A DNA stretch of 64,000 nt from an uncultured Planctomycetota bacterium (GTDB lineage: Bacteria; Planctomycetota; Planctomycetia; Isosphaerales; Isosphaeraceae), in assembly GCA_963737655.1 (NCBI GenBank), contig CAVTTN010000002.1, positions 5,312,001 through 5,376,000 on the forward strand. Direction: 5' to 3'. Positions 1 to 64,000 of this stretch are shown here, piece after piece. Both the position numbers and the translations under genes were made by a program. Within the stretch, counting starts at the first letter, position 1. Each line of letters begins with the position of its first letter. A model generated the notes under the pieces. It was not told where the DNA came from and searched no databases. It saw only the letters and a list, made by a program, of their open reading frames with translations.

Positions 1-2722
1 GCGCCTGCTGGGGGATGTTCGATCGGGCCCTCTCGGCCGTGCATTCCTCGCGGCTGGGGGCGTCGAACGCGAGGAGGCTGGGGTGGGGGAACGTCCTCTG
101 CCAGTGGGTGTACATCCCCCGGCGATATTGCGAGTCGCCGAGATCGGCCTGCCACGTCCGGACCGGGAAGTTCAAAGCGTCCCAGTAGCCAGGGGGCTGA
201 TACGGCTTCACGCTCGGCCCGCCGACGGTCCGGACCAGCAGGCCCGAGACCGCCAACGCATTGTCGCGGACGAACTCCGCGTCCAGGCGGATCGGCACCT
301 GATGGGCGATCAATCGGTTGTACGGGTCGCGCTCGCGGCCCTCCGGCGAGGCGTGGATCGCCTGCCGATAGGCCCCGGACGTGACGATCAGGCGGACCAC
401 GTGGCGGACGTCCCACCCCGAATCCATGAACTCGACGGCCAGCCAGTCGAGCAGCTCGGGGTGGCTCGGCCACTCCCCCTGCCCTCCCAGGTCGTCCAGG
501 ACCTTCGAAATTCCCTGGCCGAACGCCAGCTTCCACAACCGATTGACGAACGCGCGGGCCGTCATCGGGTTCTCGCGAGAGACCAGCCATCTCGCCAGGT
601 CGAGCCGATCGAGCCGTCGGGGCGGGACGGTCTCTCCGGCCAAAAATCCCGGAATCCCCGGCTCGACCAGCTCCCCGGCCTCGCTCATCCAGTTCCCCCG
701 GGGCAGGATGCGGACCGGCCGGGGCGTGCCCGAGGAACTCACCAGCGACGTGGGCCACGAGTCGATCCTCGACCACTTCGCCCGGACGTTCGCGGCGATC
801 TCGGCCCGATCCGGGGCGAACAGCGGCGACGATTCGGCGAAGAACGCCAGGATCTCGGCCGATTGCCGATCGGTCCGCCGCTCGGGAGTGACGGCCAGCG
901 AGTCGCGGACCCGGGGAGGCGCCGAGTGGCTGACCGGGTCCTCGGCCGTCGTGACCGACAACCTCATCTTCCCGATGTTCTCTTGCGGAAACTTCGATCG
1001 GAAATGGAGGCGGATCGTCAACCGGGTCGGCCCGTCGGAGCCGATCGGCGCGATCGTCTCGAACACCGCCTGATGGGGCATTCCCGTCGAATCGGGGCCG
1101 ATCCCCCACCCGGTCGATTCGTCGCCGTCGATGGCGCGAGACGCCGGCCGATCCTCCTCGTGGGCGTCGCTGGCCGAGGCGATCAAGGGGACGGCGATCG
1201 GCGCATCCTTCGAGCCGTCCTTCGCGGCGGAGACCTTCACCTCGGTCAAGAAGACGCTGCCGTCGAGCGACGTCCCCGGCCCGTTCGACGGGAAATCGGC
1301 GTCGGGCAGCGCCTCCAGGCGGATCGCGGTGATCCCCGCGAGGTCGGTCCTCGCCGAGATCACGACGGATTCCTGCGCCCCGACCTTCCCGAACGACTTC
1401 AGGACGCCGCCCGGCTCCTTCCGGAGCGACGATTCCCCCTCGACCCGCCCCTCGGCGTCGAGGACCGTCCAGATCGGCTCATCGCGATGGATCGCCTCCC
1501 ACTCCGCCTGGACGTTCGAAGCCGCCTTCGCCTTCGCGGCGAGGCCCTCGCGCATCCGGCCGATGGCGGCGTCCATCGCGAGGATCTCGCCCCGTTGCGA
1601 CTCGCTCCCCACCGGCATCCCCGGCTCGCGCTTGCCCACGATCGGCTCGCGGATGTCGGCGAAGAACGCGGCCATCCGGTAGAAATCCCGGGTCGTGAAC
1701 GGGTCAAACTTATGATCATGGCACTCGGCGCAGCCCATCGTGGCGCCGAGCCAGGCCGTCGAGACGTTGCGGACGCGGTCCGCCGCATACTTGGCCGTGT
1801 ATTCCTTGGCCTGGGCCCCGCCCTCCTCGGTCGTCTGGAGGAGCCGGTTGTAGCCCGAGGCGATCCGGTCGGCCTGCGAGGCGTCGGGGAGCAAGTCGCC
1901 GGCCAGTTGCTCGACGGTGAAGCGGTCGAACGGCCGGTTCTCGGCGAACGCGCGGAGGACGGCGTCGCGATACGGCCAGATGTCCCGCGAGTTGTCGCTG
2001 TGATAGCCGATCGAGTCGGCATAGCGGACCAGGTCCAGCCACATCACGGCCAATCGCTCGGCGTGATGGGGCGAGGCGAGCAGGCGATCGACGAGCTTTT
2101 CGTAGGCGTCGGGCGCCGGGTCATTCACGAACGCATCGACCTCGGCCCTGGTCGGCGGGAGGCCGGTCAGATCGAAGCTCACGCGGCGGATCAGGGTCGC
2201 GCGATCGGCTTGCGGGGCCGGTTCCAGGCCCGCCGCCGCGATCCGCTCGAGGAGGAACCGATCGATCGGGTTGCGCACGAATCCGGGGCGATCGACGGCC
2301 GGGACCTCATGCCGGACCGGCGGGAGGAACGACCAGTGCCCCTTGAACTCGGCCCCCTCGGCGATCCATCGGCGGATCGTGGCGACTTGCTCATCCGTCA
2401 ACGTCTTGCCCGAGCCCTTCGGCGGCATTTTCTGCTCGGGGTCGGACGAGGAGAGGCGGTCGAGGACGTCGCTCTCCTCGGGCTTGCCGGCGACGACCGG
2501 CCCGGGGGCGTCCTTCGAGCCGAACAGCCCGTCCTTCGTATCCAGCCGCAAATCGGCCTTGCGCTTGCCCTTGTCGGGGCCGTGGCAGGCGAAGCAGTTA
2601 TCCGAGAGGATCGGCCGGACGTCGCGGTTGAAGTCGATCCGTCGGGGAGGATCGGCGGCCAGGGCCGCGACCGGCACGAGGGCGACGAGGCCGAGCCCTC
2701 GGAGAGCAAGACGACCGATCAT
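1..2722 (-). CDS. Planctomycete cytochrome c / DUF1549 / DUF1553 (PSD1) protein, 3' end runs off the window
   Basis: Hand translation from ATG 2722: signal peptide, DFNRDVRPILSDNCFACHGPD (CxxCH), NPIDRF...DRATLIRRVSFDLTGLPPT, MGCAECHDHKFDP. Absent from the ORF track because there is no stop in the window. Confidence 0.9.
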   Translation of the reverse strand, partial: MIGRLALRGLGLVALVPVAALAADPPRRIDFNRDVRPILSDNCFACHGPDKGKRKADLRLDTKDGLFGSKDAPGPVVAGKPEESDVLDRLSSSDPEQKMPPKGSGKTLTDEQVATIRRWIAEGAEFKGHWSFLPPVRHEVPAVDRPGFVRNPIDRFLLERIAAAGLEPAPQADRATLIRRVSFDLTGLPPTRAEVDAFVNDPAPDAYEKLVDRLLASPHHAERLAVMWLDLVRYADSIGYHSDNSRDIWPYRDAVLRAFAENRPFDRFTVEQLAGDLLPDASQADRIASGYNRLLQTTEEGGAQAKEYTAKYAADRVRNVSTAWLGATMGCAECHDHKFDPFTTRDFYRMAAFFADIREPIVGKREPGMPVGSESQRGEILAMDAAIGRMREGLAAKAKAASNVQAEWEAIHRDEPIWTVLDAEGRVEGESSLRKEPGGVLKSFGKVGAQESVVISARTDLAGITAIRLEALPDADFPSNGPGTSLDGSVFLTEVKVSAAKDGSKDAPIAVPLIASASDAHEEDRPASRAIDGDESTGWGIGPDSTGMPHQAVFETIAPIGSDGPTRLTIRLHFRSKFPQENIGKMRLSVTTAEDPVSHSAPPRVRDSLAVTPERRTDRQSAEILAFFAESSPLFAPDRAEIAANVRAKWSRIDSWPTSLVSSSGTPRPVRILPRGNWMSEAGELVEPGIPGFLAGETVPPRRLDRLDLARWLVSRENPMTARAFVNRLWKLAFGQGISKVLDDLGGQGEWPSHPELLDWLAVEFMDSGWDVRHVVRLIVTSGAYRQAIHASPEGRERDPYNRLIAHQVPIRLDAEFVRDNALAVSGLLVRTVGGPSVKPYQPPGYWDALNFPVRTWQADLGDSQYRRGMYTHWQRTFPHPSLLAFDAPSREECTAERARSNIPQQA

Positions 2723-2898
2723 GGAGAGGACTCCAACGGCGGGACGGGACGGCGGGCGTCGAGCCTCGCTCGCTCGACGAGGGCGGTGTTCGCTTCGGCT
2801 CGGCAGGGAGGCGGAATCCGCGGAGGCAGGCTCGCGACCCCGATTCTACCCCACCCGTCGCCGGGGAATCCATGCCCACCCGCCCGAGCCGTGCCTCC

Positions 2899-3381
2899 TC
2901 AGCCCCGATCCTCCCAGAGACCCAGGGCCCGCCTCACCGCCACGAGCTGGCCGAGGTGATAGGCGTTGTGGTCGGCGAGCACGAGGGCCTCGCGGAAGAC
3001 CGTCTTCGCCGGGTCATGGGGCAGCGGGGCGAGCAGGTCGGTCTTCGGATCGGCCACGAGGTCGAGCATCGCCCGGAGGTCGTCCCGGAACCCCCTGAGG
3101 GTCCGATCCCAGGCGGAGGGCTCGGCCGGCGCGTGGCCGACGGGCCAGTAGCCGTCGGGGAACTCGGGCGACCGGTGCTGCGCATCGATCGTGAATCGGA
3201 GGATGTCCCACTGGGCGATCCGCATGTGTTCGACCAGTTGCCACGGGGAATGCGGCATGGCCCCGGGCTTCGTCCCGAGGTCGTCGAAGGCCAGGCCCTC
3301 GACGGCCGAGTCGAAATCGAGGTGCGCCGAGCCGCCCTGGAGCAGCTCGCGGAGGCCGTCGCGAAGCGTCGCATCGCCCAT
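2899..3381 (-). CDS. DinB family protein
   Basis: 160 aa with HSPWQLVEHMRIAQWDIL and DHNAYHLGQL (DinB-type His motifs). Confidence 0.85.
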   Translation of the reverse strand: MGDATLRDGLRELLQGGSAHLDFDSAVEGLAFDDLGTKPGAMPHSPWQLVEHMRIAQWDILRFTIDAQHRSPEFPDGYWPVGHAPAEPSAWDRTLRGFRDDLRAMLDLVADPKTDLLAPLPHDPAKTVFREALVLADHNAYHLGQLVAVRRALGLWEDRG

Positions 3382-3525
3382 GATGTCCCCTCAATCGATC
3401 CAAGGCGTTTCGAGCGAACCCAAACCCGGCCCGGGCCCTCCGAAGAGAGGCCGCGTCCCCGGCCGGGGACCGGCGCGGCCCATCTCCTGGGCCTCGCCGG
3501 GACGTTGCCGATTCGTCGAGATCGA

Positions 3526-4593
3526 TCAGCGCGCGTCCGCGGCCATCGCCGCGCGGATGTCGCTCACCAGGGCATCGACGTCGGAATCCGCCGTGTCCCA
3601 CGAGCACATGAACCGGACGCCCCCGGCGCCGATGAACGTGTAGAACCGCCAGCCCCGGGCCTTCAGCCGTTCGCGGGGGCCGTCGGGCAGCCGGGCGAAC
3701 ACGGCGTTCGCCTCGCACGGCCAGAGGACCTCCACGCCCGGGATCTCCCGGAGCTTCGATTCCAGGCGGCTGGCCTCGCGATTGGCCCTCTCGGCGTTCT
3801 TCAGCCACGCGCCCGACTCGATCATCCCGACCCACGGCGCCGCCAGGAACCGCATCTTCGAGGCGAGCTGGCCCGCCTGCTTGCACCGATAGGCGAATTC
3901 CTGCGCCAGGTCGCGATTGAAGAACAAAACCGCCTCGCCCACGGCCATCCCGTTCTTGGTCCCGCCGAAGCAGAGGACGTCCACGCCGATCTTCCAGGTG
4001 ATCTCCTTCGGCGCCACGCCCAGCGCCGCCACGGCGTTGGAGAACCTCGCGCCGTCCATGTGGACCTTCAGCCCGTGCTTGCGGGCCTCGTCGCCCAGGG
4101 CCTTCAGCATGTCGATCGTGTACAGGGTGCCGACCTCGGTCGATTGCGTGATCGTGAGGACCCGGGGCTTGGGATAATGGATGTCGGTCCGGCGGGTGAC
4201 GGCCTCGGCCACCGCCTCGGGCCCGACGCGGCCGGCCTCGCCCTTCGCCAGCAGGACCTTGGTCCCGTTGGAGAAGAACTCCGGGGCCCCGCATTCGTCC
4301 GTCTCGACGTGGGCCAGCTCGTGGCAGACGATGCTGTGGTACGACTGGCACATCGAGGCCAGCGCCAGGGCGTTCGCCGCCGTGCCGTTGAAGACGAAGA
4401 AGACCTCGCAATCGGTCTCGAACAGGTCGCGGAGGAGGTCCGACGCCCGGCTCGTCCAGAAGTCGTCGCCGTAGGCCGGCGTGTGGCTCCGGTTGGCCTC
4501 GGCCATCGATTGCCAGGCCTCGGGGCAGATCCCGGCGTAGTTGTCGCTGGCGAACTGGCGGCGGTCGTCCACGGTCGGAGTCTCTCGGCTCAT
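3526..4593 (-). CDS. ltaE: Low-specificity L-threonine aldolase (PLP-dependent)
   Basis: FASDNYAG, FNGTAANAL, HMDGARF and DVLCFGGTKNG (PLP lysine). Confidence 0.9.
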   Translation of the reverse strand: MSRETPTVDDRRQFASDNYAGICPEAWQSMAEANRSHTPAYGDDFWTSRASDLLRDLFETDCEVFFVFNGTAANALALASMCQSYHSIVCHELAHVETDECGAPEFFSNGTKVLLAKGEAGRVGPEAVAEAVTRRTDIHYPKPRVLTITQSTEVGTLYTIDMLKALGDEARKHGLKVHMDGARFSNAVAALGVAPKEITWKIGVDVLCFGGTKNGMAVGEAVLFFNRDLAQEFAYRCKQAGQLASKMRFLAAPWVGMIESGAWLKNAERANREASRLESKLREIPGVEVLWPCEANAVFARLPDGPRERLKARGWRFYTFIGAGGVRFMCSWDTADSDVDALVSDIRAAMAADAR

Positions 4594-4660
4594 CAAAAAA
4601 CCCTCGCGAATCGGCCGACACCGGCCCTCGGGGCGTCGCCCCCATCTTACCGACCGAGAG

Positions 4661-6928
4661 TCAAGGCGAAGAGGCCGAATTCCGCCTCGGCGGCTCGACC
4701 CCGAGCAAGTGCCTCACGAAGAAGTCGCGCTGGCGACGACGCCCGTACGGGCTCCCGCCCGCGCCGTGGTCGGCCCCGGGGAAGACGATCAGCTCGAAAT
4801 CCTTCCCCGCCTTGATCAGGGCGTTGGCCACCTGCATCGTCGAGGCCGGGTCCACGTTATGGTCCAGCTCGCCGACCATCAGCAGCAAATCCCCCCGCAA
4901 CTTGTGGGCGTTGGTGACGTTCGACTGCTCCGCGTAATGGGGCCCCACCGGCCAGCCCATCCACTGTTCATTCCACCAGATCTTGTCCATCCGGTTATCG
5001 TGGCAGCCGCAATCGGCCGAGGCCGCCTTGTAGAACTCGGGGTGGAACAGCAGCGCCCCCAGGGCATTCTGGCCGCCGGCCGAGCCTCCATAGATCCCGA
5101 CTCGCGAGAGGTCCATCGCGGGCTCCTTCTCGGCCGCCGCCTTCATCCAGAGGATGCGGTCGGGGAACCCGGCGTCCCCCAGGTTCTTCCAGCAGACGTC
5201 GTGGAACGCCCGCGACCGCCAGTTCGTCCCCATCCCGTCGATCTCGACGAGGATGAACCCGAGCTCGGCCAGCGCCTCGGGGCCGTGGATCGCGGCGAAC
5301 GACTTCGGGACGTGCGCCCCGTGGGGCCCCGCGTAGATCTGCTCGATCACCGGGTACTTCCTCGCCGGGTCGAAGTTCGTCGGCCGGTAGATCAGCCCAT
5401 AGATGTCCGTCTTCCCGTCCCGGCCCTTCGCCACGAACCGCTCCGGAGGCTTCCAACCGGCCTCGCGGAGCCGGGAGACGTCGGCCGTTTCCAGGTCGAG
5501 GATCTTGTGACCGTTCCAGGCCGACCGGAGGACGGTGAACGGCGGCTGATCGACTTGAGAATAGGTGTCGATGAAATACTTCCACTTCGGCGAGAAGCGG
5601 ACGTCGTGGGTGCCGTTCCCCTCCGTCAGCCAGGTGAAGTTCGAGCCGTCGAAGTCGATCCGGGCGTAATGGACGTGGTACGGATCTTCGCCCGGGTCCA
5701 TCCCGCTCATCCGAAACCAGATTTGCCGGGCCTCCTCGTCGACGAGATCGACACCTCGGACGACCCATTCCCCCTTGGTGATCGGGTTCTTGACCGCCCC
5801 GGTCGTCGCGTCGATCAGGTAGAGGTGGTTCCAGCCGCTCCGTTCCGACATCCAGAGGATCTCGTTCGTCCTGTCGAGCCTCTGGTAGTGCATCTTGCTC
5901 GAATAGTCGATGAACGTCTCGGTCGTCTCGTCGATCAGGGCCTTCGCCTCGCCGGTCGCGGCGTCGATCGCCACGACCCGCAGGGCCTGGTGGCCCCTCT
6001 GGTTGAACAGGAACGTGAACTGCTTCGAGTCGGGCGACCAGCGGTAATCGCCGACGCTCCACGGGTTCGCGAACAGGTCGTCCTTGACCGGGATCTCCTT
6101 CTTCGAGGCCACGTCGAAGAGGTGGGGCCTGGTGATCGGGAGCTTGTCGCCGGGCTTGAGGTAGTTGTGCGAGCTCAGCTTCGGCTGCACCTGGAACCGG
6201 GGCGACGACTCGATGAACGAGACCTTGTGCTCCTGCCCCTTCGCCGTCTTCAGCGCGACGAGATGGGCCGAGTCCGGGGCCCAGAAGACGCCCGGCTCGT
6301 AGCCGTCTTCCGCCGTCCCGCCCTCGGTCAAACGAGTCTCGATATCCTTCTCCTTGTCGCGCAAGAAGACGTCGTGATCGCGGACGACGGCGGTCCACTT
6401 GCCGTCGGGCGAGTCCGACCTCCTCGGGGAGTCGGCCCTCCCGCGATTGACGCGCCTCGGCCGGTCGGGGTTCGCGGGCTCGGCCTCGGGCCGGTCGAAT
6501 TCGCCGAGGGTCCCCGCCTTGGGGTCGAACCGCCAGCCCTGGCCGAGCGCCTCGAACCGGATCGCGCCGTCGTCTTCCAGGGCGATGCGGTCGATCGGCA
6601 GGCGTCCGGGGTCGAACGCCTGGCCGGTGAACTTCGCGAGGGCCTCGGCGAGCCGGGCGTGGTCGAACGCGGGTCCGCGCTCCTTCTTCTCGATGTCGAC
6701 GGCGACGAATTCGCGGCGGCCCTCGGGCAGGTCGTTGCGATACCAAAATTTCATGTCCTCATGGGACCAATGAGGCTGGACGCGGGCCTTGAAGACCTTG
6801 CCCTGGAGCTTGCCGGGCAGGGCTTCGGCTCGTTCGTAATCGGCGCGAGTGCCCTGGGCGGGGGCGGTCGTCGCCGTCAGGAGGAGCCAGGCCGCCGCGA
6901 TCGCCGCGGCCGTCTTGGGGGTCGTCAT
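4661..6928 (-). CDS. Secreted S9 family peptidase with DPP-IV-type N-terminal propeller
   Basis: Signal peptide; YAGPHG; nucleophile motif GGSAGG; ELDHNV and GADHG complete the triad. Its start overlaps the gntR stop (ATGA). Confidence 0.9.
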   Translation of the reverse strand: MTTPKTAAAIAAAWLLLTATTAPAQGTRADYERAEALPGKLQGKVFKARVQPHWSHEDMKFWYRNDLPEGRREFVAVDIEKKERGPAFDHARLAEALAKFTGQAFDPGRLPIDRIALEDDGAIRFEALGQGWRFDPKAGTLGEFDRPEAEPANPDRPRRVNRGRADSPRRSDSPDGKWTAVVRDHDVFLRDKEKDIETRLTEGGTAEDGYEPGVFWAPDSAHLVALKTAKGQEHKVSFIESSPRFQVQPKLSSHNYLKPGDKLPITRPHLFDVASKKEIPVKDDLFANPWSVGDYRWSPDSKQFTFLFNQRGHQALRVVAIDAATGEAKALIDETTETFIDYSSKMHYQRLDRTNEILWMSERSGWNHLYLIDATTGAVKNPITKGEWVVRGVDLVDEEARQIWFRMSGMDPGEDPYHVHYARIDFDGSNFTWLTEGNGTHDVRFSPKWKYFIDTYSQVDQPPFTVLRSAWNGHKILDLETADVSRLREAGWKPPERFVAKGRDGKTDIYGLIYRPTNFDPARKYPVIEQIYAGPHGAHVPKSFAAIHGPEALAELGFILVEIDGMGTNWRSRAFHDVCWKNLGDAGFPDRILWMKAAAEKEPAMDLSRVGIYGGSAGGQNALGALLFHPEFYKAASADCGCHDNRMDKIWWNEQWMGWPVGPHYAEQSNVTNAHKLRGDLLLMVGELDHNVDPASTMQVANALIKAGKDFELIVFPGADHGAGGSPYGRRRQRDFFVRHLLGVEPPRRNSASSP

Positions 6929-7812
6929 CGCGGGGCCTTCTCGGGTCGAGGGGTGCGGCCCAGGCGGGCCAAAAGGTCCTGAACGACCGGGCTCTGGGCC
7001 CGGATGTGCCTCGACAGCTCGCGGCGGGTCGCCGGGCGGTCGCGGACGATCAACGCCTCGAGGATCGCCCGATGCTGCCGGGCCATCTCGGCCGCCTCGC
7101 TCGTCTCGGGGGCGGCGAAGTCGAACAGCGTGGTGTAATAGGCGCCGTGGCGATCGAAGAAGTCCCGCAAATACGGGTTCCTGGACGTCTCGATCAGGTA
7201 CAGATGAATCTCATTGTTGAGCCGAGGCCCCCGAGGGTCATTGCCGGCGAGCATCCGGCGGAGCTCGGCGTCTTCCAGGCGGGGCCAGGCCAGGTCCAGC
7301 GCCTTCAATTCGACGGCCTCGCGCGCCTCGAGGTACGCGTCCAGGTCGCGCCCATCGAACGCCCGGACCCGCCACCCGCAGCGGGGGACGTGCACGAGCA
7401 GGCCCCGGCCGCTCAGGCGGGAGAACACCTGGCGGATCGCGGTCCGACCCACGCCGAACCGCGCGGCGGTGGCCTCCTCGCGGACATAATCGGCCTCGCC
7501 CCGGAGGCTCTTGCCGATCATCTCGACGGCCAGCTCCGACTCGATCCGGGCCGAACTCCGGGGCGGCGCCACCGGCTCCGAAACCGCCCTCTTCCGCCGA
7601 GCCGGGTTGACCTCGACCCGTCCGCCCACGCCTTTTCGCAGGATTCCTTCGGAGACCAGGTCGCGAATCGCCTCGCGAACCGGCGTGAAGCTCACCCCAT
7701 AATGGCCCGAAAGCGCCGCCAGAGTCAAATCGACCGGCAGAGCCGCCCCCGAGCCGATCCGGCCCCTCAAATCGCCCTTGATGTATTCGCGGATCGTGGG
7801 TGGCATCGTCAT
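6925..7812 (-). CDS. GntR/FCD family regulator with two tandem winged HTH domains
   Basis: HTH1 LSGHYGVSFTPVREAIRDLVSEG; HTH2 AARFGVGRTAIRQVFSRLSGRGLL; FCD-like C-terminus (QHRAILEAL...HI). Start set at ATG 7812 because the upstream extension is repeat-derived. Confidence 0.85.
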   Translation of the reverse strand: MTMPPTIREYIKGDLRGRIGSGAALPVDLTLAALSGHYGVSFTPVREAIRDLVSEGILRKGVGGRVEVNPARRKRAVSEPVAPPRSSARIESELAVEMIGKSLRGEADYVREEATAARFGVGRTAIRQVFSRLSGRGLLVHVPRCGWRVRAFDGRDLDAYLEAREAVELKALDLAWPRLEDAELRRMLAGNDPRGPRLNNEIHLYLIETSRNPYLRDFFDRHGAYYTTLFDFAAPETSEAAEMARQHRAILEALIVRDRPATRRELSRHIRAQSPVVQDLLARLGRTPRPEKAPR

Positions 7813-7814
7813 GG

Positions 7815-7962
7815 CAGTGGACCGAACAGTGGACCGAACAGTGGGCAGTGGGCAGTGGGCAGTGGGCAGTGGGCAGTGGGCAGTGAAGCGGGATTGGAGT
7901 AGGCGGGCCGTCCGTCTCTTCTTCTCTGCCCACTGCCCACTGCCCACTGCCCACTGCCCACT
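7815..7962. repeat. Inverted heptamer cassette: (CAGTGGACCGAA)x2, (CAGTGGG)x6, ~40 bp spacer, (CCCACTG)x4
   Basis: Read directly; lies between the divergent gntR and DHDPS-family genes. Confidence 0.95.
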
Positions 7963-7968
7963 ACTGTC

Positions 7969-8012
7969 TTGACATTGCGTGCAGGATCAACCCATCATGA
8001 ATGACATTGCGT
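7969..8012 (+). promoter_or_regulatory. Putative sigma-70 promoter overlapped by an 11 bp direct repeat TGACATTGCGT (candidate GntR operator)
   Basis: TTGACA at 7969-7974, CATCAT at 7993-7998, and TGACATTGCGT at 7970-7980 and 8002-8012. Confidence 0.55.
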
Positions 8013-8039
8013 CCGAAGTCAACCCGAGAGGTCCTGACG

Positions 8040-8951
8040 ATGACCGTCTCCTGGAAAGGCGTCTTCCCTGCGGCGACCACGGAGTTCTTCTCCGACGGCG
8101 CCCTGGACCTGCCCGCCACCCTCACGCACCTGGAACGGATGGTCGAGGCGGGCGTCCATGGCCTGATCATGCTCGGCACCGTCGGCGAGAACTGCTCGCT
8201 CGAATATCACGAGAAGGTGGACGTGCTGAAGGCCGCGGTGGGCGCGATCGGCGGACGGGTCCCGGTGCTCTCGGGGGTGGCCGAGTGCTCGACCCGCCTG
8301 GCCTGCCGATTCGCCGAGGACGCGAAGCGGGTCGGCGCCGACGGGCTGATGGTCCTCCCCGCGATGGTGTACAAGTCGGACCCCCGCGAGACCCTCACCC
8401 ACTTCCGCGCCGTGGGCCGGGCGACCGACCTGCCCATCATGGTCTACAACAACCCCGTGTCGTACTCGGTGGACGTCACCCCCGAGATGTTCCTGGAGCT
8501 GGCCGACGAGCCGAAGTTCGTCGCGATCAAGGAATCGTCGGAAAACGTCCGGCGGATCACCGACCTGGTGAACCTCTGCGGCGACCGCTTCCTGCTGTTC
8601 TGCGGGGTCGATGACCTGGTGCTCGAGAGCGTGATGCTCGGCGCCGACGGCTGGGTCTCGGGCCTCGTGAACGCATTCCCGGCCGAGAATCGCCTGCTCT
8701 GGGACCTCGCCATGGCCGGCCGATGGGACGAGGCCCGCGAGGTCTATCGCTGGTACACGCCCTTGCTTCATCTGGACACGCATGTGAAGCTCGTTCAATA
8801 CATCAAGCTCGCCAACCAGGAATGCGGGATGGGGTCCGAGGGCGTCCGGGCGCCGAGGCTGCCCCTGATCGGGGCCGAGCGAGAACGAGTCCTCGCGACC
8901 ATCCGCCGGGGGATCGCCACGAGGCCGGCGTCGCCCGTCCTTTCCGCCTGA
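8040..8951 (+). CDS. lhpC: DHDPS-family protein, probable 1-pyrroline-4-hydroxy-2-carboxylate deaminase
   Basis: WKGVFPA, LGTVGEN, YNNP and AIKESS motifs; adjacent to a hydroxyproline epimerase and a D-amino acid dehydrogenase. Confidence 0.8.
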
Positions 8952-8983
8952 GTCGAGACGTGCCGTCGCAGGGGGCTGGGGCC

Positions 8984-9937
8984 ATGATGGGGCGAGTTCA
9001 TCCACGGATCTCGGTCATCGACACGCACACCGGCGGCGAGCCGACGCGCGTCGTCATCGCCGGGGGGCCGGACCTCGGCCCCGGGAGCATGGCCGAGCGC
9101 CGGAGGGCCTTCCGCGAGCGGTTCGACCACGTCCGATCGGCCGTGGTGAACGAGCCGAGGGGTTCCGACGTGATGGTCGGCGCCCTGCTGTGCGAGCCGA
9201 CCGACCCCTCGTGCGCCTCGGGCGTGATCTTCTTCAACAACGTCGGCTACCTCGGCATGTGCGGCCACGGGACGATCGGCGTGGCCGCCGCGCTCGCCCA
9301 CCTCGGCCGGATCGCGCCCGGGGTCCACCGCGTCGAGACGCCCGTCGGAACCATCTCCGTGACTCTTGAGGATGCGAACACGGCGACGATCGAAAATGTG
9401 GCCAGCTATCGCTCTCAAAAGGATGTCGAGGTCCATGTGCCGGATGTCGGCCGGGTGGTCGGCGACGTGGCCTGGGGCGGCAACTGGTTCTTCCTCGTGA
9501 AAGACCATCGCCACGATTTGACGCTCGCGAACGTCGAGGCGTTGACCTCGCTGACCTGGAAGGTCCGCCAGGCCCTCGAAGCCCACGGCATCCGGGGCGA
9601 CGACGGCGGCGAGATCGACCACGTCGAGCTCTACGGCCCGCCGACCGTGCCCGGGGCCGACTCGCGGAACTTCGTCCTCTGCCCGGGAAAGGCGTATGAC
9701 CGCTCCCCCTGCGGGACCGGCACGAGCGCGAAGGTGGCGTGCCTCGCCGCCGACGGCAAGCTCGCCGAGGGCGAGGTCTGGCGGCAGGAGAGCGTCGTCG
9801 GCAGCGTCTTCGAGGCGTCCTTCCGGGTCGTCGACGGCCAGATTTATCCAAGAATTCGCGGATCGGCGTATGTGAACGCCGAATCCACCCTGATCCTCGA
9901 CCCGGCCGACCCGTTCGCGATGGGGATTCGCTCATGA
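8984..9937 (+). CDS. lhpA: Proline racemase family, probable 4-hydroxyproline 2-epimerase
   Basis: [23 protein letters not shown] and [12 protein letters not shown] (both catalytic cysteines present). Confidence 0.88.
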
Positions 9938-11187
9938 GCGCGGAGGGACGGCGGGCGGTGGTCGTCGGCGGAGGGATCATCGGCCTGGCCTCCGCGCATT
10001 ACCTGGTGCGAGACGGCTGGTCGGTCACGATCGTGGAGAAGGGCCGGATCGGCCGGGGGACGTCGGCCGGGAACTGCGGCCTGGTCTGCCCGAGCCACAT
10101 CCTGCCGCTGGCCGAGCCGGGGGCCGTGGGCAAGACGCTCCGCGCCCTGTTCCGCAAGGATTCGCCGTTCTCGATCAGGCCGAGGATCGACCCGAGCCTC
10201 TGGTCCTGGCTCCTCCGCTTCGCCCTCCGCTGCAACGACCGCGACATGAAGGAGGCCGGGCACGGCATCCAGCCGTTGCTCGAATCGTCCCTGGACCTCT
10301 ACGGCCACCTGATCGAGCGCGAGGGGCTGGAATGCGAGTGGGAGCGTCGGGGCCTCCTGTTCGCCTATCGATCGAAGGAGGCGCTCGACGCCTACGACGC
10401 CACCGATCGGCTCCTCGCCGAGTCGTTCCATTGCCCGGCCCACAAGCTCGATGAAGCGGCCCTCCTCGGCCTCGAACCGGCGCTGAAACCCGGCCTGGCC
10501 GGCGGCTGGTATTATGACGACGATGCGCATTTGCGCCCCGATAAACTCATCGGTTCCTGGCGGAAGAGCCTGGAATCCGCGGGCGTGACGATCCGCGAAG
10601 GCTGCGCGTTCGCCTCGTTCCGTCCCGAGGGCGGGAGGGCCGGGGCGGTCGTCACCGATTCGGGCGAGATCCCGGCCGAGGCGTTCGTCGTGGCCACCGG
10701 GGCGCTCACGCCGATGCTCCACGGGCCTCTCGGGGTCCGCGTGCCGATCCAGCCGGGCAAGGGGTACAGCCTGACCATGCCCCGGCCGGCCATCTGCCCG
10801 CGAATCCCGATGATCTTCCCCGAGACCCGCGTGGCCGTCACGCCCTTTCAGAGCGGCTACCGGCTCGGCTCGACGATGGAGTTCGCCGGCTATGACGACT
10901 CGATCCGCCCCGAACGGCTGCGACTGCTGAAGATCGGCGCCGAGCCGTTCCTCCGCGAGCCGTATTGCGATCCGGTCGAGGACGAGTGGTTCGGCTGGAG
11001 GCCCATGACCTATGATAGCCTCCCGATCATCGACCGCAGCCCGTCGTTGTCGAACGTCCTGATCGTCGCGGGCCACAGCATGCTCGGGCTGTCGATGGCG
11101 CCGGCCTCGGGGAAGCTCGCGGCCGAGATGATCGGCGGGCGGGCGACCCACCTCGACCCGTCCCCCTACCGCCTCTCGCGGTTCTGA
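9934..11187 (+). CDS. FAD-dependent D-amino acid dehydrogenase, probable D-hydroxyproline dehydrogenase
   Basis: GGGIIG Rossmann motif, TSAGNCG, PGKGYS, GWRPMT and [12 protein letters not shown] overlap with the epimerase. Confidence 0.85.
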
Positions 11188-11302
11188 TCGACCGGGCGCG
11201 TGCCCGGAGCCCGGTTCTCTCCCCGGCCTCGCCTGGATATGATCGGGAGGACGATCCCCCAGCCCCGGAGCCCGGCGGGCCGAACCCGACGGGCCGAGCG
11301 CG

Positions 11303-11647
11303 ATGGCCACCAAGCCCACCCGCGAGCAGCAGAAGGCCGCCGACCTGCTGGCCGAGGCGCTGGCCCTGATCGCCTCGGCGGTCCGCCTGGATGGGCACAG
11401 CCCGGCCCGGCCGGGCTGGAAGGGCGTCGTCGATGCGGTGGCGAGGGCCTCGTCGGCGATCCCGGCCGACGAGGTCGTCATCCGGGCCGTCGGCCGGCGG
11501 GTCCGCGACCTCGGGTTGCCGGCCGACACGGTCGAGCTGCTCACGCTGATGGACGCCGGGATGCCGCCGTCCCAAGTCCTCTTGCTCGACGACGACGCCT
11601 TTCGCGACCTGGCCGCGAGGATGGAAGAGGAACTCGGAGGGCCCTGA
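11303..11647 (+). CDS. Hypothetical protein
   Basis: 114 aa ORF with plausible codon usage; stop lies just before the next gene. Confidence 0.6.
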   Translation: MATKPTREQQKAADLLAEALALIASAVRLDGHSPARPGWKGVVDAVARASSAIPADEVVIRAVGRRVRDLGLPADTVELLTLMDAGMPPSQVLLLDDDAFRDLAARMEEELGGP

Positions 11648-11649
11648 CG

Positions 11650-12318
11650 ATGATGATCCGCCTCTCGACGCGAGGCCTCGCCCCGATCGCGGCCCTCGGG
11701 CTGCTGCTCCTCCCCGCGATCGCCCCGGCGGCCGACCCGATCGCGCTGTTCGACGGCAAGAGCCTCGACGGCTGGACCACGACCGGGACGCCCGAAACCG
11801 GCACGATCCGCGTCGAAAACGGCGCGATCCTGATCCCCGTCGGCCGGCCGATGACCGGGATCACCACCACGCGCAAGGACCTGCCGACGACGAACTATGA
11901 ACTCTCGTACGAGGCCCAACGGCTCGACGGGTCGGACTTCTTCGCCGCCGCCACCTTCCCCGTCGGCAAGTCGTTCATCACGTTCGTCAACGGCGGCTGG
12001 GGGGGCAGCGTGACCGGCCTCTCCAGCCTGAACGGCGCCGATGCTTCGGAGAACGACAGCAGCACGTATTTTGTTTACAAGAACAAGACCGTGTACAAGT
12101 TCCGAATCCGGGTCACGGACAAGACCATTCAATGCGCGATCGACGGCAAGGCGGTGGTGAACGTGAATCACGCGGACCGCCAGGTTTCGACGCGGATCGA
12201 GACCCGCGTGAATCAGCCCCTGGGGTTCTCCGCGTACAACTCGACCGGATCGATCCGCAAGGTCGAGGTCCGCAAGCTCTCGGCCGAGGAGATCGCCGCC
12301 ACGGACAAGGAGGGGTAG
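11650..12318 (+). CDS. DUF1080 (3-keto-disaccharide hydrolase-like) secreted protein
   Basis: Signal peptide, then LFDGKSLDGW, NYELSYEAQRLDGSDFF and GGWGGSVTGLSSLNG. Confidence 0.85.
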   Translation: MMIRLSTRGLAPIAALGLLLLPAIAPAADPIALFDGKSLDGWTTTGTPETGTIRVENGAILIPVGRPMTGITTTRKDLPTTNYELSYEAQRLDGSDFFAAATFPVGKSFITFVNGGWGGSVTGLSSLNGADASENDSSTYFVYKNKTVYKFRIRVTDKTIQCAIDGKAVVNVNHADRQVSTRIETRVNQPLGFSAYNSTGSIRKVEVRKLSAEEIAATDKEG

Positions 12319-12331
12319 GGGCGAGGTTCGC

Positions 12332-13531
12332 TCACATGTTCGCCTTGAGCGGGGCGGGCGCGTTGAGCCGCTCGACCTTCGGCGGCCCGCCCGGGAGGTT
12401 CTCGTTGAGGAAGTAGACCTGGCCGTCGGACCCGACGGTCAAGGGCCCGTCGGCGCTATCGCCCGGGCTCCCGCCCTGGGCCGCGGGCAGGTGGATGAGC
12501 GAGATCTGGCCGGTGCCGGTGTGGACCCTTCCCAGGACGTTCTGGGGCTGGGCGCCGGCCTGGTTGATGTCCCGGAACGAGACGTAGACGCTGTGGTCCT
12601 TGCCGATCCCCGAGACGATCTGCGCCGGATCGGCCGACTTGCCGGTCGCGGACGTCACGCCCGTCACCGGGAAGGAGTGGAAGACGCCGTAGGGCGTGAC
12701 CCGGACGATCTCGGGATAGGTCTTGTTGTCGCCGGCCCCCTCGGCGATCCAGATATTGCCGTCGGGACCGGCCGTCAGGCTCGTGGCGTGGAAATAAAAC
12801 GTGGCCGGGCCGCCCTTCTGCTTGGCGGTGAGCGTCCGGGCGACGGGGATGGCGAAGACCTGGACCGGCCCGGTCGGCGCCACCCGGTCGATCTCGCCGG
12901 GGTTGCCGGCCTGGGCGATCCAGAGGTCATCCAGGGCGTCCACGGCCAGGCCCGTGACCTGCTCGATCGACCGACCGACCGGGACGATCGTCATCTGTCC
13001 ATTCGCGTCAATCCGGCCGATCTCCGAGGTCGGCGCCTGGGCGTCGGTCTCGGCCGCGAAGAAGACCTCGCCGTTGTGCCCGGAGGCGAGTTTCTCGACC
13101 GTCAGCGCGTTGGGGACGGGGATCTCGGTGACCGCGCCCGACGGCGAGACCTTCCCCAGGATCGCCGATCCCGGCGCCGTCCCGCCCCGATCGCCGGCGA
13201 ACCACATGTTGCCGTCGGGACCGGCCGTCAGGTCGTTCACGTGGGCGACGTCGGCCGGCAAGGACACGGAATCGAACTGGCCCGACGTCGAGACCCGCCC
13301 GAGCGACGGCGCCGTGCCCGAGCCGCCGACCTCCGAGAACCAGACCTTCCCGTCCGGCCCGTTGGCCATCGGGCCAATCGCCGCCGCCGGCGCCCCCGGG
13401 AACTGCGTGAGGCTGAACGACGACAGGACGGCCCGCCCCTCCAGCAGTTCCGGGGGAGACGGCTTCCGGGCCACGTCCGGACGGACGGTCGAGGCGTTCC
13501 GAGACTCCGATCGGCGACGGAAACCCATCAT
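12332..13531 (-). CDS. Vgb-lyase-like beta-propeller protein with planctomycete extracellular N-terminal motif
   Basis: Repeated xGPDGNxW blades; Arg-rich N-terminus ending ELLEGRAVLS. Confidence 0.75.
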   Translation of the reverse strand: MMGFRRRSESRNASTVRPDVARKPSPPELLEGRAVLSSFSLTQFPGAPAAAIGPMANGPDGKVWFSEVGGSGTAPSLGRVSTSGQFDSVSLPADVAHVNDLTAGPDGNMWFAGDRGGTAPGSAILGKVSPSGAVTEIPVPNALTVEKLASGHNGEVFFAAETDAQAPTSEIGRIDANGQMTIVPVGRSIEQVTGLAVDALDDLWIAQAGNPGEIDRVAPTGPVQVFAIPVARTLTAKQKGGPATFYFHATSLTAGPDGNIWIAEGAGDNKTYPEIVRVTPYGVFHSFPVTGVTSATGKSADPAQIVSGIGKDHSVYVSFRDINQAGAQPQNVLGRVHTGTGQISLIHLPAAQGGSPGDSADGPLTVGSDGQVYFLNENLPGGPPKVERLNAPAPLKANM

Positions 13532-13686
13532 GGCGAGCCTCTTGCTCCTGGCCCCGGACCGACAATCCGGAAAAATCCGTAGTCTCTCTCCAGAACATCG
13601 GCCGCCCTCCGGGCCGACTTGAGGGGTTATGCGGATTGCGAAGAATTTTCCGGAAATGCTCGGGAGACGGGAAAACGGGGCAGTTC

Positions 13687-13713
13687 GTAGGGTCCGCTCT
13701 TGCGGACCTCTTC
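13687..13713 (+). repeat. Single GTAG-type REP (family B)
   Basis: GTAGGGTCCGCTCTTGCGGACCTCTTC, which matches the paired copies at 55822-55905. Confidence 0.75.
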
Positions 13714-13757
13714 CATTCCCCCTTGTATTGCCCCGTTCCCCCCGCCTCCCTAAGCGA

Positions 13758-15053
13758 TCAGGCCAGCCCGAATGCGCGGTCGAGTTCGGCGATCACGGCG
13801 TCGTTCATGGGGGAGATGGCGGCGCGATCGAGGGCCACGGCGTTGATCATCGCTTCGGCCGTCGATTCGAGCACTTCGAGCCGGTCGAAGGCGTCGAGAA
13901 TGCTCGTCCCGCAGACCTGCACGCCGTCGTTTTCGAGGATCAGGATCGGGTGACGCGTCGAAGTTCGCGACGCGAGGACCTGGGCATTCGAACCCTCCGC
14001 GAACGGGATCCGGCCGACCTCGCGAAGAAAGATGTAGCTCTCGGGGATCGTCCTCGTGTCGAGAGGGACATCGACGACGCCGAAGGCCGAGGCGTTCACC
14101 GGATAGGCCGTGACGACGGCCCGGATCGCCGGGTGAGCGGCGAAGATGGCCCGGTGCGACGCCGCCGCGAGGCTCGGCGTCTTGCCGGGCTCGGGCGAGC
14201 CGGCGGTCACCAGCACGAGGTCCTCGACGCCGAGCGCGCTGCGATCGACCCGGTGAGGGGTCACGAGGAACGAATCGGCGTCGAGCCGGGCCGAGAACGC
14301 CCCCTGAGTGCTGATCACCAGCCTCTGGCGATAGGCCCGGTGGACGAACTCGCAGAGGTCCCGGCGAAGCTCTTTTTCCCGGCTCGAGATCGGCCCGGTC
14401 CTCGGCTTCGGCGAGGCGACCGAGGGCGCCCGGGTCCGCCCGGCCTCGTCGGCGGAAAGGGAGCGGACGGGCCCCAGCAGGCTCGCCTTGATGACCGTCT
14501 TCGCGCAGAATTCCAGGGTCTCGAACCGCTCGAACGCCTCCTGAAGGCTCGTCCCGGCGGTGACCACGCCATGATTCTCCAGGACCACGCAGCCGAACCC
14601 GTCGGCGAACGTTCTTGCGATGTTCGAGCCGAGCGCCTCGCTGCCGGGCAGGGCATAGGGGGCGAACCCGACCTCTCCGCAGACGCGCCAGGCCGTCGGC
14701 AACAGCCTCGTGTCGGGCACCCTCCGGCAGATGCTGAAGGCGACCAGGGCGACGGGGTGGGCGTGGACGATCCCGCGGAGGTCGGGGCGGGCCTCGTAGA
14801 TCGCCCGGTGGAACGGGAACTCGCTGGACGGGACGTGCGGCCCCTCGACCGTCCCATCGGGTCTCACGCACATGATGTCGTCTCGACGAAGGTTCCCCTT
14901 GTCCACCCTGGCCGGGGTGATCCAGATGGAGCCGTCGTCGTCCCGGATCGAGAGGTTGCCGCCGGACGTGGTCGTCATCCGGTAGCGATAGATCCGCTCC
15001 ATCGTCCTCATGAGTTCGTCGCGGCCGTGGAGGAAGGCGCTGGGGCGGTCCAT
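13758..15053 (-). CDS. Class II aldolase/adducin family protein with two tandem domains
   Basis: Domain 1: GGNLS, PSSEFPFH, VHAHP, LENHG. Domain 2: QGAFS, PSLAAASH, VTAYP, LENDG. Confidence 0.85.
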   Translation of the reverse strand: MDRPSAFLHGRDELMRTMERIYRYRMTTTSGGNLSIRDDDGSIWITPARVDKGNLRRDDIMCVRPDGTVEGPHVPSSEFPFHRAIYEARPDLRGIVHAHPVALVAFSICRRVPDTRLLPTAWRVCGEVGFAPYALPGSEALGSNIARTFADGFGCVVLENHGVVTAGTSLQEAFERFETLEFCAKTVIKASLLGPVRSLSADEAGRTRAPSVASPKPRTGPISSREKELRRDLCEFVHRAYRQRLVISTQGAFSARLDADSFLVTPHRVDRSALGVEDLVLVTAGSPEPGKTPSLAAASHRAIFAAHPAIRAVVTAYPVNASAFGVVDVPLDTRTIPESYIFLREVGRIPFAEGSNAQVLASRTSTRHPILILENDGVQVCGTSILDAFDRLEVLESTAEAMINAVALDRAAISPMNDAVIAELDRAFGLA

Positions 15054-15124
15054 GATGGTGTCCCTCGGTGGTCCCCGGATTACACGCGACGGGCCGCCGC
15101 GGATCAATCGGAGAGGAGCCGGCG

Positions 15125-15856
15125 ATGAGCGATTTGAAGGGCCGAGCGGCGGTGGTCACCGGGGCGAGCCGCGGCATCGGCCGGGCGATCGCCGAGGCAT
15201 TGGCCCGCGAGGGATGCGACGTGGGCATCGGCTATCGGGCTCGCGAGGACGAGGCGCGAACGGTCGTCGAGGCGATCGAATCGCTCGGGAGGAAGGCCGT
15301 GGCGCTGCGGGCGGACGTGTCGTCGGCCGAGGACGTCGAGCGGCTCGCCCGAGAGGCCGCGTCGGCCCTGGGCCCGATCGAGGTCCTCGTGAACAACGCG
15401 GGCGTGGCCCATCCGATCGCGATCGACGCCCTGACGATCGAGGACTTCGACGCCGAGGTCGCCGCCAATCTCCGCTCGGCGTTCCTGGTCACCCAGGAGT
15501 TCCTGCCCGCGATGAGGGAGGCGCGATTCGGGCGCCTGCTGTTCGTCTCGTCGGTGGCGGCGCAGGTGGGCGGGGTGGTCGGCCCCCACTACGCGGCGTC
15601 GAAGGCGGGGCTCCACGGCCTGGCCCACGCGTATGCGGCCATCCTGGCGAAGGACGGGATCACCGCGAACGTCCTGGCCCCGGCCCTGATCGACACCGAG
15701 ATGGTCCGCAACAACCCCAGGGCCCGGCCCGATCTGATCCCCGTCGGCCGGTTCGGGGCCGTCGAGGAAGCGGCCGAGCTGGCCGTGGCGATCCTTCGGA
15801 ACGCGTACATGACCGGCCAGACCGTGAACATCAACGGGGGTTGGTACATGAGTTGA
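15125..15856 (+). CDS. SDR family oxidoreductase
   Basis: TGASRGIG, NNAG and YAASK. Confidence 0.92.
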   Translation: MSDLKGRAAVVTGASRGIGRAIAEALAREGCDVGIGYRAREDEARTVVEAIESLGRKAVALRADVSSAEDVERLAREAASALGPIEVLVNNAGVAHPIAIDALTIEDFDAEVAANLRSAFLVTQEFLPAMREARFGRLLFVSSVAAQVGGVVGPHYAASKAGLHGLAHAYAAILAKDGITANVLAPALIDTEMVRNNPRARPDLIPVGRFGAVEEAAELAVAILRNAYMTGQTVNINGGWYMS

Positions 15857-15886
15857 GGCGGGCCGGGGCCGGCCCGCCCGACCGGA

Positions 15887-17449
15887 TCATGTGTTCACGA
15901 GGCGCGATTCCCCCTTGACCATCCGCCGGGTCATGATGGCGAAGTGGGTGTGCATGATGCACTTCCAGGCGAACTGGAAGAGGAGCCGAGGGGGGCGCCG
16001 GGCGGCGATCAGCTTGCGGAGCGACCGGGCGTAGGTCTTGCGGAACGGGCGGGTGCGGGGGTCGGTCCAGACCTTGGCGATCATGAAGAGGGCGGCGAAG
16101 ATCGTCAGGGTCTGCATCTTCAGGTAGCTCAGCGGGCGGTTCCGCCTCAGCCATTTCATCTTGGCGTCGCCGATGGCCAGGCGGCCCTCGGTGAACAGGG
16201 CGTCGAACCGGGCGAAGTAGTTGTCGGCGTCGTAGAGGCGGTCCATGAGGTCCACCCAGCCGTCCCTCATGGCCTCGCGGGTCATGTTCAGGGGGATCAC
16301 GTTGGTGGCGATCCTCGGGTCGTCGGCGGCGGCGTTGTCCAGGCGCCCCTCGGCTTCCAGGCGGTCGTACAGGGGCGTCTTGGGGATGGCCGAGAGCATG
16401 CCGGCCATCGCGCCGACGATCCGGGCCTTCTCCAGGAACTCGAACTGGCGGTCGAAGACGGTCTCGTCGTCGGCGTCGAACCCGACGATCATCCCGGCGT
16501 AGACCTCCAGGCCGGCGTCCTGGACCTTCTTCACGCGCTCGAGGATGCCCCCGCGAACATTCTGGTACTTCTTGGTCTCGCGGAGGGCCGCCTCGTCGGG
16601 GCTCTCGATCCCGATGAACACGGCGACCAGGCCCGCCTCGGCCATCAGGGTCAACAGCTCGTCATCCTCGGCCAGGTCGAGCGACGCCTCGGTGAAGAAG
16701 GCGACGGGATAGCCGTTCTGGTGCTGCCAGGCGATGATGGCGCGGAGGATCTCCTTGGCGGCCTTCTTGTTGCCGATGAAATTGTCGTCGACGAGGAAGA
16801 TCATCCGGGCGCCGAGCTTCCTCTGGGCGTCGATCTCGGCGATCACCTGGGCGGCCGTCTTGATCCGGGGCTTCCGGCCGAAGATGACGATGATGTCGCA
16901 GAACTCGCACTGGAACGGGCAGCCTCGCGAGGTCTGGACGCAGCCCATCGCGTATTCCCGGTAGCGGACGAGGTCGTACCGGGGGATCGGCACCTTGGTC
17001 ATGTCGGTCTTGTCGGCCTGTTCATAGCGATACTGGTGGAGGCCCTGCTTCCACTCCTCGAGGAACCTCGGCCAGGTCTCCTCGGCCTCGCCGATGAAGA
17101 TGACGTCCACGAGGCCGTCGTACCAGTTCTCGGCGACGGTGATCCAGGGGCCGCCGACGATGGTGAAGATGTCCCGGGCGTGGAGCTCCATCAGGATCTC
17201 GCGCATCCGGTCGCGCTGGACGGTCATCCCGGTCAGGCCGACGATGTCGAAGGACTTGAGGGCCTCGTAATCGATGTCCTCGATGTTCTCGTCGATCAGG
17301 ACGACCTCATGCTCGGGCGGCGTCAGGCCGGCGAGGACCGGCAGGGCCAGGACGGGCATGTTGGCCTTCTTGCCCAGCAGGGGCAGGCCGTGGTCCAGGC
17401 CCCAGAAGGATGTGGGGAATCGGGGGTTGATCAGGCAGATCCGGGCCAT
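15887..17449 (-). CDS. B12-binding radical SAM protein (DUF4070 type)
   Basis: RGCPFQCEFC (CxxxCxxC), N-terminal cobalamin-binding domain, DDNFIG and FIGIES. Confidence 0.88.
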   Translation of the reverse strand: MARICLINPRFPTSFWGLDHGLPLLGKKANMPVLALPVLAGLTPPEHEVVLIDENIEDIDYEALKSFDIVGLTGMTVQRDRMREILMELHARDIFTIVGGPWITVAENWYDGLVDVIFIGEAEETWPRFLEEWKQGLHQYRYEQADKTDMTKVPIPRYDLVRYREYAMGCVQTSRGCPFQCEFCDIIVIFGRKPRIKTAAQVIAEIDAQRKLGARMIFLVDDNFIGNKKAAKEILRAIIAWQHQNGYPVAFFTEASLDLAEDDELLTLMAEAGLVAVFIGIESPDEAALRETKKYQNVRGGILERVKKVQDAGLEVYAGMIVGFDADDETVFDRQFEFLEKARIVGAMAGMLSAIPKTPLYDRLEAEGRLDNAAADDPRIATNVIPLNMTREAMRDGWVDLMDRLYDADNYFARFDALFTEGRLAIGDAKMKWLRRNRPLSYLKMQTLTIFAALFMIAKVWTDPRTRPFRKTYARSLRKLIAARRPPRLLFQFAWKCIMHTHFAIMTRRMVKGESRLVNT

Positions 17450-17654
17450 GGCGTCATCCCTCTCCTTGGGGGCCTCAGCGACCGATCGCGGATGGTCCGG
17501 GGGCGGGCCGGGCGTCGTCGGGGCAAGAAGACCCTTCTACCCCGAGAAGGGCCTTCAGGAGAAGAGGGAAGCACTCGTGGAACGTGAAGTCCGCGCCGGA
17601 ATCCGAAGAATCGGCGAGATTTCCTCGCCCAGAACCCCGGGACGACCGGGACGA

Positions 17655-17786
17655 TGGACCGAGTAGTGGGCAGTGGACCGAGCAGTGGGCAGTGGGCAGT
17701 GGGCAGTGGGCAGTGGGCAGGAGTCTTCGAGCTTCGCCCATCGTATTGTCTTCAAACTGCCCACTGCCCACTGCCCACTGCCCACT
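17655..17786. repeat. Inverted heptamer cassette: CAGTGGACCGAG, (CAGTGGG)x5, ~35 bp spacer, (CCCACTG)x3
   Basis: Same architecture as 7815-7962 but with a different spacer. Confidence 0.95.
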
Positions 17787-17794
17787 TTCTTGAA

Positions 17795-20700
17795 CTAGTG
17801 ATGCCCGTCCCCGGTCGGCTCGGGCTTGGCGTGGCCGTTGCCGTTGGCGAGCGGGTCGGTCCGGCGGCCGTCGTCGGCGACCCCGGGGGTCATCCGGCGG
17901 TCGGAGAACCACTGGATCACGTAATAGAACACCGGGGTGAGGAAGATCCCGAAGAACGTCACGCCGAGCATCCCGCTGAAGACGGCCGTGCCGAGCGTTC
18001 GCCTCATCTCGGCCCCGGCGCCGACGGAGAGCACCAGGGGGACGACGCCGAGGATGAACGCGAACGACGTCATCATGATCGGCCGGAGCCGGAGGGTGAC
18101 GGCCTCGAGGGTGGCCTCCCGGGTGGGGACGCCCGCCTCTCGCCTCGCCTTGGCGAACTCGACGATCAGGATCGCGTTCTTGCACGCCAGGCCCACGAGC
18201 ACGACGAACCCGACCTGGGTGAAGATGTTGATGTCCATCTTCGCCGACTGGACGCCCGCGATCGAGCACAGCAGGCACATCGGCACCACCAGGATCACCG
18301 CCAGGGGCAGCGACCAGCTCTCGTATTGCGCCGCCAGGACGAGGAACACGAGGACGACGGCCAGGATGAACACGTACATGGCCGTGCTGCCGGTCTGGAG
18401 CTGCAACAGGGCCAGCTCGGTCCACTCGGGCCTCATCGACGCGGGCAGCTCCCGGGCGACGACCGCATCCATCTGGCTGATGGCCTGGCCGGAGCTGGTC
18501 CCGACGGCCGGCTCGCCGTTGATCGCGGCGGCCGGGTACATGTTGTACCGCATCACGAGGACCGGCCCGGGCACGTCCTCGACGCTCGCCATCGTCCCCA
18601 GGGGGGACATCCCGCCCCTCTCGTTGCGGATCTTGAGCTGCTTGAGGTCCTCGATCTGCTTGCGGAAGTTCGCCCCCCCCTGGAGGTTCACCTGCCAGGT
18701 CCGGCCGAAGCGGTTGAAGTCGTTGACATACAGCGACCCGAGGTAGACCTGCAAGGTGTTGAAGACCTCGCCCATCGAGACGCCCATCGTCTTGACCTTG
18801 TCGCGATCGATGTTGAGGAAGAGCCAGGGCGTGTTGGCGCGGAAGCTGGTGAAGAGGTCGCGGAGGCCCGGGGTGCGCTCGGCCTGGGCGACGACGGCCT
18901 CGGCGTGCTTCTCCAGCTCGGCCAGGCCGAGGTCGCCGCGGTCCTCGATCACGATCTTGAACCCGCCGGCCGTCCCCAGGCCCTCGACCGGAGGCGCGCC
19001 GAAGACGTTCACCAGCCCGTCGGTGACCTGCTCCTGCAGGGTCGCCTTGAGCCGGGCCGAGATCGCGTCGCCGGAGAGCTCGGGCTTGTCCCGGTGGTGG
19101 AACTCGTCCAGCATCACGTACATCGAGCCATAATTCGGCGCGTTCGCGTTCAGGAGCAGCGACTGGCCGGAGATGGCGACGGTGTGGGCCACGCCGGGGA
19201 TCTCGCCGGCGATCGCCTGGGCCTTGGCCATGACCCTCTGCGTGTGCTCGACCGAGGTGGCGTCGGGCAGGCGGACGTTGACCAGGAGATACCCCTTGTC
19301 CTGGCTCGGGATGAATCCGGCCGGGGTCTTCTGGAAGCCGTAATACGTCAGGTACAGCAATCCTCCGTAGCCGACGAGGATCAGCAGGCTGACCCTCAGC
19401 AGCCATCCCACCATCCGGGCGTAGACGCCCGTCGCCTTCTGGAACAGGTAGTTGAACAGGCGGAAGAACCCCGAGATCAGCCGGTCCAGGAGCGGCCCGA
19501 CGACCCAACCGGCCACGCCCCCGGCCATCATCGCGAGCATCGCCGACGGCTCCGGGGCCCAGTCGGGATAGCGGGGCGGCCGGGCCACGTGGGGCGCGAG
19601 GAACGCCGAGAGGAACGCATAGCCGAGCCAGCCTCCCAGGAGCGCATAGGCCGGGCGGGGCAGGGCGTTGCTCGCCCCCGCGCTCCGGGGCCGGAGCAGC
19701 AGGGCGGCCAGCGCGGGGAGAGCGTCAGGCTGTTGAACGCCGAGATGAACGTCGAGATCGCGATCGTCAGCGCGAATTGCTTGAAGAACTGGCCGACGAT
19801 CCCGCTGATGAACATGCAAGGGACGAACACGGCCCCCAGGACCAGGGCGATCGCGATGACCGGGCCCGACACGTCCTCCATCGCCTTGACGGTCGCGTCC
19901 CTGGGGCTCATCCCGTGCTCGATGTGGTGCTCCACCGCCTCGACCACCACGATCGCGTCGTCCACCACGATCCCGATCGCCAGGACCAGGCCGAACAGCG
20001 TCAGGTTGTTCAGGGAGAACCCGAACGCCGCCATCGCCGAGAACGTGCCGATCACGGCCACCGGCACCGCGATCAGCGGGATGACCGCCGACCGCCAGTT
20101 CTGCAGGAAGAGCAGGACCACCACGGCCACGAGGATCACGGCGTCCCGCAAGGTCTTGAAGACCTCCCGCACCGATTCGGTGATGAACGGCGTGGTGTCG
20201 TAGACGATCGCGTACTCCAGGCCGGGCTGGAAGTGGGACCGGAGCTCCTCCATCTTCTCGCGGACGAGCCGGGCGGTATCCAGGGCGTTGGAGCCCGGCC
20301 TCTGGTAGATCGACAGGGCGACGGACGGGCGGCCGTCGAGCGTGCAGGTCTGGTCATAGGCTTGCGCGCCCATCTCGACGTCGGCCACGTCCTTCAGGCG
20401 GACGATCCGGCCCTCGGGGTCGGTCTTGAGGATCATCTCCTCGAACTGCTCGGGGTCGGTCAGCCGGCCGAGCGTGCTCATGGTGTACTGGAAGACCTGG
20501 CCCTGGGGGACCGGCGGCTGGCCGATCTGCCCGGCGGCGACCTGGATGTTCTGCTGCTCGATCGCCGTGGAGACGTCGGTCGCCGTGAGCCCCCGGTAGG
20601 ACATCCGGCCCGGGTCGAGCCAGATCCTCATGCTGAAGTCGCGCTGGCCGAGGTAGGTGATGTCGCCCACGCCCTGGATCCTCGCCAGCTCGTCGCGGAT

Positions 20701-21186
20701 CTGGATCGTCGCGTAATTGCTCAGGTACAGGTTGTCGCGGGAGTTGTCGGGCGAGAAGAGGTTGACGATCATCAGCGTGCTGGGGGACTTCTTCTTGACC
20801 GTCACGCCGCGGCGCTTGACCAGCTCGGGGAGGATCGGCTCGGCCAGGCTCACGCGGTTCTGCACGAGGACCTGGGCCATGTTCAGGTCCACGCCGAGCT
20901 TGAACGTGACGGTGAGGGTGTACATGCCGTCGTTGGTGCATTGCGAGGACATGTACATCATGTTCTCGACGCCGTTGACCTGCTGCTCGATGGGCGCGGC
21001 CACGGTGTCGGCGACGACCTTCGAGTTGGCCCCCGGGTAATAGGCGGAGACCTCGACGGTCGGCGGGGTGATCTCGGGGTACTGGGCGACCGGGAGCGAC
21101 CCGACGGCGATCCCGCCGCCCAGGGTGATCACGATCGAGAGCACGGCGGCGAAGATCGGTCGGTCGATGAAGAACTTCGAGAACAT
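17795..21186 (-). CDS. RND (HAE1/AcrB-type) efflux permease 2, with apparent frameshift at ~19717
   Basis: Two ORFs (19528-21186 and 17795-19819) join into one AcrB-like protein: FFIDRPIFA, GIVVDDAIVVVE, KNAILIVEF, RLRPIMMT. The paralog has GCGCGGGCGAGAG where this copy has GCGCGGGGAGAG. Confidence 0.88.
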
Positions 21187-21199
21187 CGGCGGCCCTCTC

Positions 21200-24100
21200 T
21201 CACTTCTGCTCGACGAGCTCGGGGGTGGAGGCCGGCCCTCGGCCGATCTCGGGGTCCACGGCCTTCTTCTTGGGGGGAGTCTGGGCCATCCGGCGGGCGG
21301 CCCGGACCATCGACGGCACCGCCAGGATCAGGGCGCCACCCCCAGGGTCACCGCGTACAGGGCGACCCGCGCGGCCAGGCGGACCTTTCGGGACCTCAGC
21401 AGGCTCGTCTCGCCCAGCCTCTCGATCACGAAGAAGAACACCGGCGTGAGGAAGATCCCGAACAGGGTCACGCCCAGCATCCCGCTGAAGACCGTCGTGC
21501 CCAGGGTCCGCCTCATCTCGGCACCGGCCCCCTTGGAGAGCAGCAGGGGCAGGACGCCGAGGATGAACGCGAACGACGTCATGATGATCGGCCGGAGCCG
21601 CAGCGTGCAGGCGTCCAGGGCGGCCTGGCGGGGCGACTCGCCGGCATCCCGCCTCTGCTTGGCGAACTCGACGATCAGGATCGCGTTCTTGCTCGCCAGG
21701 CCGACGAGCACGACGAACCCGATCTGCGTGAAGATGTTGATGTCCTGCTTCGCCACCCACACGCCCATCACGGCGCTCAGCAGGCACATCGGCACCACCA
21801 GGATGATCGCCAGGGGGAGGCCCCAGCTCTCGTATTGCGCCGCCAGGACGAGGAAGACCATCACCACGGCCAATCCGAAGATCTTCATGGCCATGTTGCC
21901 GGCCTGGAGCTCCAGGTACGCCAGCTCGGTCCACTCGTAGGCCATCGACGGGTTCAGGCCCCGATCGGGGTCCTCGGCGAGCCTCTCCATCGTGGCGATG
22001 GCCTGGCCCGAGCTGACCCCGGGGGCCGCCGCCCCGTTGATCGGCGCCGCCGGGTACATGTTGTAGCGGGTGAGGACCAGCGGCCCGTTGACCTCCTCGA
22101 CCTTCGCCACCGCGCCCACGGGCACCATGTTGCCGTCGGAGTTGCGGACCTTCAGCCTCTGGACGCTCTCGATCGTGTTGCGGTAGCTCTGCTCGGCCTG
22201 GACGATCACCTGCCACGTCCGGCCGAAACGATTGAAATCGTTCACATAGAGCGAGCCGAGGTTGATTCGGAGCGTGTCGAAGAGGTCGCGGAGCAGGACC
22301 TTCTTGGTCATGCAGGCGGCGCGGTTCACGTCCACGAAGAGCTGGGGGACGTTGGCGCGGAAGACCGAGGCGAGGCCGACGATCGCGGGGTTGGACTTGG
22401 CCAGGGCGGCGACTTCCTCGGGCGTCTTGCCCCGGACGTCGATCCTGGGGTCGGGGACGTTGCGGGCCTGATCGACGAGGTTCTCGGTCTCCTGCTGGAG
22501 GACGAGGTTCTCGGCCTGGGCCTGGGTCAGCCGCTCCATCGTGGGTTGCTGGGGGGCGTCGAACTGGTCGCCGGGGCGCCTGGGGACGGGCTTCGCCGGC
22601 GGGGGGGGCCCGCCCCCCTTCTTCGCCTTCAGGTCGCTCGCCGAGACGTCCCCGCGACGCTCGATCATGAGCTTGAACCCGCCGGCCCGGCCCACCCCGC
22701 GGACCGGGGGAGGCCCGAGGACCGCGAACATCGCCTCGGGCACCTGCGCCGCGAACCTCGCCGTCAGCTCCTTGGCGATGGTGTCGCTGTCCTGGGCGAA
22801 CGGGACCCGCTCCGTGACCTTCTTGCCCGACTTGTCCAGGACCGGCTTGCCGTTCTTGAGGACCGGCCTCTCGATCCACTTCGACTCCCGCCGCTCGTCG
22901 AACGGCTCCAGGATCACGAACATCGAGCCGAAATTCGACCCGTTGGCGCTCAGCAGGAGCGATTGACCGGCGATCACCTGAGTATGCTTCACGCCGGGGA
23001 CCGTGCGGGCGATCCCCTCGGCCTTGTCCATGACCTTCCGGTTCCACTCGTCGGCCGTCGCGTCGGGCGACTGGACGTTGACGAGCAGGTACCCCATGTC
23101 CTGGCTCGGGATGAACCCGGTGGCCGTGTGGTTCAGGCCGTAATAGGTGTAGTAGAGCAGCCCGCCGTAGCCCGCCAGCACCAGGACCGCCGCGCGGAGC
23201 AGCCAGCCCACGGCCCTCGTGTAGCCGCCGGTGGCGAGCTTGAACGCGGCGTTGAACAGGCGGAAGAAGCCCGAGAGGACGCGGTCCAGGATCGGCCCGA
23301 GCACCCAGCCGAGGATCGCCCCGGCCCCCACGCTCGCCGAGAACGCGATCCACCACCGCGAATCGGCGGACGCCGTCAGGTGCCCCCACCGCAGCGCCTT
23401 GATCACGAGCGGTTCGGTCCGCGCGACCAGCAGCTCATACCCCGCGAACCCCAGGCCCGCCGAGTAGGCGACCCGGGGCAGGACGGCCCGGCCGCCGTGC
23501 CCCTTCGGCTTCAGGAGCAGGGCGGCCAGCGCGGGCGAGAGCGTCAGGCTGTTGAACGCCGAGATCACCGTGGAGACCGCGATCGTCAGCGCGAATTGCC
23601 GGAAGAACTGGCCGACGATCCCCGTGATGAACGCGCACGGCACGAACACCGCCGTGAGCACCAGGCCGATGGCGATGACCGGGCCGGAAACCTCGTCCAT
23701 CGCCTTGACGGTCGCGTCCCTGGGGCTCATCCCGTGCTCGATGTGGTGCTCCACCGCCTCGACCACCACGATCGCGTCGTCCACCACGATCCCGATCGCC
23801 AGGACCAGCCCGAACAGAGTCAGGTTATTCAGGGAGAACCCGAACGCCGCCATCGCCGCGAACGTGCCGATGATCGCCACCGGCACCGCGATCAGCGGGA
23901 TGACCGCCGACCGCCAGTTCTGCAGGAAGAGCAGGACCACCACCGCCACGAGCAAGATCGCCTCGCGCAACGTCTTGAAGACCTCGCCGATCGACTCGCG
24001 GATGAACGGGGTGGTGTCGTACCGGACCTCGTAATCCACCCCGGGCGGGAATTCCTTCTTCATCTCCTCCATCTTGGCCTTGATGATGTCGGCGGTGTCC

Positions 24101-25005
24101 AGCGCGTTGGCGTCGGGGAGCTGGAAGATGGCGAGGCTCATCGCGGGGCGGGTGTTCACGCGGCTGCTGATGTCTTGATTCTTGGCCCCCATCTCGACCC
24201 GGGCCACGTCCCGGAGCCGGACGACCCGGTTGTCCTGGCCGGTCTTGACGATGATCCTCTCGTACTGCTCGGGCTCGGTCAGGCGGCCCAGGGTGCTCAG
24301 GGGGACCTGGAGCTCCTGGCCCTTGGGGACCGGCTGCTGGCCGATCTGCCCGGTCGCGACCTGCAGATTCTGCTCGCGGAGGGCCCGGACGACGTCGCCG
24401 GCCTGCATGTTCCGGGCGGCGAGCCGGTCCGGGTCGATCCAGACCCTCATGCTGTAGTCGCGCTGGCCCAGCATCCGAACTTCGCTGACGCCCGGGAGCC
24501 TCGCCAGCTCGTCCTTGAGCTGGATCAGGGCGTAATTGCTCAGGTAGAGCTGGTCGCGGGAGTTGTCCGGCGAGGTCAGGGCCACCGCCATGAGGATGTC
24601 CGGCGACTGCTTGCGGACGTCCACGCCGGTCTGCTTCAGGACGTCGGGGAGCTGGGGCAGCGCCAGGCTGACCCGGTTCTGCACCAGGACCTGGGCCAGG
24701 TTCAGGTCGATCCCGTGCCGGAAGGTGACGGTCAAGTTGTACGAACCGTCATTCGTACATTGCGAGGACATGTACATCATGTTGTCCACGCCGTTGACCT
24801 GCTGCTCGATCGGCGTGGCGACGGTCTCGGAGACGACCAGCGCGTTGGCCCCGGGGTAGGTGGCCGTCACGGAGACCGTCGGCGGGGCGATCTGCGGGTA
24901 CTGCGCGATCGGCAGGTTGAACAGCGCGATCCCGCCGGCCAGGGTGATCACGATCGAGAGGACCGAGGCGAAGATCGGGCGGTCGATGAAAAATCGCGAG
25001 ATCAA
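21200..25005 (-). CDS. RND (HAE1/AcrB-type) efflux permease 1, probable C-terminal frameshift at ~21335
   Basis: 1225 aa ORF with all AcrB motifs. The alternate frame continues to TGA 21200, just before the RBS and ATG of permease 2. Confidence 0.88.
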
Positions 25006-25118
25006 GGGCCGAGCTCCGGGAAGGGGCCGGGGCGTCTCACACGGGGGAGGACCGGGGCGGGCCGCGCGGGGGGATCGCGGCCGGTTCGAGAGGCCGACGC
25101 CGACGCGTCGGGAGGCGA

Positions 25119-26396
25119 TCAGGAGGCCGGGGCGGGCTTCTTCTCCTCCGCCGGCTTCTCCCCGGCCGGCTTGGCCTCGTCCCGGGCCTTCCCCGGGGCC
25201 CCGGACCGGGAGGACTCGGTCCCGGCCGGCCGGGGGTCCACCTTCAGCTTCGGCTTGACCCTCTGGAGGCCGCTGACCACGACCCGCTCTCCCGGCTTCA
25301 ACCCCGAGTTGATGGCCCGGAGGCCGCCGGGATTCAGGCTGCCGACCTCGACGATCCGGTACTCGACCTCATCCTTGCCGTTGACCACGTACAGGAACTT
25401 CCGCCCCTGGTCGGTGCCCAGCGCCTTCTCGGGGACGAGCACGGCCTCGTGGGGCCGCCCCACCGGCAGGCGCACTTTCATGTACATCCCGGGAGACAGG
25501 CCCCTCGGCTTGTTCTCCTCGCCGGGCCGCTTCGCGTTGGGGATCGTGGCCCGGACGCGGAGGGTCCCGGTGCTGGGATCGAGCCGGTTCTCGCTGAAGT
25601 CGATCGATCCCTGGTGGGGGAAGCCGCTGTCCTCGGACAGGGCCCCGTAGACCGGCACGGTCGCCTCCTGGCGGGACTCCATCTTCCCCTCGCGGATCAT
25701 CTTGCGGATCTTCTGGACGGTCCTCTCGTCGATGTCGAAGTAGACATAGATGGGGTCCAGCGCCACGATGGTGGTCAGCGGGGTGTCGTCGGCCTTGACG
25801 AGGTTCCCCGGGTCGACCTGCCGGCGGCTGGCCAGGCCGGAGATCGGCGCCAGGACCCTGGTGAAGTTCAGGTTGAGCTTGGCCAGGTCGCGATTGGCCC
25901 GCGCGATCCCCACCGCGGCGCCGGCCTCGGAGTAGTCGCCGGCCACCTGGTCGTATTCCTGGCTGCTGAGGACCTCGCGGCCCTTGAGGCTCCGGGCCCG
26001 GTTGAAGTCGCGGGTGAGCTTGTCGTAATGGGCCTCGGCCTGGTTCACCGCGGCCTCGGTCCGGGCGACCTCGGCGGCGTACTGCCTCGGGTCGATCTCG
26101 AAGAGGACCTGGTTCTCCTTGACCTCGTCGCCGTCCTTGAAGTTGATCTTGTCGAGGTAGCCGGAGACCCGCGACCGGACCTCGACGGTCCGATAGGCGG
26201 CGGTCTGGCCGACGAATTCCTCGAAGTCGCTCACGGTGTCGGTCGTCGGCACGTCCACCAGGACGACCGGGGGGGGCGGAGGGCCCGCCGCCGGCGGCTG
26301 GACGTTGCAACCGACCAGGCTCAGGGCCGGCAGCACCAGCCCGAGGGCCCGGCTCGCCCCTCGGGCCGTCCACCGTCGTCCGATCGCAAGACGCAT
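25119..26396 (-). CDS. RND periplasmic adaptor (membrane fusion lipoprotein)
   Basis: Lipobox-like LVGC, VEVRSRVSGYL, APISG and DPSTGTLRVRA. Confidence 0.93.
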   Translation of the reverse strand: MRLAIGRRWTARGASRALGLVLPALSLVGCNVQPPAAGPPPPPVVLVDVPTTDTVSDFEEFVGQTAAYRTVEVRSRVSGYLDKINFKDGDEVKENQVLFEIDPRQYAAEVARTEAAVNQAEAHYDKLTRDFNRARSLKGREVLSSQEYDQVAGDYSEAGAAVGIARANRDLAKLNLNFTRVLAPISGLASRRQVDPGNLVKADDTPLTTIVALDPIYVYFDIDERTVQKIRKMIREGKMESRQEATVPVYGALSEDSGFPHQGSIDFSENRLDPSTGTLRVRATIPNAKRPGEENKPRGLSPGMYMKVRLPVGRPHEAVLVPEKALGTDQGRKFLYVVNGKDEVEYRIVEVGSLNPGGLRAINSGLKPGERVVVSGLQRVKPKLKVDPRPAGTESSRSGAPGKARDEAKPAGEKPAEEKKPAPAS

Positions 26397-26465
26397 CGCT
26401 GGGGATCTCCTGGGGAAGCGCCCGTCGGGGGCCGGGCTTCGGGCGGGTTCGTGGGATCGTCGGCC

Positions 26466-27122
26466 TTATTCGGGAGGGGGGGCGTCGGCGGGGGCGTCGG
26501 TCCGGGCCCTCTCCGCCTCGCTCAGGATGCCCCGCAACACCACGTCGAGGATCTCGTCGGCCTGCTCGGCCGTGGATTTGGTCTGGCCGTTGAAATAGTT
26601 GACGAAGACCGTCCCATACAGGAGCTGGCCGACGACGTCCGAGATCCGCTCGGCCGACATCCGCCGGAGCCTCCCCTGCTCCATCATCGAGCGGTACAAG
26701 TCCCGCCACTGGCGGACGTTCCGCTCCCGATGCTCGAAATACGTCGGCCGCTTCCGGTCGCGGAACAGGGCCCGCTCCTGCATCAGCAGCTCGACGACCT
26801 CCGGGTGTTGCTCGAAGAATTCGAGGTAGGTGCGGACCCCGACGGCGATCCGTTCCAACGGGTCGTCCACGCCGTCCAGCGCCGCCTCCTGGAACTCGCG
26901 GAGCCGGAGCATCCCCCGGTCCACGGCCGCCAGGAACAGCTCGCGCTTGCTGGCGAAGTGGCGGTAGAGCGTCCCCTTGCCCACCCCCAGCCGGCAGACC
27001 AGCCTCTGGGTGTCGGCGTCGTTGAAGCCATGCTCGGCGAACAGGGCCGTCGCGGCGTCCAGGATCTCCTGACGACCGCACGAGCCCCGATCCCCCACCT
27101 TCTCCCCGGTCGTCTCCGCCAC
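26466..27122 (-). CDS. TetR/AcrR family regulator
   Basis: ILDAATALFAEHGF...GVGKGTLYRHFASKRELF; GTG 27122 is preceded by GGAGG. Confidence 0.92.
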   Translation of the reverse strand: MAETTGEKVGDRGSCGRQEILDAATALFAEHGFNDADTQRLVCRLGVGKGTLYRHFASKRELFLAAVDRGMLRLREFQEAALDGVDDPLERIAVGVRTYLEFFEQHPEVVELLMQERALFRDRKRPTYFEHRERNVRQWRDLYRSMMEQGRLRRMSAERISDVVGQLLYGTVFVNYFNGQTKSTAEQADEILDVVLRGILSEAERARTDAPADAPPPE

Positions 27123-27141
27123 CGAATCCCTCCCCGCCACC

Positions 27142-27159
27142 GGACTGACTGGTCAGTCC
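27142..27159. promoter_or_regulatory. Candidate TetR operator
   Basis: Perfect inverted repeat GGACTGAC-TG-GTCAGTCC, just downstream of a minus-strand TAGAAT (27166-27171). Confidence 0.7.
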
Positions 27160-27239
27160 AGGGGGATTCTAGCGCCGAGTCAAGGGATTGCGCGGATTTC
27201 TCCCGGAAGACGGCTGGGGCCCGTCCCGCGGGGGATCGT

Positions 27240-28303
27240 TCAGGGCTTCCGCCCGGACCGCCACCGACGGCCCACCCGGGCGGGGGATGGATCCTCGTCG
27301 GCCGGGCCGAGGATCATGAGGAGCGATTCGGTCAGGGCCCGGGGCAGGTGCCGTGCCGAGGATCGGAGCCGGGACCGGCCGGTCAGGTCGCCGTGGCCGC
27401 ACTCCAGGACGCCGAGATTCGTCCCGAAACCGGGCAGGGACTGGTCCTCGACGGCCACCAGCCCGTCGTTGGGCCCGACGCAGAAGCTCAAATACAGCCC
27501 GGTGATCCGGCGGAACAGGCCGTGGCCGTCGGGCGGGCAGGCCGAGGCGAGGAAGAACGTCCTGGGCCCGACGATCGGCACCGCCCCGGCGCGGTCGGCC
27601 AGCCGCTTCGACCAGAACGCGCGGGACTCGGACCGGGTCAGGCCGACCATCCCCCCGTGCCTCCCCTTGCGGACGAACCGCCGCTCGACCCCGGCGATCA
27701 CCCGGGCGAGGACGCGGAGCCTGGCCGGCATCCTCGGGTCGAGCTCGGCCCCGTCCCCCCCGAGATAATCGGCCAGCGCGGACCCGCCGAACGGCCCCTG
27801 GATCAGGAACAGCGCCTCGACCCGGTCGCGGACGAACCCGGGATGGTCCAGGGCGAACGCCAGGGCGTCGCATGCCCCCCGGCTATGGGCGATCACCACC
27901 AGGCGCTGGGGCCCTCGGCGGCGATCGCTTCGAGCCGGTCCCGGACGGCCGCCTCGTTCTCCTCCGAGGTCTCCCGCGAGCTCGGGAAGACGAAATGGAT
28001 GTGCTTTCGAGGGACGCCCCGCTCGCGAAGCTCCCGGGCGTTCTCCGAGAAATACCCCGAGACACCCGCCCCGCCGAACCCGCCCACGAACACGTAGCGG
28101 AACCGTCGGGCGTTCCTCGCCACGGACGGGGGCACGTCCAGGTTCCCATCGCGGGCCGATTCGAACAGGGTCCGAAACGATTCCGACGAGATCGCCGGCG
28201 CCTGGGCCGACGGCCCATCGGCCAGGCCGACGGAAACGGCCAACCAGAGCGAGAACGCGACCATCGGAGGGGCCTCCCTGCGAACGAAACCGATCCCGGC
28301 CAT
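27240..28303 (-). CDS. Secreted alpha/beta hydrolase (lipase-like), apparent frameshift at ~27912
   Basis: YVFVGGF in ORF 27893-28303; VVIAHSRG, IQGPFGGS, PNDGLV and GHGD in the downstream frame. Confidence 0.72.
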
Positions 28304-28354
28304 CCCCTCCCAGCCTAAGCCGACTCGCTCCGGGCCGCAAGCGCCGGGTGCCTT

Positions 28355-29323
28355 TCACACACCCGACGGGTGGCCCATCCCCACCCTGGCCAGCAGCTTC
28401 GCCCCGGCGTCCTTGGCGAGATCGACGGCCCCGCCGACCCTCGCCACCGAGGCCCGGAAGATCGCCCTGGAGATCCTGGAGGTGCCCTCGGAGACGATCC
28501 CGCCGAGCATCTTCGCCGCTTCGGCCGTCGCGGCCCGCCGCAACGCCGACCTGGGCACCTCGGTCGTCGCCGCGCAGTACCTCCGGGCGATCATCCCCAC
28601 GCGGAGCGTCAAGAAGGCGTTGGCGCTGCCGCTCAGGACGCAGTTCGCCAGGATCGTCCCGGCGACGTGGAGCCCCGGGACGCTCGCGCCCAGGGACCCG
28701 ATGGCCGACGACAGGATCGGCTCGACCCCTTCGGCCAGGTCGAGGTCTTGCATCTCGCCCGCGAGGAACGCGGTGCCGGCCACGTTGGCGTAAAGGCCCG
28801 TCATCTCCCGAACTGTCGGCCTCTGATGGTACAGATGGGCGATCTTCCAGACCATCTTCGTCTGCGCCGCCAGGACGAGAAATCCGTCGAGCCGACCGCT
28901 CTGCGAGACCGCCGTGGCCAGGAATACGCTCGACGCCGCCTCCCGGACGATCGCATCGGATTTCGTCGAAAGGACTTGCAACGCCTCCTCGATCTGACCG
29001 CGATCGGCCAGACTCCGGCCGGCCAGCAGAGGATTCTCGGCCAGACGGCCGCCCAGGGCCTTCAAATGGGCGTCGAACTCCGGCCCGGAGGCCTCGGCCG
29101 GCGGGACGAGCGCCCCGGGGAGCCGGAAGAACAGGACGATCGGCACCCCGACACACGCCCCATAGGCCGAGACCAGGGTCCAGAGCGTGATCGTGCCGAG
29201 CGTCGGGTCGACCGATCGGGCCAGCTCGACCACGCCGACGGTCTGGTTCACGACCACCACGCCGAACGTCAGCAAGACGCCCCCGCCGAGGAGGAACGTC
29301 GCGAGGCGAAGGGTCCGGCTCAT
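28355..29323 (-). CDS. DUF697/YcjF-like membrane protein
   Basis: Two N-terminal TM segments; TAVSQSGRLDG and NAFLTLRVG. Confidence 0.7.
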   Translation of the reverse strand: MSRTLRLATFLLGGGVLLTFGVVVVNQTVGVVELARSVDPTLGTITLWTLVSAYGACVGVPIVLFFRLPGALVPPAEASGPEFDAHLKALGGRLAENPLLAGRSLADRGQIEEALQVLSTKSDAIVREAASSVFLATAVSQSGRLDGFLVLAAQTKMVWKIAHLYHQRPTVREMTGLYANVAGTAFLAGEMQDLDLAEGVEPILSSAIGSLGASVPGLHVAGTILANCVLSGSANAFLTLRVGMIARRYCAATTEVPRSALRRAATAEAAKMLGGIVSEGTSRISRAIFRASVARVGGAVDLAKDAGAKLLARVGMGHPSGV

Positions 29324-29423
29324 GGCGAAAGGGCCTTCCGGGTCCATCGGGAGGGGCGGGGACGAACGCTCATGGGTTGTTCGTCGCCCGCGCCTCATTC
29401 TTGACCGAAAACGCCCGGATCAC

Positions 29424-30329
29424 TTACTTCAGGGGACGCCCCTGGATCGGCTGGCCGTCGGTGGTGAGGATCTGGAAGTGATGGATTCCGGGCTTCGAGG
29501 GGTCGCGGAACGTCCAGACGATCTTCTTGTCGGGCGAGACCTCGGTGAGCCTCACGTCGTCGCCCTGGGCGTGGTGGCTGGTGATCACGGTGTCGCCGTT
29601 GGGGAGCCTCTGGACCCCGCAGGCGTCGTTGATCGGTCGGCCGGGGAGGTCGTCGTTGGTCACTTGCCAGACGGTCTTGCCCTTCGGGTCGACCTCGATC
29701 ACCAGGTTGCCCAGGGTGCAGCCGATCAGGGTGTTCCCGTCGTCGAGCCGGATCGCGGTGAACGGCATGTCGGGCGTCTTGACCTCCCAGACGACCTCCC
29801 CCTTGGCGTCGTACTCGCGGACCACCTTATCCAGCAGTTGCGGGACGAGGTAATGGCCGTTGGCGAGCTTCCGGGCCATCCGGGTCTGGAGGTGGTGGTC
29901 CTTGGTCTGGGCCTTCAGGGGGACTTCCAAGGTCGGCTTGCCCTGGGCGTTCAGCTCGATCAATCGAGGATGGTCGCCGGCCTCGGAGAGCAAGACGCCG
30001 CCCCCGGGCAGGGGCTGGACGGTGTTGACCTCCGATTGCGTCCCCTTGTACTGGAGGACGATCGTCCCATCCCTGGCCAGCTCGACCACGCCCCCGCCGG
30101 GGAACTCCGCGCTCTTGTTCACGGCGAGGAGGACGACGCCATCGGGCAAGACCCAGCCGTCTCTTGAGGCATACGGGAAGGTTTTCGTGACGTTCCCGGC
30201 GTCGTCGCGAAGGTACGTGGCCCCTCCGCAGGCGAGGAACGCGTGGGTGACCTTCGGCGGCGGGTCGTCGGCCCGGGGGGTGGCGAGGGTGGCGAGCAAG
30301 AGGGCCGCGATTCGGGAGAGGATCGGCAT
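29424..30329 (-). CDS. Secreted beta-propeller repeat protein
   Basis: Signal peptide; repeated RLxNG(N/D)T(L/V)I...E...GxxVW units. Confidence 0.75.
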   Translation of the reverse strand: MPILSRIAALLLATLATPRADDPPPKVTHAFLACGGATYLRDDAGNVTKTFPYASRDGWVLPDGVVLLAVNKSAEFPGGGVVELARDGTIVLQYKGTQSEVNTVQPLPGGGVLLSEAGDHPRLIELNAQGKPTLEVPLKAQTKDHHLQTRMARKLANGHYLVPQLLDKVVREYDAKGEVVWEVKTPDMPFTAIRLDDGNTLIGCTLGNLVIEVDPKGKTVWQVTNDDLPGRPINDACGVQRLPNGDTVITSHHAQGDDVRLTEVSPDKKIVWTFRDPSKPGIHHFQILTTDGQPIQGRPLK

Positions 30330-30363
30330 GGTGGGGCCTCGTTGGGGTTCATCGGGAAAACGT

Positions 30364-32028
30364 TCATCCTTCGCCCAGGGCCCGGTGGATGAACTGGACG
30401 ACGATCGAGCCTTCGCCCACGGCCGAGGCCACGCGCTTGACCGACCCCGAGCGGACGTCCCCGACGGCATAGATCCTCGGCACGCTCGTCTCGAAGAGGG
30501 TCGGCCGCTTGCCCGAGGGCCAGTCGGCGGGGTCGAGGGCCTCGGGCGGGATGTCGGGCCCGGTGCGGACGAACCCCTTGTCGTCCAGGAGGACGCAGCG
30601 GGACACCCATCCGGTGCAGGGCCTCGCGCCAATGAAGAGGAACAGGCTGGTGACGTCCAGGTCCGCCGTCGTCCCCGCTTTCCGGTCCGCGACCTGCACG
30701 GCCGAGAGGCAGCCCTCGTCGTTGGCCACGAGCCCGACGACCTCGGAACATCCGTGGACGTGAATATTCGGCGCCTCGTCGATCCGGCGGATCAAGTACC
30801 GCGACATCGTCTCGGAGAGGTCGGGCCGCCGGATCAGGATATGGACCGATTTGGCCTTCCTCGAGAGATAGACGGCCCCCTGCCCGGCCGAGTTCCCCCC
30901 GCCGACGAGCGCCACGTCCTGCCCGGCGCAGAGGTCGGCCTCCATCGCCGAGGCGCCGTAATAGATCCCGCACCCCTCGTATTTCTCGGCCCCGGGCACG
31001 TCCAGACGCTGGTACTTCGCCCCGGAGGCGATCACGATCGAGCGGCCCTTGACCTCCCGGCCGTCGGAGAACGTGACGGTGTACAGCCCGCCGGACCGGC
31101 CGAGCTTCGCCGCTTCCACCGGGTTCGCCAGGCGGGTGCCGAACTTCTGGGCCTGGACGAACGCCCTCTGGGCCAGGTCGTGGCCGGAGATCCCCGTGGG
31201 GAAGCCCAGGTAGTTCTCGATCTTCGAGCTCGTCCCGGCCTGGCCGCCGAAGCCCAGGGCGTCCACGGCCATGACCGACAGCCCTTCCGACGCCGCATAG
31301 ACCGACGCCGCCAAACCCGCCGGGCCTCCGCCGACGACGATCACGTCGCACGGCGCCTCCTGATGGACCACGTCGAAGCCCAACGCGGCGGCGATCGCGG
31401 AATCGGGCGGGTTCCGGTACACGTCCTTGTCGCGATGGAGGACGATCGGCGTCTCCTCGACCTTCACGCCCAGGTGTTCCAAGAGGGCGGCGGCCCCGGC
31501 GTCTTCTTCCAGGTCGAGGAAGGTGAACGGCTGGCTGTTCCGGGTGAAGAACTCGCGGATGCGGTGGGTGTCCCGGCTGTACCGCGAGCCGATCACCTTG
31601 GCGGTCCCGTACCCCCCTTCGATCAGGCGGGACCGGCGAATCAGGAAGGTCCGGAGGATCAAATCGCTGAGCTCGGAATCCTCGACGACGACCCTCTGGA
31701 GCTGCTGGGGGGAGATCCGCAGGACCTCGCCGTCCTCGGCGGTCCGCGCCTGGACGACGGCGGCGCGGCCGCTGAGCGTCGAGAGGTCGCCGATGAACTG
31801 GCGGGCGTCGGGCCGGACGACCACGCGGAAGCCCTCGGCCACGTACTGGCGGATCTCGACCGCGCCCGAGAGCACGACGAAGAAATCAATCGTCGTGTCC
31901 CCCTCGTCGAACAGGAGGTCCCCCTCGCGGATCGCCTGCCGGGTGGCATACGGCTCCAATCGGGCGATCTGCTCGGCCGACAGCCGGGGGGAAATCTCGG
32001 ACGATCCGTCCTCCGTGGCATCCACCAT
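30364..32028 (-). CDS. cNMP-binding domain fused to thioredoxin-reductase-like flavoprotein
   Basis: N-terminal LFDEGD...FFVVLSGAVEI (cNMP domain); GGGPAG, GTSSKIENYLGFPTG, GGGNSAG and AVGDVR. Confidence 0.88.
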   Translation of the reverse strand: MVDATEDGSSEISPRLSAEQIARLEPYATRQAIREGDLLFDEGDTTIDFFVVLSGAVEIRQYVAEGFRVVVRPDARQFIGDLSTLSGRAAVVQARTAEDGEVLRISPQQLQRVVVEDSELSDLILRTFLIRRSRLIEGGYGTAKVIGSRYSRDTHRIREFFTRNSQPFTFLDLEEDAGAAALLEHLGVKVEETPIVLHRDKDVYRNPPDSAIAAALGFDVVHQEAPCDVIVVGGGPAGLAASVYAASEGLSVMAVDALGFGGQAGTSSKIENYLGFPTGISGHDLAQRAFVQAQKFGTRLANPVEAAKLGRSGGLYTVTFSDGREVKGRSIVIASGAKYQRLDVPGAEKYEGCGIYYGASAMEADLCAGQDVALVGGGNSAGQGAVYLSRKAKSVHILIRRPDLSETMSRYLIRRIDEAPNIHVHGCSEVVGLVANDEGCLSAVQVADRKAGTTADLDVTSLFLFIGARPCTGWVSRCVLLDDKGFVRTGPDIPPEALDPADWPSGKRPTLFETSVPRIYAVGDVRSGSVKRVASAVGEGSIVVQFIHRALGEG

Positions 32029-32084
32029 CGCGGGAACTCCGTCGGGATCGGGCGGGAGGCCGATGGCCGGAATGTAGCAAAACG

Positions 32085-32119
32085 CAGTGGGCAGTGGGCA
32101 GTGGGCAGTGGGCCGTGGG
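32085..32119. repeat. (CAGTGGG)x4 plus one degenerate unit, no inverted partner
   Basis: Read directly; lies in a divergent intergenic region. Confidence 0.9.
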
Positions 32120-32171
32120 GACTGCTATAGTCGCGACACCATCCCCGTCTCCTTCTCTCGGAGGCCCCCTC

Positions 32172-33446
32172 ATGAGCGATTCGATCGACCTGGACCGCCG
32201 AGGATTCCTCGGCGCCTCGGCCCTGGCCGGGCTCTCGGCGATCTCGGCGCCGCGATCGGCCTTGCAAACCGTGACCGTCGGCATCATGGGCACCGGGGGC
32301 CGGGGGATGGAGCATGCGGCGCAGTTCGCCGCGATCCCCAACGTCGAGGTGGCGTACGTCTGCGACGTCGATTCGAGGAGGACCGCCCAGGCGGCCGAGG
32401 CCATCACCAAGGCCGGCGCGAAGGCCCCCAGGGGCGTGACCGACTTCCGCAAGATCCTCGATGACAAGTCCGTCGACGCCCTGGTCGTGGCCACCTGCAA
32501 CCACTGGCACGCCCCGGCGGCGATCCTCGCGTGCGTCGCGGGCAAGCATGTTTACGTGGAAAAACCGTGCAGCCACAACCCCCGGGAGGGCGAGGTCCTC
32601 GTGGCGGCGGCGAGGAAGCATGACCGCGTCGTCCAGATGGGCAACCAGCGGAGGAGCTGGCCCATGATGAAGGAGGCCATCGAGAAGGTCCGCAACGGCG
32701 CCATCGGCCGGGCCTACTACGCCCGGTGCGGCTACTACAACTCCCGAGGTTCGATCGGCCTCGGCAAGGAAGTGCCGGTGCCGACCTGGCTGGACTTCGA
32801 CCTCTGGCAGGGCCCGGCGCCGAGGCAGCCGTATCGGGACAACATCCTCCACTACAACTGGCACTGGTTCTGGGACTGGGGCAACGGCGAGCTCGGCAAC
32901 AACGGCGTCCATTCGCTGGACGTCTGCCGATGGGGCCTGGGCGTCGATTTCCCGGTGAAGGTCTCCAGCGGAGGGGGCCGGTATCGCTACCGGGACGACC
33001 AGCAGACGCCCGACACCCACAACGTCCTCTTCGAGTTCGACGACCGCAAATCGATCGCGTGGGAGGGCCTCAGTTGCAGCCCGGAGAGGCCGGGGCTCTC
33101 CGTCTTCGAATCGGTCTTCCACGGCGAAGACGGCGTGCTCGCCCTGGCCGATCGCGGCTACACGATTTTTGACAAGAAAGGCAAGCCGGTCGAGACGTTC
33201 AAGGGCCGGGGCGGAGACGCCGAGCACCGCGCCAACTTCCTGGCGGCGATCCGGGGTGAGGCGAAGGCCAACAGCGAGATCCTCGAGGGCCACAAGTCCA
33301 CCCTGCTCTGCCATTTAGGCAACATCGCCCAGAGGACCGGCCACACCCTGGCCTGCGACCCGAAGGACGGCCACATCCTCGACGACCCCAAGGCCCAGGC
33401 CCTGTGGACGAGGGAATACGCCAAGGGCTGGGAAGTCGAAGCGTAG
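32172..33446 (+). CDS. Gfo/Idh/MocA oxidoreductase with Tat signal
   Basis: DRRGFLG, GTGGRG, HWH, YVEKP and NNGVHSLD. Confidence 0.92.
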   Translation: MSDSIDLDRRGFLGASALAGLSAISAPRSALQTVTVGIMGTGGRGMEHAAQFAAIPNVEVAYVCDVDSRRTAQAAEAITKAGAKAPRGVTDFRKILDDKSVDALVVATCNHWHAPAAILACVAGKHVYVEKPCSHNPREGEVLVAAARKHDRVVQMGNQRRSWPMMKEAIEKVRNGAIGRAYYARCGYYNSRGSIGLGKEVPVPTWLDFDLWQGPAPRQPYRDNILHYNWHWFWDWGNGELGNNGVHSLDVCRWGLGVDFPVKVSSGGGRYRYRDDQQTPDTHNVLFEFDDRKSIAWEGLSCSPERPGLSVFESVFHGEDGVLALADRGYTIFDKKGKPVETFKGRGGDAEHRANFLAAIRGEAKANSEILEGHKSTLLCHLGNIAQRTGHTLACDPKDGHILDDPKAQALWTREYAKGWEVEA

Positions 33447-33583
33447 GGTGCATGAAATGCACCGACCACGCGGCCGAAGGCCGCCCGCCATCCCCTCTTC
33501 GATTGGCTTCGTTTCGGAAGCGAGAGAGGATGAGGCAGGCGGCCTCCGGCCGTCGCATCGTTGGTGCAATTCATGCACCCGAC
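33443..33583. repeat. REP pair (family A, GTAGGGTGCATGAAATGCACC)
   Basis: 33443-33463 and inverted copy 33563-33583, between convergent genes. Confidence 0.85.
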
Positions 33584-36504
33584 TTGATGGGCATCACGAT
33601 CTTCTTGTCGGCGCAATCCTTGAGCAGGGCCTGGGCCTCGTCGGTCTTGCCGGAGAGGACCAGGGCCCAGTACGAATCCAGGGCGATGGGGGGCTCTTCG
33701 GGTTGAGCCTGCGGTCGATCTCCCGGCCGATCCGCGAGTCTTCCCGGGCCAGGGAGGCCCGGGCGGCGTCGGTCGGGGGATCGCCGGCGAGGAGGACGAT
33801 CCAGGCCCAGGGGCTCAGGCCGTCGGGGGTCTTGCCGGCCGCCTCGGTCAGGAGGGACCGGGCCCGGCGGACGTCCGGCTCGTCCTTCGCCCTGTCTCGG
33901 AGAGGCCCGGGCTGGGAGAGGGCCACGGCCAGGAGCCTCGACCGGTCCACCGTCTTGCCCGAGCCCGCGACCAGCTCGGCGTAGGCCGGCTCTCGGGCCT
34001 CCAGGGCCTTGCTCGCCCGGAATGTCAGGGCGCGGACCAGCGCGTACCGGGAGGCCACGGAGGGGGACTCGGCGAACGCGCGCTCGGCCAGGGTGACCAC
34101 GGCGTCGGGATCGACCGGAAGGCCGAGGAAGTCGGCGTTGATCTTCGCCTGGACGAGCTCGACGGCCGCCACCGCCCGGGTGACCGCTCCCGGGTGACCC
34201 TTGACCCGATCGAAGGTCGCCCCGGCCCGCGATTCGGAGGCCTTGGCCTGGGTCTTCAGCTCCTCGGCGTTCTTGCCCGAGAGGAAGTCGGCGAGCTGGG
34301 CCTCCTGTTCGGCCAGGTCGAGCTCGACCCCGGCCAGGCGGTCGGCCAGCGCCTTCAATGCGGGGACGTCGCGGAGGAACTCGTCGATCTCCGCGGCCTG
34401 CTCGTAGGAGTGGGACCGTCGAGGGGCCAGGAGCATGGCGCGGTCGAGCAGGGCCCGGGCCCGGACGATCCCCGGATTGGTCTTCACGGCTTCCCTGAGG
34501 GGCATCCAGCCCGCCTCGTCGTCGGAGAGGTAGCCGAGGAGCTCGAAGCCGGGGCGGTCCTTCAGCACCTTCAGGTCGATCCGATCGCCGATGACTTCCG
34601 CCAGGGACGCCCAGAGGAGCTGCGCCGCCGCGTTGCCCACCAGCAGGCTGTTCTTGGCTCGAGGGCGATGGCCCGATCCATCTTCTGGCGGCCGAGCTCG
34701 AAGTCGGCCTTCTGGCCGGTCAGGCGGAACAGCTCGAAGCAGACCAGGGCCGCGTTGTTCAGGGTGCCCACCCCCTCGGGCGCCCGGTCGTAGTCGGCCA
34801 CGCATTCGCGGAACCGGGAGATGGCCTCGTCGTCCCGGCCGTCGCGGAGGGCCTGGCGGCCCAGGGCCTCGGTCAGATGGACCTTGACCTCGGCCCGGTT
34901 CGGGTCGCCCTTGCGATACCAGGCGATCTGCTCGTCGAGGTCGCGGGTCAGGATCGCGCGGGCCATCGCCGCGGCGCTCTTCTCCTCGGGCTTGTTGGCC
35001 TTGTTGAACGCCTCCTCGGCCAGGGCCTTGGCCTCGGTCTCGCTGCCGACCTCCCGGAGCAGGGTCGAGACCGACATTAGCGACGGGAAGCTCCGCCCCT
35101 TGGACTCCAGGACCTCGTCGAACAGCGTCTTGCCCTCGGCCGGCTTGCCCAGCCAGTAATCGACCTGGCCGAGGCTCAGCCGCAGGGCGTCGGACTCGCC
35201 GGCCACGCCCTGGACCCCCCGGAACATGGCCTCGGACTCCTCCAACGCCTTGCGGCGGGCCGCCGGGTCGGTCGTCCCCCGGGCTTTTTCCAGGAGGATC
35301 ATCCCGAGGTCCAGCGCGACCGGGACGACCTTCGCCTGGCGGCCCAGCTCCTCCACGGCCGAGGCCACCCCCGGGTCGGCCTTCAGACGGGTCTCGGCGA
35401 ACTCCCGGACCATCCGGTTCTTCTCGGCGTCGGTCGCGGCGTTGAAGGCGGCATAGTTGAACCCCGGGGCCATCCCGGTGGTGAGCTCCTGCCGGAGCCG
35501 ATCCTGGGCCGCCTTCTCGGCGTTTTCCAGCGCTTTCTGGGCGGCCTGGAGCCGGGGCAGCCTCGCCTCCGCATAGGGCCGGAGCATCTCCAGGGCGCCG
35601 TCGGTGTCCCCGTCCTTCAGGAAGATCTGGCCGAGGACCCGCGCCGCCTCGCTCGGGCCGAGCCGCCCGCGGAAGGGCATCAGCAGGGCCCGGCCCGGGC
35701 CGAATTCCCCTCGTCGGCCTCCATCTCGGCCAGGGCCGAGGTGAGCTCGGGGTTCTTCGGGTCCTGTGCCACCACCTTCTCCAGGAGACCCCGCTTGGCC
35801 CGGCTCAGGACGTCGCGATCCCCCGGCATGGTCCCCACGACTTCCAAAAGCGCCAGGGCCCCCTTGGGATCGGTCGCCGCCTGGCGATCGGCCAGCGCCA
35901 GGCCCTTCTGGAACAGCTCCGGGGCCGGGATCGTGATGCGGCCAAACTTCTGGACGTCCAGGATCGTGCGGAACGCCTTCGCCGACTCCTCGGCCGGCGC
36001 CGAGGCCATCGGGCCTTCGAGCAGGCCCTTGAGCTTCCCCGCGGCGTCGGATGCCTTCTCGCTCGACCCGATCGCGACCTCTCGGTACAGGTTCGCCGCT
36101 TTCCCGATCTGCCCGGCCTTCGCCAGGGTGTCCGCCTCGTCGAGCTTCTGGCCGGCGACGTAGTCCGGCGACTTCGTGTGCGAGTCCCAGGCCGAGACCC
36201 CGCCCAGGATCACCGCCCCCAGCAGGATCAGCAGGCCCCACGCCTTGGCGAACGCCGACAGCGGCTCCTTGCCCAGGAAATACCAGCCCCCGCCCGGGGC
36301 CTTCGCCACCCGATACGCCCCGATCGCCAGGATCGGGACGAACACGATGCAGAGGCAGTGCGTCTTGACGAACGTCCCGGTCTCGGGGTCGTGGTCCCGC
36401 CCGCCGTACATCCCCAGGCCACACCCGTTGACCCGGATCAGCCAGGGAGCCGACCGGATCGGCCGGAGGTTCGGGAACTTCGGCTCCTCCTCGTTCATCG
36501 CCAT
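33571..36504 (-). CDS. Large membrane-anchored helical/TPR-like protein, three apparent frameshifts (~35695, ~34668, ~33693)
   Basis: N-terminal NGCGLGMYGGRD...LCIVFVPILAIGAYRV plus TM segment, then Ala/Leu/Glu-rich helical repeats continuing across successive frames to TGA 33571. Confidence 0.7.
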
Positions 36505-36660
36505 GACGGCCTCCGCTCCGCTCCACCCCGTCCGCTCGACCGACCCGGAACACCTCCCCGGGATCTCGGCGGACTATCTTGATGGATGTGCGCGGCCGTT
36601 TCCAGGGTTCATCGAAAGATCATCGATTGCGGGGGAGGGACCGAAACGCATTGCATCCTC

Positions 36661-36721
36661 GTAGGGCAGGCCTCGGCCTGCCGTCCCCAGCAGGGCCCCG
36701 GCAGGCCGAGGCCTGCCCTAC
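36661..36721. repeat. REP pair (family C, GTAGGGCAGGCCTCGGCCTGCC)
   Basis: 36661-36682 and perfect inverted copy 36700-36721. Confidence 0.88.
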
Positions 36722-36735
36722 GAGGGGATTCGCGA

Positions 36736-38052
36736 TCAGGTCAGGTCGTTCAGAGGCCCGGCCCCGCAGAAATTCGGGTTGCCGAACTTCTCGATCCGGT
36801 GATCCATCCCGTGGGCCAGGGCCAGGAGGAGCCGGTTGTGCGGCACCTTCCGGTACTTCAGCGACCGGCCCATTTTGAAGTCCATCCCGTTGCCCACGAG
36901 CACCCAGGGGATGTCGTCCAGGGTGTGCGAGTTCCCCTTGCCCAGCTCGTTGGTCCAGACGATCAGCGTGTTGTCCAGGAGCGACCCGCCGCCGCCGGGC
37001 TCGGGCGTCTCGGCCAGCCTGCCGGCGAGGTAGGCCAGCTGCTCGGCGTACCAGTGGTTGATCTTCGTGAGCTTCTCGACGGCGCCCTTGTCGCTGTCCG
37101 GCTTGTGGGAAAGCTCGTGGTGCCCCTCGGTGATCCCCAGCCACTTCATCCGGGCATCGCCGACCGAGTTGGTGTACTGAAGAGTCGCGATCCGGGCGAA
37201 ATCGTTCGCGAAGCTGTTCACCATCAGGTCGATCTGCATCTTCGAGAGCTTGGGCAGGTTCTCCGATTGCTCCTTCACGCCCGGTTCGAGCTCGGGGACG
37301 GCGTGGCCGATCTCGTCCCTGGAGCTTCGGAGCTCCTCCTCCATCTCCCGGACGAACGTGGCGTGCTCCTCCAGGAGCTTCCGATCCTCCACGCTGACCT
37401 GGCTTTCCACCTTCTTCAGGTCGTCGCGAACGTCGTCCAGGATGCTCTTGAGGCTCTCCTGGTCCTTCATTCGACCATAAAGCTTGGCGAACATCTGGTA
37501 CGGGTCGTCGATCGGGGCGATCGGCTTGTTCGGGCCGGCGTAGACCATCCGGGTCCAGGTGTCGGCGCGGTCGGGGACCATCACGCCGAATTCCAGGGAG
37601 CCGAACCGGGTCCGGGTCTCGGCCTTCTTCTGGTAGGCGTTGCGGATCTCCTGGTCGATCGAGATCCCGCTGGACCAGCCGGCCGGGGTGTCCGAACCGC
37701 CCTGGATGTTGCCGGGATAGAGCTCGGTGCCGGTGAGGAGGCAGCCGATGCCCCTCATGTGGTTGTCGCCGTCGCCCCGGACCTTGTCGCAGACGCCGTG
37801 GAGCGTGAGCATCCGGCCCTGGAACGGCTCCAGGGGCTTGAGGCTCTCCTTCAGGGCGAAGTTCGCCCCGACTTCCGACGGCCAGAAGGCCTCGGGCACG
37901 ACGCCGTTGGGGCTGAACATGACCACCAGCCGCTTCTTCCTCGCCTGGGTGTTGGCGAAGCCGAGGCTCGGCAGGTTCAGGAGGAACGGCACGGCGGCCG
38001 CGCCGATGCCCAGGTCGCGGAAGAACTCGCGGCGGGAGGGGGTCCGGGGCAT
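36736..38052 (-). CDS. DUF1552 domain protein with Tat signal
   Basis: SRREFFR, FSPNGV, SIDQEI, GHHELSH and [10 protein letters not shown]. Confidence 0.88.
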
Positions 38053-38053
38053 C

Positions 38054-40432
38054 TTATCGCTCCGAGGGAGAGGTTCGGATCGTCTGGGCCGGCAAGTAGT
38101 TCGGGAGGGCCGCGCGACTCGGCGGCGGCTTCGGTTTCGCCAGGGCGGCGGTCGCCACGATCTCGACCATCAAATCCCGGACCCGGAAGCCGTCCTCGAC
38201 GAACTTCCGCCGGATCTCGGCCGAGGCCCTCGGCCCATACGCCCGGATCGGCTGCTTGACCATGTGATGAAAAAGCTGTTCCACGAACGCCTTGTGCACT
38301 TCCTCGCTGTCGGTCAGGAGGCTCGCGAGCTCCCTCGCCCCATGGTAAGGCAGGACCTCGCCCCCCGGCGTTTCATACGAGCCCGAGGCGTCGATCGGCT
38401 TGCCTTTTTCCTCGGATCGGTATCGGCCCACGGCGTCGAAGTGCTCCAGGCCGAACCCCAGCGGGTTGATCATCCCATGACAGGTCACGCAGGCCGAGGG
38501 GCTGGTCTGGAGGGCCACCCGCTCCCGGGTCGTCAAGCCGGCGTGGAGGTCCGGGGCCAACGGGGCGACCGCCTCGGGCGGAGGCCGGAGCGACCGGCCC
38601 AGGACGCTCCTCGACAGGAACACCCCCCGGTGGATGGGCGAGCTGGTCGCCGTGTACGCAAACGTGGACAGCAAATAAGGATGCGTCAAGACGCCCGCCC
38701 GGTCCTTCGGCTCCAGGGGCACGTTCATGAACGGGGCGTCGGGCATCATCTCGACCCCGTAAAGCTTCGCCAGCCGACCGTTGAGCGGCACCGAATCGGC
38801 CAGGAACAGCTCGCGGAAGTCGCCGGGGCCGTCCCAGAGCACCTGCTTCAGGAAGATTTCCAGGGACGCCCGGAGGTCCGAGGCGGTCTCCGCGTCGAAC
38901 TCGGGGAATTTCTCGGGATCTTTCGCGAGGTCCGGGAACCCCTCGACCCGCAACCACTGGAGGAAGAAGGCGTCCAGCTTCGCCCAGGTCCGCAGGTCGT
39001 CCCTCATCCTCCGGGCCTGCTCGACCACCGCTTCGCGGGTCGCGAGCTTGCCGGATCTTGCGGCGTCCCAGAGGGTTGCGTCGGGAATCGAGTCCCACAG
39101 GCCGAACGAGAGCCGGGAGGCGACGGCGAAGCTGTCGGGCGGCCCTCCGGTCTCGGCGTAGAGGAACCTCGGCGACTTCAGGACGAGCAGGACGACTCGT
39201 TTCAGGGCGAGATCCAGGTCGGGCGTGGCCTCGAACGGGCGATCGACGTAAACCTTTTTGAGATCGTCGGTTAACGGACGACGAAACGCCCGTTCGGCGA
39301 ACGTCCGGGCGAAGTCGCGGAGCCGATCCTTGCGGTCGGGGGCGTCCTCGCGGACCCCGGAGAGCTCGCGGAGGTGGGCCTGGACATAGCCGGCGACCTC
39401 GATCGCCGCATCCGTGGTGGCGGAGTCCCACGCCTTCGAGATCGTCGTCCCCCGCTCGTAGCCGACACTGCGGTCGTCGGGCGGGAACGGGGTTTCGAGG
39501 ACGAACGACTCGGGCGCCGAACTCGGGGACAGGAAACGACCTGGGATCGGCTCCAGAACCCGGTGGGGCGGCTTCCATTCGAGGGCGACCGACGCCTGGA
39601 CCGGCTTCCGCTTCGCCTTGGCCTCCTTCGAGTCGTTCACCCCCTGCTTCGCCTTGGAGAATTCCAGGCGGATCGGGTATGCCCGGCCTCCGAGCAGGGT
39701 GATCGTCCCGCGATGCTCGGTGTCGTGGCCCGATTTGACGAAGGCGTCGATCAGCGGCGTCTTGTTGTCGTTCACCCAAAGCCTGGCGGAATGGTCGGTT
39801 CGGACGACGAACTCATATTCGCCCGAGTCGGGGGCGAGGACCGAGCCGTCCCAGCGGATCGAGAACTCCAGCGCGTCGAACTTCTCCGAGCCGGGGTCCG
39901 GCCCGACCTCGCCAAAGTCAAACAGGACCTGGGGATCGGTCCGTTCGATCAGGCGTTCGTTGTTGCGTTGCTGGCGGGCGCGGAAATACTGGCCGTGGAG
40001 GCCGTGGGTGTCGCCCCATTTTGAGGCAGGGCCGCGGAAACTGCCCAGCAAGTCGGCAACGGCGTTGCGGTACTGGCGGACCGTCAGGCGGGACAGCTCG
40101 ACTCGGGGAGGCGCGTTCTTCGCCTGGGCGGCCGGGGAGTAAAACGCGTCGTAGATGAACGAAGCGACCCGATCGGCGTCCTCGCCGGTGCAGGTGCCCG
40201 GGTCGTCGGAGGGCATCGTCCTGGCGATCAGGCGGGCGAGCTGCGGGACGGTCCGATCGCCGGCCAGGGCCCGGGGGTAGTCCTCGGACCCCTCGCCCGA
40301 GGCCCCGTGGCACGAGGCGCATTTCGTTTGATAGATCTTCGAGCCGGGATCGCCGGCCGTCGCGGTCGAGGCGATCGCCAGGGCCAGCCCGAGCGGGCCG
40401 AATCGGAGGATCTGGTGAAAACGGTTCACCAT
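38054..40432 (-). CDS. Cytochrome c + PA14 + DUF1592/DUF1588-type protein
   Basis: [21 protein letters not shown]14-like [28 protein letters not shown] and CVTCH...[15 protein letters not shown]. Confidence 0.88.
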
Positions 40433-40762
40433 GAGGGAGTTCGGTTCCCTGAGAGGGTGTCGGGCGGGGCCGTCCGGCGACGGCGAGCGGGGCGGGAGGC
40501 GGAACCGCGGAAGGATCAACCGGAATCTCAAGAGAGCGCCATCCGATCGCCGACCGCCCCGGCCATCGGCGGGGTTTGTGCAATTGTTGTACCTTGTCCC
40601 GCCGGGCGAGGCAAGGGGGCGCCGACCCGGGGCGGTCACGGGGGCGGAAAATGGTGGCCGCCAGGGCCGTTGGTGACGGCCGGGCTCGAGGGAACTCGAT
40701 TGTCCTGGGGAGAGCCCGTCAGCGGACCCGTCTTGTGGGATGGTTGGGCTTCTTGCTAGGTT

Positions 40763-40778
40763 TGGAATAGCGATTGCA
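40763..40778 (+). promoter_or_regulatory. Possible sigma-54 promoter of the dab operon
   Basis: TGGAATAGCGATTGCA with correct GG-N10-GC spacing. Confidence 0.4.
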
Positions 40779-41011
40779 CCACGGTCCGAGAATGGTGAGG
40801 ACTTCGGCCGCGCCTCGGGCCGTGCTCGCGAGAGCGTCTCTCCTCGAAGCAAAACGAAGCGAAGCGATTCCGAGACGAAGCGGCCGGATTGGCCGGCCGA
40901 ACCTGCCCCTCTCTCCGTCCCCCCCGGAGAACCTCGCGGGCCGCGATCCCGGTCCCGCTCGCCTTGCCTTTTCGTGCTCTCCCCGGGCCATTCGCGAGAC
41001 GATTGCCAGAG

Positions 41012-44000
41012 ATGCACGCCCCCACCACCGCCCCATCGCCGGTCGTGCCCGACCTCGAAGACCGATCGGCCCGCCTTCCTCGGCTGAAGGCGACGATCGA
41101 GCATGCCTCGCACCTCCTGCCGGCCCAGGGGCCGATCACCGTCTTCATCCACCACAACACGCTCCACGCCTTCGAGGACCTGCCGTTCCACGAGGCCGTG
41201 AAGCGAGGGGCGCAGGTCTTCGGGTGCCATCCGTATCTGTCCGAAGACCGCTACCGCGAAGAGCTTCGGAAGGGCCGAATCCGGTTCTCCGAGCTCCAGG
41301 ACGTTTTGGAGGAAGACCTCGGCGACCGGGCGACGGAGCCGGTCCCCTGTTTCGGGACGCTCCGCGACCTTCGCCTGACGATGCTCCAGTACCCGTTGCG
41401 GACCGGCCCGACCGAGGAGCTGACCTGGTACGTGGCCGAGGCCAACGCCCTGAGGAGGGTCCGTCAGGAGGCGAGCTCGGCGATCCGGGGCGCTTGATCG
41501 CCGAGACCCGCCGCTGGGTCTTCCGCGACCTCCGGGGAGGCGGCGACCCGGGTTCCAACGGCTCGGCCAGGGCCGTCCTGAATGGCTCGACCCGCGGGAA
41601 GACGCCTCGCCGGGCCTCGGAGAGCCTCGGCCGGCTCCTGGATCGGTTCGGCGAATCGACGATGGAATCCTGGACCGACGACGACTGGGAACGGTTCACG
41701 CTCCAGGCCCTCTGGCGGGTCTGCTGCGACGGGGTCCGCGACCTCCCGCCGTTCACCGTCCCGCCGGTCATGGCGATCCGCCACCGGGACCTGCTCCTGG
41801 AAGCGACCGGGGACGACTCCGATACGCCGGTCCATGACCTCCTGATCCGGTTCTGCGCGGCGTTCCTGGATCAGGGCTTCGCCCCCTGGCAGTTGCCCCG
41901 GAGGGACGAGGGGTTCTTCACCGCGTTCCTCGCGCTCTACGGCCAGCCGAACGGCCCGCCCGATCGCTGGATGCGAGGGCTGGACAAGGTATTGCGCCGG
42001 CTGGAGGCCGAACGCGTCGGCCCCCTGGAATCGATCCTCGAATCGCTCGAACAGCTCGGCGTGGCCGAGGCGGAATGGGAGGGCTATCTCTCCTCCACGT
42101 TCCTGGCGCTCCGGGGCTGGGGCGGGATGCTCGCCCAGATCGAGGCCCGAGGCGACCGCGTGGCCCATCCGGCCCCCCCGGGCACCGTGATCGAGTTCCT
42201 GGCCGTCCGCCTGATCCTCGACCGCTTCTCCCTGGCGTTCACGGCCCGGGAGTGCCTGGCGATCACCGAGCCGGTGGGCGCGTTCTGGAGGCTGGCCCGG
42301 GGGCGGATCGATCCCCACTGGCCGCCCAGCGTCGAGCAGAGGGCATTCCTGGTCTTCCAGCTCGCGCAGGTCCAGGGCCTCTCGCCGGACGTCCTCTACC
42401 GCCTCGGCCCGGAGGAGTGGGCGAGGCTCGTGGAGCAGATCGAGGCGTTCTCCGCCCTGGAGAGGCGGCGGGTCTTCCACCTGGCGTATGAGAGGCGGTT
42501 CTGCACCCAGTCCCTCGACGCCATCGGCCTCCACGCCAGGAAGACCCACGGCCGACCCGACGCGCCGAGCTTCCAGGTGTGTTGCTGCATCGACGACCGC
42601 GAGGAGTCATTCCGGAGGCACCTGGAGGAGATCGAGCCCTCGGTGGAGACGTTCGGCGCGGCGGGCTTCTACGCCGTGGCCATGTACTATCGAGGGGCCG
42701 GGGACGCGAACTTCGTCCCGCTCTGCCCGGTGGTGATCCGCCCGAATCACTGGGTGGCCGAGGAAGTCGGCGAGGAGGCCGGGAAGGCCCATCGCCGGAG
42801 GGCCCGGACGAGACGGGCCCTGGGTGCGGCGTCCCATCAGTTCCACGTCGGCAGCCGGTCGTTCGCGCTGGGGGCGATCCTGACGGGGACCGTGGGCGTC
42901 CTGGCGTCGATCCCTTTGGTCGCCCGGATCCTGTTTCCCCGGCTCACGGCGAAGGTCCGGGGGACGGTGGGCCGGTGGGTCGAGACCCCCCCGGCGACGA
43001 AGCTCCGGCTGGAGAGGGCCGAGGCCGAGCCGGGCGACGAGGGCGGCCACCTGGGCTTCTCGCTCGAGGAGATGACCCGGATCGGCGAGCGGTTCCTCCG
43101 CGACCTGGGGCTGACCTCCGGGTTCGCCCGGCTGATGGTCCTGATCGGCCACGGCTCGGACAGCCTGAACAACCCGCACAACTCGGCGTACAACTGCGGG
43201 GCGTGCGGAGGCTCGGCCGGCGGCCCGAACGCCCGGGCCCTGGCCCAGATCCTGAATGACCCGAGGGTCCGCTCCGGCCTGGCCTCCGGCGGCCTGACGA
43301 TCCCCGAGGCGACCGCGTTCGTGGGCAGCTATCACGACACCTGCGACGACTCGGTGGTCTTCTCCGACCTCGACCGGCTGCCGGCGACCCATCGGGACGA
43401 CTTCGCCCGGGCCCGGAAGGCGATCGACGAGACCTGCCGACGCAACGCCCACGAGAGGGCCCGGCGGTTCATGTCGGCGCCGCTGAACCTGTCGTATTCC
43501 GGGGCGTTGCAGCACGTCGAGGGGCGGTCGGAGGACCTGGCGCAGACCCGCCCCGAGCTCGGCCACGCCACCAATGCCATCACGATCGTCGGCCGGAGGG
43601 CCTGGACCCGCGGCCTCTTCCTCGATCGCCGGGCGTTCCTCACGTCCTACGACCCGACCCAGGACGACGCCTCCGGGACGATCCTCAAGGGCATCCTCCA
43701 GGCCGTCTTCCCGGTCTGTTCGGGGATCAACCTGGAATACTATTTCTCCCACGTCGACAACGTCGGCTTCGGCGCCGGGACGAAGCTGCCCCACAACCTG
43801 GCGGCGCTCCTGGGCGTGATGGACGGCGCGGCCAGCGACCTTCGGACCGGCCTGCCCTGGCAGATGGTCGAGATCCACGAGCCGGTGCGCTCGCTGTTCA
43901 TGATCGAGACGACGCCGGAGACCATGCGGGGAATCCTCGACGGCAACGCGATGATCGGCCGGCTGAGCCGCAACGGCTGGGTCCTCCTGACGGTGATCCA

Positions 44001-44148
44001 CCCGGAGACCCACGAGATCTTCGTGTTCGACGGCGGCGAGTTCCGCCCGTACCGGCCCCAGGCGTCGGTGCTGCCGACGGCGCCGTCGTCGGCGGACTGG
44101 TATCGAGGGTGGCGCGACCACCTGGAATTCGCCGAGATCGAGCCGTGA
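41012..44148 (+). CDS. dabA: DabA/MpsB (DUF2309) inorganic carbon transporter subunit, apparent frameshift at ~41490
   Basis: [20 protein letters not shown]; Zn-ligand motifs [15 protein letters not shown] and GHGS...NNPH...[29 protein letters not shown] and HEPVR. Confidence 0.88.
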
Positions 44149-44194
44149 GCCGCGATGGCCACGGCCCGGGGTCGAACCTCTGGGGAATGCGCTG

Positions 44195-45583
44195 ATGGAT
44201 TCCGCCTCGATCCTCCAGATCCTGCCGTACATCGTCGTGGCCAGCCCGTTCTTGCTGACGGTCGCGCTGGGCCTCTCCTCGATGTTCGAGGTGAAGCTCT
44301 CCGAGGCGACCACCACGAGGCTGGTCTACCTGTCGATCGCCTCGGGGCTGCTCGTGGCGGTGGGCATCCTCGGCTGGATGCTCGCCTCGGGCCAGAGGCA
44401 CATCGTCACCGAGTCGCTGAACTGGGTGGAGATCGAGGGGCAGTACCACTTCCGGATCAAGTTCGTCTTCGACCGCCTGTCGGTCCCGTTCGCGATCCTC
44501 TCGTTCATCCTCTCGGGGACGATCGGCGCGTTCGCGACGAAATACATGCACCGGGAGCGCGGCTTCAATCGCTTCTTCGTGCTGTACGGGATCTTCGTCC
44601 TGGGGATGGTGGTGACGTCCCTGGCCGGGACGATCGAGACGCTGTTCACCGGCTGGGAGCTGGTGGGTCTGTCGTCGGCCCTGCTCGTGGCGTTCTTCCA
44701 GGACCGGCCCAACCCGGCGAGGAACGGCCTGTGGGTCTGGATCGTCTACCGGGTGTCGGACGCCTCGTTGCTCCTGGCGTCGGTGGCGATGCATCACCTG
44801 GTGAAGGGAGAGGGGGATTTCGACCAGATCCTCGGCGCCGGGGTCTGGCCGGCGGAGACCTCGATGGTCACGCCCCTGCATGCCTTGCTGATCGGCCTGT
44901 TGATCCTGGCGGCGGCGGCGGGCAAGTCGGCCCTGGTGCCGTTCTCGGGCTGGCTCCCCCGGGCGATGGAAGGCCCCACGCCGAGCTCGGCCGTGTTCTA
45001 CGGGGCGCTGTCGGTCCACCTCGGGGCGTTCCTGCTGCTCCGGGTCAGCCCCTTGATCGAACGATCGTACATCCTCTGCGGCTTGATCGTGATCCTCGGG
45101 CTGACGACCGCGCTCTTCGCCTATCTCGCCGGGAGCGTGCAGACGGACATCAAGTCCGCGCTGTCGTTCGCGTCGCTCTCCCAGGTCGGGATCATCGTGG
45201 CGGAGATCGGCCTGGGGTTCCGGTACGTGGCCTTGGTCCACCTGCTGGGGCATGCCTGCTTGCGGACGTTGCAGTTCGTCCGGGCGCCGACGCTCCTGCA
45301 AGATTACCGGACGCTGGAGAACGCCATCGGCGGCCGGTTGCCCCGGGCCGGGGCGCCGGTCCGGCGGGTGGCGCAGGCCCGCCAGGAGTGGATCTATCGG
45401 TTCGCCCTGGAGCGCGGCTATCTCGACGCGATCCTGAAAGACTACGTCGTCGGCCCGTTCGTCCGGGCCTTCCGCTGGTGCGACGCCCTGGAACGGCGAT
45501 GGACCGACTTCCTCACCGGCGACCCGTCGCGAGAGTCGGACCAGGTCAAGCCCCACTTCGGCACGATCGAAGAGTTCTCGTGA
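44195..45583 (+). CDS. dabB: DabB/MpsA, NuoL/MrpA-like proton-conducting membrane subunit
   Basis: Polytopic; [29 protein letters not shown] and [11 protein letters not shown]. Confidence 0.85.
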
Positions 45584-45584
45584 C

Positions 45585-47066
45585 ATGAATGTGTTCAGCC
45601 TGCCCTGGCTCGAGATCGCCATCGCCGTGGCCCTGTTCGGCTCCCCTCTCGTCAGTCGCCTCCGCGACCCGAGGGAGGCGTACCGCTGGGGCGTCGGCCT
45701 GATCGGCGTGTCCTTCGCCGCGACGTTCCTCGCGTGGCTGGCGTTCTACCTCCGCGTCTCGCCGTCGCACTCCGGGCAGTTCAGCGTCCAGCCCCGCCTC
45801 TTCGGCCGGACCCTGTTCGCCCTGGACGAGATCAACGCCCCGCTCGTGCCGGCGGTCGCCCTCCTGCACCTCCTCACGGCGATGGCCACGGCCCGGACCC
45901 ACATGAGGCGGTTCTCGTTCTCCTGGTCGCTGGCGGCCGAGGCCATCCGCCTGGCCACGTTCAGTTGCACGGACCCCCGGGTGCTGATCGCCCTGCTCGC
46001 CGCCTCGACCATCCCCCCCTACGTCGAGCTGCTGATCCGCAAGCGGCCGACCCGGCTCTACGCGATCCACATGGCCGTGTTCGTGGGGTTGCTCGTCCTG
46101 GGCTGGTCGGCCGTCGAGTCCAGCAGCCGGGCGGGAGGCTCGGCGCCGTGGTGGGCGACGCTCCCCTTGATGCTGGCCGTCCTGGTCCGCTGCGGGACGG
46201 TCCCCGCCCACGTCTGGGTGACCGACTGGTTCGAGCACGCGTCGCTGGGGATCGCCATCCTCTACGTGACGCCCCTCAGCGGGGTCTACGCGGCGATCCG
46301 CCTCGTCCTGCCGATCGGCCCGGGGTGGGTCCTCCAGAGTATCAGCGTCCTGTCGCTCGTCACCGCCGTCTATGCCGCCGGGATGGCCACCATCCAGCGC
46401 GACACGCGACGATTCTATGCCAATCTGTTCTTGAGTCATTCGTCGCTGGTGCTGGTGGGCCTGGAGCTGCGGACCGACCTCTCCTTGACGGCCTCGCTCG
46501 CGCTCTGGTTCTCGGTGATCCTCTCGCTCGGGGGCTTCGGCCTGACGATCCGGGCGGTGGAGGCGAGGTTCGGGCGGCTCTCCCTGGCCGAATATCACGG
46601 CCTGTACGAGCATTCGCCCGCCCTGGCCGTCTGCTTCCTGCTCACGGGGCTGGCCTGCGTCGGCTTCCCCGGGACGATCGGCTTCATCTCCACCGAATTG
46701 CTCGTCGATAGCGCCGTCGAGGCGAACCCCTCGATCGGCATCGCCGTGGTGATCGCCGCCGCTTTGAACGGGATCGCGGTCGTCCGCGCGTATTTCCTGC
46801 TGTTCACCGGGACGCGGCACGTGTCGACGGTCTCGCTCGGGGCGGGTCGGAGGGAGCGGATCGCCGTGCTCACGCTCTCGGCCCTGATCCTCGGAGGCGG
46901 CCTGTTCCCCCAGCCCGGGATCGCCACGAGGAAACGGGCCGCCGACGCGATCCTCGAAGACCGCGACCGGCACCGGAAGATCGACCGCCTCGCCGAATCG
47001 CCCGCCCCGGCGACCCCGAAGCCCGAAGTGACCCTGAAGGCCCCGGGCGGGCCCACGAAGCCGTAG
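45585..47066 (+). CDS. Second proton-conducting membrane subunit (NuoM/MrpD-like)
   Basis: Polytopic; RCGTVPAHVW and GLACVGFPGTIGFISTELL; starts 1 nt after the dabB stop. Confidence 0.8.
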   Translation: MNVFSLPWLEIAIAVALFGSPLVSRLRDPREAYRWGVGLIGVSFAATFLAWLAFYLRVSPSHSGQFSVQPRLFGRTLFALDEINAPLVPAVALLHLLTAMATARTHMRRFSFSWSLAAEAIRLATFSCTDPRVLIALLAASTIPPYVELLIRKRPTRLYAIHMAVFVGLLVLGWSAVESSSRAGGSAPWWATLPLMLAVLVRCGTVPAHVWVTDWFEHASLGIAILYVTPLSGVYAAIRLVLPIGPGWVLQSISVLSLVTAVYAAGMATIQRDTRRFYANLFLSHSSLVLVGLELRTDLSLTASLALWFSVILSLGGFGLTIRAVEARFGRLSLAEYHGLYEHSPALAVCFLLTGLACVGFPGTIGFISTELLVDSAVEANPSIGIAVVIAAALNGIAVVRAYFLLFTGTRHVSTVSLGAGRRERIAVLTLSALILGGGLFPQPGIATRKRAADAILEDRDRHRKIDRLAESPAPATPKPEVTLKAPGGPTKP

Positions 47067-47096
47067 CTCCTCCCCCCCGATCCTCTCTCGGGATTC

Positions 47097-47285
47097 GGGA
47101 GATCGCTCCTTCGGGTGCCCCCCGTCCTCGAACCGGGGCGGCGCGGCCGCAAGAGGCCCGGCGTTCGAGCAGCCTGGTCTGGCGTTTCGGCCTCCGGTCG
47201 CTCCGCGACCCCGGTTCGGGGACCGGGGGCACCCGAGATCGCGGCAACCCGAGCCGGGACGTCGGAAGACCCGAGCGATCCTCCC
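47097..47285. other. Nested inverted-repeat element (structured intergenic sequence)
   Basis: 47111-47138 pairs with 47209-47236 (26/28 Watson-Crick); outer arms 47097-47108 and 47273-47285. Confidence 0.65.
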
Positions 47286-47415
47286 GGACCCGGCATTCCC
47301 GATCCGAGGCGCCGCCTCCCCGGTGCGTCCGGCGCTCGGGTCGATTATTCTGGTCCGATCCGCCCTTCGGCCTCGCATCGGATCGACTCGAATCGACCCC
47401 CAGGACTCACCGAAC

Positions 47416-49302
47416 ATGACCCGTCGCCGACCTCCCTTCCCCCTGGTCCTCGCCCTGCTCCTGTTCGCCCCGTTCGTTCCGGCCCGCTCGGCCAAGGCCC
47501 AGGGCCTGGAATATGTGAAAGCCAATTACACCAAATACGAATACAAGATCCCGATGAGAGACGGCGTCCACCTCTTCACGGCCGTGTACGTGCCCAAGGA
47601 CACGTCCAAGACCTACCCGATCGTCATGAACCGCACCCCGTACAGCGTGGGCCCTTACGGAGTCGATCGCTACCGCGAGAACCTCGGGCCGTCCCACCTC
47701 TTCGGCAAGGCGGGATACATCGTCGCCTACCAGGACGTCCGCGGCCGGTACATGTCCGAGGGCACCTTCATCGACATGAGGCCGCAGAAGCCCGACAAGG
47801 CCGGCAAGGAGATCGACGAGAGCAGCGACACGTACGACACCATCGACTGGCTGGTCAAGAACGTCTCGGGCAACAATGGGAAGGTCGGGACCTGGGGCAT
47901 CTCCTATCCGGGATACTACGCGGCGGCGACGATGATCGACGCCCACCCGGCGCTCAAGGCCGCGTCGCCCCAGGCCCCCCTGGTCGATTGGTTCCTCGGC
48001 GACGACGTCCACCACAACGGCGCGTTCTTCCTCCACCAGACGTTCAACTTCGACGCCATGTTCGGCGTCCCCCGCCCCGAGCCCACCGCCAAGCACGCCG
48101 CCCGGTTCGAGCACGGGACGCCCGACGCCTACAAGTTCTTCCTCGAGCTCGGCCCGCTCTCCAAGGCCGACGAGGTCCATTTCAAGGGCCAGCGCGCCTT
48201 CTGGCTCGACGAGATGAACCACCCGAACTACGACTCGTTCTGGAAGGGGATGGCCCTCTGGCCCCACTTCAAGGACACGAAGCCGGCCGTGATGACCGTG
48301 GGCGGCTGGTTCGACGCCGAGGACCTCTTCGGCCCCCTCAAGACGTTCGCCACCGTCGAGGCCAATCGGCCGAAGTCCGACAACATCCTGGTGATGGGCC
48401 CGTGGGTCCACGGCGGCTGGAGCCGGGGCGACGGCGAATCCCTCGGCCTGGTCAACTTCGCCTCCAAGACCGGCGAGTTCTACCGCGAACACATCGAATT
48501 CCCGTTCTTCGAGCACTTCCTCAAGGGCAAGCCCGACTGGGCCCCGACCAAGGCCTGGGTTTTTGAGACCGGCAAGAACGAGTGGCACAAGCTCGACGCC
48601 TGGCCGCCGAAGGACGCGAAGAAGAAGAGTCTCTATCTCCTCCCCGGGGGCAAGCTCGGATTCGACGCCCCGAGCAAGGCCGACGACGACGGCTTCGACG
48701 CGTACCCGAGCGACCCGGCCCATCCCGTCCCCTACACCGCCACGATCGCCCCCGATTATCCCCAGGCGTTCATGGTCGAGGACCAGAGGTTTGCGTCGAG
48801 GAGGCCGGACGTCGCGACGTATCAGACCGACCCCCTGACCGAAGACCTGACCGTCGCCGGGCCGATCGCCGCGAGCCTCCACGTGGCGACCTCGGGCACC
48901 GATTCCGACTGGGTCGTCAAGCTGATCGACGTCTACCCCGACGACTTCCCCGACCCCCAGCCCAATCCGATGAGCGTCCACATGGGCGGCTATGAACAAC
49001 TGATCCGCTGGGACGTGATGCGAGGGCGGTTCCGCAACAGCTTCGAATCGCCCGAGCCGTTCGAGCCGAACAAGCCGACGCTCGTCCCGATGGCCATCCC
49101 CGATACGTATCACACCTTCCGAACCGGCCATCGCGTGATGGTCCAGATCCAGAGCAGCCTGTTCCCGATGGTCGATCGCAACCCGCAGACGTTCGTCGAG
49201 AACATCTACAAGGCCAAGGCCGGCGACTTCCGCAAGGCCGAGCAGCGCGTCTATCGGTCGCCCGACCACGCCTCGAAGCTGGAGCTGCGCATCCTCCCCT
49301 GA
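47416..49302 (+). CDS. CocE/NonD (S15) hydrolase, alpha-amino acid ester hydrolase-like
   Basis: Signal peptide; IPMRDGV, RTPY, QDVRGRYMSEG, WGISYPG, GWFDAED and GPWVHG. Confidence 0.92.
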   Translation: MTRRRPPFPLVLALLLFAPFVPARSAKAQGLEYVKANYTKYEYKIPMRDGVHLFTAVYVPKDTSKTYPIVMNRTPYSVGPYGVDRYRENLGPSHLFGKAGYIVAYQDVRGRYMSEGTFIDMRPQKPDKAGKEIDESSDTYDTIDWLVKNVSGNNGKVGTWGISYPGYYAAATMIDAHPALKAASPQAPLVDWFLGDDVHHNGAFFLHQTFNFDAMFGVPRPEPTAKHAARFEHGTPDAYKFFLELGPLSKADEVHFKGQRAFWLDEMNHPNYDSFWKGMALWPHFKDTKPAVMTVGGWFDAEDLFGPLKTFATVEANRPKSDNILVMGPWVHGGWSRGDGESLGLVNFASKTGEFYREHIEFPFFEHFLKGKPDWAPTKAWVFETGKNEWHKLDAWPPKDAKKKSLYLLPGGKLGFDAPSKADDDGFDAYPSDPAHPVPYTATIAPDYPQAFMVEDQRFASRRPDVATYQTDPLTEDLTVAGPIAASLHVATSGTDSDWVVKLIDVYPDDFPDPQPNPMSVHMGGYEQLIRWDVMRGRFRNSFESPEPFEPNKPTLVPMAIPDTYHTFRTGHRVMVQIQSSLFPMVDRNPQTFVENIYKAKAGDFRKAEQRVYRSPDHASKLELRILP

Positions 49303-49371
49303 CGACCCCGAGGGCGGCGGCCGGGCTTCGACGCTTCACGGAGGACTCGCCCTCCCGCCGCCCTCGGCGTT

Positions 49372-52300
49372 CTACTCCCGGCTCACGGCCCTCGAGGCGA
49401 GGGCCAGGAGCTTCCCGGCGCGGTCGGGGTGCCTGGGGAGGAGCCGGAGGTAGACCAGGGTGATCGAGGCCAGCGTGTCGGGGCGGTCCGCGGCGAGTTC
49501 GGTGGCGCGTTCGAGGTCGGCCAGGGCCTGGTCGTCCTTGCCGAGCCGGGCGAGGGCCGAGGCGCGGCCGAGGATCGCCGAGGGGTCGTCGGGGTCGATC
49601 GCCACGACCCGGTTCCACTCGGCCAGGGCTTCTCGGGGCCGTCCCAGGCCGTCCAGGGCGAGGGCCCGGGGGCGGTGAAGCCGGTTCGATCCGCCGGTCT
49701 GGAACGCGCGATCGATCCCGGCGAGGGCCTCCGCGGCCCGGCCCTCGTCCAGGTCGATCTCGGCGCGGAGGCCCAGCAACCTCGGGTCGTCGGGTTCCAG
49801 GGCGAGCCCCCGGGCGACGTCGGCCGAGGCGCCGGCGTGGTCGCCTCGCTCGCGGCGGACCCTCGCGCGGATCATCAACGACCGGGCCGAGTTCGGGTTG
49901 GCCTCGACGGCCCGGCTCGCCTCGGTCTCGGCCGAGGGATCGCGCAGGGCGGCGAGGATCACGGCCCGGGTCGCCTCGGCGGCGTTGCCCCGACCGCGGA
50001 GCCTCTCGGCCGCGACCCGGAGGTCGGCCCTCAGAGGGCCCGCCCGGCCCGGGAGGCGGCGGAGGTCGGCCGGGTCGTCGAAGCTCAGCGAGTCCACCGC
50101 CCCGATCGCCAGCAACGCCCGGTCGTGGAGCCTCCGCCGACGGGGGGTCGGGTCGAGTCGGAGAGCCTCCGCCGAGTCGCTCTCGGCCGGGCCCGGCTGG
50201 TTCAGGGCCAGGAACGCCAGGGCCCGGAGCGTCCGGGCCTCGACGTCCCGGGGCGAACGCTCCAGGACGCAGCCCAGGTCCGACATCGCCGCCTCGGGAT
50301 GCCCCGACCGCAACGCCAGGTGGGCCCGGCCCAGGCGGGGCAGAGGGTCGGCCGGGTCGGCCCGGATCAGGGCGTCGTAGGCCGCTCGGGCGTCGGCCTC
50401 CCGGCCCGAATCGGCGTCGAGCTTCGCCCGGTTCAGACGCGCCGCCAACGCGTAATTGCCGGCCCCGGACGAACTCAAGACCGCGTCATAGGCCGCACGG
50501 GCCCCGCTGGTGTCCCCCAGCGATTGCAGGACCCGTCCCAGCTCCAACTGGGCCGCCACGAATTCGCCCTCGGCGTTCTCCAACGCCCGCAAGTACTCCT
50601 CCCTGCGCGGCCCCAATCGCCTTTTTTGGCGAAAAGCCAGCCCCGATGGTAGCGGGCCGAGGGATGACCCGGGCGGAGCTCGACGGCCGCCGTGAAGTGC
50701 TCCAGGGCCTTGTCGAACCAGCCCGGATCGGTCCGGCCCGCCTGGAATTCCTGGTAGGCAACGTCGAATTCGATCCAGAAGACGCCCACGGCCAGCCCGG
50801 CGGCGCGGTCGAGCCAGCCCACGGCCCGCCTCGGGTCGCCGCGATCGACCAGGAGGCGAATCCGGCCCCACTGGTAGCACGGCCAGGCCTCGGCGATCGA
50901 GGAGGCCGGCGGCGGGGCGATCTCCCGGAGCGTCCGGCCGTTCTGGCGGGCCTGGGCGAACGTTTTCAAGGCGAGCCAGGGGCCTTCGGGCCGGGCGAAC
51001 CTCAACGCCTTGTCGCAGAGGTCCGCCGCCCGGCCCGCCGAGTCGCGATCGCCCGAGCCGGCGAGGGCCAGGGCCTTGAGGAAGAGCAATTCGGTGACGT
51101 CGCCGATCAACCGATCGCGACGCTTCTTGTCCAGGGTCGCCAGGTCCGGCCGACCGGTCCAGTCGTCGCTCTCCAGGACGAAGAACGGGGCGAGGGCCTC
51201 CTCCAGCGAGGGCCCCGGGTCCGGCCGGTCGGCGTCGAACCCCAGGAGCCGGAATCGGAGCGCCTCGGAGGCGCCGAAAAACGTCTCGACGTCTTTCAAG
51301 AGGGCCGAGCTCTGCTCGGCGGCCCGGCGGCGGTGCCGGGCCCGCCTCCCCTCGGCGGCCAGGGCCGGGACGTCCTCGGCCAGCGCCTCGGCCGTGGCGA
51401 AGTGCTCGGCGGCCAGGTCGTACCGTTCCGCCTTCTCGGCCGCGTCCCCCTCGACGATCTGCTCGCGGATCGTCCCGCGTTGATGCTCCAGGTTCACCCG
51501 GTTGTTCATCCAGAGCGAGCCCGTGGTGGCCACGGCGATCATGACCGAGGCGGCCACGGCGAGCTCGACCTTCTGGCGACGGAGCCAGCCCAGGACCCGC
51601 CGGGCCCGGGGTCCCGGGCGAACGGCAACGGCGCATCATCGGCCACGGCCTGGAGATCGGCCGCGAGTTCCCCGGCGTTGGCATAGCGGTCGTCCGGCGC
51701 AGGCGCCAGGCACCGGGCCACGACCACATCCAGGGCCGGCGGGGCCTCGGGGAACGCCTCGCGGAGCCGAGGAGGCCGGAGACGGCGATCCTCGGCCGCC
51801 CTCAGGAGGACTTCCCGGACCGACCTCCCGGACGGCATCGGCCCGAACGGCCGTTCCCCCATCGCCTCGAACAGGACCACGCCCAGGGCATAGAGATCCG
51901 ACCGGGCATCGACCGCCTCGGGCCGTCCTTCGGCCAGGGCGTCGAGGTGCTCCGGCGACATGTAGGCGACCGTCCCGCCCAGGGTCGTCGGCGCGGCCTC
52001 GGGGTCGTCTCCCAGGGGTTCGTGGGCGAGGTTGAAGTCCAGGAGCATCGGCATGCCGTCGCCGGTCACCAGGACGTTGCTCGGCTTGATGTCGCGATGG
52101 AGGACGCCCCGATCGTGGGCATGCTGGAGCGCCTCGGCCAGCCGGGCGCCCCACCAGGCGATCGCTCGGGCATAGGGCCGGGCGCCCAGGGCCTGACGCC
52201 CCGCCGGCCGGGACGAGACCGAGGGGCCGTCGCGGTCCAGGCGGTCCAGGGCCGCGACGAGCTCCGAGCCCGATCGGGCCGTCTTCACCGCCGGATCGGC

Positions 52301-53034
52301 AAGGATGTGCGCGAGCGTGACCCTGCCGAAATAGGGCATGCAGAGCAGGTGCAGGCCCGTGGCCGGGTCGATCCCGTAGGAGTGGACTGGCACGATATGC
52401 GTATGTTGCAACCGAGCCAGGGTTTGCGGCTCCCGAGACCCGGCCCTCGCCACCTTCAACGCCACCGGGCGATCGGCCAGTTGCCGCTCCCGGGCCCGGA
52501 AGACCCGGGCGAATCCGCCCCGGCCGAGCTCGTCTTCCAGGTGGAAGCCGGCAATGGTTTGCCCAACTTCCGGGAACGGCACGTCGGGTACCGCCGAGCC
52601 GCCTCCCGGGATGTGCGAGGCCGTCGAGCTCGGCCCCGAGCCGATGAGCTCGTGGATCTCCAGGACCCTTCGGAGCGACGCCGAGACGTCCGGGAACCGC
52701 TTGAGGAACCCGCCGAGCGAGGGGGCCTCGCCGCGCTCCTCGCGCAGGCAGAATTCTTCGTAAATCAGGGCGACGAAGGCATCTTCGGCGAGTCCCGGGA
52801 TCGCCTCGCGATACCATTCGGCCGGGGTCCGGTCGCCGCTGTCCCAGCGGAGGGCCAGGTCGGTGCGGAGGACGGCCAGGAGCTCTCCGGGGGAGGCGTC
52901 TCGGAGGAATTCGCGGACGTCCGGCCGGCTCTTCGCGGGGCACCGCCGCCATTCCGACTCGAACTGGCGGGCCCGGAGGTGGGCGCCGGGGGTCGAGGCC
53001 TCGTCCCAGGACCGGGGGCTCGGAGGACGCTCAT
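49372..53034 (-). CDS. Ser/Thr protein kinase with TM segment and C-terminal TPRs, apparent frameshifts at ~53015, ~51605 and ~50605
   Basis: LGRGGFARV, VALK, HRDIKPSN, DFN, GTVAYMSPE and SDLYALG, then TPR-like repeats in the downstream frames. Confidence 0.85.
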
Positions 53035-53037
53035 CGA

Positions 53038-53661
53038 TCAGCCCTCCAGCTCCGCCTCGGCCCGGCGGCGGAGATCTTCCAGGACGCGCTGGACGGTCCG
53101 CTCGCTGATCCCCAGCCGGTCGCCGATTTCCCGGCTGGAGAGCCCCTGGGCCTTCAATTCGAGCAACTGGCGGCGGTCTTCGGGCAAAAGATCGCGCAGT
53201 CGGCCGAAGACTTCCCGGGCCTCGGCCACCTGACTCGGGGTATCGCCGGTGGCGGCGAGGTCTCGGGGGCGGTCGCCTTCGGCCCAGAGGGGTTCCTCGC
53301 GGTGCATGTCGGCCTTGCGGCTGCCGGCCCGGCGGTACTCGTCGATCACCTTGTTCTTGGCCGCCCGGGCGAGGAAGGCGACGAGGTGCCGCGAGTCCTC
53401 GAACTCCGCCGGCTCGCGGCGGACCTTCCGAAAGAAGCTGCCCCAAACGCTCTGGAGGAAATCCAACGAGTCGAACCGCGACCGCAACAGCCGGGGCAAC
53501 TGGCGGCGGACGACCAGGCGGACCTCGGGCTCGTAGCGGATCAGGAGCTCTCGGGCGGCCTCGTCGTCGCCGTCGGCGATCCGTTGGAGGAACCCGGCGA
53601 GGTCCGGGTCGATCTCATTCTCGCTCTGGCTGCCGTCCGTGGGCAAGTCGCCGACCGGCAT
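53038..53661 (-). CDS. ECF RNA polymerase sigma factor (kinase-associated type)
   Basis: GDDEAARELL, RSRFDSLDFLQSVW and region 4 GLSSREIGDRLGISERTVQR; stop lies 3 nt before the kinase ATG. Confidence 0.9.
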   Translation of the reverse strand: MPVGDLPTDGSQSENEIDPDLAGFLQRIADGDDEAARELLIRYEPEVRLVVRRQLPRLLRSRFDSLDFLQSVWGSFFRKVRREPAEFEDSRHLVAFLARAAKNKVIDEYRRAGSRKADMHREEPLWAEGDRPRDLAATGDTPSQVAEAREVFGRLRDLLPEDRRQLLELKAQGLSSREIGDRLGISERTVQRVLEDLRRRAEAELEG

Positions 53662-53774
53662 GGTCTGGCCTCCTGGCTCGAATCGCGAGGGGCGTCGTCC
53701 GCACCCTCGGAGCCAGATTACCGGCCCCGAGGCCCCCTTGGCAAGCCGTCGGAGGCCGGGAGCCGGCCATTTCG

Positions 53775-53910
53775 TTCTCGGTGGGCTTTCGGCCGGAAGC
53801 CTTTTGGTTGGCACGGGTTCCGTCTTCGGAATCCGTGAGGACTATCCCCCGGATTCCGAAGACGGAACCCGTGCCAACCAAAAGGCTTCGGAAGAATCTT
53901 CCACCGAGAA
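53775..53910. repeat. Long inverted repeat with perfect 40 bp arms (REPIN/MITE-like)
   Basis: 53796-53835 is the exact reverse complement of 53850-53889 (14 nt loop); outer arms TTCTCGGTGG and CCACCGAGAA. Confidence 0.9.
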
Positions 53911-54037
53911 TGGGTCGGCCCTGGAGGCCGGGAGCCGGGGCGTTTCTATCGCGACGGAGGGTCCCTCGGACACGTCTTGGGTGGCCTGCTGACGAGGACG
54001 TCAGCAGGCCGCGCGACAATGCGAGAGGGACAGGCCA

Positions 54038-55030
54038 CTAACCGGCCGTCACGCGGTTTCGGCCGTCCTGCTTGGACTGATACAGGGCCCGGTCGGCCTC
54101 GGCGATCAGGCCTTCGGGCGAGGCGGTCTCCGGCCCCACGGTGGCCACGCCGAAGCTCGCGGTGATCGGCCGGGCCAGGCCGTCGAGGTCGGCCACGGCC
54201 TGGCGGAGCCTCTGGGCCACGGCCACGGCCTCGGCGAGACCGGCGCCGGGGAGGATCACGGCGAATTCCTCGCCACCGAAGCGGGTGACGGCGTCGGCCT
54301 TGCGGGCGCCGTCGCTCAGGGCCTTCGCCGCGGCCTTCAGGGCGAGGTCCCCGGCGGAGTGGCCGAACTCGTCGTTGAGCCTCTTGAAGTGGTCCAGGTC
54401 CACCAGGATCAGCGACAGCCGCTCGCCTCGACGCTTCGACCGGACGAAGGCCGAGGCCAGCGCCTGGTCGAACGCCCGACGGTTGCCCACGCCGGTCAGG
54501 CCGTCTACCGCCGCGCTGCGGGCCAGCGAGGCATTGGCCGCCTCCAGCTCGTCATTGAGGCGATGGGCCAGGGCGAGCTGCTCGGCCAGGAGGTCCTCCA
54601 GGATCTTACGCTCGGTGATGTCCTCGTGGGAGACGACGACCCGCCTCGGGCCGTCCCAACGCAGGGGGGTCATCCGGGCGAGGAACCAGTGGAGGCCGTC
54701 GGAACACGCGCAGGGGTATTCCACCTGCCCGGCCTGGGACCGTCCGTCGAGGATCGCGCGGATACTCTCGGCGATCGATTGAGCGTAAACGCGATCATCG
54801 CCGTGTGTTGCGTCGCAGACATCGAGGTAATTGCAACCGAGGAAACGGTCGTCCCGCTCGTCCGGCACGTCGCGATCGAACTCGCGCCAGGCCCGGTTCA
54901 CGGCGACGATCGTCCCGGTCTCGTCGAGCAGGACGACCTCGGCCATCAGCGAATCGAGCAGGGCCTGGGCCAGCCTGGCCCCCCCTCCCCGGCCTTTCCG
55001 AGTCCTCCTGGCCATCGCTCCATTCATCAC
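54038..55030 (-). CDS. PAS-GGDEF diguanylate cyclase
   Basis: PAS-like N-terminus; DGLTGVGNRR, DLDHFKRLND and RFGGEEF. Confidence 0.93.
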   Translation of the reverse strand: MMNGAMARRTRKGRGGGARLAQALLDSLMAEVVLLDETGTIVAVNRAWREFDRDVPDERDDRFLGCNYLDVCDATHGDDRVYAQSIAESIRAILDGRSQAGQVEYPCACSDGLHWFLARMTPLRWDGPRRVVVSHEDITERKILEDLLAEQLALAHRLNDELEAANASLARSAAVDGLTGVGNRRAFDQALASAFVRSKRRGERLSLILVDLDHFKRLNDEFGHSAGDLALKAAAKALSDGARKADAVTRFGGEEFAVILPGAGLAEAVAVAQRLRQAVADLDGLARPITASFGVATVGPETASPEGLIAEADRALYQSKQDGRNRVTAG

Positions 55031-55219
55031 CGTCGGCCCCGGTTGCGGGCATCGGACGGCGATCGGGGGCCTGTGTCCGATCCTCCGGACGGGCTGCCCG
55101 CCCGAACCCCGATCTCCGGCCGCGGATGTCCCGCCGAGGAAAATCTAGCTCCAGGATGGATGTCCGGGAGGCGTCTAGCGTTAGATCCTCTCGCCTTTGA
55201 CGGCTTTCGGTCGGCCCGA

Positions 55220-55786
55220 TCAGGCGGTCTCGTGCTTGCCCAGGGGGGACTCGGGGGCCAGGCGGTCGCGGCCGTGGGCTTCCTGGTCGTCGTCGTGCTC
55301 GTCGGCGGTCATCTCGTCCATGACGGGGTTGACCCCCTCGCCCATCTCCTCGACGAGCTTGCCGCCGAGCCACGCGGTATAGAGCGAGAGCCCGCCTCCG
55401 GCCATCGCCAGGAGCCGCGAGGCCGCGCTCGCCGGCCGCCCTCGCTGGTGGTCGCGCACCCGCATCACGTAGCTCGTGACGAACAGGGTGCCGACGACCG
55501 AGTTGCCCAGCGCATGGGTGGTGGCAACCTCGTGGCTCGGGCGGTCTACGGGGATCTTGCTGTAATCGTAAAGCCCCGTGACGGCGGACCCCGCGGCGCC
55601 CACCAGCCCCACGGCCAGGCTCAGCCGGGCCGCGTCGTCGTATTTCTTCTCGCCGGTGATCATCGCCAGGCCGTCGCAGACGTTGCTGAACGACCAGGCC
55701 CCCAGAGGCAACGCCACGATCGCCGGATGCGGGCTGTGGCCGAGCAAGTCGTAAGTCTTTTTCACCAAAAGCGAGATCGGGTCCAT
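55220..55786 (-). CDS. DUF2231 family membrane protein
   Basis: GHSPHPAIVALPLG, VTGLYD, HALGN and WLGGKLV. Confidence 0.82.
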   Translation of the reverse strand: MDPISLLVKKTYDLLGHSPHPAIVALPLGAWSFSNVCDGLAMITGEKKYDDAARLSLAVGLVGAAGSAVTGLYDYSKIPVDRPSHEVATTHALGNSVVGTLFVTSYVMRVRDHQRGRPASAASRLLAMAGGGLSLYTAWLGGKLVEEMGEGVNPVMDEMTADEHDDDQEAHGRDRLAPESPLGKHETA

Positions 55787-55800
55787 CGAAGAAGCTCTCC

Positions 55801-55905
55801 GTGGGGTGCATGAAATGCCTTGTGGGGTCCGCTATTGCGGACCTCTTCGCCTCTCATCGAATCGGATCGAATCGGATCGAAGAGGTCCGCAATAGCGGAC
55901 CCTAC
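55801..55905. repeat. Composite REP cluster: one family A copy plus a family B pair
   Basis: GTGGGGTGCATGAAATGC, then GTGGGGTCCGCTATTGCGGACCTCTTCG...CGAAGAGGTCCGCAATAGCGGACCCTAC. Confidence 0.85.
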
Positions 55906-55969
55906 GGGAATCGAAGGTCCCCGGAGGGCGCGCTCCGCACTCCCAGGCCGTCCCAATCCCCGGCTCAAG

Positions 55970-56362
55970 TCACTGCGGCCCGCGAGGGGTGCCGGTCTTG
56001 ATCGTGTCGGGTGCCTTGGTGGCTCCGGCGGCCGAGGCGCCGGTGTCGTCGGCCGGGGGATTGGCGCGGACGGAATCGGGGTTGCCTCCCTTGGGCAACT
56101 GGGGCTGACCGCCCTCGGTGCCTCCGCCGTTGCCTCCGGGTCCGGAGTCTCGGTGATTGTCGCCGGCCTGGCCCAGGGCCTCGCCGCGACCGGACGTCGA
56201 GGGGAGGGGCAGGTCGTCGCGGACGGCCGGCTTCTCGGTGCCTCCGGGCGCGGGGCCGTTGGTGAACCCCGCGTTCGTCCCGACCGGCCGATCGCACCCG
56301 GCCAGTCCGGCCAGCCCGAGGGTCGCCGTCAGCCCCAGGGAAAGACGCCAGTTCCTCATCAT
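55970..56362 (-). CDS. Small low-complexity lipoprotein
   Basis: MMRNWRLSLGLTATLGLAGLAGC (lipobox); Gly/Pro-rich mature region. Confidence 0.72.
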   Translation of the reverse strand: MMRNWRLSLGLTATLGLAGLAGCDRPVGTNAGFTNGPAPGGTEKPAVRDDLPLPSTSGRGEALGQAGDNHRDSGPGGNGGGTEGGQPQLPKGGNPDSVRANPPADDTGASAAGATKAPDTIKTGTPRGPQ

Positions 56363-56448
56363 CGGAGTCCTCGCGCGGGGCATCCCGCGAACAGCAAAAA
56401 CGCGCCACTTTTCCAAGGCCGAAACGGCCCCGATGTTCGGGAGAAGCC

Positions 56449-56479
56449 GCGAACGCCGTGCCGTCGGCATGCCGGATGC
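56449..56479. promoter_or_regulatory. Back-to-back divergent sigma-54-like promoters
   Basis: Minus strand CGGCACGGCGTTCGC (56449-56463) and plus strand CGGCATGCCGGATGC (56465-56479). Confidence 0.55.
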
Positions 56480-56549
56480 GACGAAGACGCGCCCCGAGGC
56501 GCCTCGATCCCCGCACGGTGCGCGACCGACCCGAGAGAAGGCCGATCCG

Positions 56550-57533
56550 ATGCCGACCTCCGACAGATTCCCCCCGCTCCGCCTCAAAGCGGCCCTGTCC
56601 CTGGGCGGGCTCTCGCCGAGAGAGGTCGTCTCGCGGACCTGGAAGAAGCTCAACGAGCACGAGATCCTCACCCGGGCCTCGGCCATCTCGTTCTACGCCA
56701 TGCTGGCGTTCGTCCCTTTGCTCGCCCTGATCCTCACGGTGCTCGTCCAGCTCCTGCCGGACCTCTCCGGCCTGACCGGCCGGACCACCGGGCTGGCGAA
56801 CCTGACCGTCGATCAGTTCCGGGCCACCCTCCGCGAGGCGCTGCCTCAAGAGGCCTACGGCGTGGTCGAGGACCAGATCAAAAGGATGCAGAAGGAGCCG
56901 CCGTTCGGCCTGCTCTCCTTCGGCCTGCTGATCGCCCTGTGGACCTCCACCAGCCTGTTCGTGACCGTGATGGACTCCATGAACCGGGTCTGCGGGGTGG
57001 AGGAGACCCGGTCGTTCCTCCGCCAGAGGGTCGTGGCCCTGATCATGACGCTGATCCAGTCGGCCATCCTGATCGGCGCGTTGATCGTGGTGGTCGCCGG
57101 GCCGGAGATCCTCCACTGGGTCGGCATCCACGGCCATTCGGCGACCCTGGCGCTGATCGTCCAGTGGTCGGTGGTCGCCCTGATGGTCCTCCTGAGCTTC
57201 GCCCTGGCGTTCTACGTCGGGCCCGACGCCGACCAGAAATGGGAGTGGATCACCCCGGGCAGCTTCGTCGGGACGCTCGCCTTCCTCGGCTTCACGGTCC
57301 TGTTCCGCATCTACATCCAGAAGTTCGCCCACTACGACCGCGCCTATGGATCGCTCGGGGGCGTGATGGCGCTGATGCTCTGGCTCTGGGTCACCAGCGT
57401 GATCCTGCTGACGGCCGGGCAGGTGAATCAGGTGATCGAGGACGCGTCTCCCCTGGGCAAGACGTTCGGCCAGAAGACCGACAAGACCGACGCGCCGGAC
57501 TTCTCCGAGATGACTCCGCAGCCGTTGAAGTGA
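56550..57533 (+). CDS. yihY: YihY/BrkB family membrane protein
   Basis: ASAISFYAMLAFVP, FYVGPD, WITPGS and YDRAYGSLGGVMALMLWLW. Confidence 0.9.
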   Translation: MPTSDRFPPLRLKAALSLGGLSPREVVSRTWKKLNEHEILTRASAISFYAMLAFVPLLALILTVLVQLLPDLSGLTGRTTGLANLTVDQFRATLREALPQEAYGVVEDQIKRMQKEPPFGLLSFGLLIALWTSTSLFVTVMDSMNRVCGVEETRSFLRQRVVALIMTLIQSAILIGALIVVVAGPEILHWVGIHGHSATLALIVQWSVVALMVLLSFALAFYVGPDADQKWEWITPGSFVGTLAFLGFTVLFRIYIQKFAHYDRAYGSLGGVMALMLWLWVTSVILLTAGQVNQVIEDASPLGKTFGQKTDKTDAPDFSEMTPQPLK

Positions 57534-57535
57534 GG

Positions 57536-58173
57536 TCAGAAGTCCGGGAACGTCATCGCGCCGAGGACCAGGCCCTGGCCAAAGACCTGTTCGATCCGTC
57601 CCGAGGGGACCACGTCGCGATCGGCGAAGAGCCAGCAGAGCCCGCGGCCGGGGTCGGAGGCGAGCACGCGGAACCCGCCGAAGACCTCGGCCCCGAGATC
57701 GGCAGGTTCGCGCGTCCCCTCGTCGCCAGGTCCTTCGCCATCAGCCCGAGGATCGACGGCAAGAGCTCCAGGGCCGCCGGGCCGTGATAGACCAGGCGAT
57801 GGGCGGGGTGGTCCGTCAGGAGGAACGGAGGCTCCGGGTATCGCCAGGGGGCCTCGCTGATCCAGTACCACCGGGGACCGTTCCAGACGTGGCCTCGGAG
57901 GATGTCCGGGTCGCCGACCGACCGCGTCTCGGTGGCGGCGATCGCGCGGAAGCTCCCGAGGGCGTCCTCGTCGGCCATCTCCAGGTCGTCGGGATCAACG
58001 AGATCGAACAGGTCGAATTCCACGGCCCTGGGGCCGCACCGGAAGGGCCTCCCCGGAGGGCCGAGGACATCCATCACCATCTGAAGCGTGCCGGGCCGGG
58101 TCTCCATCGTCGTCCCCCTCGGGAGAACGATCTCTCGATCTCCGAGGATACCATCGGGAACGGCGATCGGCAC
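57536..58173 (-). CDS. Hypothetical protein, possible frameshift at ~57725
   Basis: Coding-like frame starts at GTG 58173 immediately after the GTPase stop and switches frame near 57705-57725. Confidence 0.45.
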
Positions 58174-58175
58174 GA

Positions 58176-59695
58176 TCAGGATCGCCCCGCCCCGGCCTTG
58201 CGGTTGGCCCGGGTCTCCTGGAGGTTGGACCAGAGCTTGCGGCCCTGGCGGCCGACCTGGCCGATCAGCCTCCGGGCCTTGGAGCGCGTCGAGGTCTCGT
58301 ACATGTGACGGAGGACGGCCGTCTTCTCGGCGCGGTCGAGCAACGGCGCGAGCGCCGGCAGGAATTTCTCGGCCAGGCCCGCCGGCGGATCGACCTCGAC
58401 GACCCCCGCCACCGCCTCGGGCAAGGCCGAGCGGACCGCCGCCAGCTTCGCCCGGGCGATCGCCTCGCGGTTCACCGCGCCGTCCATCGGCAAGCGAGCC
58501 ATCCCGACGACCACGGCCAGGATCGGCGGCCGATCCAGGGTGGGGACCTTGGCGAAATAGGCGTCGATGGCGTCGATCAGGCGGATCTCGGGCGTGAGGT
58601 CGTCCCGGGAGGCGTCCACGACCAGCAGGATCAAATCGGCGTCGCGGGCGTCGTCGGCGGCCTCCCGGCGCGTGGCGCGGTCCCGGGCCGACTCGGGGAC
58701 GTGCACGGTATAGCCGGGGATCTCGACCCACTGGGCCGTCTTCAGGAGGTCGGCGAGCCCGTCGTCGAAGCCGTCGGCCGAGAGCCGGCCCTTGACGACG
58801 TTCAGGTGGTGGTCGCAGGCGGCCTTCGCCGCCTCGATCAGGGCGGTCTTGCCCACGTCCCGGGCCCCGTCAGCGCGATCCTCAGGGGGGACGGCCCGGC
58901 GACCTCCTTCGGCCGGGCCCCGGGCCGGGCCTTCCTCGTGAGCTTGCGATAGCCCTCCGCCCCGATCGCCAAACGGCCGCTGTAGAGCTCGATCAGGTGG
59001 ATTCCCAATCGGTTCACGTAGGCGCGGAAGAACCAGCGCAACACGTTGTGCTGCATGCTCTTCCACGCCGGCTGCGTCAGCAGTTTCGTGGTCCCGAGGC
59101 GGACCAATCCGGTCGTCGGCTGGAACAGGGGCAGCAGGTAACCATAGACCTCGTTCGCCTTGGAGATCCAACCGGCGGCCTGCACGGCCTTCTTCCAGTG
59201 GCTGGCCGTGACCATGTCGCCGCCGGGCACCTCCCGGCAGAGCGCCTCCAGGTCCTCGGCCGCGAGCTCCAGGGCCGTGAGGATCTGGACCACCGGCAGA
59301 TGCTCCACCGGGTTGGTCGAGAGCGGGTGATAATGGGCCGCGAGCCTCGCGACCAGCTTCTTGCCGGTCTCGACGTAGACATCCACGTTCGTCAACGATT
59401 CCATCGGCAAGGTTTCGGACGTTTCCGCTTCCTGCTCGACGAGGTCCCAGGCCAGCTTGTCGTGGTTGGAGAACGTCCGGGGGGAGTCCCAGTCGATCGG
59501 AGGCAAGACGGCCTCGCGATCTCTCGTCCAGCGGACGGCGAGGAAGTACGCGACGGTCCCCAGCGCCGCCCAGATCGCGAAGCCATAGAAGCCCCACCCA
59601 TGATCCTTCAGCCACAACGCCCCGAGGCCGATGTACGCGGCCATCGGGCCGACGAAGAGGACCAGGAGGACCCAGACTCGCCAGCTTCGGACCAC
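58176..59695 (-). CDS. Membrane-anchored P-loop GTPase-domain protein, apparent frameshift at ~58863
   Basis: Two N-terminal TM segments; restoring one base gives Walker A GxRDVGKT; EIPG and ADLILLVVDA follow. Confidence 0.7.
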
Positions 59696-59707
59696 GGGAC
59701 ACTCCCT

Positions 59708-59839
59708 ATGGGTGCATGGAACGCACCCATCCTGAGGCGGCCTCGGGGCCGCCATCGGCAGATCAGATCATTCGGAAGCCGACGCCGACTATACCATCGG
59801 AGGCCGGCCGCTTGCGTTGGTGCATTTCATGCACCCTAC
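59708..59839. repeat. REP pair (family A, one degenerate arm)
   Basis: ATGGGTGCATGGAACGCACCC ... GGTGCATTTCATGCACCCTAC. Confidence 0.75.
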
Positions 59840-59935
59840 GGGACAGGAGCCATCTCCCCAAACGCTTCGGGGCCGCCCCGAATCGGATTCGGAGCGGCCC
59901 CGAGGGGACGTCTCTGGCCGTCGGTCGCCGACCGA

Positions 59936-60349
59936 TCAATGGCCGGGCATGTGTCGGGCGATCGATTCGGGGACGTGCATGTGACGGATGCGGTCGCGGA
60001 CCGACTCCGGCAGGTTACGGAGCGAGTCGGGCACGTAGCGATCGTACCAGGACTCCTCCTCGCGACGGGTCAGCAGCACCGTCAGCAACACGCCCAGGCC
60101 GAAGCCGACGCCGAACCCCATGAGGACCGAGGGCGCGGGATTGCGGGCGATCATCCCCTCGGCCTGGCGGTAGCCGTGGGTGATCCCCTCGCGGGCCGCC
60201 CCGTAGCCGTCTCGGACGCGCTCGCCGACCTGCGAGGCGCCGTCCTGGATCTTCTGGCCGGCTTCGTGGATGCGGTCGCCCAGGCCCTGGCCCTGGCCCT
60301 GCCCGGCGCCGCCGTTGTGCCGCTCCTGGCCTTGCTTTCCGGTCGGCAT
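59936..60349 (-). CDS. Small ElaB/DUF883-like membrane-anchored protein
   Basis: Amphipathic repeats, then IARNPAPSVLMGFGVGFGLGVLL. Confidence 0.7.
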   Translation of the reverse strand: MPTGKQGQERHNGGAGQGQGQGLGDRIHEAGQKIQDGASQVGERVRDGYGAAREGITHGYRQAEGMIARNPAPSVLMGFGVGFGLGVLLTVLLTRREEESWYDRYVPDSLRNLPESVRDRIRHMHVPESIARHMPGH

Positions 60350-60458
60350 GATCGCCTCCCTTACTCGTAAAACGATCTGAGGAACTCGCGGAACTCCCGA
60401 CGGGCCGCCCCCCGAGCGAATCGGCGGGCACCCGTCACGACTCTCGACCCAGGAGGAA

Positions 60459-60473
60459 GCAAGGCCCGTGCCG
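60459..60473 (-). promoter_or_regulatory. Sigma-54 -24/-12 promoter
   Basis: CGGCACGGGCCTTGC(T), about 110 bp upstream of ATG 60349. Confidence 0.7.
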
Positions 60474-60653
60474 ACGACCCGTCCCATCCCGGCCCGCCCG
60501 ACTCGCCTCCGAAAAAAATCATTTGGCGATCGGGCCGAAATCTCCCGTACTCTGAGACGAAGACTGTGTGCCGGGCGCCCGGGACACGGGACTCGCCGGC
60601 CCGGCAACGGGTCGGTCGGGGCCTCGCCGGAAAAAGGCCGACTCGCCGGACTC

Positions 60654-60668
60654 TGGCATGAAGGGTGC
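60654..60668 (+). promoter_or_regulatory. Sigma-54 -24/-12 promoter
   Basis: TGGCATGAAGGGTGC, about 97 bp upstream of ATG 60765. Confidence 0.55.
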
Positions 60669-60764
60669 CCCGTCGCTATAACTGTCGTGGGGCGAGGACC
60701 GACCCATCGGGGGATCGGCCCGCCTGCGGACCATCTGCACCATCGAAACCGAGGAATCGTCACC

Positions 60765-60941
60765 ATGAAGCGCTCGCTGATCCTGTCGCTGGCCCTGGCC
60801 GTCATCGCTCCCATCGGCCTCATCGGCTGCGGCGAGGAGACCGGCACCACCACCAAGACCACCACCACGACCCCGGCCGGCAAGGTCACCGAGACCTCCT
60901 CCGACAAGGTCGAGAAGACCGGCGACATGAAGGACAAGTGA
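60765..60941 (+). CDS. Small Thr-rich lipoprotein (58 aa)
   Basis: GAGGA RBS; MKRSLILSLALAVIAPIGLIGC lipobox. Confidence 0.8.
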   Translation: MKRSLILSLALAVIAPIGLIGCGEETGTTTKTTTTTPAGKVTETSSDKVEKTGDMKDK

Positions 60942-60990
60942 GCGCCTTCCCCCGGGACGCTCACTAGCCTTTTCGATCCGATCGTTTCGA

Positions 60991-61027
60991 CGCCCTCCGG
61001 GAAGTTTTCCCGGGGGGTGTTTTTTTT
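60991..61027 (+). terminator. Rho-independent terminator
   Basis: Stem CGCCCTCCGGGAA/TTCCCGGGGGGTG followed by a run of about 9 T. Confidence 0.7.
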
Positions 61028-61074
61028 CGCCTCGGGACCCCACTCTCGAGAAAATCACCGAACCGCACGAGGAT

Positions 61075-61090
61075 TGGCACTCCCCTTGCA
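61075..61090 (+). promoter_or_regulatory. Sigma-54 -24/-12 promoter
   Basis: TGGCACTCCCCTTGCA (near consensus), about 73 bp upstream of csbD. Confidence 0.78.
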
Positions 61091-61162
61091 GTGCATTCAC
61101 GTCCCATGTGACACCGGCTCCGAGGCCGGGAGGATCGGTTCGAGAAGACCCGGAGAACGACG

Positions 61163-61585
61163 ATGATCAACGCTCAGGAACTTCAGGGGCAGTGGAACCA
61201 GCTCAAGGGCAAGGTCAAGGAGAAGTGGGGCCAGCTCTCCGACGATGACCTGAACATCAGCGGCGGGAACTTCGACCAGCTCGTCGGCAAGATCCAGCAG
61301 AGGACCGGCGAGGGCCGCGAGGCCATCGAGAAGTTCTTCAACACGCTGACCGCCCAGGGCGGCTCGGCCGTCTCCCAGGCCGCCGAGAAGGCCCGCGACT
61401 TCGCCCAGCACGCCGGCGAACGCCTCCGCGACTCCTACGGCTCCGCCACCGACTTCGCCCGGGACCGCTACGAGATGGCCGAGGACCTGGTCCGCCACCG
61501 GCCCGGCCAGTCCGTCGCCGCGGCCTTCGGCCTCGGCCTGGTGGTCGGCCTGGTGGTCGGCATCGCCGTCCGAAGCAGCCGATAA
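61163..61585 (+). CDS. csbD: CsbD family protein with ElaB-like C-terminal TM anchor
   Basis: LQGQWNQLKGKVKEKWGQLSDDDL...DQLVGKIQQRTG; C-terminal RHRPGQSVAAAFGLGLVVG. Confidence 0.88.
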   Translation: MINAQELQGQWNQLKGKVKEKWGQLSDDDLNISGGNFDQLVGKIQQRTGEGREAIEKFFNTLTAQGGSAVSQAAEKARDFAQHAGERLRDSYGSATDFARDRYEMAEDLVRHRPGQSVAAAFGLGLVVGLVVGIAVRSSR

Positions 61586-61606
61586 CCTTCGCCTTCGTTC
61601 GCTTTC

Positions 61607-61663
61607 GTAGGGCAGGCCTTGGCCTGCCGGACCGTGGGGACGGCAGGCCAAGGCCTGCCCTAC
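61607..61663. repeat. REP pair (family C)
   Basis: GTAGGGCAGGCCTTGGCCTGCC (61607-61628) and inverted copy (61642-61663). Confidence 0.88.
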
Positions 61664-61768
61664 GAAGGATAAAACCAGGCAAATCACCGTCGATCCGCAG
61701 CACGTGAACCGCGTGTCCGTCCTTCGTCCGCCTTCACTTCCCCTCACCTCTGGGATAGGAGCATCGCC

Positions 61769-61945
61769 ATGCTTCGCTGGGCCCTGACGTTCGCGATCCT
61801 CGCCCTCGTGGCCGGTCTCCTCGGCTTCGGCGGCCTTGCCGGCGACTTCTCGTACATCGCCAAGATCCTCCTGTTCGTCTTCGTGGTCCTGTTCGTCGTC
61901 GCCCTGATCGCCGGCCGCCGCGTCCTGGGCGGGCCAACGGTCTAG
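61769..61945 (+). CDS. DUF1328 (UPF0391/YtjA-like) small membrane protein
   Basis: Hand translation: [66 protein letters not shown]; not in the ORF track. Confidence 0.9.
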
Positions 61946-61982
61946 GGTCGGTTTATACCACCCGAACACTCAACGCGCCTCG

Positions 61983-62030
61983 GAACGGGGGGCGGGCACC
62001 GGCGAGTCTTGCCGGGTCCGCCCCCCGTTT
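61983..62030. terminator. GC-rich hairpin between convergent genes
   Basis: AACGGGGGGCGG...CCGCCCCCCGTT. Confidence 0.55.
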
Positions 62031-62053
62031 CGCGTTGCGATGCGGAGGGCCGT

Positions 62054-62758
62054 TCACCCCCCCATCTTCCACAATTTCTCCAGGACCGCGAAGGTCTCCG
62101 GGTCGTAAGCCTTGAGCTCGGCCCGGACGAACGGATAAAAATCGTTCGTCCCGAAGAACGCCTCGGTCGCCTCGGCGAAGAATTCCATCGGGTCGGTCAG
62201 GGCATACGCCTTCTCGTCCCGGCCGTTGATCCGCAGGACCGATTGATAGCTCCCCGCCGCCTTCGCCCTCTCGAACGCCCTCCTCACGTCCTTGTTCTCG
62301 AACCCCCCGTCCAGCTTCTGGTGATGGTAGCCGTGGGCCAGCTCGTGGAGGACCATCCACGGCTGATCGATCGTCCACGACAGGAAGTTCTTGGCGTTGG
62401 CGATCTCGACGCACCGGGCCTTCTCCTCGCTCATCCCGTGATCGCGGAGCCAGCCGGCGTCGGGGTGGTACGCCATGCATGGATGATGAGGCTCGGCCTC
62501 CTCGACCCAGATCGTGATGGTGCGCAACTTACCGACAGCATCGGAAGGCAGCCTCCGAACGATCTGCGAAAGCTGGACGCGGAGGAGGTCCAGGGTCTTG
62601 GCGGCGAGCTCGGGCCGATCGCGGAGGAATGCCTCGTTCACCCGGACGGGCCAGCCCTCGATGTCGCGATCGGCGTAGGTCTCCGCCCCTTTCGCGGCCC
62701 CGGCGACGATCGCCGGCAACAGGGCCAGGAGGCGTAACTTCCGTAATGCTAGTGACAT
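62054..62758 (-). CDS. Secreted zinc metallopeptidase (HExxH)
   Basis: Signal peptide; VLHELAHGYH, YALTDPMEFFAEATEAFF and NDFYPF. Confidence 0.82.
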   Translation of the reverse strand: MSLALRKLRLLALLPAIVAGAAKGAETYADRDIEGWPVRVNEAFLRDRPELAAKTLDLLRVQLSQIVRRLPSDAVGKLRTITIWVEEAEPHHPCMAYHPDAGWLRDHGMSEEKARCVEIANAKNFLSWTIDQPWMVLHELAHGYHHQKLDGGFENKDVRRAFERAKAAGSYQSVLRINGRDEKAYALTDPMEFFAEATEAFFGTNDFYPFVRAELKAYDPETFAVLEKLWKMGG

Positions 62759-62797
62759 GGGTCAAGCTCCGGGGGGCGGATTCCGCACGGGCTCCGA

Positions 62798-62812
62798 TGG
62801 CCCGTGAATTGC
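62798..62812 (+). promoter_or_regulatory. Sigma-54-like promoter
   Basis: TGGCCCGTGAATTGC, about 120 bp upstream of GTG 62932. Confidence 0.6.
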
Positions 62813-62931
62813 CTTCGGAGATACCAGAACCGAAGCCGCCGGGCGAGGGAGTTCCCGGCCCCCGAGTCCCCGGAGCCATCCCGGGCGGGCACACCCCGCC
62901 GAAATTTTCGCTTTTTTCGGAGATTAGCGCA

Positions 62932-64000
62932 GTGAATCGTTGGAAATCCCGCCCGACCGTACTCGCCGCCCTCGCGGTGCTGCTGACCCTGTCCTCCCCC
63001 CGAGAACTTCTTGCCCAGATCCCCGGGCTTCCGGCGCCTCCGGCCGCCAAGGGGTCTGCGACGGCCCCGAAGCCCGATTCGGGCCTCGACACGCCCAAGG
63101 CCAAGGTCGCCACGACCTCGGGCCCGATCGCCCTCCGCGAGACCGTCTCGGACTCCGCCCTCAAGACGACCCTGGAACGGCTCCTGGCCCGTTATCCGGG
63201 CGTCCGCAACGTGAATGTGGCGGTGGACAACGGGTTTGTGACGCTCGAAGGGCAGGTGGACGACGACGAGACCCACGACGAGATCACCGACTTCGTCCGC
63301 CGGGTCGAGGGGGTCCGCCTGGTCCTGAACCTGATGCTGACCGACGACGAGGTGATGTCCGGCACCCAGCTTGCCCGGCGCGAGCTCAGCGTCTTCACCA
63401 CCTTCTTCGCCCGCCGATGGTTGCTGATGCTGGTGAGCCTGGTCGTGGTCCTGGCCGGGGTGCTCCTGGCCCGGCTGTTCGCCCGCTATTCCGAAACGCT
63501 GCTGGCCCCATTCGTCCCCAACCCCCTGCTCCGCTCGGTCGTCGGCTCGGTGCTTGGCGGGGTGATCGTCCTGGGCGGCCTGATCCTGGCGCTGTCGATC
63601 TTGAGGCTGACTCATGCGGTGCTGTCGATCGTGGGGCTGGCGAGCATCGTCGGGCTGGCCGTGGGGTTCGCGTTCAAGGACATCACGGAGAACTTCATCG
63701 CGTCGGTCCTGCTGGGCGTCCGTCGGCCGTTCCGGGTGGGAGACGCCATCCAGGTGGCCGGCCAGTCCGGCGTGGTCCAGTCGCTGAACACCCGGGCGAC
63801 CATGCTCGTGACGGCCGAGGGGAAGCACGTCCGGATCCCGAACGTGGTGATCTACAAGGAGATCCTCGTCAACTCCTCGACCAGCTCGCGGACCCGGGGG
63901 ACGTTCGACCTGGTGATCCCGGCGGAGGCCTCGACCTCGGCGGCCCTGGAGGCGATCGCCTCGGCCCTCCGTTCGCAAGACGGCATCCTCGCCGACCCGT
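62932..64000 (+). CDS. BON domain-MscS mechanosensitive channel fusion, 3' end runs off the window
   Basis: Hand translation: signal peptide; BON-like VNVAVDNGFVTLEGQV...VEGVRLV; MscS-like GLAVGFAFKDITENFIASVLLGVRRPFRVGDAI and VRIPN. Confidence 0.87.
   Translation, partial: MNRWKSRPTVLAALAVLLTLSSPRELLAQIPGLPAPPAAKGSATAPKPDSGLDTPKAKVATTSGPIALRETVSDSALKTTLERLLARYPGVRNVNVAVDNGFVTLEGQVDDDETHDEITDFVRRVEGVRLVLNLMLTDDEVMSGTQLARRELSVFTTFFARRWLLMLVSLVVVLAGVLLARLFARYSETLLAPFVPNPLLRSVVGSVLGGVIVLGGLILALSILRLTHAVLSIVGLASIVGLAVGFAFKDITENFIASVLLGVRRPFRVGDAIQVAGQSGVVQSLNTRATMLVTAEGKHVRIPNVVIYKEILVNSSTSSRTRGTFDLVIPAEASTSAALEAIASALRSQDGILADP

Follow-up and report, generated by a model that had tools for sequence, protein, structure and literature searches.

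Six GG-N10-GC elements at positions 55220-64000 of a 64,000-nt stretch of an Isosphaeraceae genome (assembly GCA_963737655.1, contig CAVTTN010000002.1, 5,312,001-5,376,000; referred to as the window) are conserved -24/-12 sites, which on balance are probably sigma-54 promoters of a stress island and are probably turned on by an NtrC-type activator that is encoded in the same island in relatives. Spacing, orientation, conservation, and the presence of rpoN give good support to the assignment of sigma-54 promoters to general-stress-type genes. Because the six conserved motifs precede stress genes, which in many relatives have a gene for their own activator next to them, these bacteria likely run their general stress response via sigma-54 and not via the sigma factors known for that role. 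The host genome assembly is 88% complete, and six csbD loci of an unpublished genome (G252) were excluded from every count.

Promoter sites and genes in the window

The six 15-mers proposed in an earlier note on this DNA were confirmed at their positions, namely CGGCACGGCGTTCGC (56449..56463, - strand), CGGCATGCCGGATGC (56465..56479, +), CGGCACGGGCCTTGC (60459..60473, -), TGGCATGAAGGGTGC (60654..60668, +), TGGCACTCCCCTTGC (61075..61089, +), and TGGCCCGTGAATTGC (62798..62812, +). All are intergenic and each faces a gene at a distance to the start codon of 86, 70, 109, 96, 73, and 119 bp, respectively, in agreement with the claimed range of about 70-120 bp; the last distance is counted to the GTG at 62932. 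Predicted start sites were set about 12 nt beyond the GC, and the PWM behind all bit scores was trained solely on sites outside the window.

Promoters 1 (12.7 bits; predicted start ~56437) and 2 (14.4 bits; ~56491) lie back to back with a gap of 1 bp. Promoter 1 faces a lipoprotein-like ORF of 130 aa without Pfam match (55970..56362, -), homologs of which are found in the relatives L122 and L128 with the motif in both (2/2 orthologs with at least 11 bits). In these two relatives, the gene for a DUF2231 membrane protein (55220..55786, -; PF09990, E 2.9e-20) also comes next after the lipoprotein gene, in the same orientation; it has no motif of its own (PWM -3.3) and is likely transcribed by read-through from the promoter of the lipoprotein gene. 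The gap between both genes contains a GTAG-type palindromic repeat (55823..55908, unstranded) with 49 similar places in the genome, which lies outside the regulon. Promoter 2 precedes the gene for a YihY/BrkB inner-membrane protein (56550..57533, +; PF03631, E 9.6e-61; TIGR00765 above cut-off). The motifs of three yihY orthologs score 11.3, 13.1, and 9.5 bits, and two further orthologs sit behind an upstream island gene. A conserved island gene encoding a membrane anchor and a weak GTPase-like domain (58176..59695, -; MMR_HSR1 only below cut-off) is frameshifted here, as detected by tblastn in two frames; in relatives, it is a single ORF of 504-525 aa (cluster c7) with the motif in 1/11.

Promoter 3 (17.7 bits; 6/6 orthologs with at least 11 bits; ~60447) precedes the gene for a small protein that carries a hydrophobic segment at its C-terminus (59936..60349, -); this protein clusters in BLAST with the CsbD fusion protein and is ElaB/YqjD-like by resemblance only: a DUF883 profile search of this region gave no match at E 0.05, and only weak matches were obtained in other island genes. 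Promoter 4 is weak here (9.4 bits; ~60680), with at least 11 bits at 9/12 homologs, and precedes a small lipoprotein-like ORF of 58 aa (60765..60941, +; conserved cluster c5, Pfam match sub-threshold only). This gene is closed by an intrinsic-terminator-like hairpin with a T tract (60989..61027, +), similar to those in most relatives compared. The T8 at 61020 forms its tail and explains the A/T tract upstream of csbD. The suggestion that such tracts are bending sites found no support, and the IHF consensus was absent from the four promoter regions scanned for it. A scan for the CIRCE consensus gave no match.

Promoter 5 (16.6 bits; ~61101) matches the full consensus, and the motifs of nine csbD orthologs located in islands reach 15.5-19.4 bits. 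It precedes the gene for a CsbD protein of 140 aa with a C-terminal ElaB-like membrane tail (61163..61585, +; PF05532, E 5.5e-16; DUF883_C below cut-off). The gene for the small membrane protein DUF1328 (YtjA; 61769..61945, +; PF07043, E 1e-13), which lies directly 3' of csbD in relatives, has no own motif (PWM -7.4) and is likely co-transcribed with csbD; a second GTAG-type repeat in the intervening gap (61606..61667, unstranded; 105 similar genome places) is outside the regulon. Promoter 6 (16.7 bits; ~62824) precedes the gene for a BON-domain MscS mechanosensitive channel (62932..64000, +; PF04972 and PF00924 above cut-off), which extends beyond the window end. Among the gene labels given earlier, DUF2231, YihY/BrkB, CsbD, DUF1328, and BON plus MscS passed the Pfam cut-offs, whereas ElaB-like has no Pfam support.

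Conservation of the promoters

As the earlier note had expected of functional sites, each of the six motifs recurs before orthologs. Upstream of csbD, it was found within 800 bp at 20 of 29 family loci as compared to 0-3 in controls, and BON-MscS orthologs carry it with at least 11 bits in 19 of 28 cases (spacer controls 0-2). At the same threshold, motifs precede island genes in 6/6, 8/8, 9/12, 7/9, and 10/15 cases versus 0/5, 0/3, and 0/3 for housekeeping neighbours. The motif is also present before csbD at 6/20 loci of a Myxococcota-labelled phylum, so that this kind of control may not be confined to a single phylum; the motif was found at 0/11 gammaproteobacterial loci.

The island activator and its possible substitutes

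The window carries one half of a split island, whose second half lies 74 kb away and encodes a REC-AAA-HTH activator and a histidine kinase. The enhancer-binding protein had been presumed to be encoded elsewhere; the candidate gene is indeed outside the window but belongs to the same island in relatives, where the island is contiguous with it. In the genome under study (G000), this gene is found at C2:5449601-5450993 and is frameshifted in the assembly, while the intact orthologs in L122, L123, and L131 have REC, Sigma54_activat AAA, and Fis-type HTH domains above Pfam cut-off. The sigma-54 contact loop (GAFTGA) reads G[AS]FTSA in 11/12 aligned activators and G[AS]FTGA in some members of the clade; NorR is active with a serine at this position (PMC2941729). 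GAFTSA was rejected as a diagnostic feature: it is common in Bacteroidota, where 0/120 such loci have csbD nearby, and some clade members lack it. A link to AlgB of Pseudomonas was searched for and none was found. In other families of the phylum (150 genomes, 10 candidates scored in each), no ortholog of the island activator was found with this query.

These promoters could be genuine sigma-54 promoters with the island activator as a mere neighbour, driven by another of about a dozen activators such as the two family-wide paralogs C2:1897682 and C2:7344722 or C2:6234781, which has no regulatory domain. This reading appears unlikely, yet several observations point to it. Both paralogs share the LSRR-S recognition helix with the island activator, and csbD motifs are kept in genomes without an ortholog of the island clade: in G019, G006, and G060, the best activator matches are these two paralogs, with 49-51% identity. 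Furthermore, no enhancer connects the island activator to the neighbouring promoters. Against this stands the linkage of activator and csbD, which are at most 25 kb apart in 17/34 relatives and in 17 of the 19 informative genomes that have both on one contig. According to a quick tree-search version of the activator tree, this linkage spans two diverged subclades, and the kinase gene adjoins in the closer one.

A shared enhancer was sought upstream of 88 promoters by EM with a Markov background, and nothing exceeded the controls; the positive control recovered the promoter, and a degenerate site could escape this search. TGCGCA and GCA-N6-TGC, which appeared enriched after masking of the activator coding sequence, were rejected as enhancers, since the genome under study, which had served as background, is fourfold poorer in TGCGCA. 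Against matched sequence, TGCGCA is found 15 times in 19 kb versus 5 times in 37 kb at scattered positions, and is a weak, unexplained lead. A GATC/TCGA motif was due to composition bias. At several promoters, the upstream non-coding DNA is just 3-50 bases long, or another promoter adjoins at a distance of 1 bp. Since the island activator keeps a strongly conserved HTH, with an atypical recognition helix, its possible independence from an enhancer is offered as a hypothesis only.

Extent of the regulon and rival sigma factors

The genome encodes RpoN (TIGR02395 score 431 versus a cut-off of 277) with three Pfam domains and the RpoN box ARRTVTKYR, as the earlier note required. Its proposal of a stress regulon is borne out insofar as predicted sigma-54 promoters precede stress genes, but the sites in the window belong to a wider set of about 140 such promoters, which are also found before chaperones, csrA, amt, rpoN, and genes for secreted proteins. 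About 14 of 50 Pfam-named motif genes are of stress type by our own classification, with amt, csrA, PEP-CTERM, ParA, and peptidases among the rest. The marker targets CsbD, YtjA, KGG, YflT, BON, and MscS are found among the genes here; the motif precedes 3/9 BON genes and 0/6 Usp genes. Ku and DUF892 were sought in the 88%-complete genome and none was found above threshold; a weak DUF892-like gene is present in the island.

It is quite improbable that the sigma-54 regulon is instead a cell-envelope or life-cycle programme and that the stress response proper is controlled by RpoS-like group-2 or ECF sigma factors. Many motif genes encode secreted, lipoprotein, or membrane proteins, 47/97 have no Pfam match, and sigma-54 is tied to the cell exterior in the title of one paper (PMC3162934). 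Three group-2-like sigma-70 paralogs of this genome score best on the RpoS model, at 236-264 as compared to the NCBIfam cut-off of 378.7, and the best SigBFG score is 135.7 versus 234; none of the sigma factors scored on the RpoS and SigB models passes the cut-off. In R. baltica, each of the three stresses induces ECF factors, and rpoN is down-regulated under salt stress (PMC2754498). However, the motif also precedes genes for the cytoplasmic stress markers KGG, YflT, DUF2382, DUF3072, topoisomerase IB, GH77, a TreZ-type enzyme, DnaK, and GroES, and together with the weak DUF892-like gene of the island these argue for a role of sigma-54 in the stress response itself.

Spacing, orientation, and frequency of the motif

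The bare GG-N10-GC motif is at background frequency (204 observed in 55220-64000 versus 197 expected at genome rate), whereas the full -24/-12 form is well above chance. Bare and whole-genome counts, including YGGCAC-N-TTGC with 33 matches at N5 versus 32 at N4, are uninformative because the signal is swamped by coding background. In 4569 upstream regions, the strict YGGCAY-N-TTGC form was found 50 times at N10 versus 0-3 times at N6-9 and N11-14; an excess at N13 in the spacing scan is likely explained by the GTAG-type palindromic repeat, the core of which has 302 matches. In 2370 tandem gaps, 29 motifs point in the sense direction and 0 in antisense, and 531 convergent gaps contain 0. Directly 3' of the GC, an A/T-rich stretch reaches 55% and 53% as compared to about 37% in the flanks (88 promoters). 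At least 12 bits were reached in 5/11 upstream regions of the stretch, never in more than one region in 1000 dinucleotide shuffles, and at a genome rate of 173/4569 (binomial p = 3e-5).

The exact 10-base spacing, the strict orientation, the A/T-rich melting region, and the conserved adjoining AAA+ activator fit activation by sigma-54; that another factor binds the motif, or that sigma-54 only represses or sits as a poised holoenzyme, is very improbable, even if an activator binding site was sought and none was found. A chance origin of the six motifs in GC-rich DNA, suggested by the background frequency of the bare motif and the one weak site, can be dismissed on the shuffle, spacer-shift, antisense, convergent-gap, and ortholog controls.

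Comparison with known systems

To our knowledge, the known general stress responses (RpoS, SigB, EcfG) are all based on sigma-70-family factors, which are governed by proteolysis or partner switching, and YflT, DUF2382, and BON genes are stress genes. The RpoS, SigB, and PhyR-NepR-EcfG regulons share the target families CsbD/YjbJ, YtjA/DUF1328, KGG, and mscS with the genes described here: in Salmonella, sigma-S controls csbD, ytjA, and KGG genes (PMC5437024), and in Sphingopyxis, csbD and mscS belong to the targets of EcfG (PMC7083833). In contrast to these systems, control here is predicted to be exerted through sigma-54 by an ATP-dependent activator, with no RpoS or SigB above the NCBIfam cut-off.

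With canonical sigma-54/NtrC systems, the planctomycete system shares YGGCAY-N5-TTGC with fixed spacing, the A/T-rich melting region, rpoN, and a REC-AAA-Fis HTH activator with a histidine kinase next to it. It differs in the number of promoters in one genome (~140), in that no shared enhancer or IHF site was found, in the short upstream non-coding DNA or closely adjoining second promoter at several promoters, and in the G[AS]FTSA loop and atypical recognition helix of most island activators. Rrp2 of Borrelia and FlgR of Helicobacter activate sigma-54 promoters without recognisable enhancer (PMC1976401). The island activator may resemble these and CtcC of Chlamydia in this respect but retains a strongly conserved HTH, whereas FlgR and CtcC have no DNA-binding domain.

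Studholme and Dixon reportedly described an in-silico sigma-54 regulon of Planctomycetia in 2004. A more recent in-silico survey of Planctomycetia (Carrera-Reyna 2025; PMC12316311) predicts sigma-54 targets with enrichment of MscS (COG0668), GroEL/GroES/DnaK/IbpA, UspA, and CsrA. As far as the available part of the survey goes, its MscS, chaperone, and CsrA enrichment matches the gene list here, the enrichment of UspA has no counterpart in this genome, and it describes no stress island or linked activator. The view that such control is uncharacterised in planctomycetes is therefore too broad, but holds for the stress regulon to the extent that CsbD and "general stress" are absent from the survey's main text. 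A search of the literature on the planctomycete general stress response found no paper naming its master regulator.

Proposed mechanism and implications

In the mechanism proposed from these genomic data, sigma-54 RNA polymerase would be held closed on the island promoters until a stress signal leads the island histidine kinase (HisKA-HATPase), its presumed partner, to phosphorylate the REC-AAA-HTH activator. The phosphorylated activator would then open many promoters together, those of csbD-DUF1328, the ElaB-like, lipoprotein, yihY, and BON-MscS genes in the window and, elsewhere, of CBS, YqjE-like, DUF892-like, KGG, DUF2382, YflT, and trehalose-type genes. This role could also be shared or taken over by the two conserved paralogs, whose unusual recognition helix is the same. 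More tentatively, and with doubts prevailing, Planctomycetes and some Myxococcota-labelled genomes might have a general stress response of a fourth type, in which sigma-54 serves as global stress sigma factor with a dedicated, enhancer-free clade of NtrC-type activators and one phosphorylation event fires about a hundred pre-loaded promoters. The sigma-54 version gives a named kinase, an activator, and a promoter list, which makes the question of planctomycete stress control open to direct testing, and independence from an enhancer, if real, would broaden the view of sigma-54 as a global regulator.

Probable sigma-54 promoters in the window and the genome

The window covers C2:5312001-5376000 of genome G000. 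All six GG-N10-GC motifs described in the earlier note are present in the stretch at window 55220-64000. They lie 70-119 bp before a start codon, in agreement with the claimed distance of about 70-120 bp; start codons are approximate, because genes were called with our own dicodon model (5923 genes in the 7.63 Mb, 88%-complete genome G000, 4569 of them preceded by 40 bp or more of non-coding DNA). The bare motif is uninformative alone, since the stretch holds 204 copies versus 197 expected. The extended form YGGCAY-Nx-TTGC, counted without any trained matrix, has 50 sense-strand copies at spacing 10 in upstream regions, against 0-3 for any one of eight alternative spacings. At spacing 10, tandem-gene gaps (2370) contain 29 sense and no antisense copies, convergent gaps (531) none and divergent gaps (712) 18. 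A genome-wide scan, as had been proposed, was performed with a PWM that started from the sigma-54 consensus and was then refined on sites outside the window. It yielded 173 genes with at least 12 bits versus 28-39 in four spacer-shifted controls, and therefore roughly 140 real sites. The six window sites score 12.7 (lipoprotein/DUF2231), 14.4 (yihY), 17.7 (ElaB-like), 9.4 (small lipoprotein), 16.6 (csbD/DUF1328) and 16.7 bits (BON-MscS), and a score of 12 bits is attained by five of the stretch's 11 upstream regions, compared to a maximum of one in 1000 shuffles. Chance matches as the source of the six motifs can practically be dismissed.

The ten bases after the promoter GC are where sigma-54 melts the DNA. 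In 88 promoters from relatives, their A/T share is 53-55% versus about 37% in the flanks; the effect is smaller in G000 promoters (39% versus 24-33% in controls). An intact rpoN is present (C2:4733581-4734999) and carries its own upstream motif of 14.1 bits. That the motif is the site of another factor is very improbable, and the six sites are very probably functional sigma-54 promoters. The suggestion that nearby A/T tracts are bending sites is unsupported: no IHF consensus was found in the four promoter regions, and the T8 ahead of csbD forms the tail of a terminator-like hairpin. The divergent yihY-side motifs (window 56449-56479) are separated by 1 bp in G000 and in the related locus L122, and by 10 bp in L128; polymerases at this pair would likely exclude each other or fire together.

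Conservation of the promoters

The ortholog-promoter comparison suggested in the earlier note revealed that the motif recurs before orthologs of csbD, BON-MscS and island genes, in figures that are descriptive counts because the related genomes are not independent. In the 60 genomes of the family, the 29 top-ranking csbD loci have it within 250 bp in 12 and within 800 bp in 20 (spacer controls 0-3); the eight additional motifs at 250-800 bp look like operon-head promoters, and nine loci have no motif at 12 bits. For BON-MscS, 19/28 orthologs reach at least 11 bits (spacer controls 0-2, antisense 3). At the same threshold, 20 island regions from 19 relatives, picked for holding the activator, were counted. 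The motif precedes cluster c9 in 8/8, the ElaB-like gene in 6/6, the yihY-side lipoprotein in 2/2, DUF892-like in 7/9, the small lipoprotein in 9/12, CBS in 10/15, csbD in 9/18, yihY in 2/5, DUF1328 in 4/11 and DUF2231 in 0/3 cases; housekeeping neighbours gave 0/5, 0/3 and 0/3. The flanking DNA is not conserved. In other families of the phylum, 11/28 csbD loci carry the motif within 250 bp and 14/28 within 800 bp (controls 0-1), as do 6/20 loci in the phylum to which G212 belongs and which bears the label Myxococcota (controls 0-1). It was found at none of 11 gammaproteobacterial and neither of two Bacteroidota loci; six csbD loci of genome G252 were excluded from all counts.

Genes of the island and their surroundings

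Pfam supports the proposed labels DUF2231, YihY, CsbD, DUF1328 and BON-MscS, while the "ElaB-like" ORF has no family match. PWM scoring of G000 found no own motif for DUF2231 and DUF1328, and their expression would need read-through across palindromic repeats. Three GTAG-type repeat families are present, at window 55823-55908 (about 49 similar places in the genome), 59817-59845 (about 238) and 61606-61667 (about 105), the last being the likely cause of a spurious GG-N13-GC excess. A roughly 510-aa gene conserved in the island (58176-59695, minus strand), frameshifted in G000, encodes a membrane anchor and has a weak GTPase-like match, with no family above cut-off. Between it and yihY lies an ORF without Pfam match (57553-58107, minus strand), at the position of the activator block in relatives, which may mark the rearrangement point. 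Between DUF1328 and BON-MscS, a secreted-looking 234-aa zinc-metallopeptidase-like ORF (62054-62758, minus strand) has a HELAH motif, only sub-threshold ATLF and Peptidase_M90 matches, and no sigma-54 motif. Left of the island (49372-55030), an ECF sigma factor (53038-53814), an adjoining kinase-like ORF recognized by eye and a PAS-GGDEF gene are likewise found without the motif.

Candidate activator

G000 has 19 activator-domain matches, 11 of them strong and full-length. The activator postulated to be encoded elsewhere has a candidate at C2:5449601-5450993, 74 kb beyond the window and flanked by four motif-bearing genes. Orthologs (E 1e-110) occur in 34/60 family genomes, and in 17 of these within 25 kb of csbD, i.e. 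in 17/19 genomes with both genes on one contig; 14 have csbD on another contig and one has no csbD. In several relatives (e.g. L122, L123, L125 and L128), window genes and activator block form one joint island in the order yihY, lipoprotein, DUF2231, DUF892-like, kinase, ElaB-like, activator, CBS, (YegS-like), YqjE-like holin, ElaB-like, c9, GTPase-like, ElaB-like, lipoprotein, csbD and DUF1328, with not all genes in all genomes. Judging from gene order, the central block was presumably relocated in G000.

Intact orthologs have a REC-Sigma54_activat-HTH_8 architecture and an adjoining HisKA-HATPase kinase. The G000 copy has a frameshift within a run of C, probably an assembly error because the same-genus ortholog is open (487 aa) and other G000 genes are broken too. 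In a quick tree, the island activators group together (SH-aLRT 96) next to the conserved paralogs C2:1897682 and C2:7344722, which have the same unusual LSRR-S recognition helix. Most island activators have G[AS]FTSA, which is not universal in the clade and is common in Bacteroidota. According to PMC2941729, a serine at the same loop position renders NorR active without signal, and NtrC G219C, cited there, can form open complexes only when enhancer DNA is absent.

An EM search upstream of the 88 promoters found no enhancer motif (12-55 versus 23-67 in matched controls; promoter recovered at 489 as positive control), and degenerate or intragenic sites could escape it. The non-coding DNA ahead of the CBS promoter measures 3-31 bases in 6/11 cases, and that ahead of the DUF892-like promoter 20-50 bases in 5/7. 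Together with the null search and the back-to-back yihY pair, this short upstream DNA fits activation without a specific enhancer, resembling Rrp2 and FlgR as presented in PMC1976401. The conserved HTH, however, argues the other way. TGCGCA is a weak lead, with 15 copies at scattered distances in 19 kb of promoter-bearing intergenic regions of L122-L141 versus five in another 37 kb of intergenic sequence.

That a different activator drives the promoters is unlikely; csbD motifs are present in G019, G006 and G060, where only paralogs were found as activators, which speaks against sole control by the island activator. The island activator is slightly favoured as the main driver. A further activator with PspF-like layout (L353, C2:6234781-6235839) shows no N-terminal regulatory domain in any of the reading frames and is possibly constitutive or trans-regulated.

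Function of the motif-bearing genes

Among 97 surveyed of the 143 genes scoring at least 13 bits, 47 have no Pfam match and 50 are named. By our own classification about 14 of the latter are stress-type: BON, S30AE, DUF2382 (twice), DUF3072, KGG, GH77, YflT, topoisomerase IB, SRPBCC-YgaP, CBS, DUF4142, a TreZ-type enzyme and Transgly_assoc. Others are DnaK and GroES, and the remainder includes Amt, CsrA, RpoN, PEP-CTERM proteins, ParA, an amidase and a peptidase; sigma-54 therefore appears to serve several programmes, with the stress set as one. Against a complete stress regulon count that 0/6 Usp and 3/9 BON genes carry the motif in G000, and that no Ku or DUF892 was found above threshold in this 88%-complete genome. 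The motif also precedes dnaK (C2:386060-387976), groES (C2:3807422-3807715) and a groEL-like ORF recognized by eye (C2:5002042-5002200); no CIRCE consensus was found for chaperone genes in G000, and sigma-54 may control the heat-shock chaperones as well. Strong motifs occur on several proteins with a similar N-terminal "LE.LE.R" leader (C2:2413916, 2526210, 3484809, 5678562, 6598409, 6656774 and 7008874), which suggests a sigma-54-controlled secreted-protein set.

In PMC5437024 and PMC7083833, target families are under RpoS and EcfG, respectively. For R. baltica, PMC2754498 notes a general stress cluster, proposes that rpoN controls a thioredoxin gene and reports that rpoN was down-regulated in salt stress. 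Six COG numbers had no match in 11 supplements of PMC12316311, whose COG figures or web database may list CsbD-type families. No published description of a general stress regulon driven by sigma-54, or of the island, was found in a literature search with subscription journals mostly outside its coverage. Alternatively, the promoters could serve a programme of the cell envelope or the life cycle, and the stress response would then fall to three RpoS-like paralogs (236-264 versus the RpoS cut-off of 378.7); the title of PMC3162934 links sigma-54 to the cell exterior. This is rather improbable, and the motif-bearing set is probably stress-induced.

From sequence, a genuine and conserved set of sigma-54 promoters is discernible on an island of predicted general-stress function, which has a strong candidate for its activator. 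In the most likely scheme, proposed with moderate confidence, a stress signal would reach the island kinase, which would phosphorylate the activator or a helix-sharing paralog. This would open pre-bound sigma-54 complexes, and the opened promoters would supply small membrane proteins, lipoproteins, MscS and protective enzymes.
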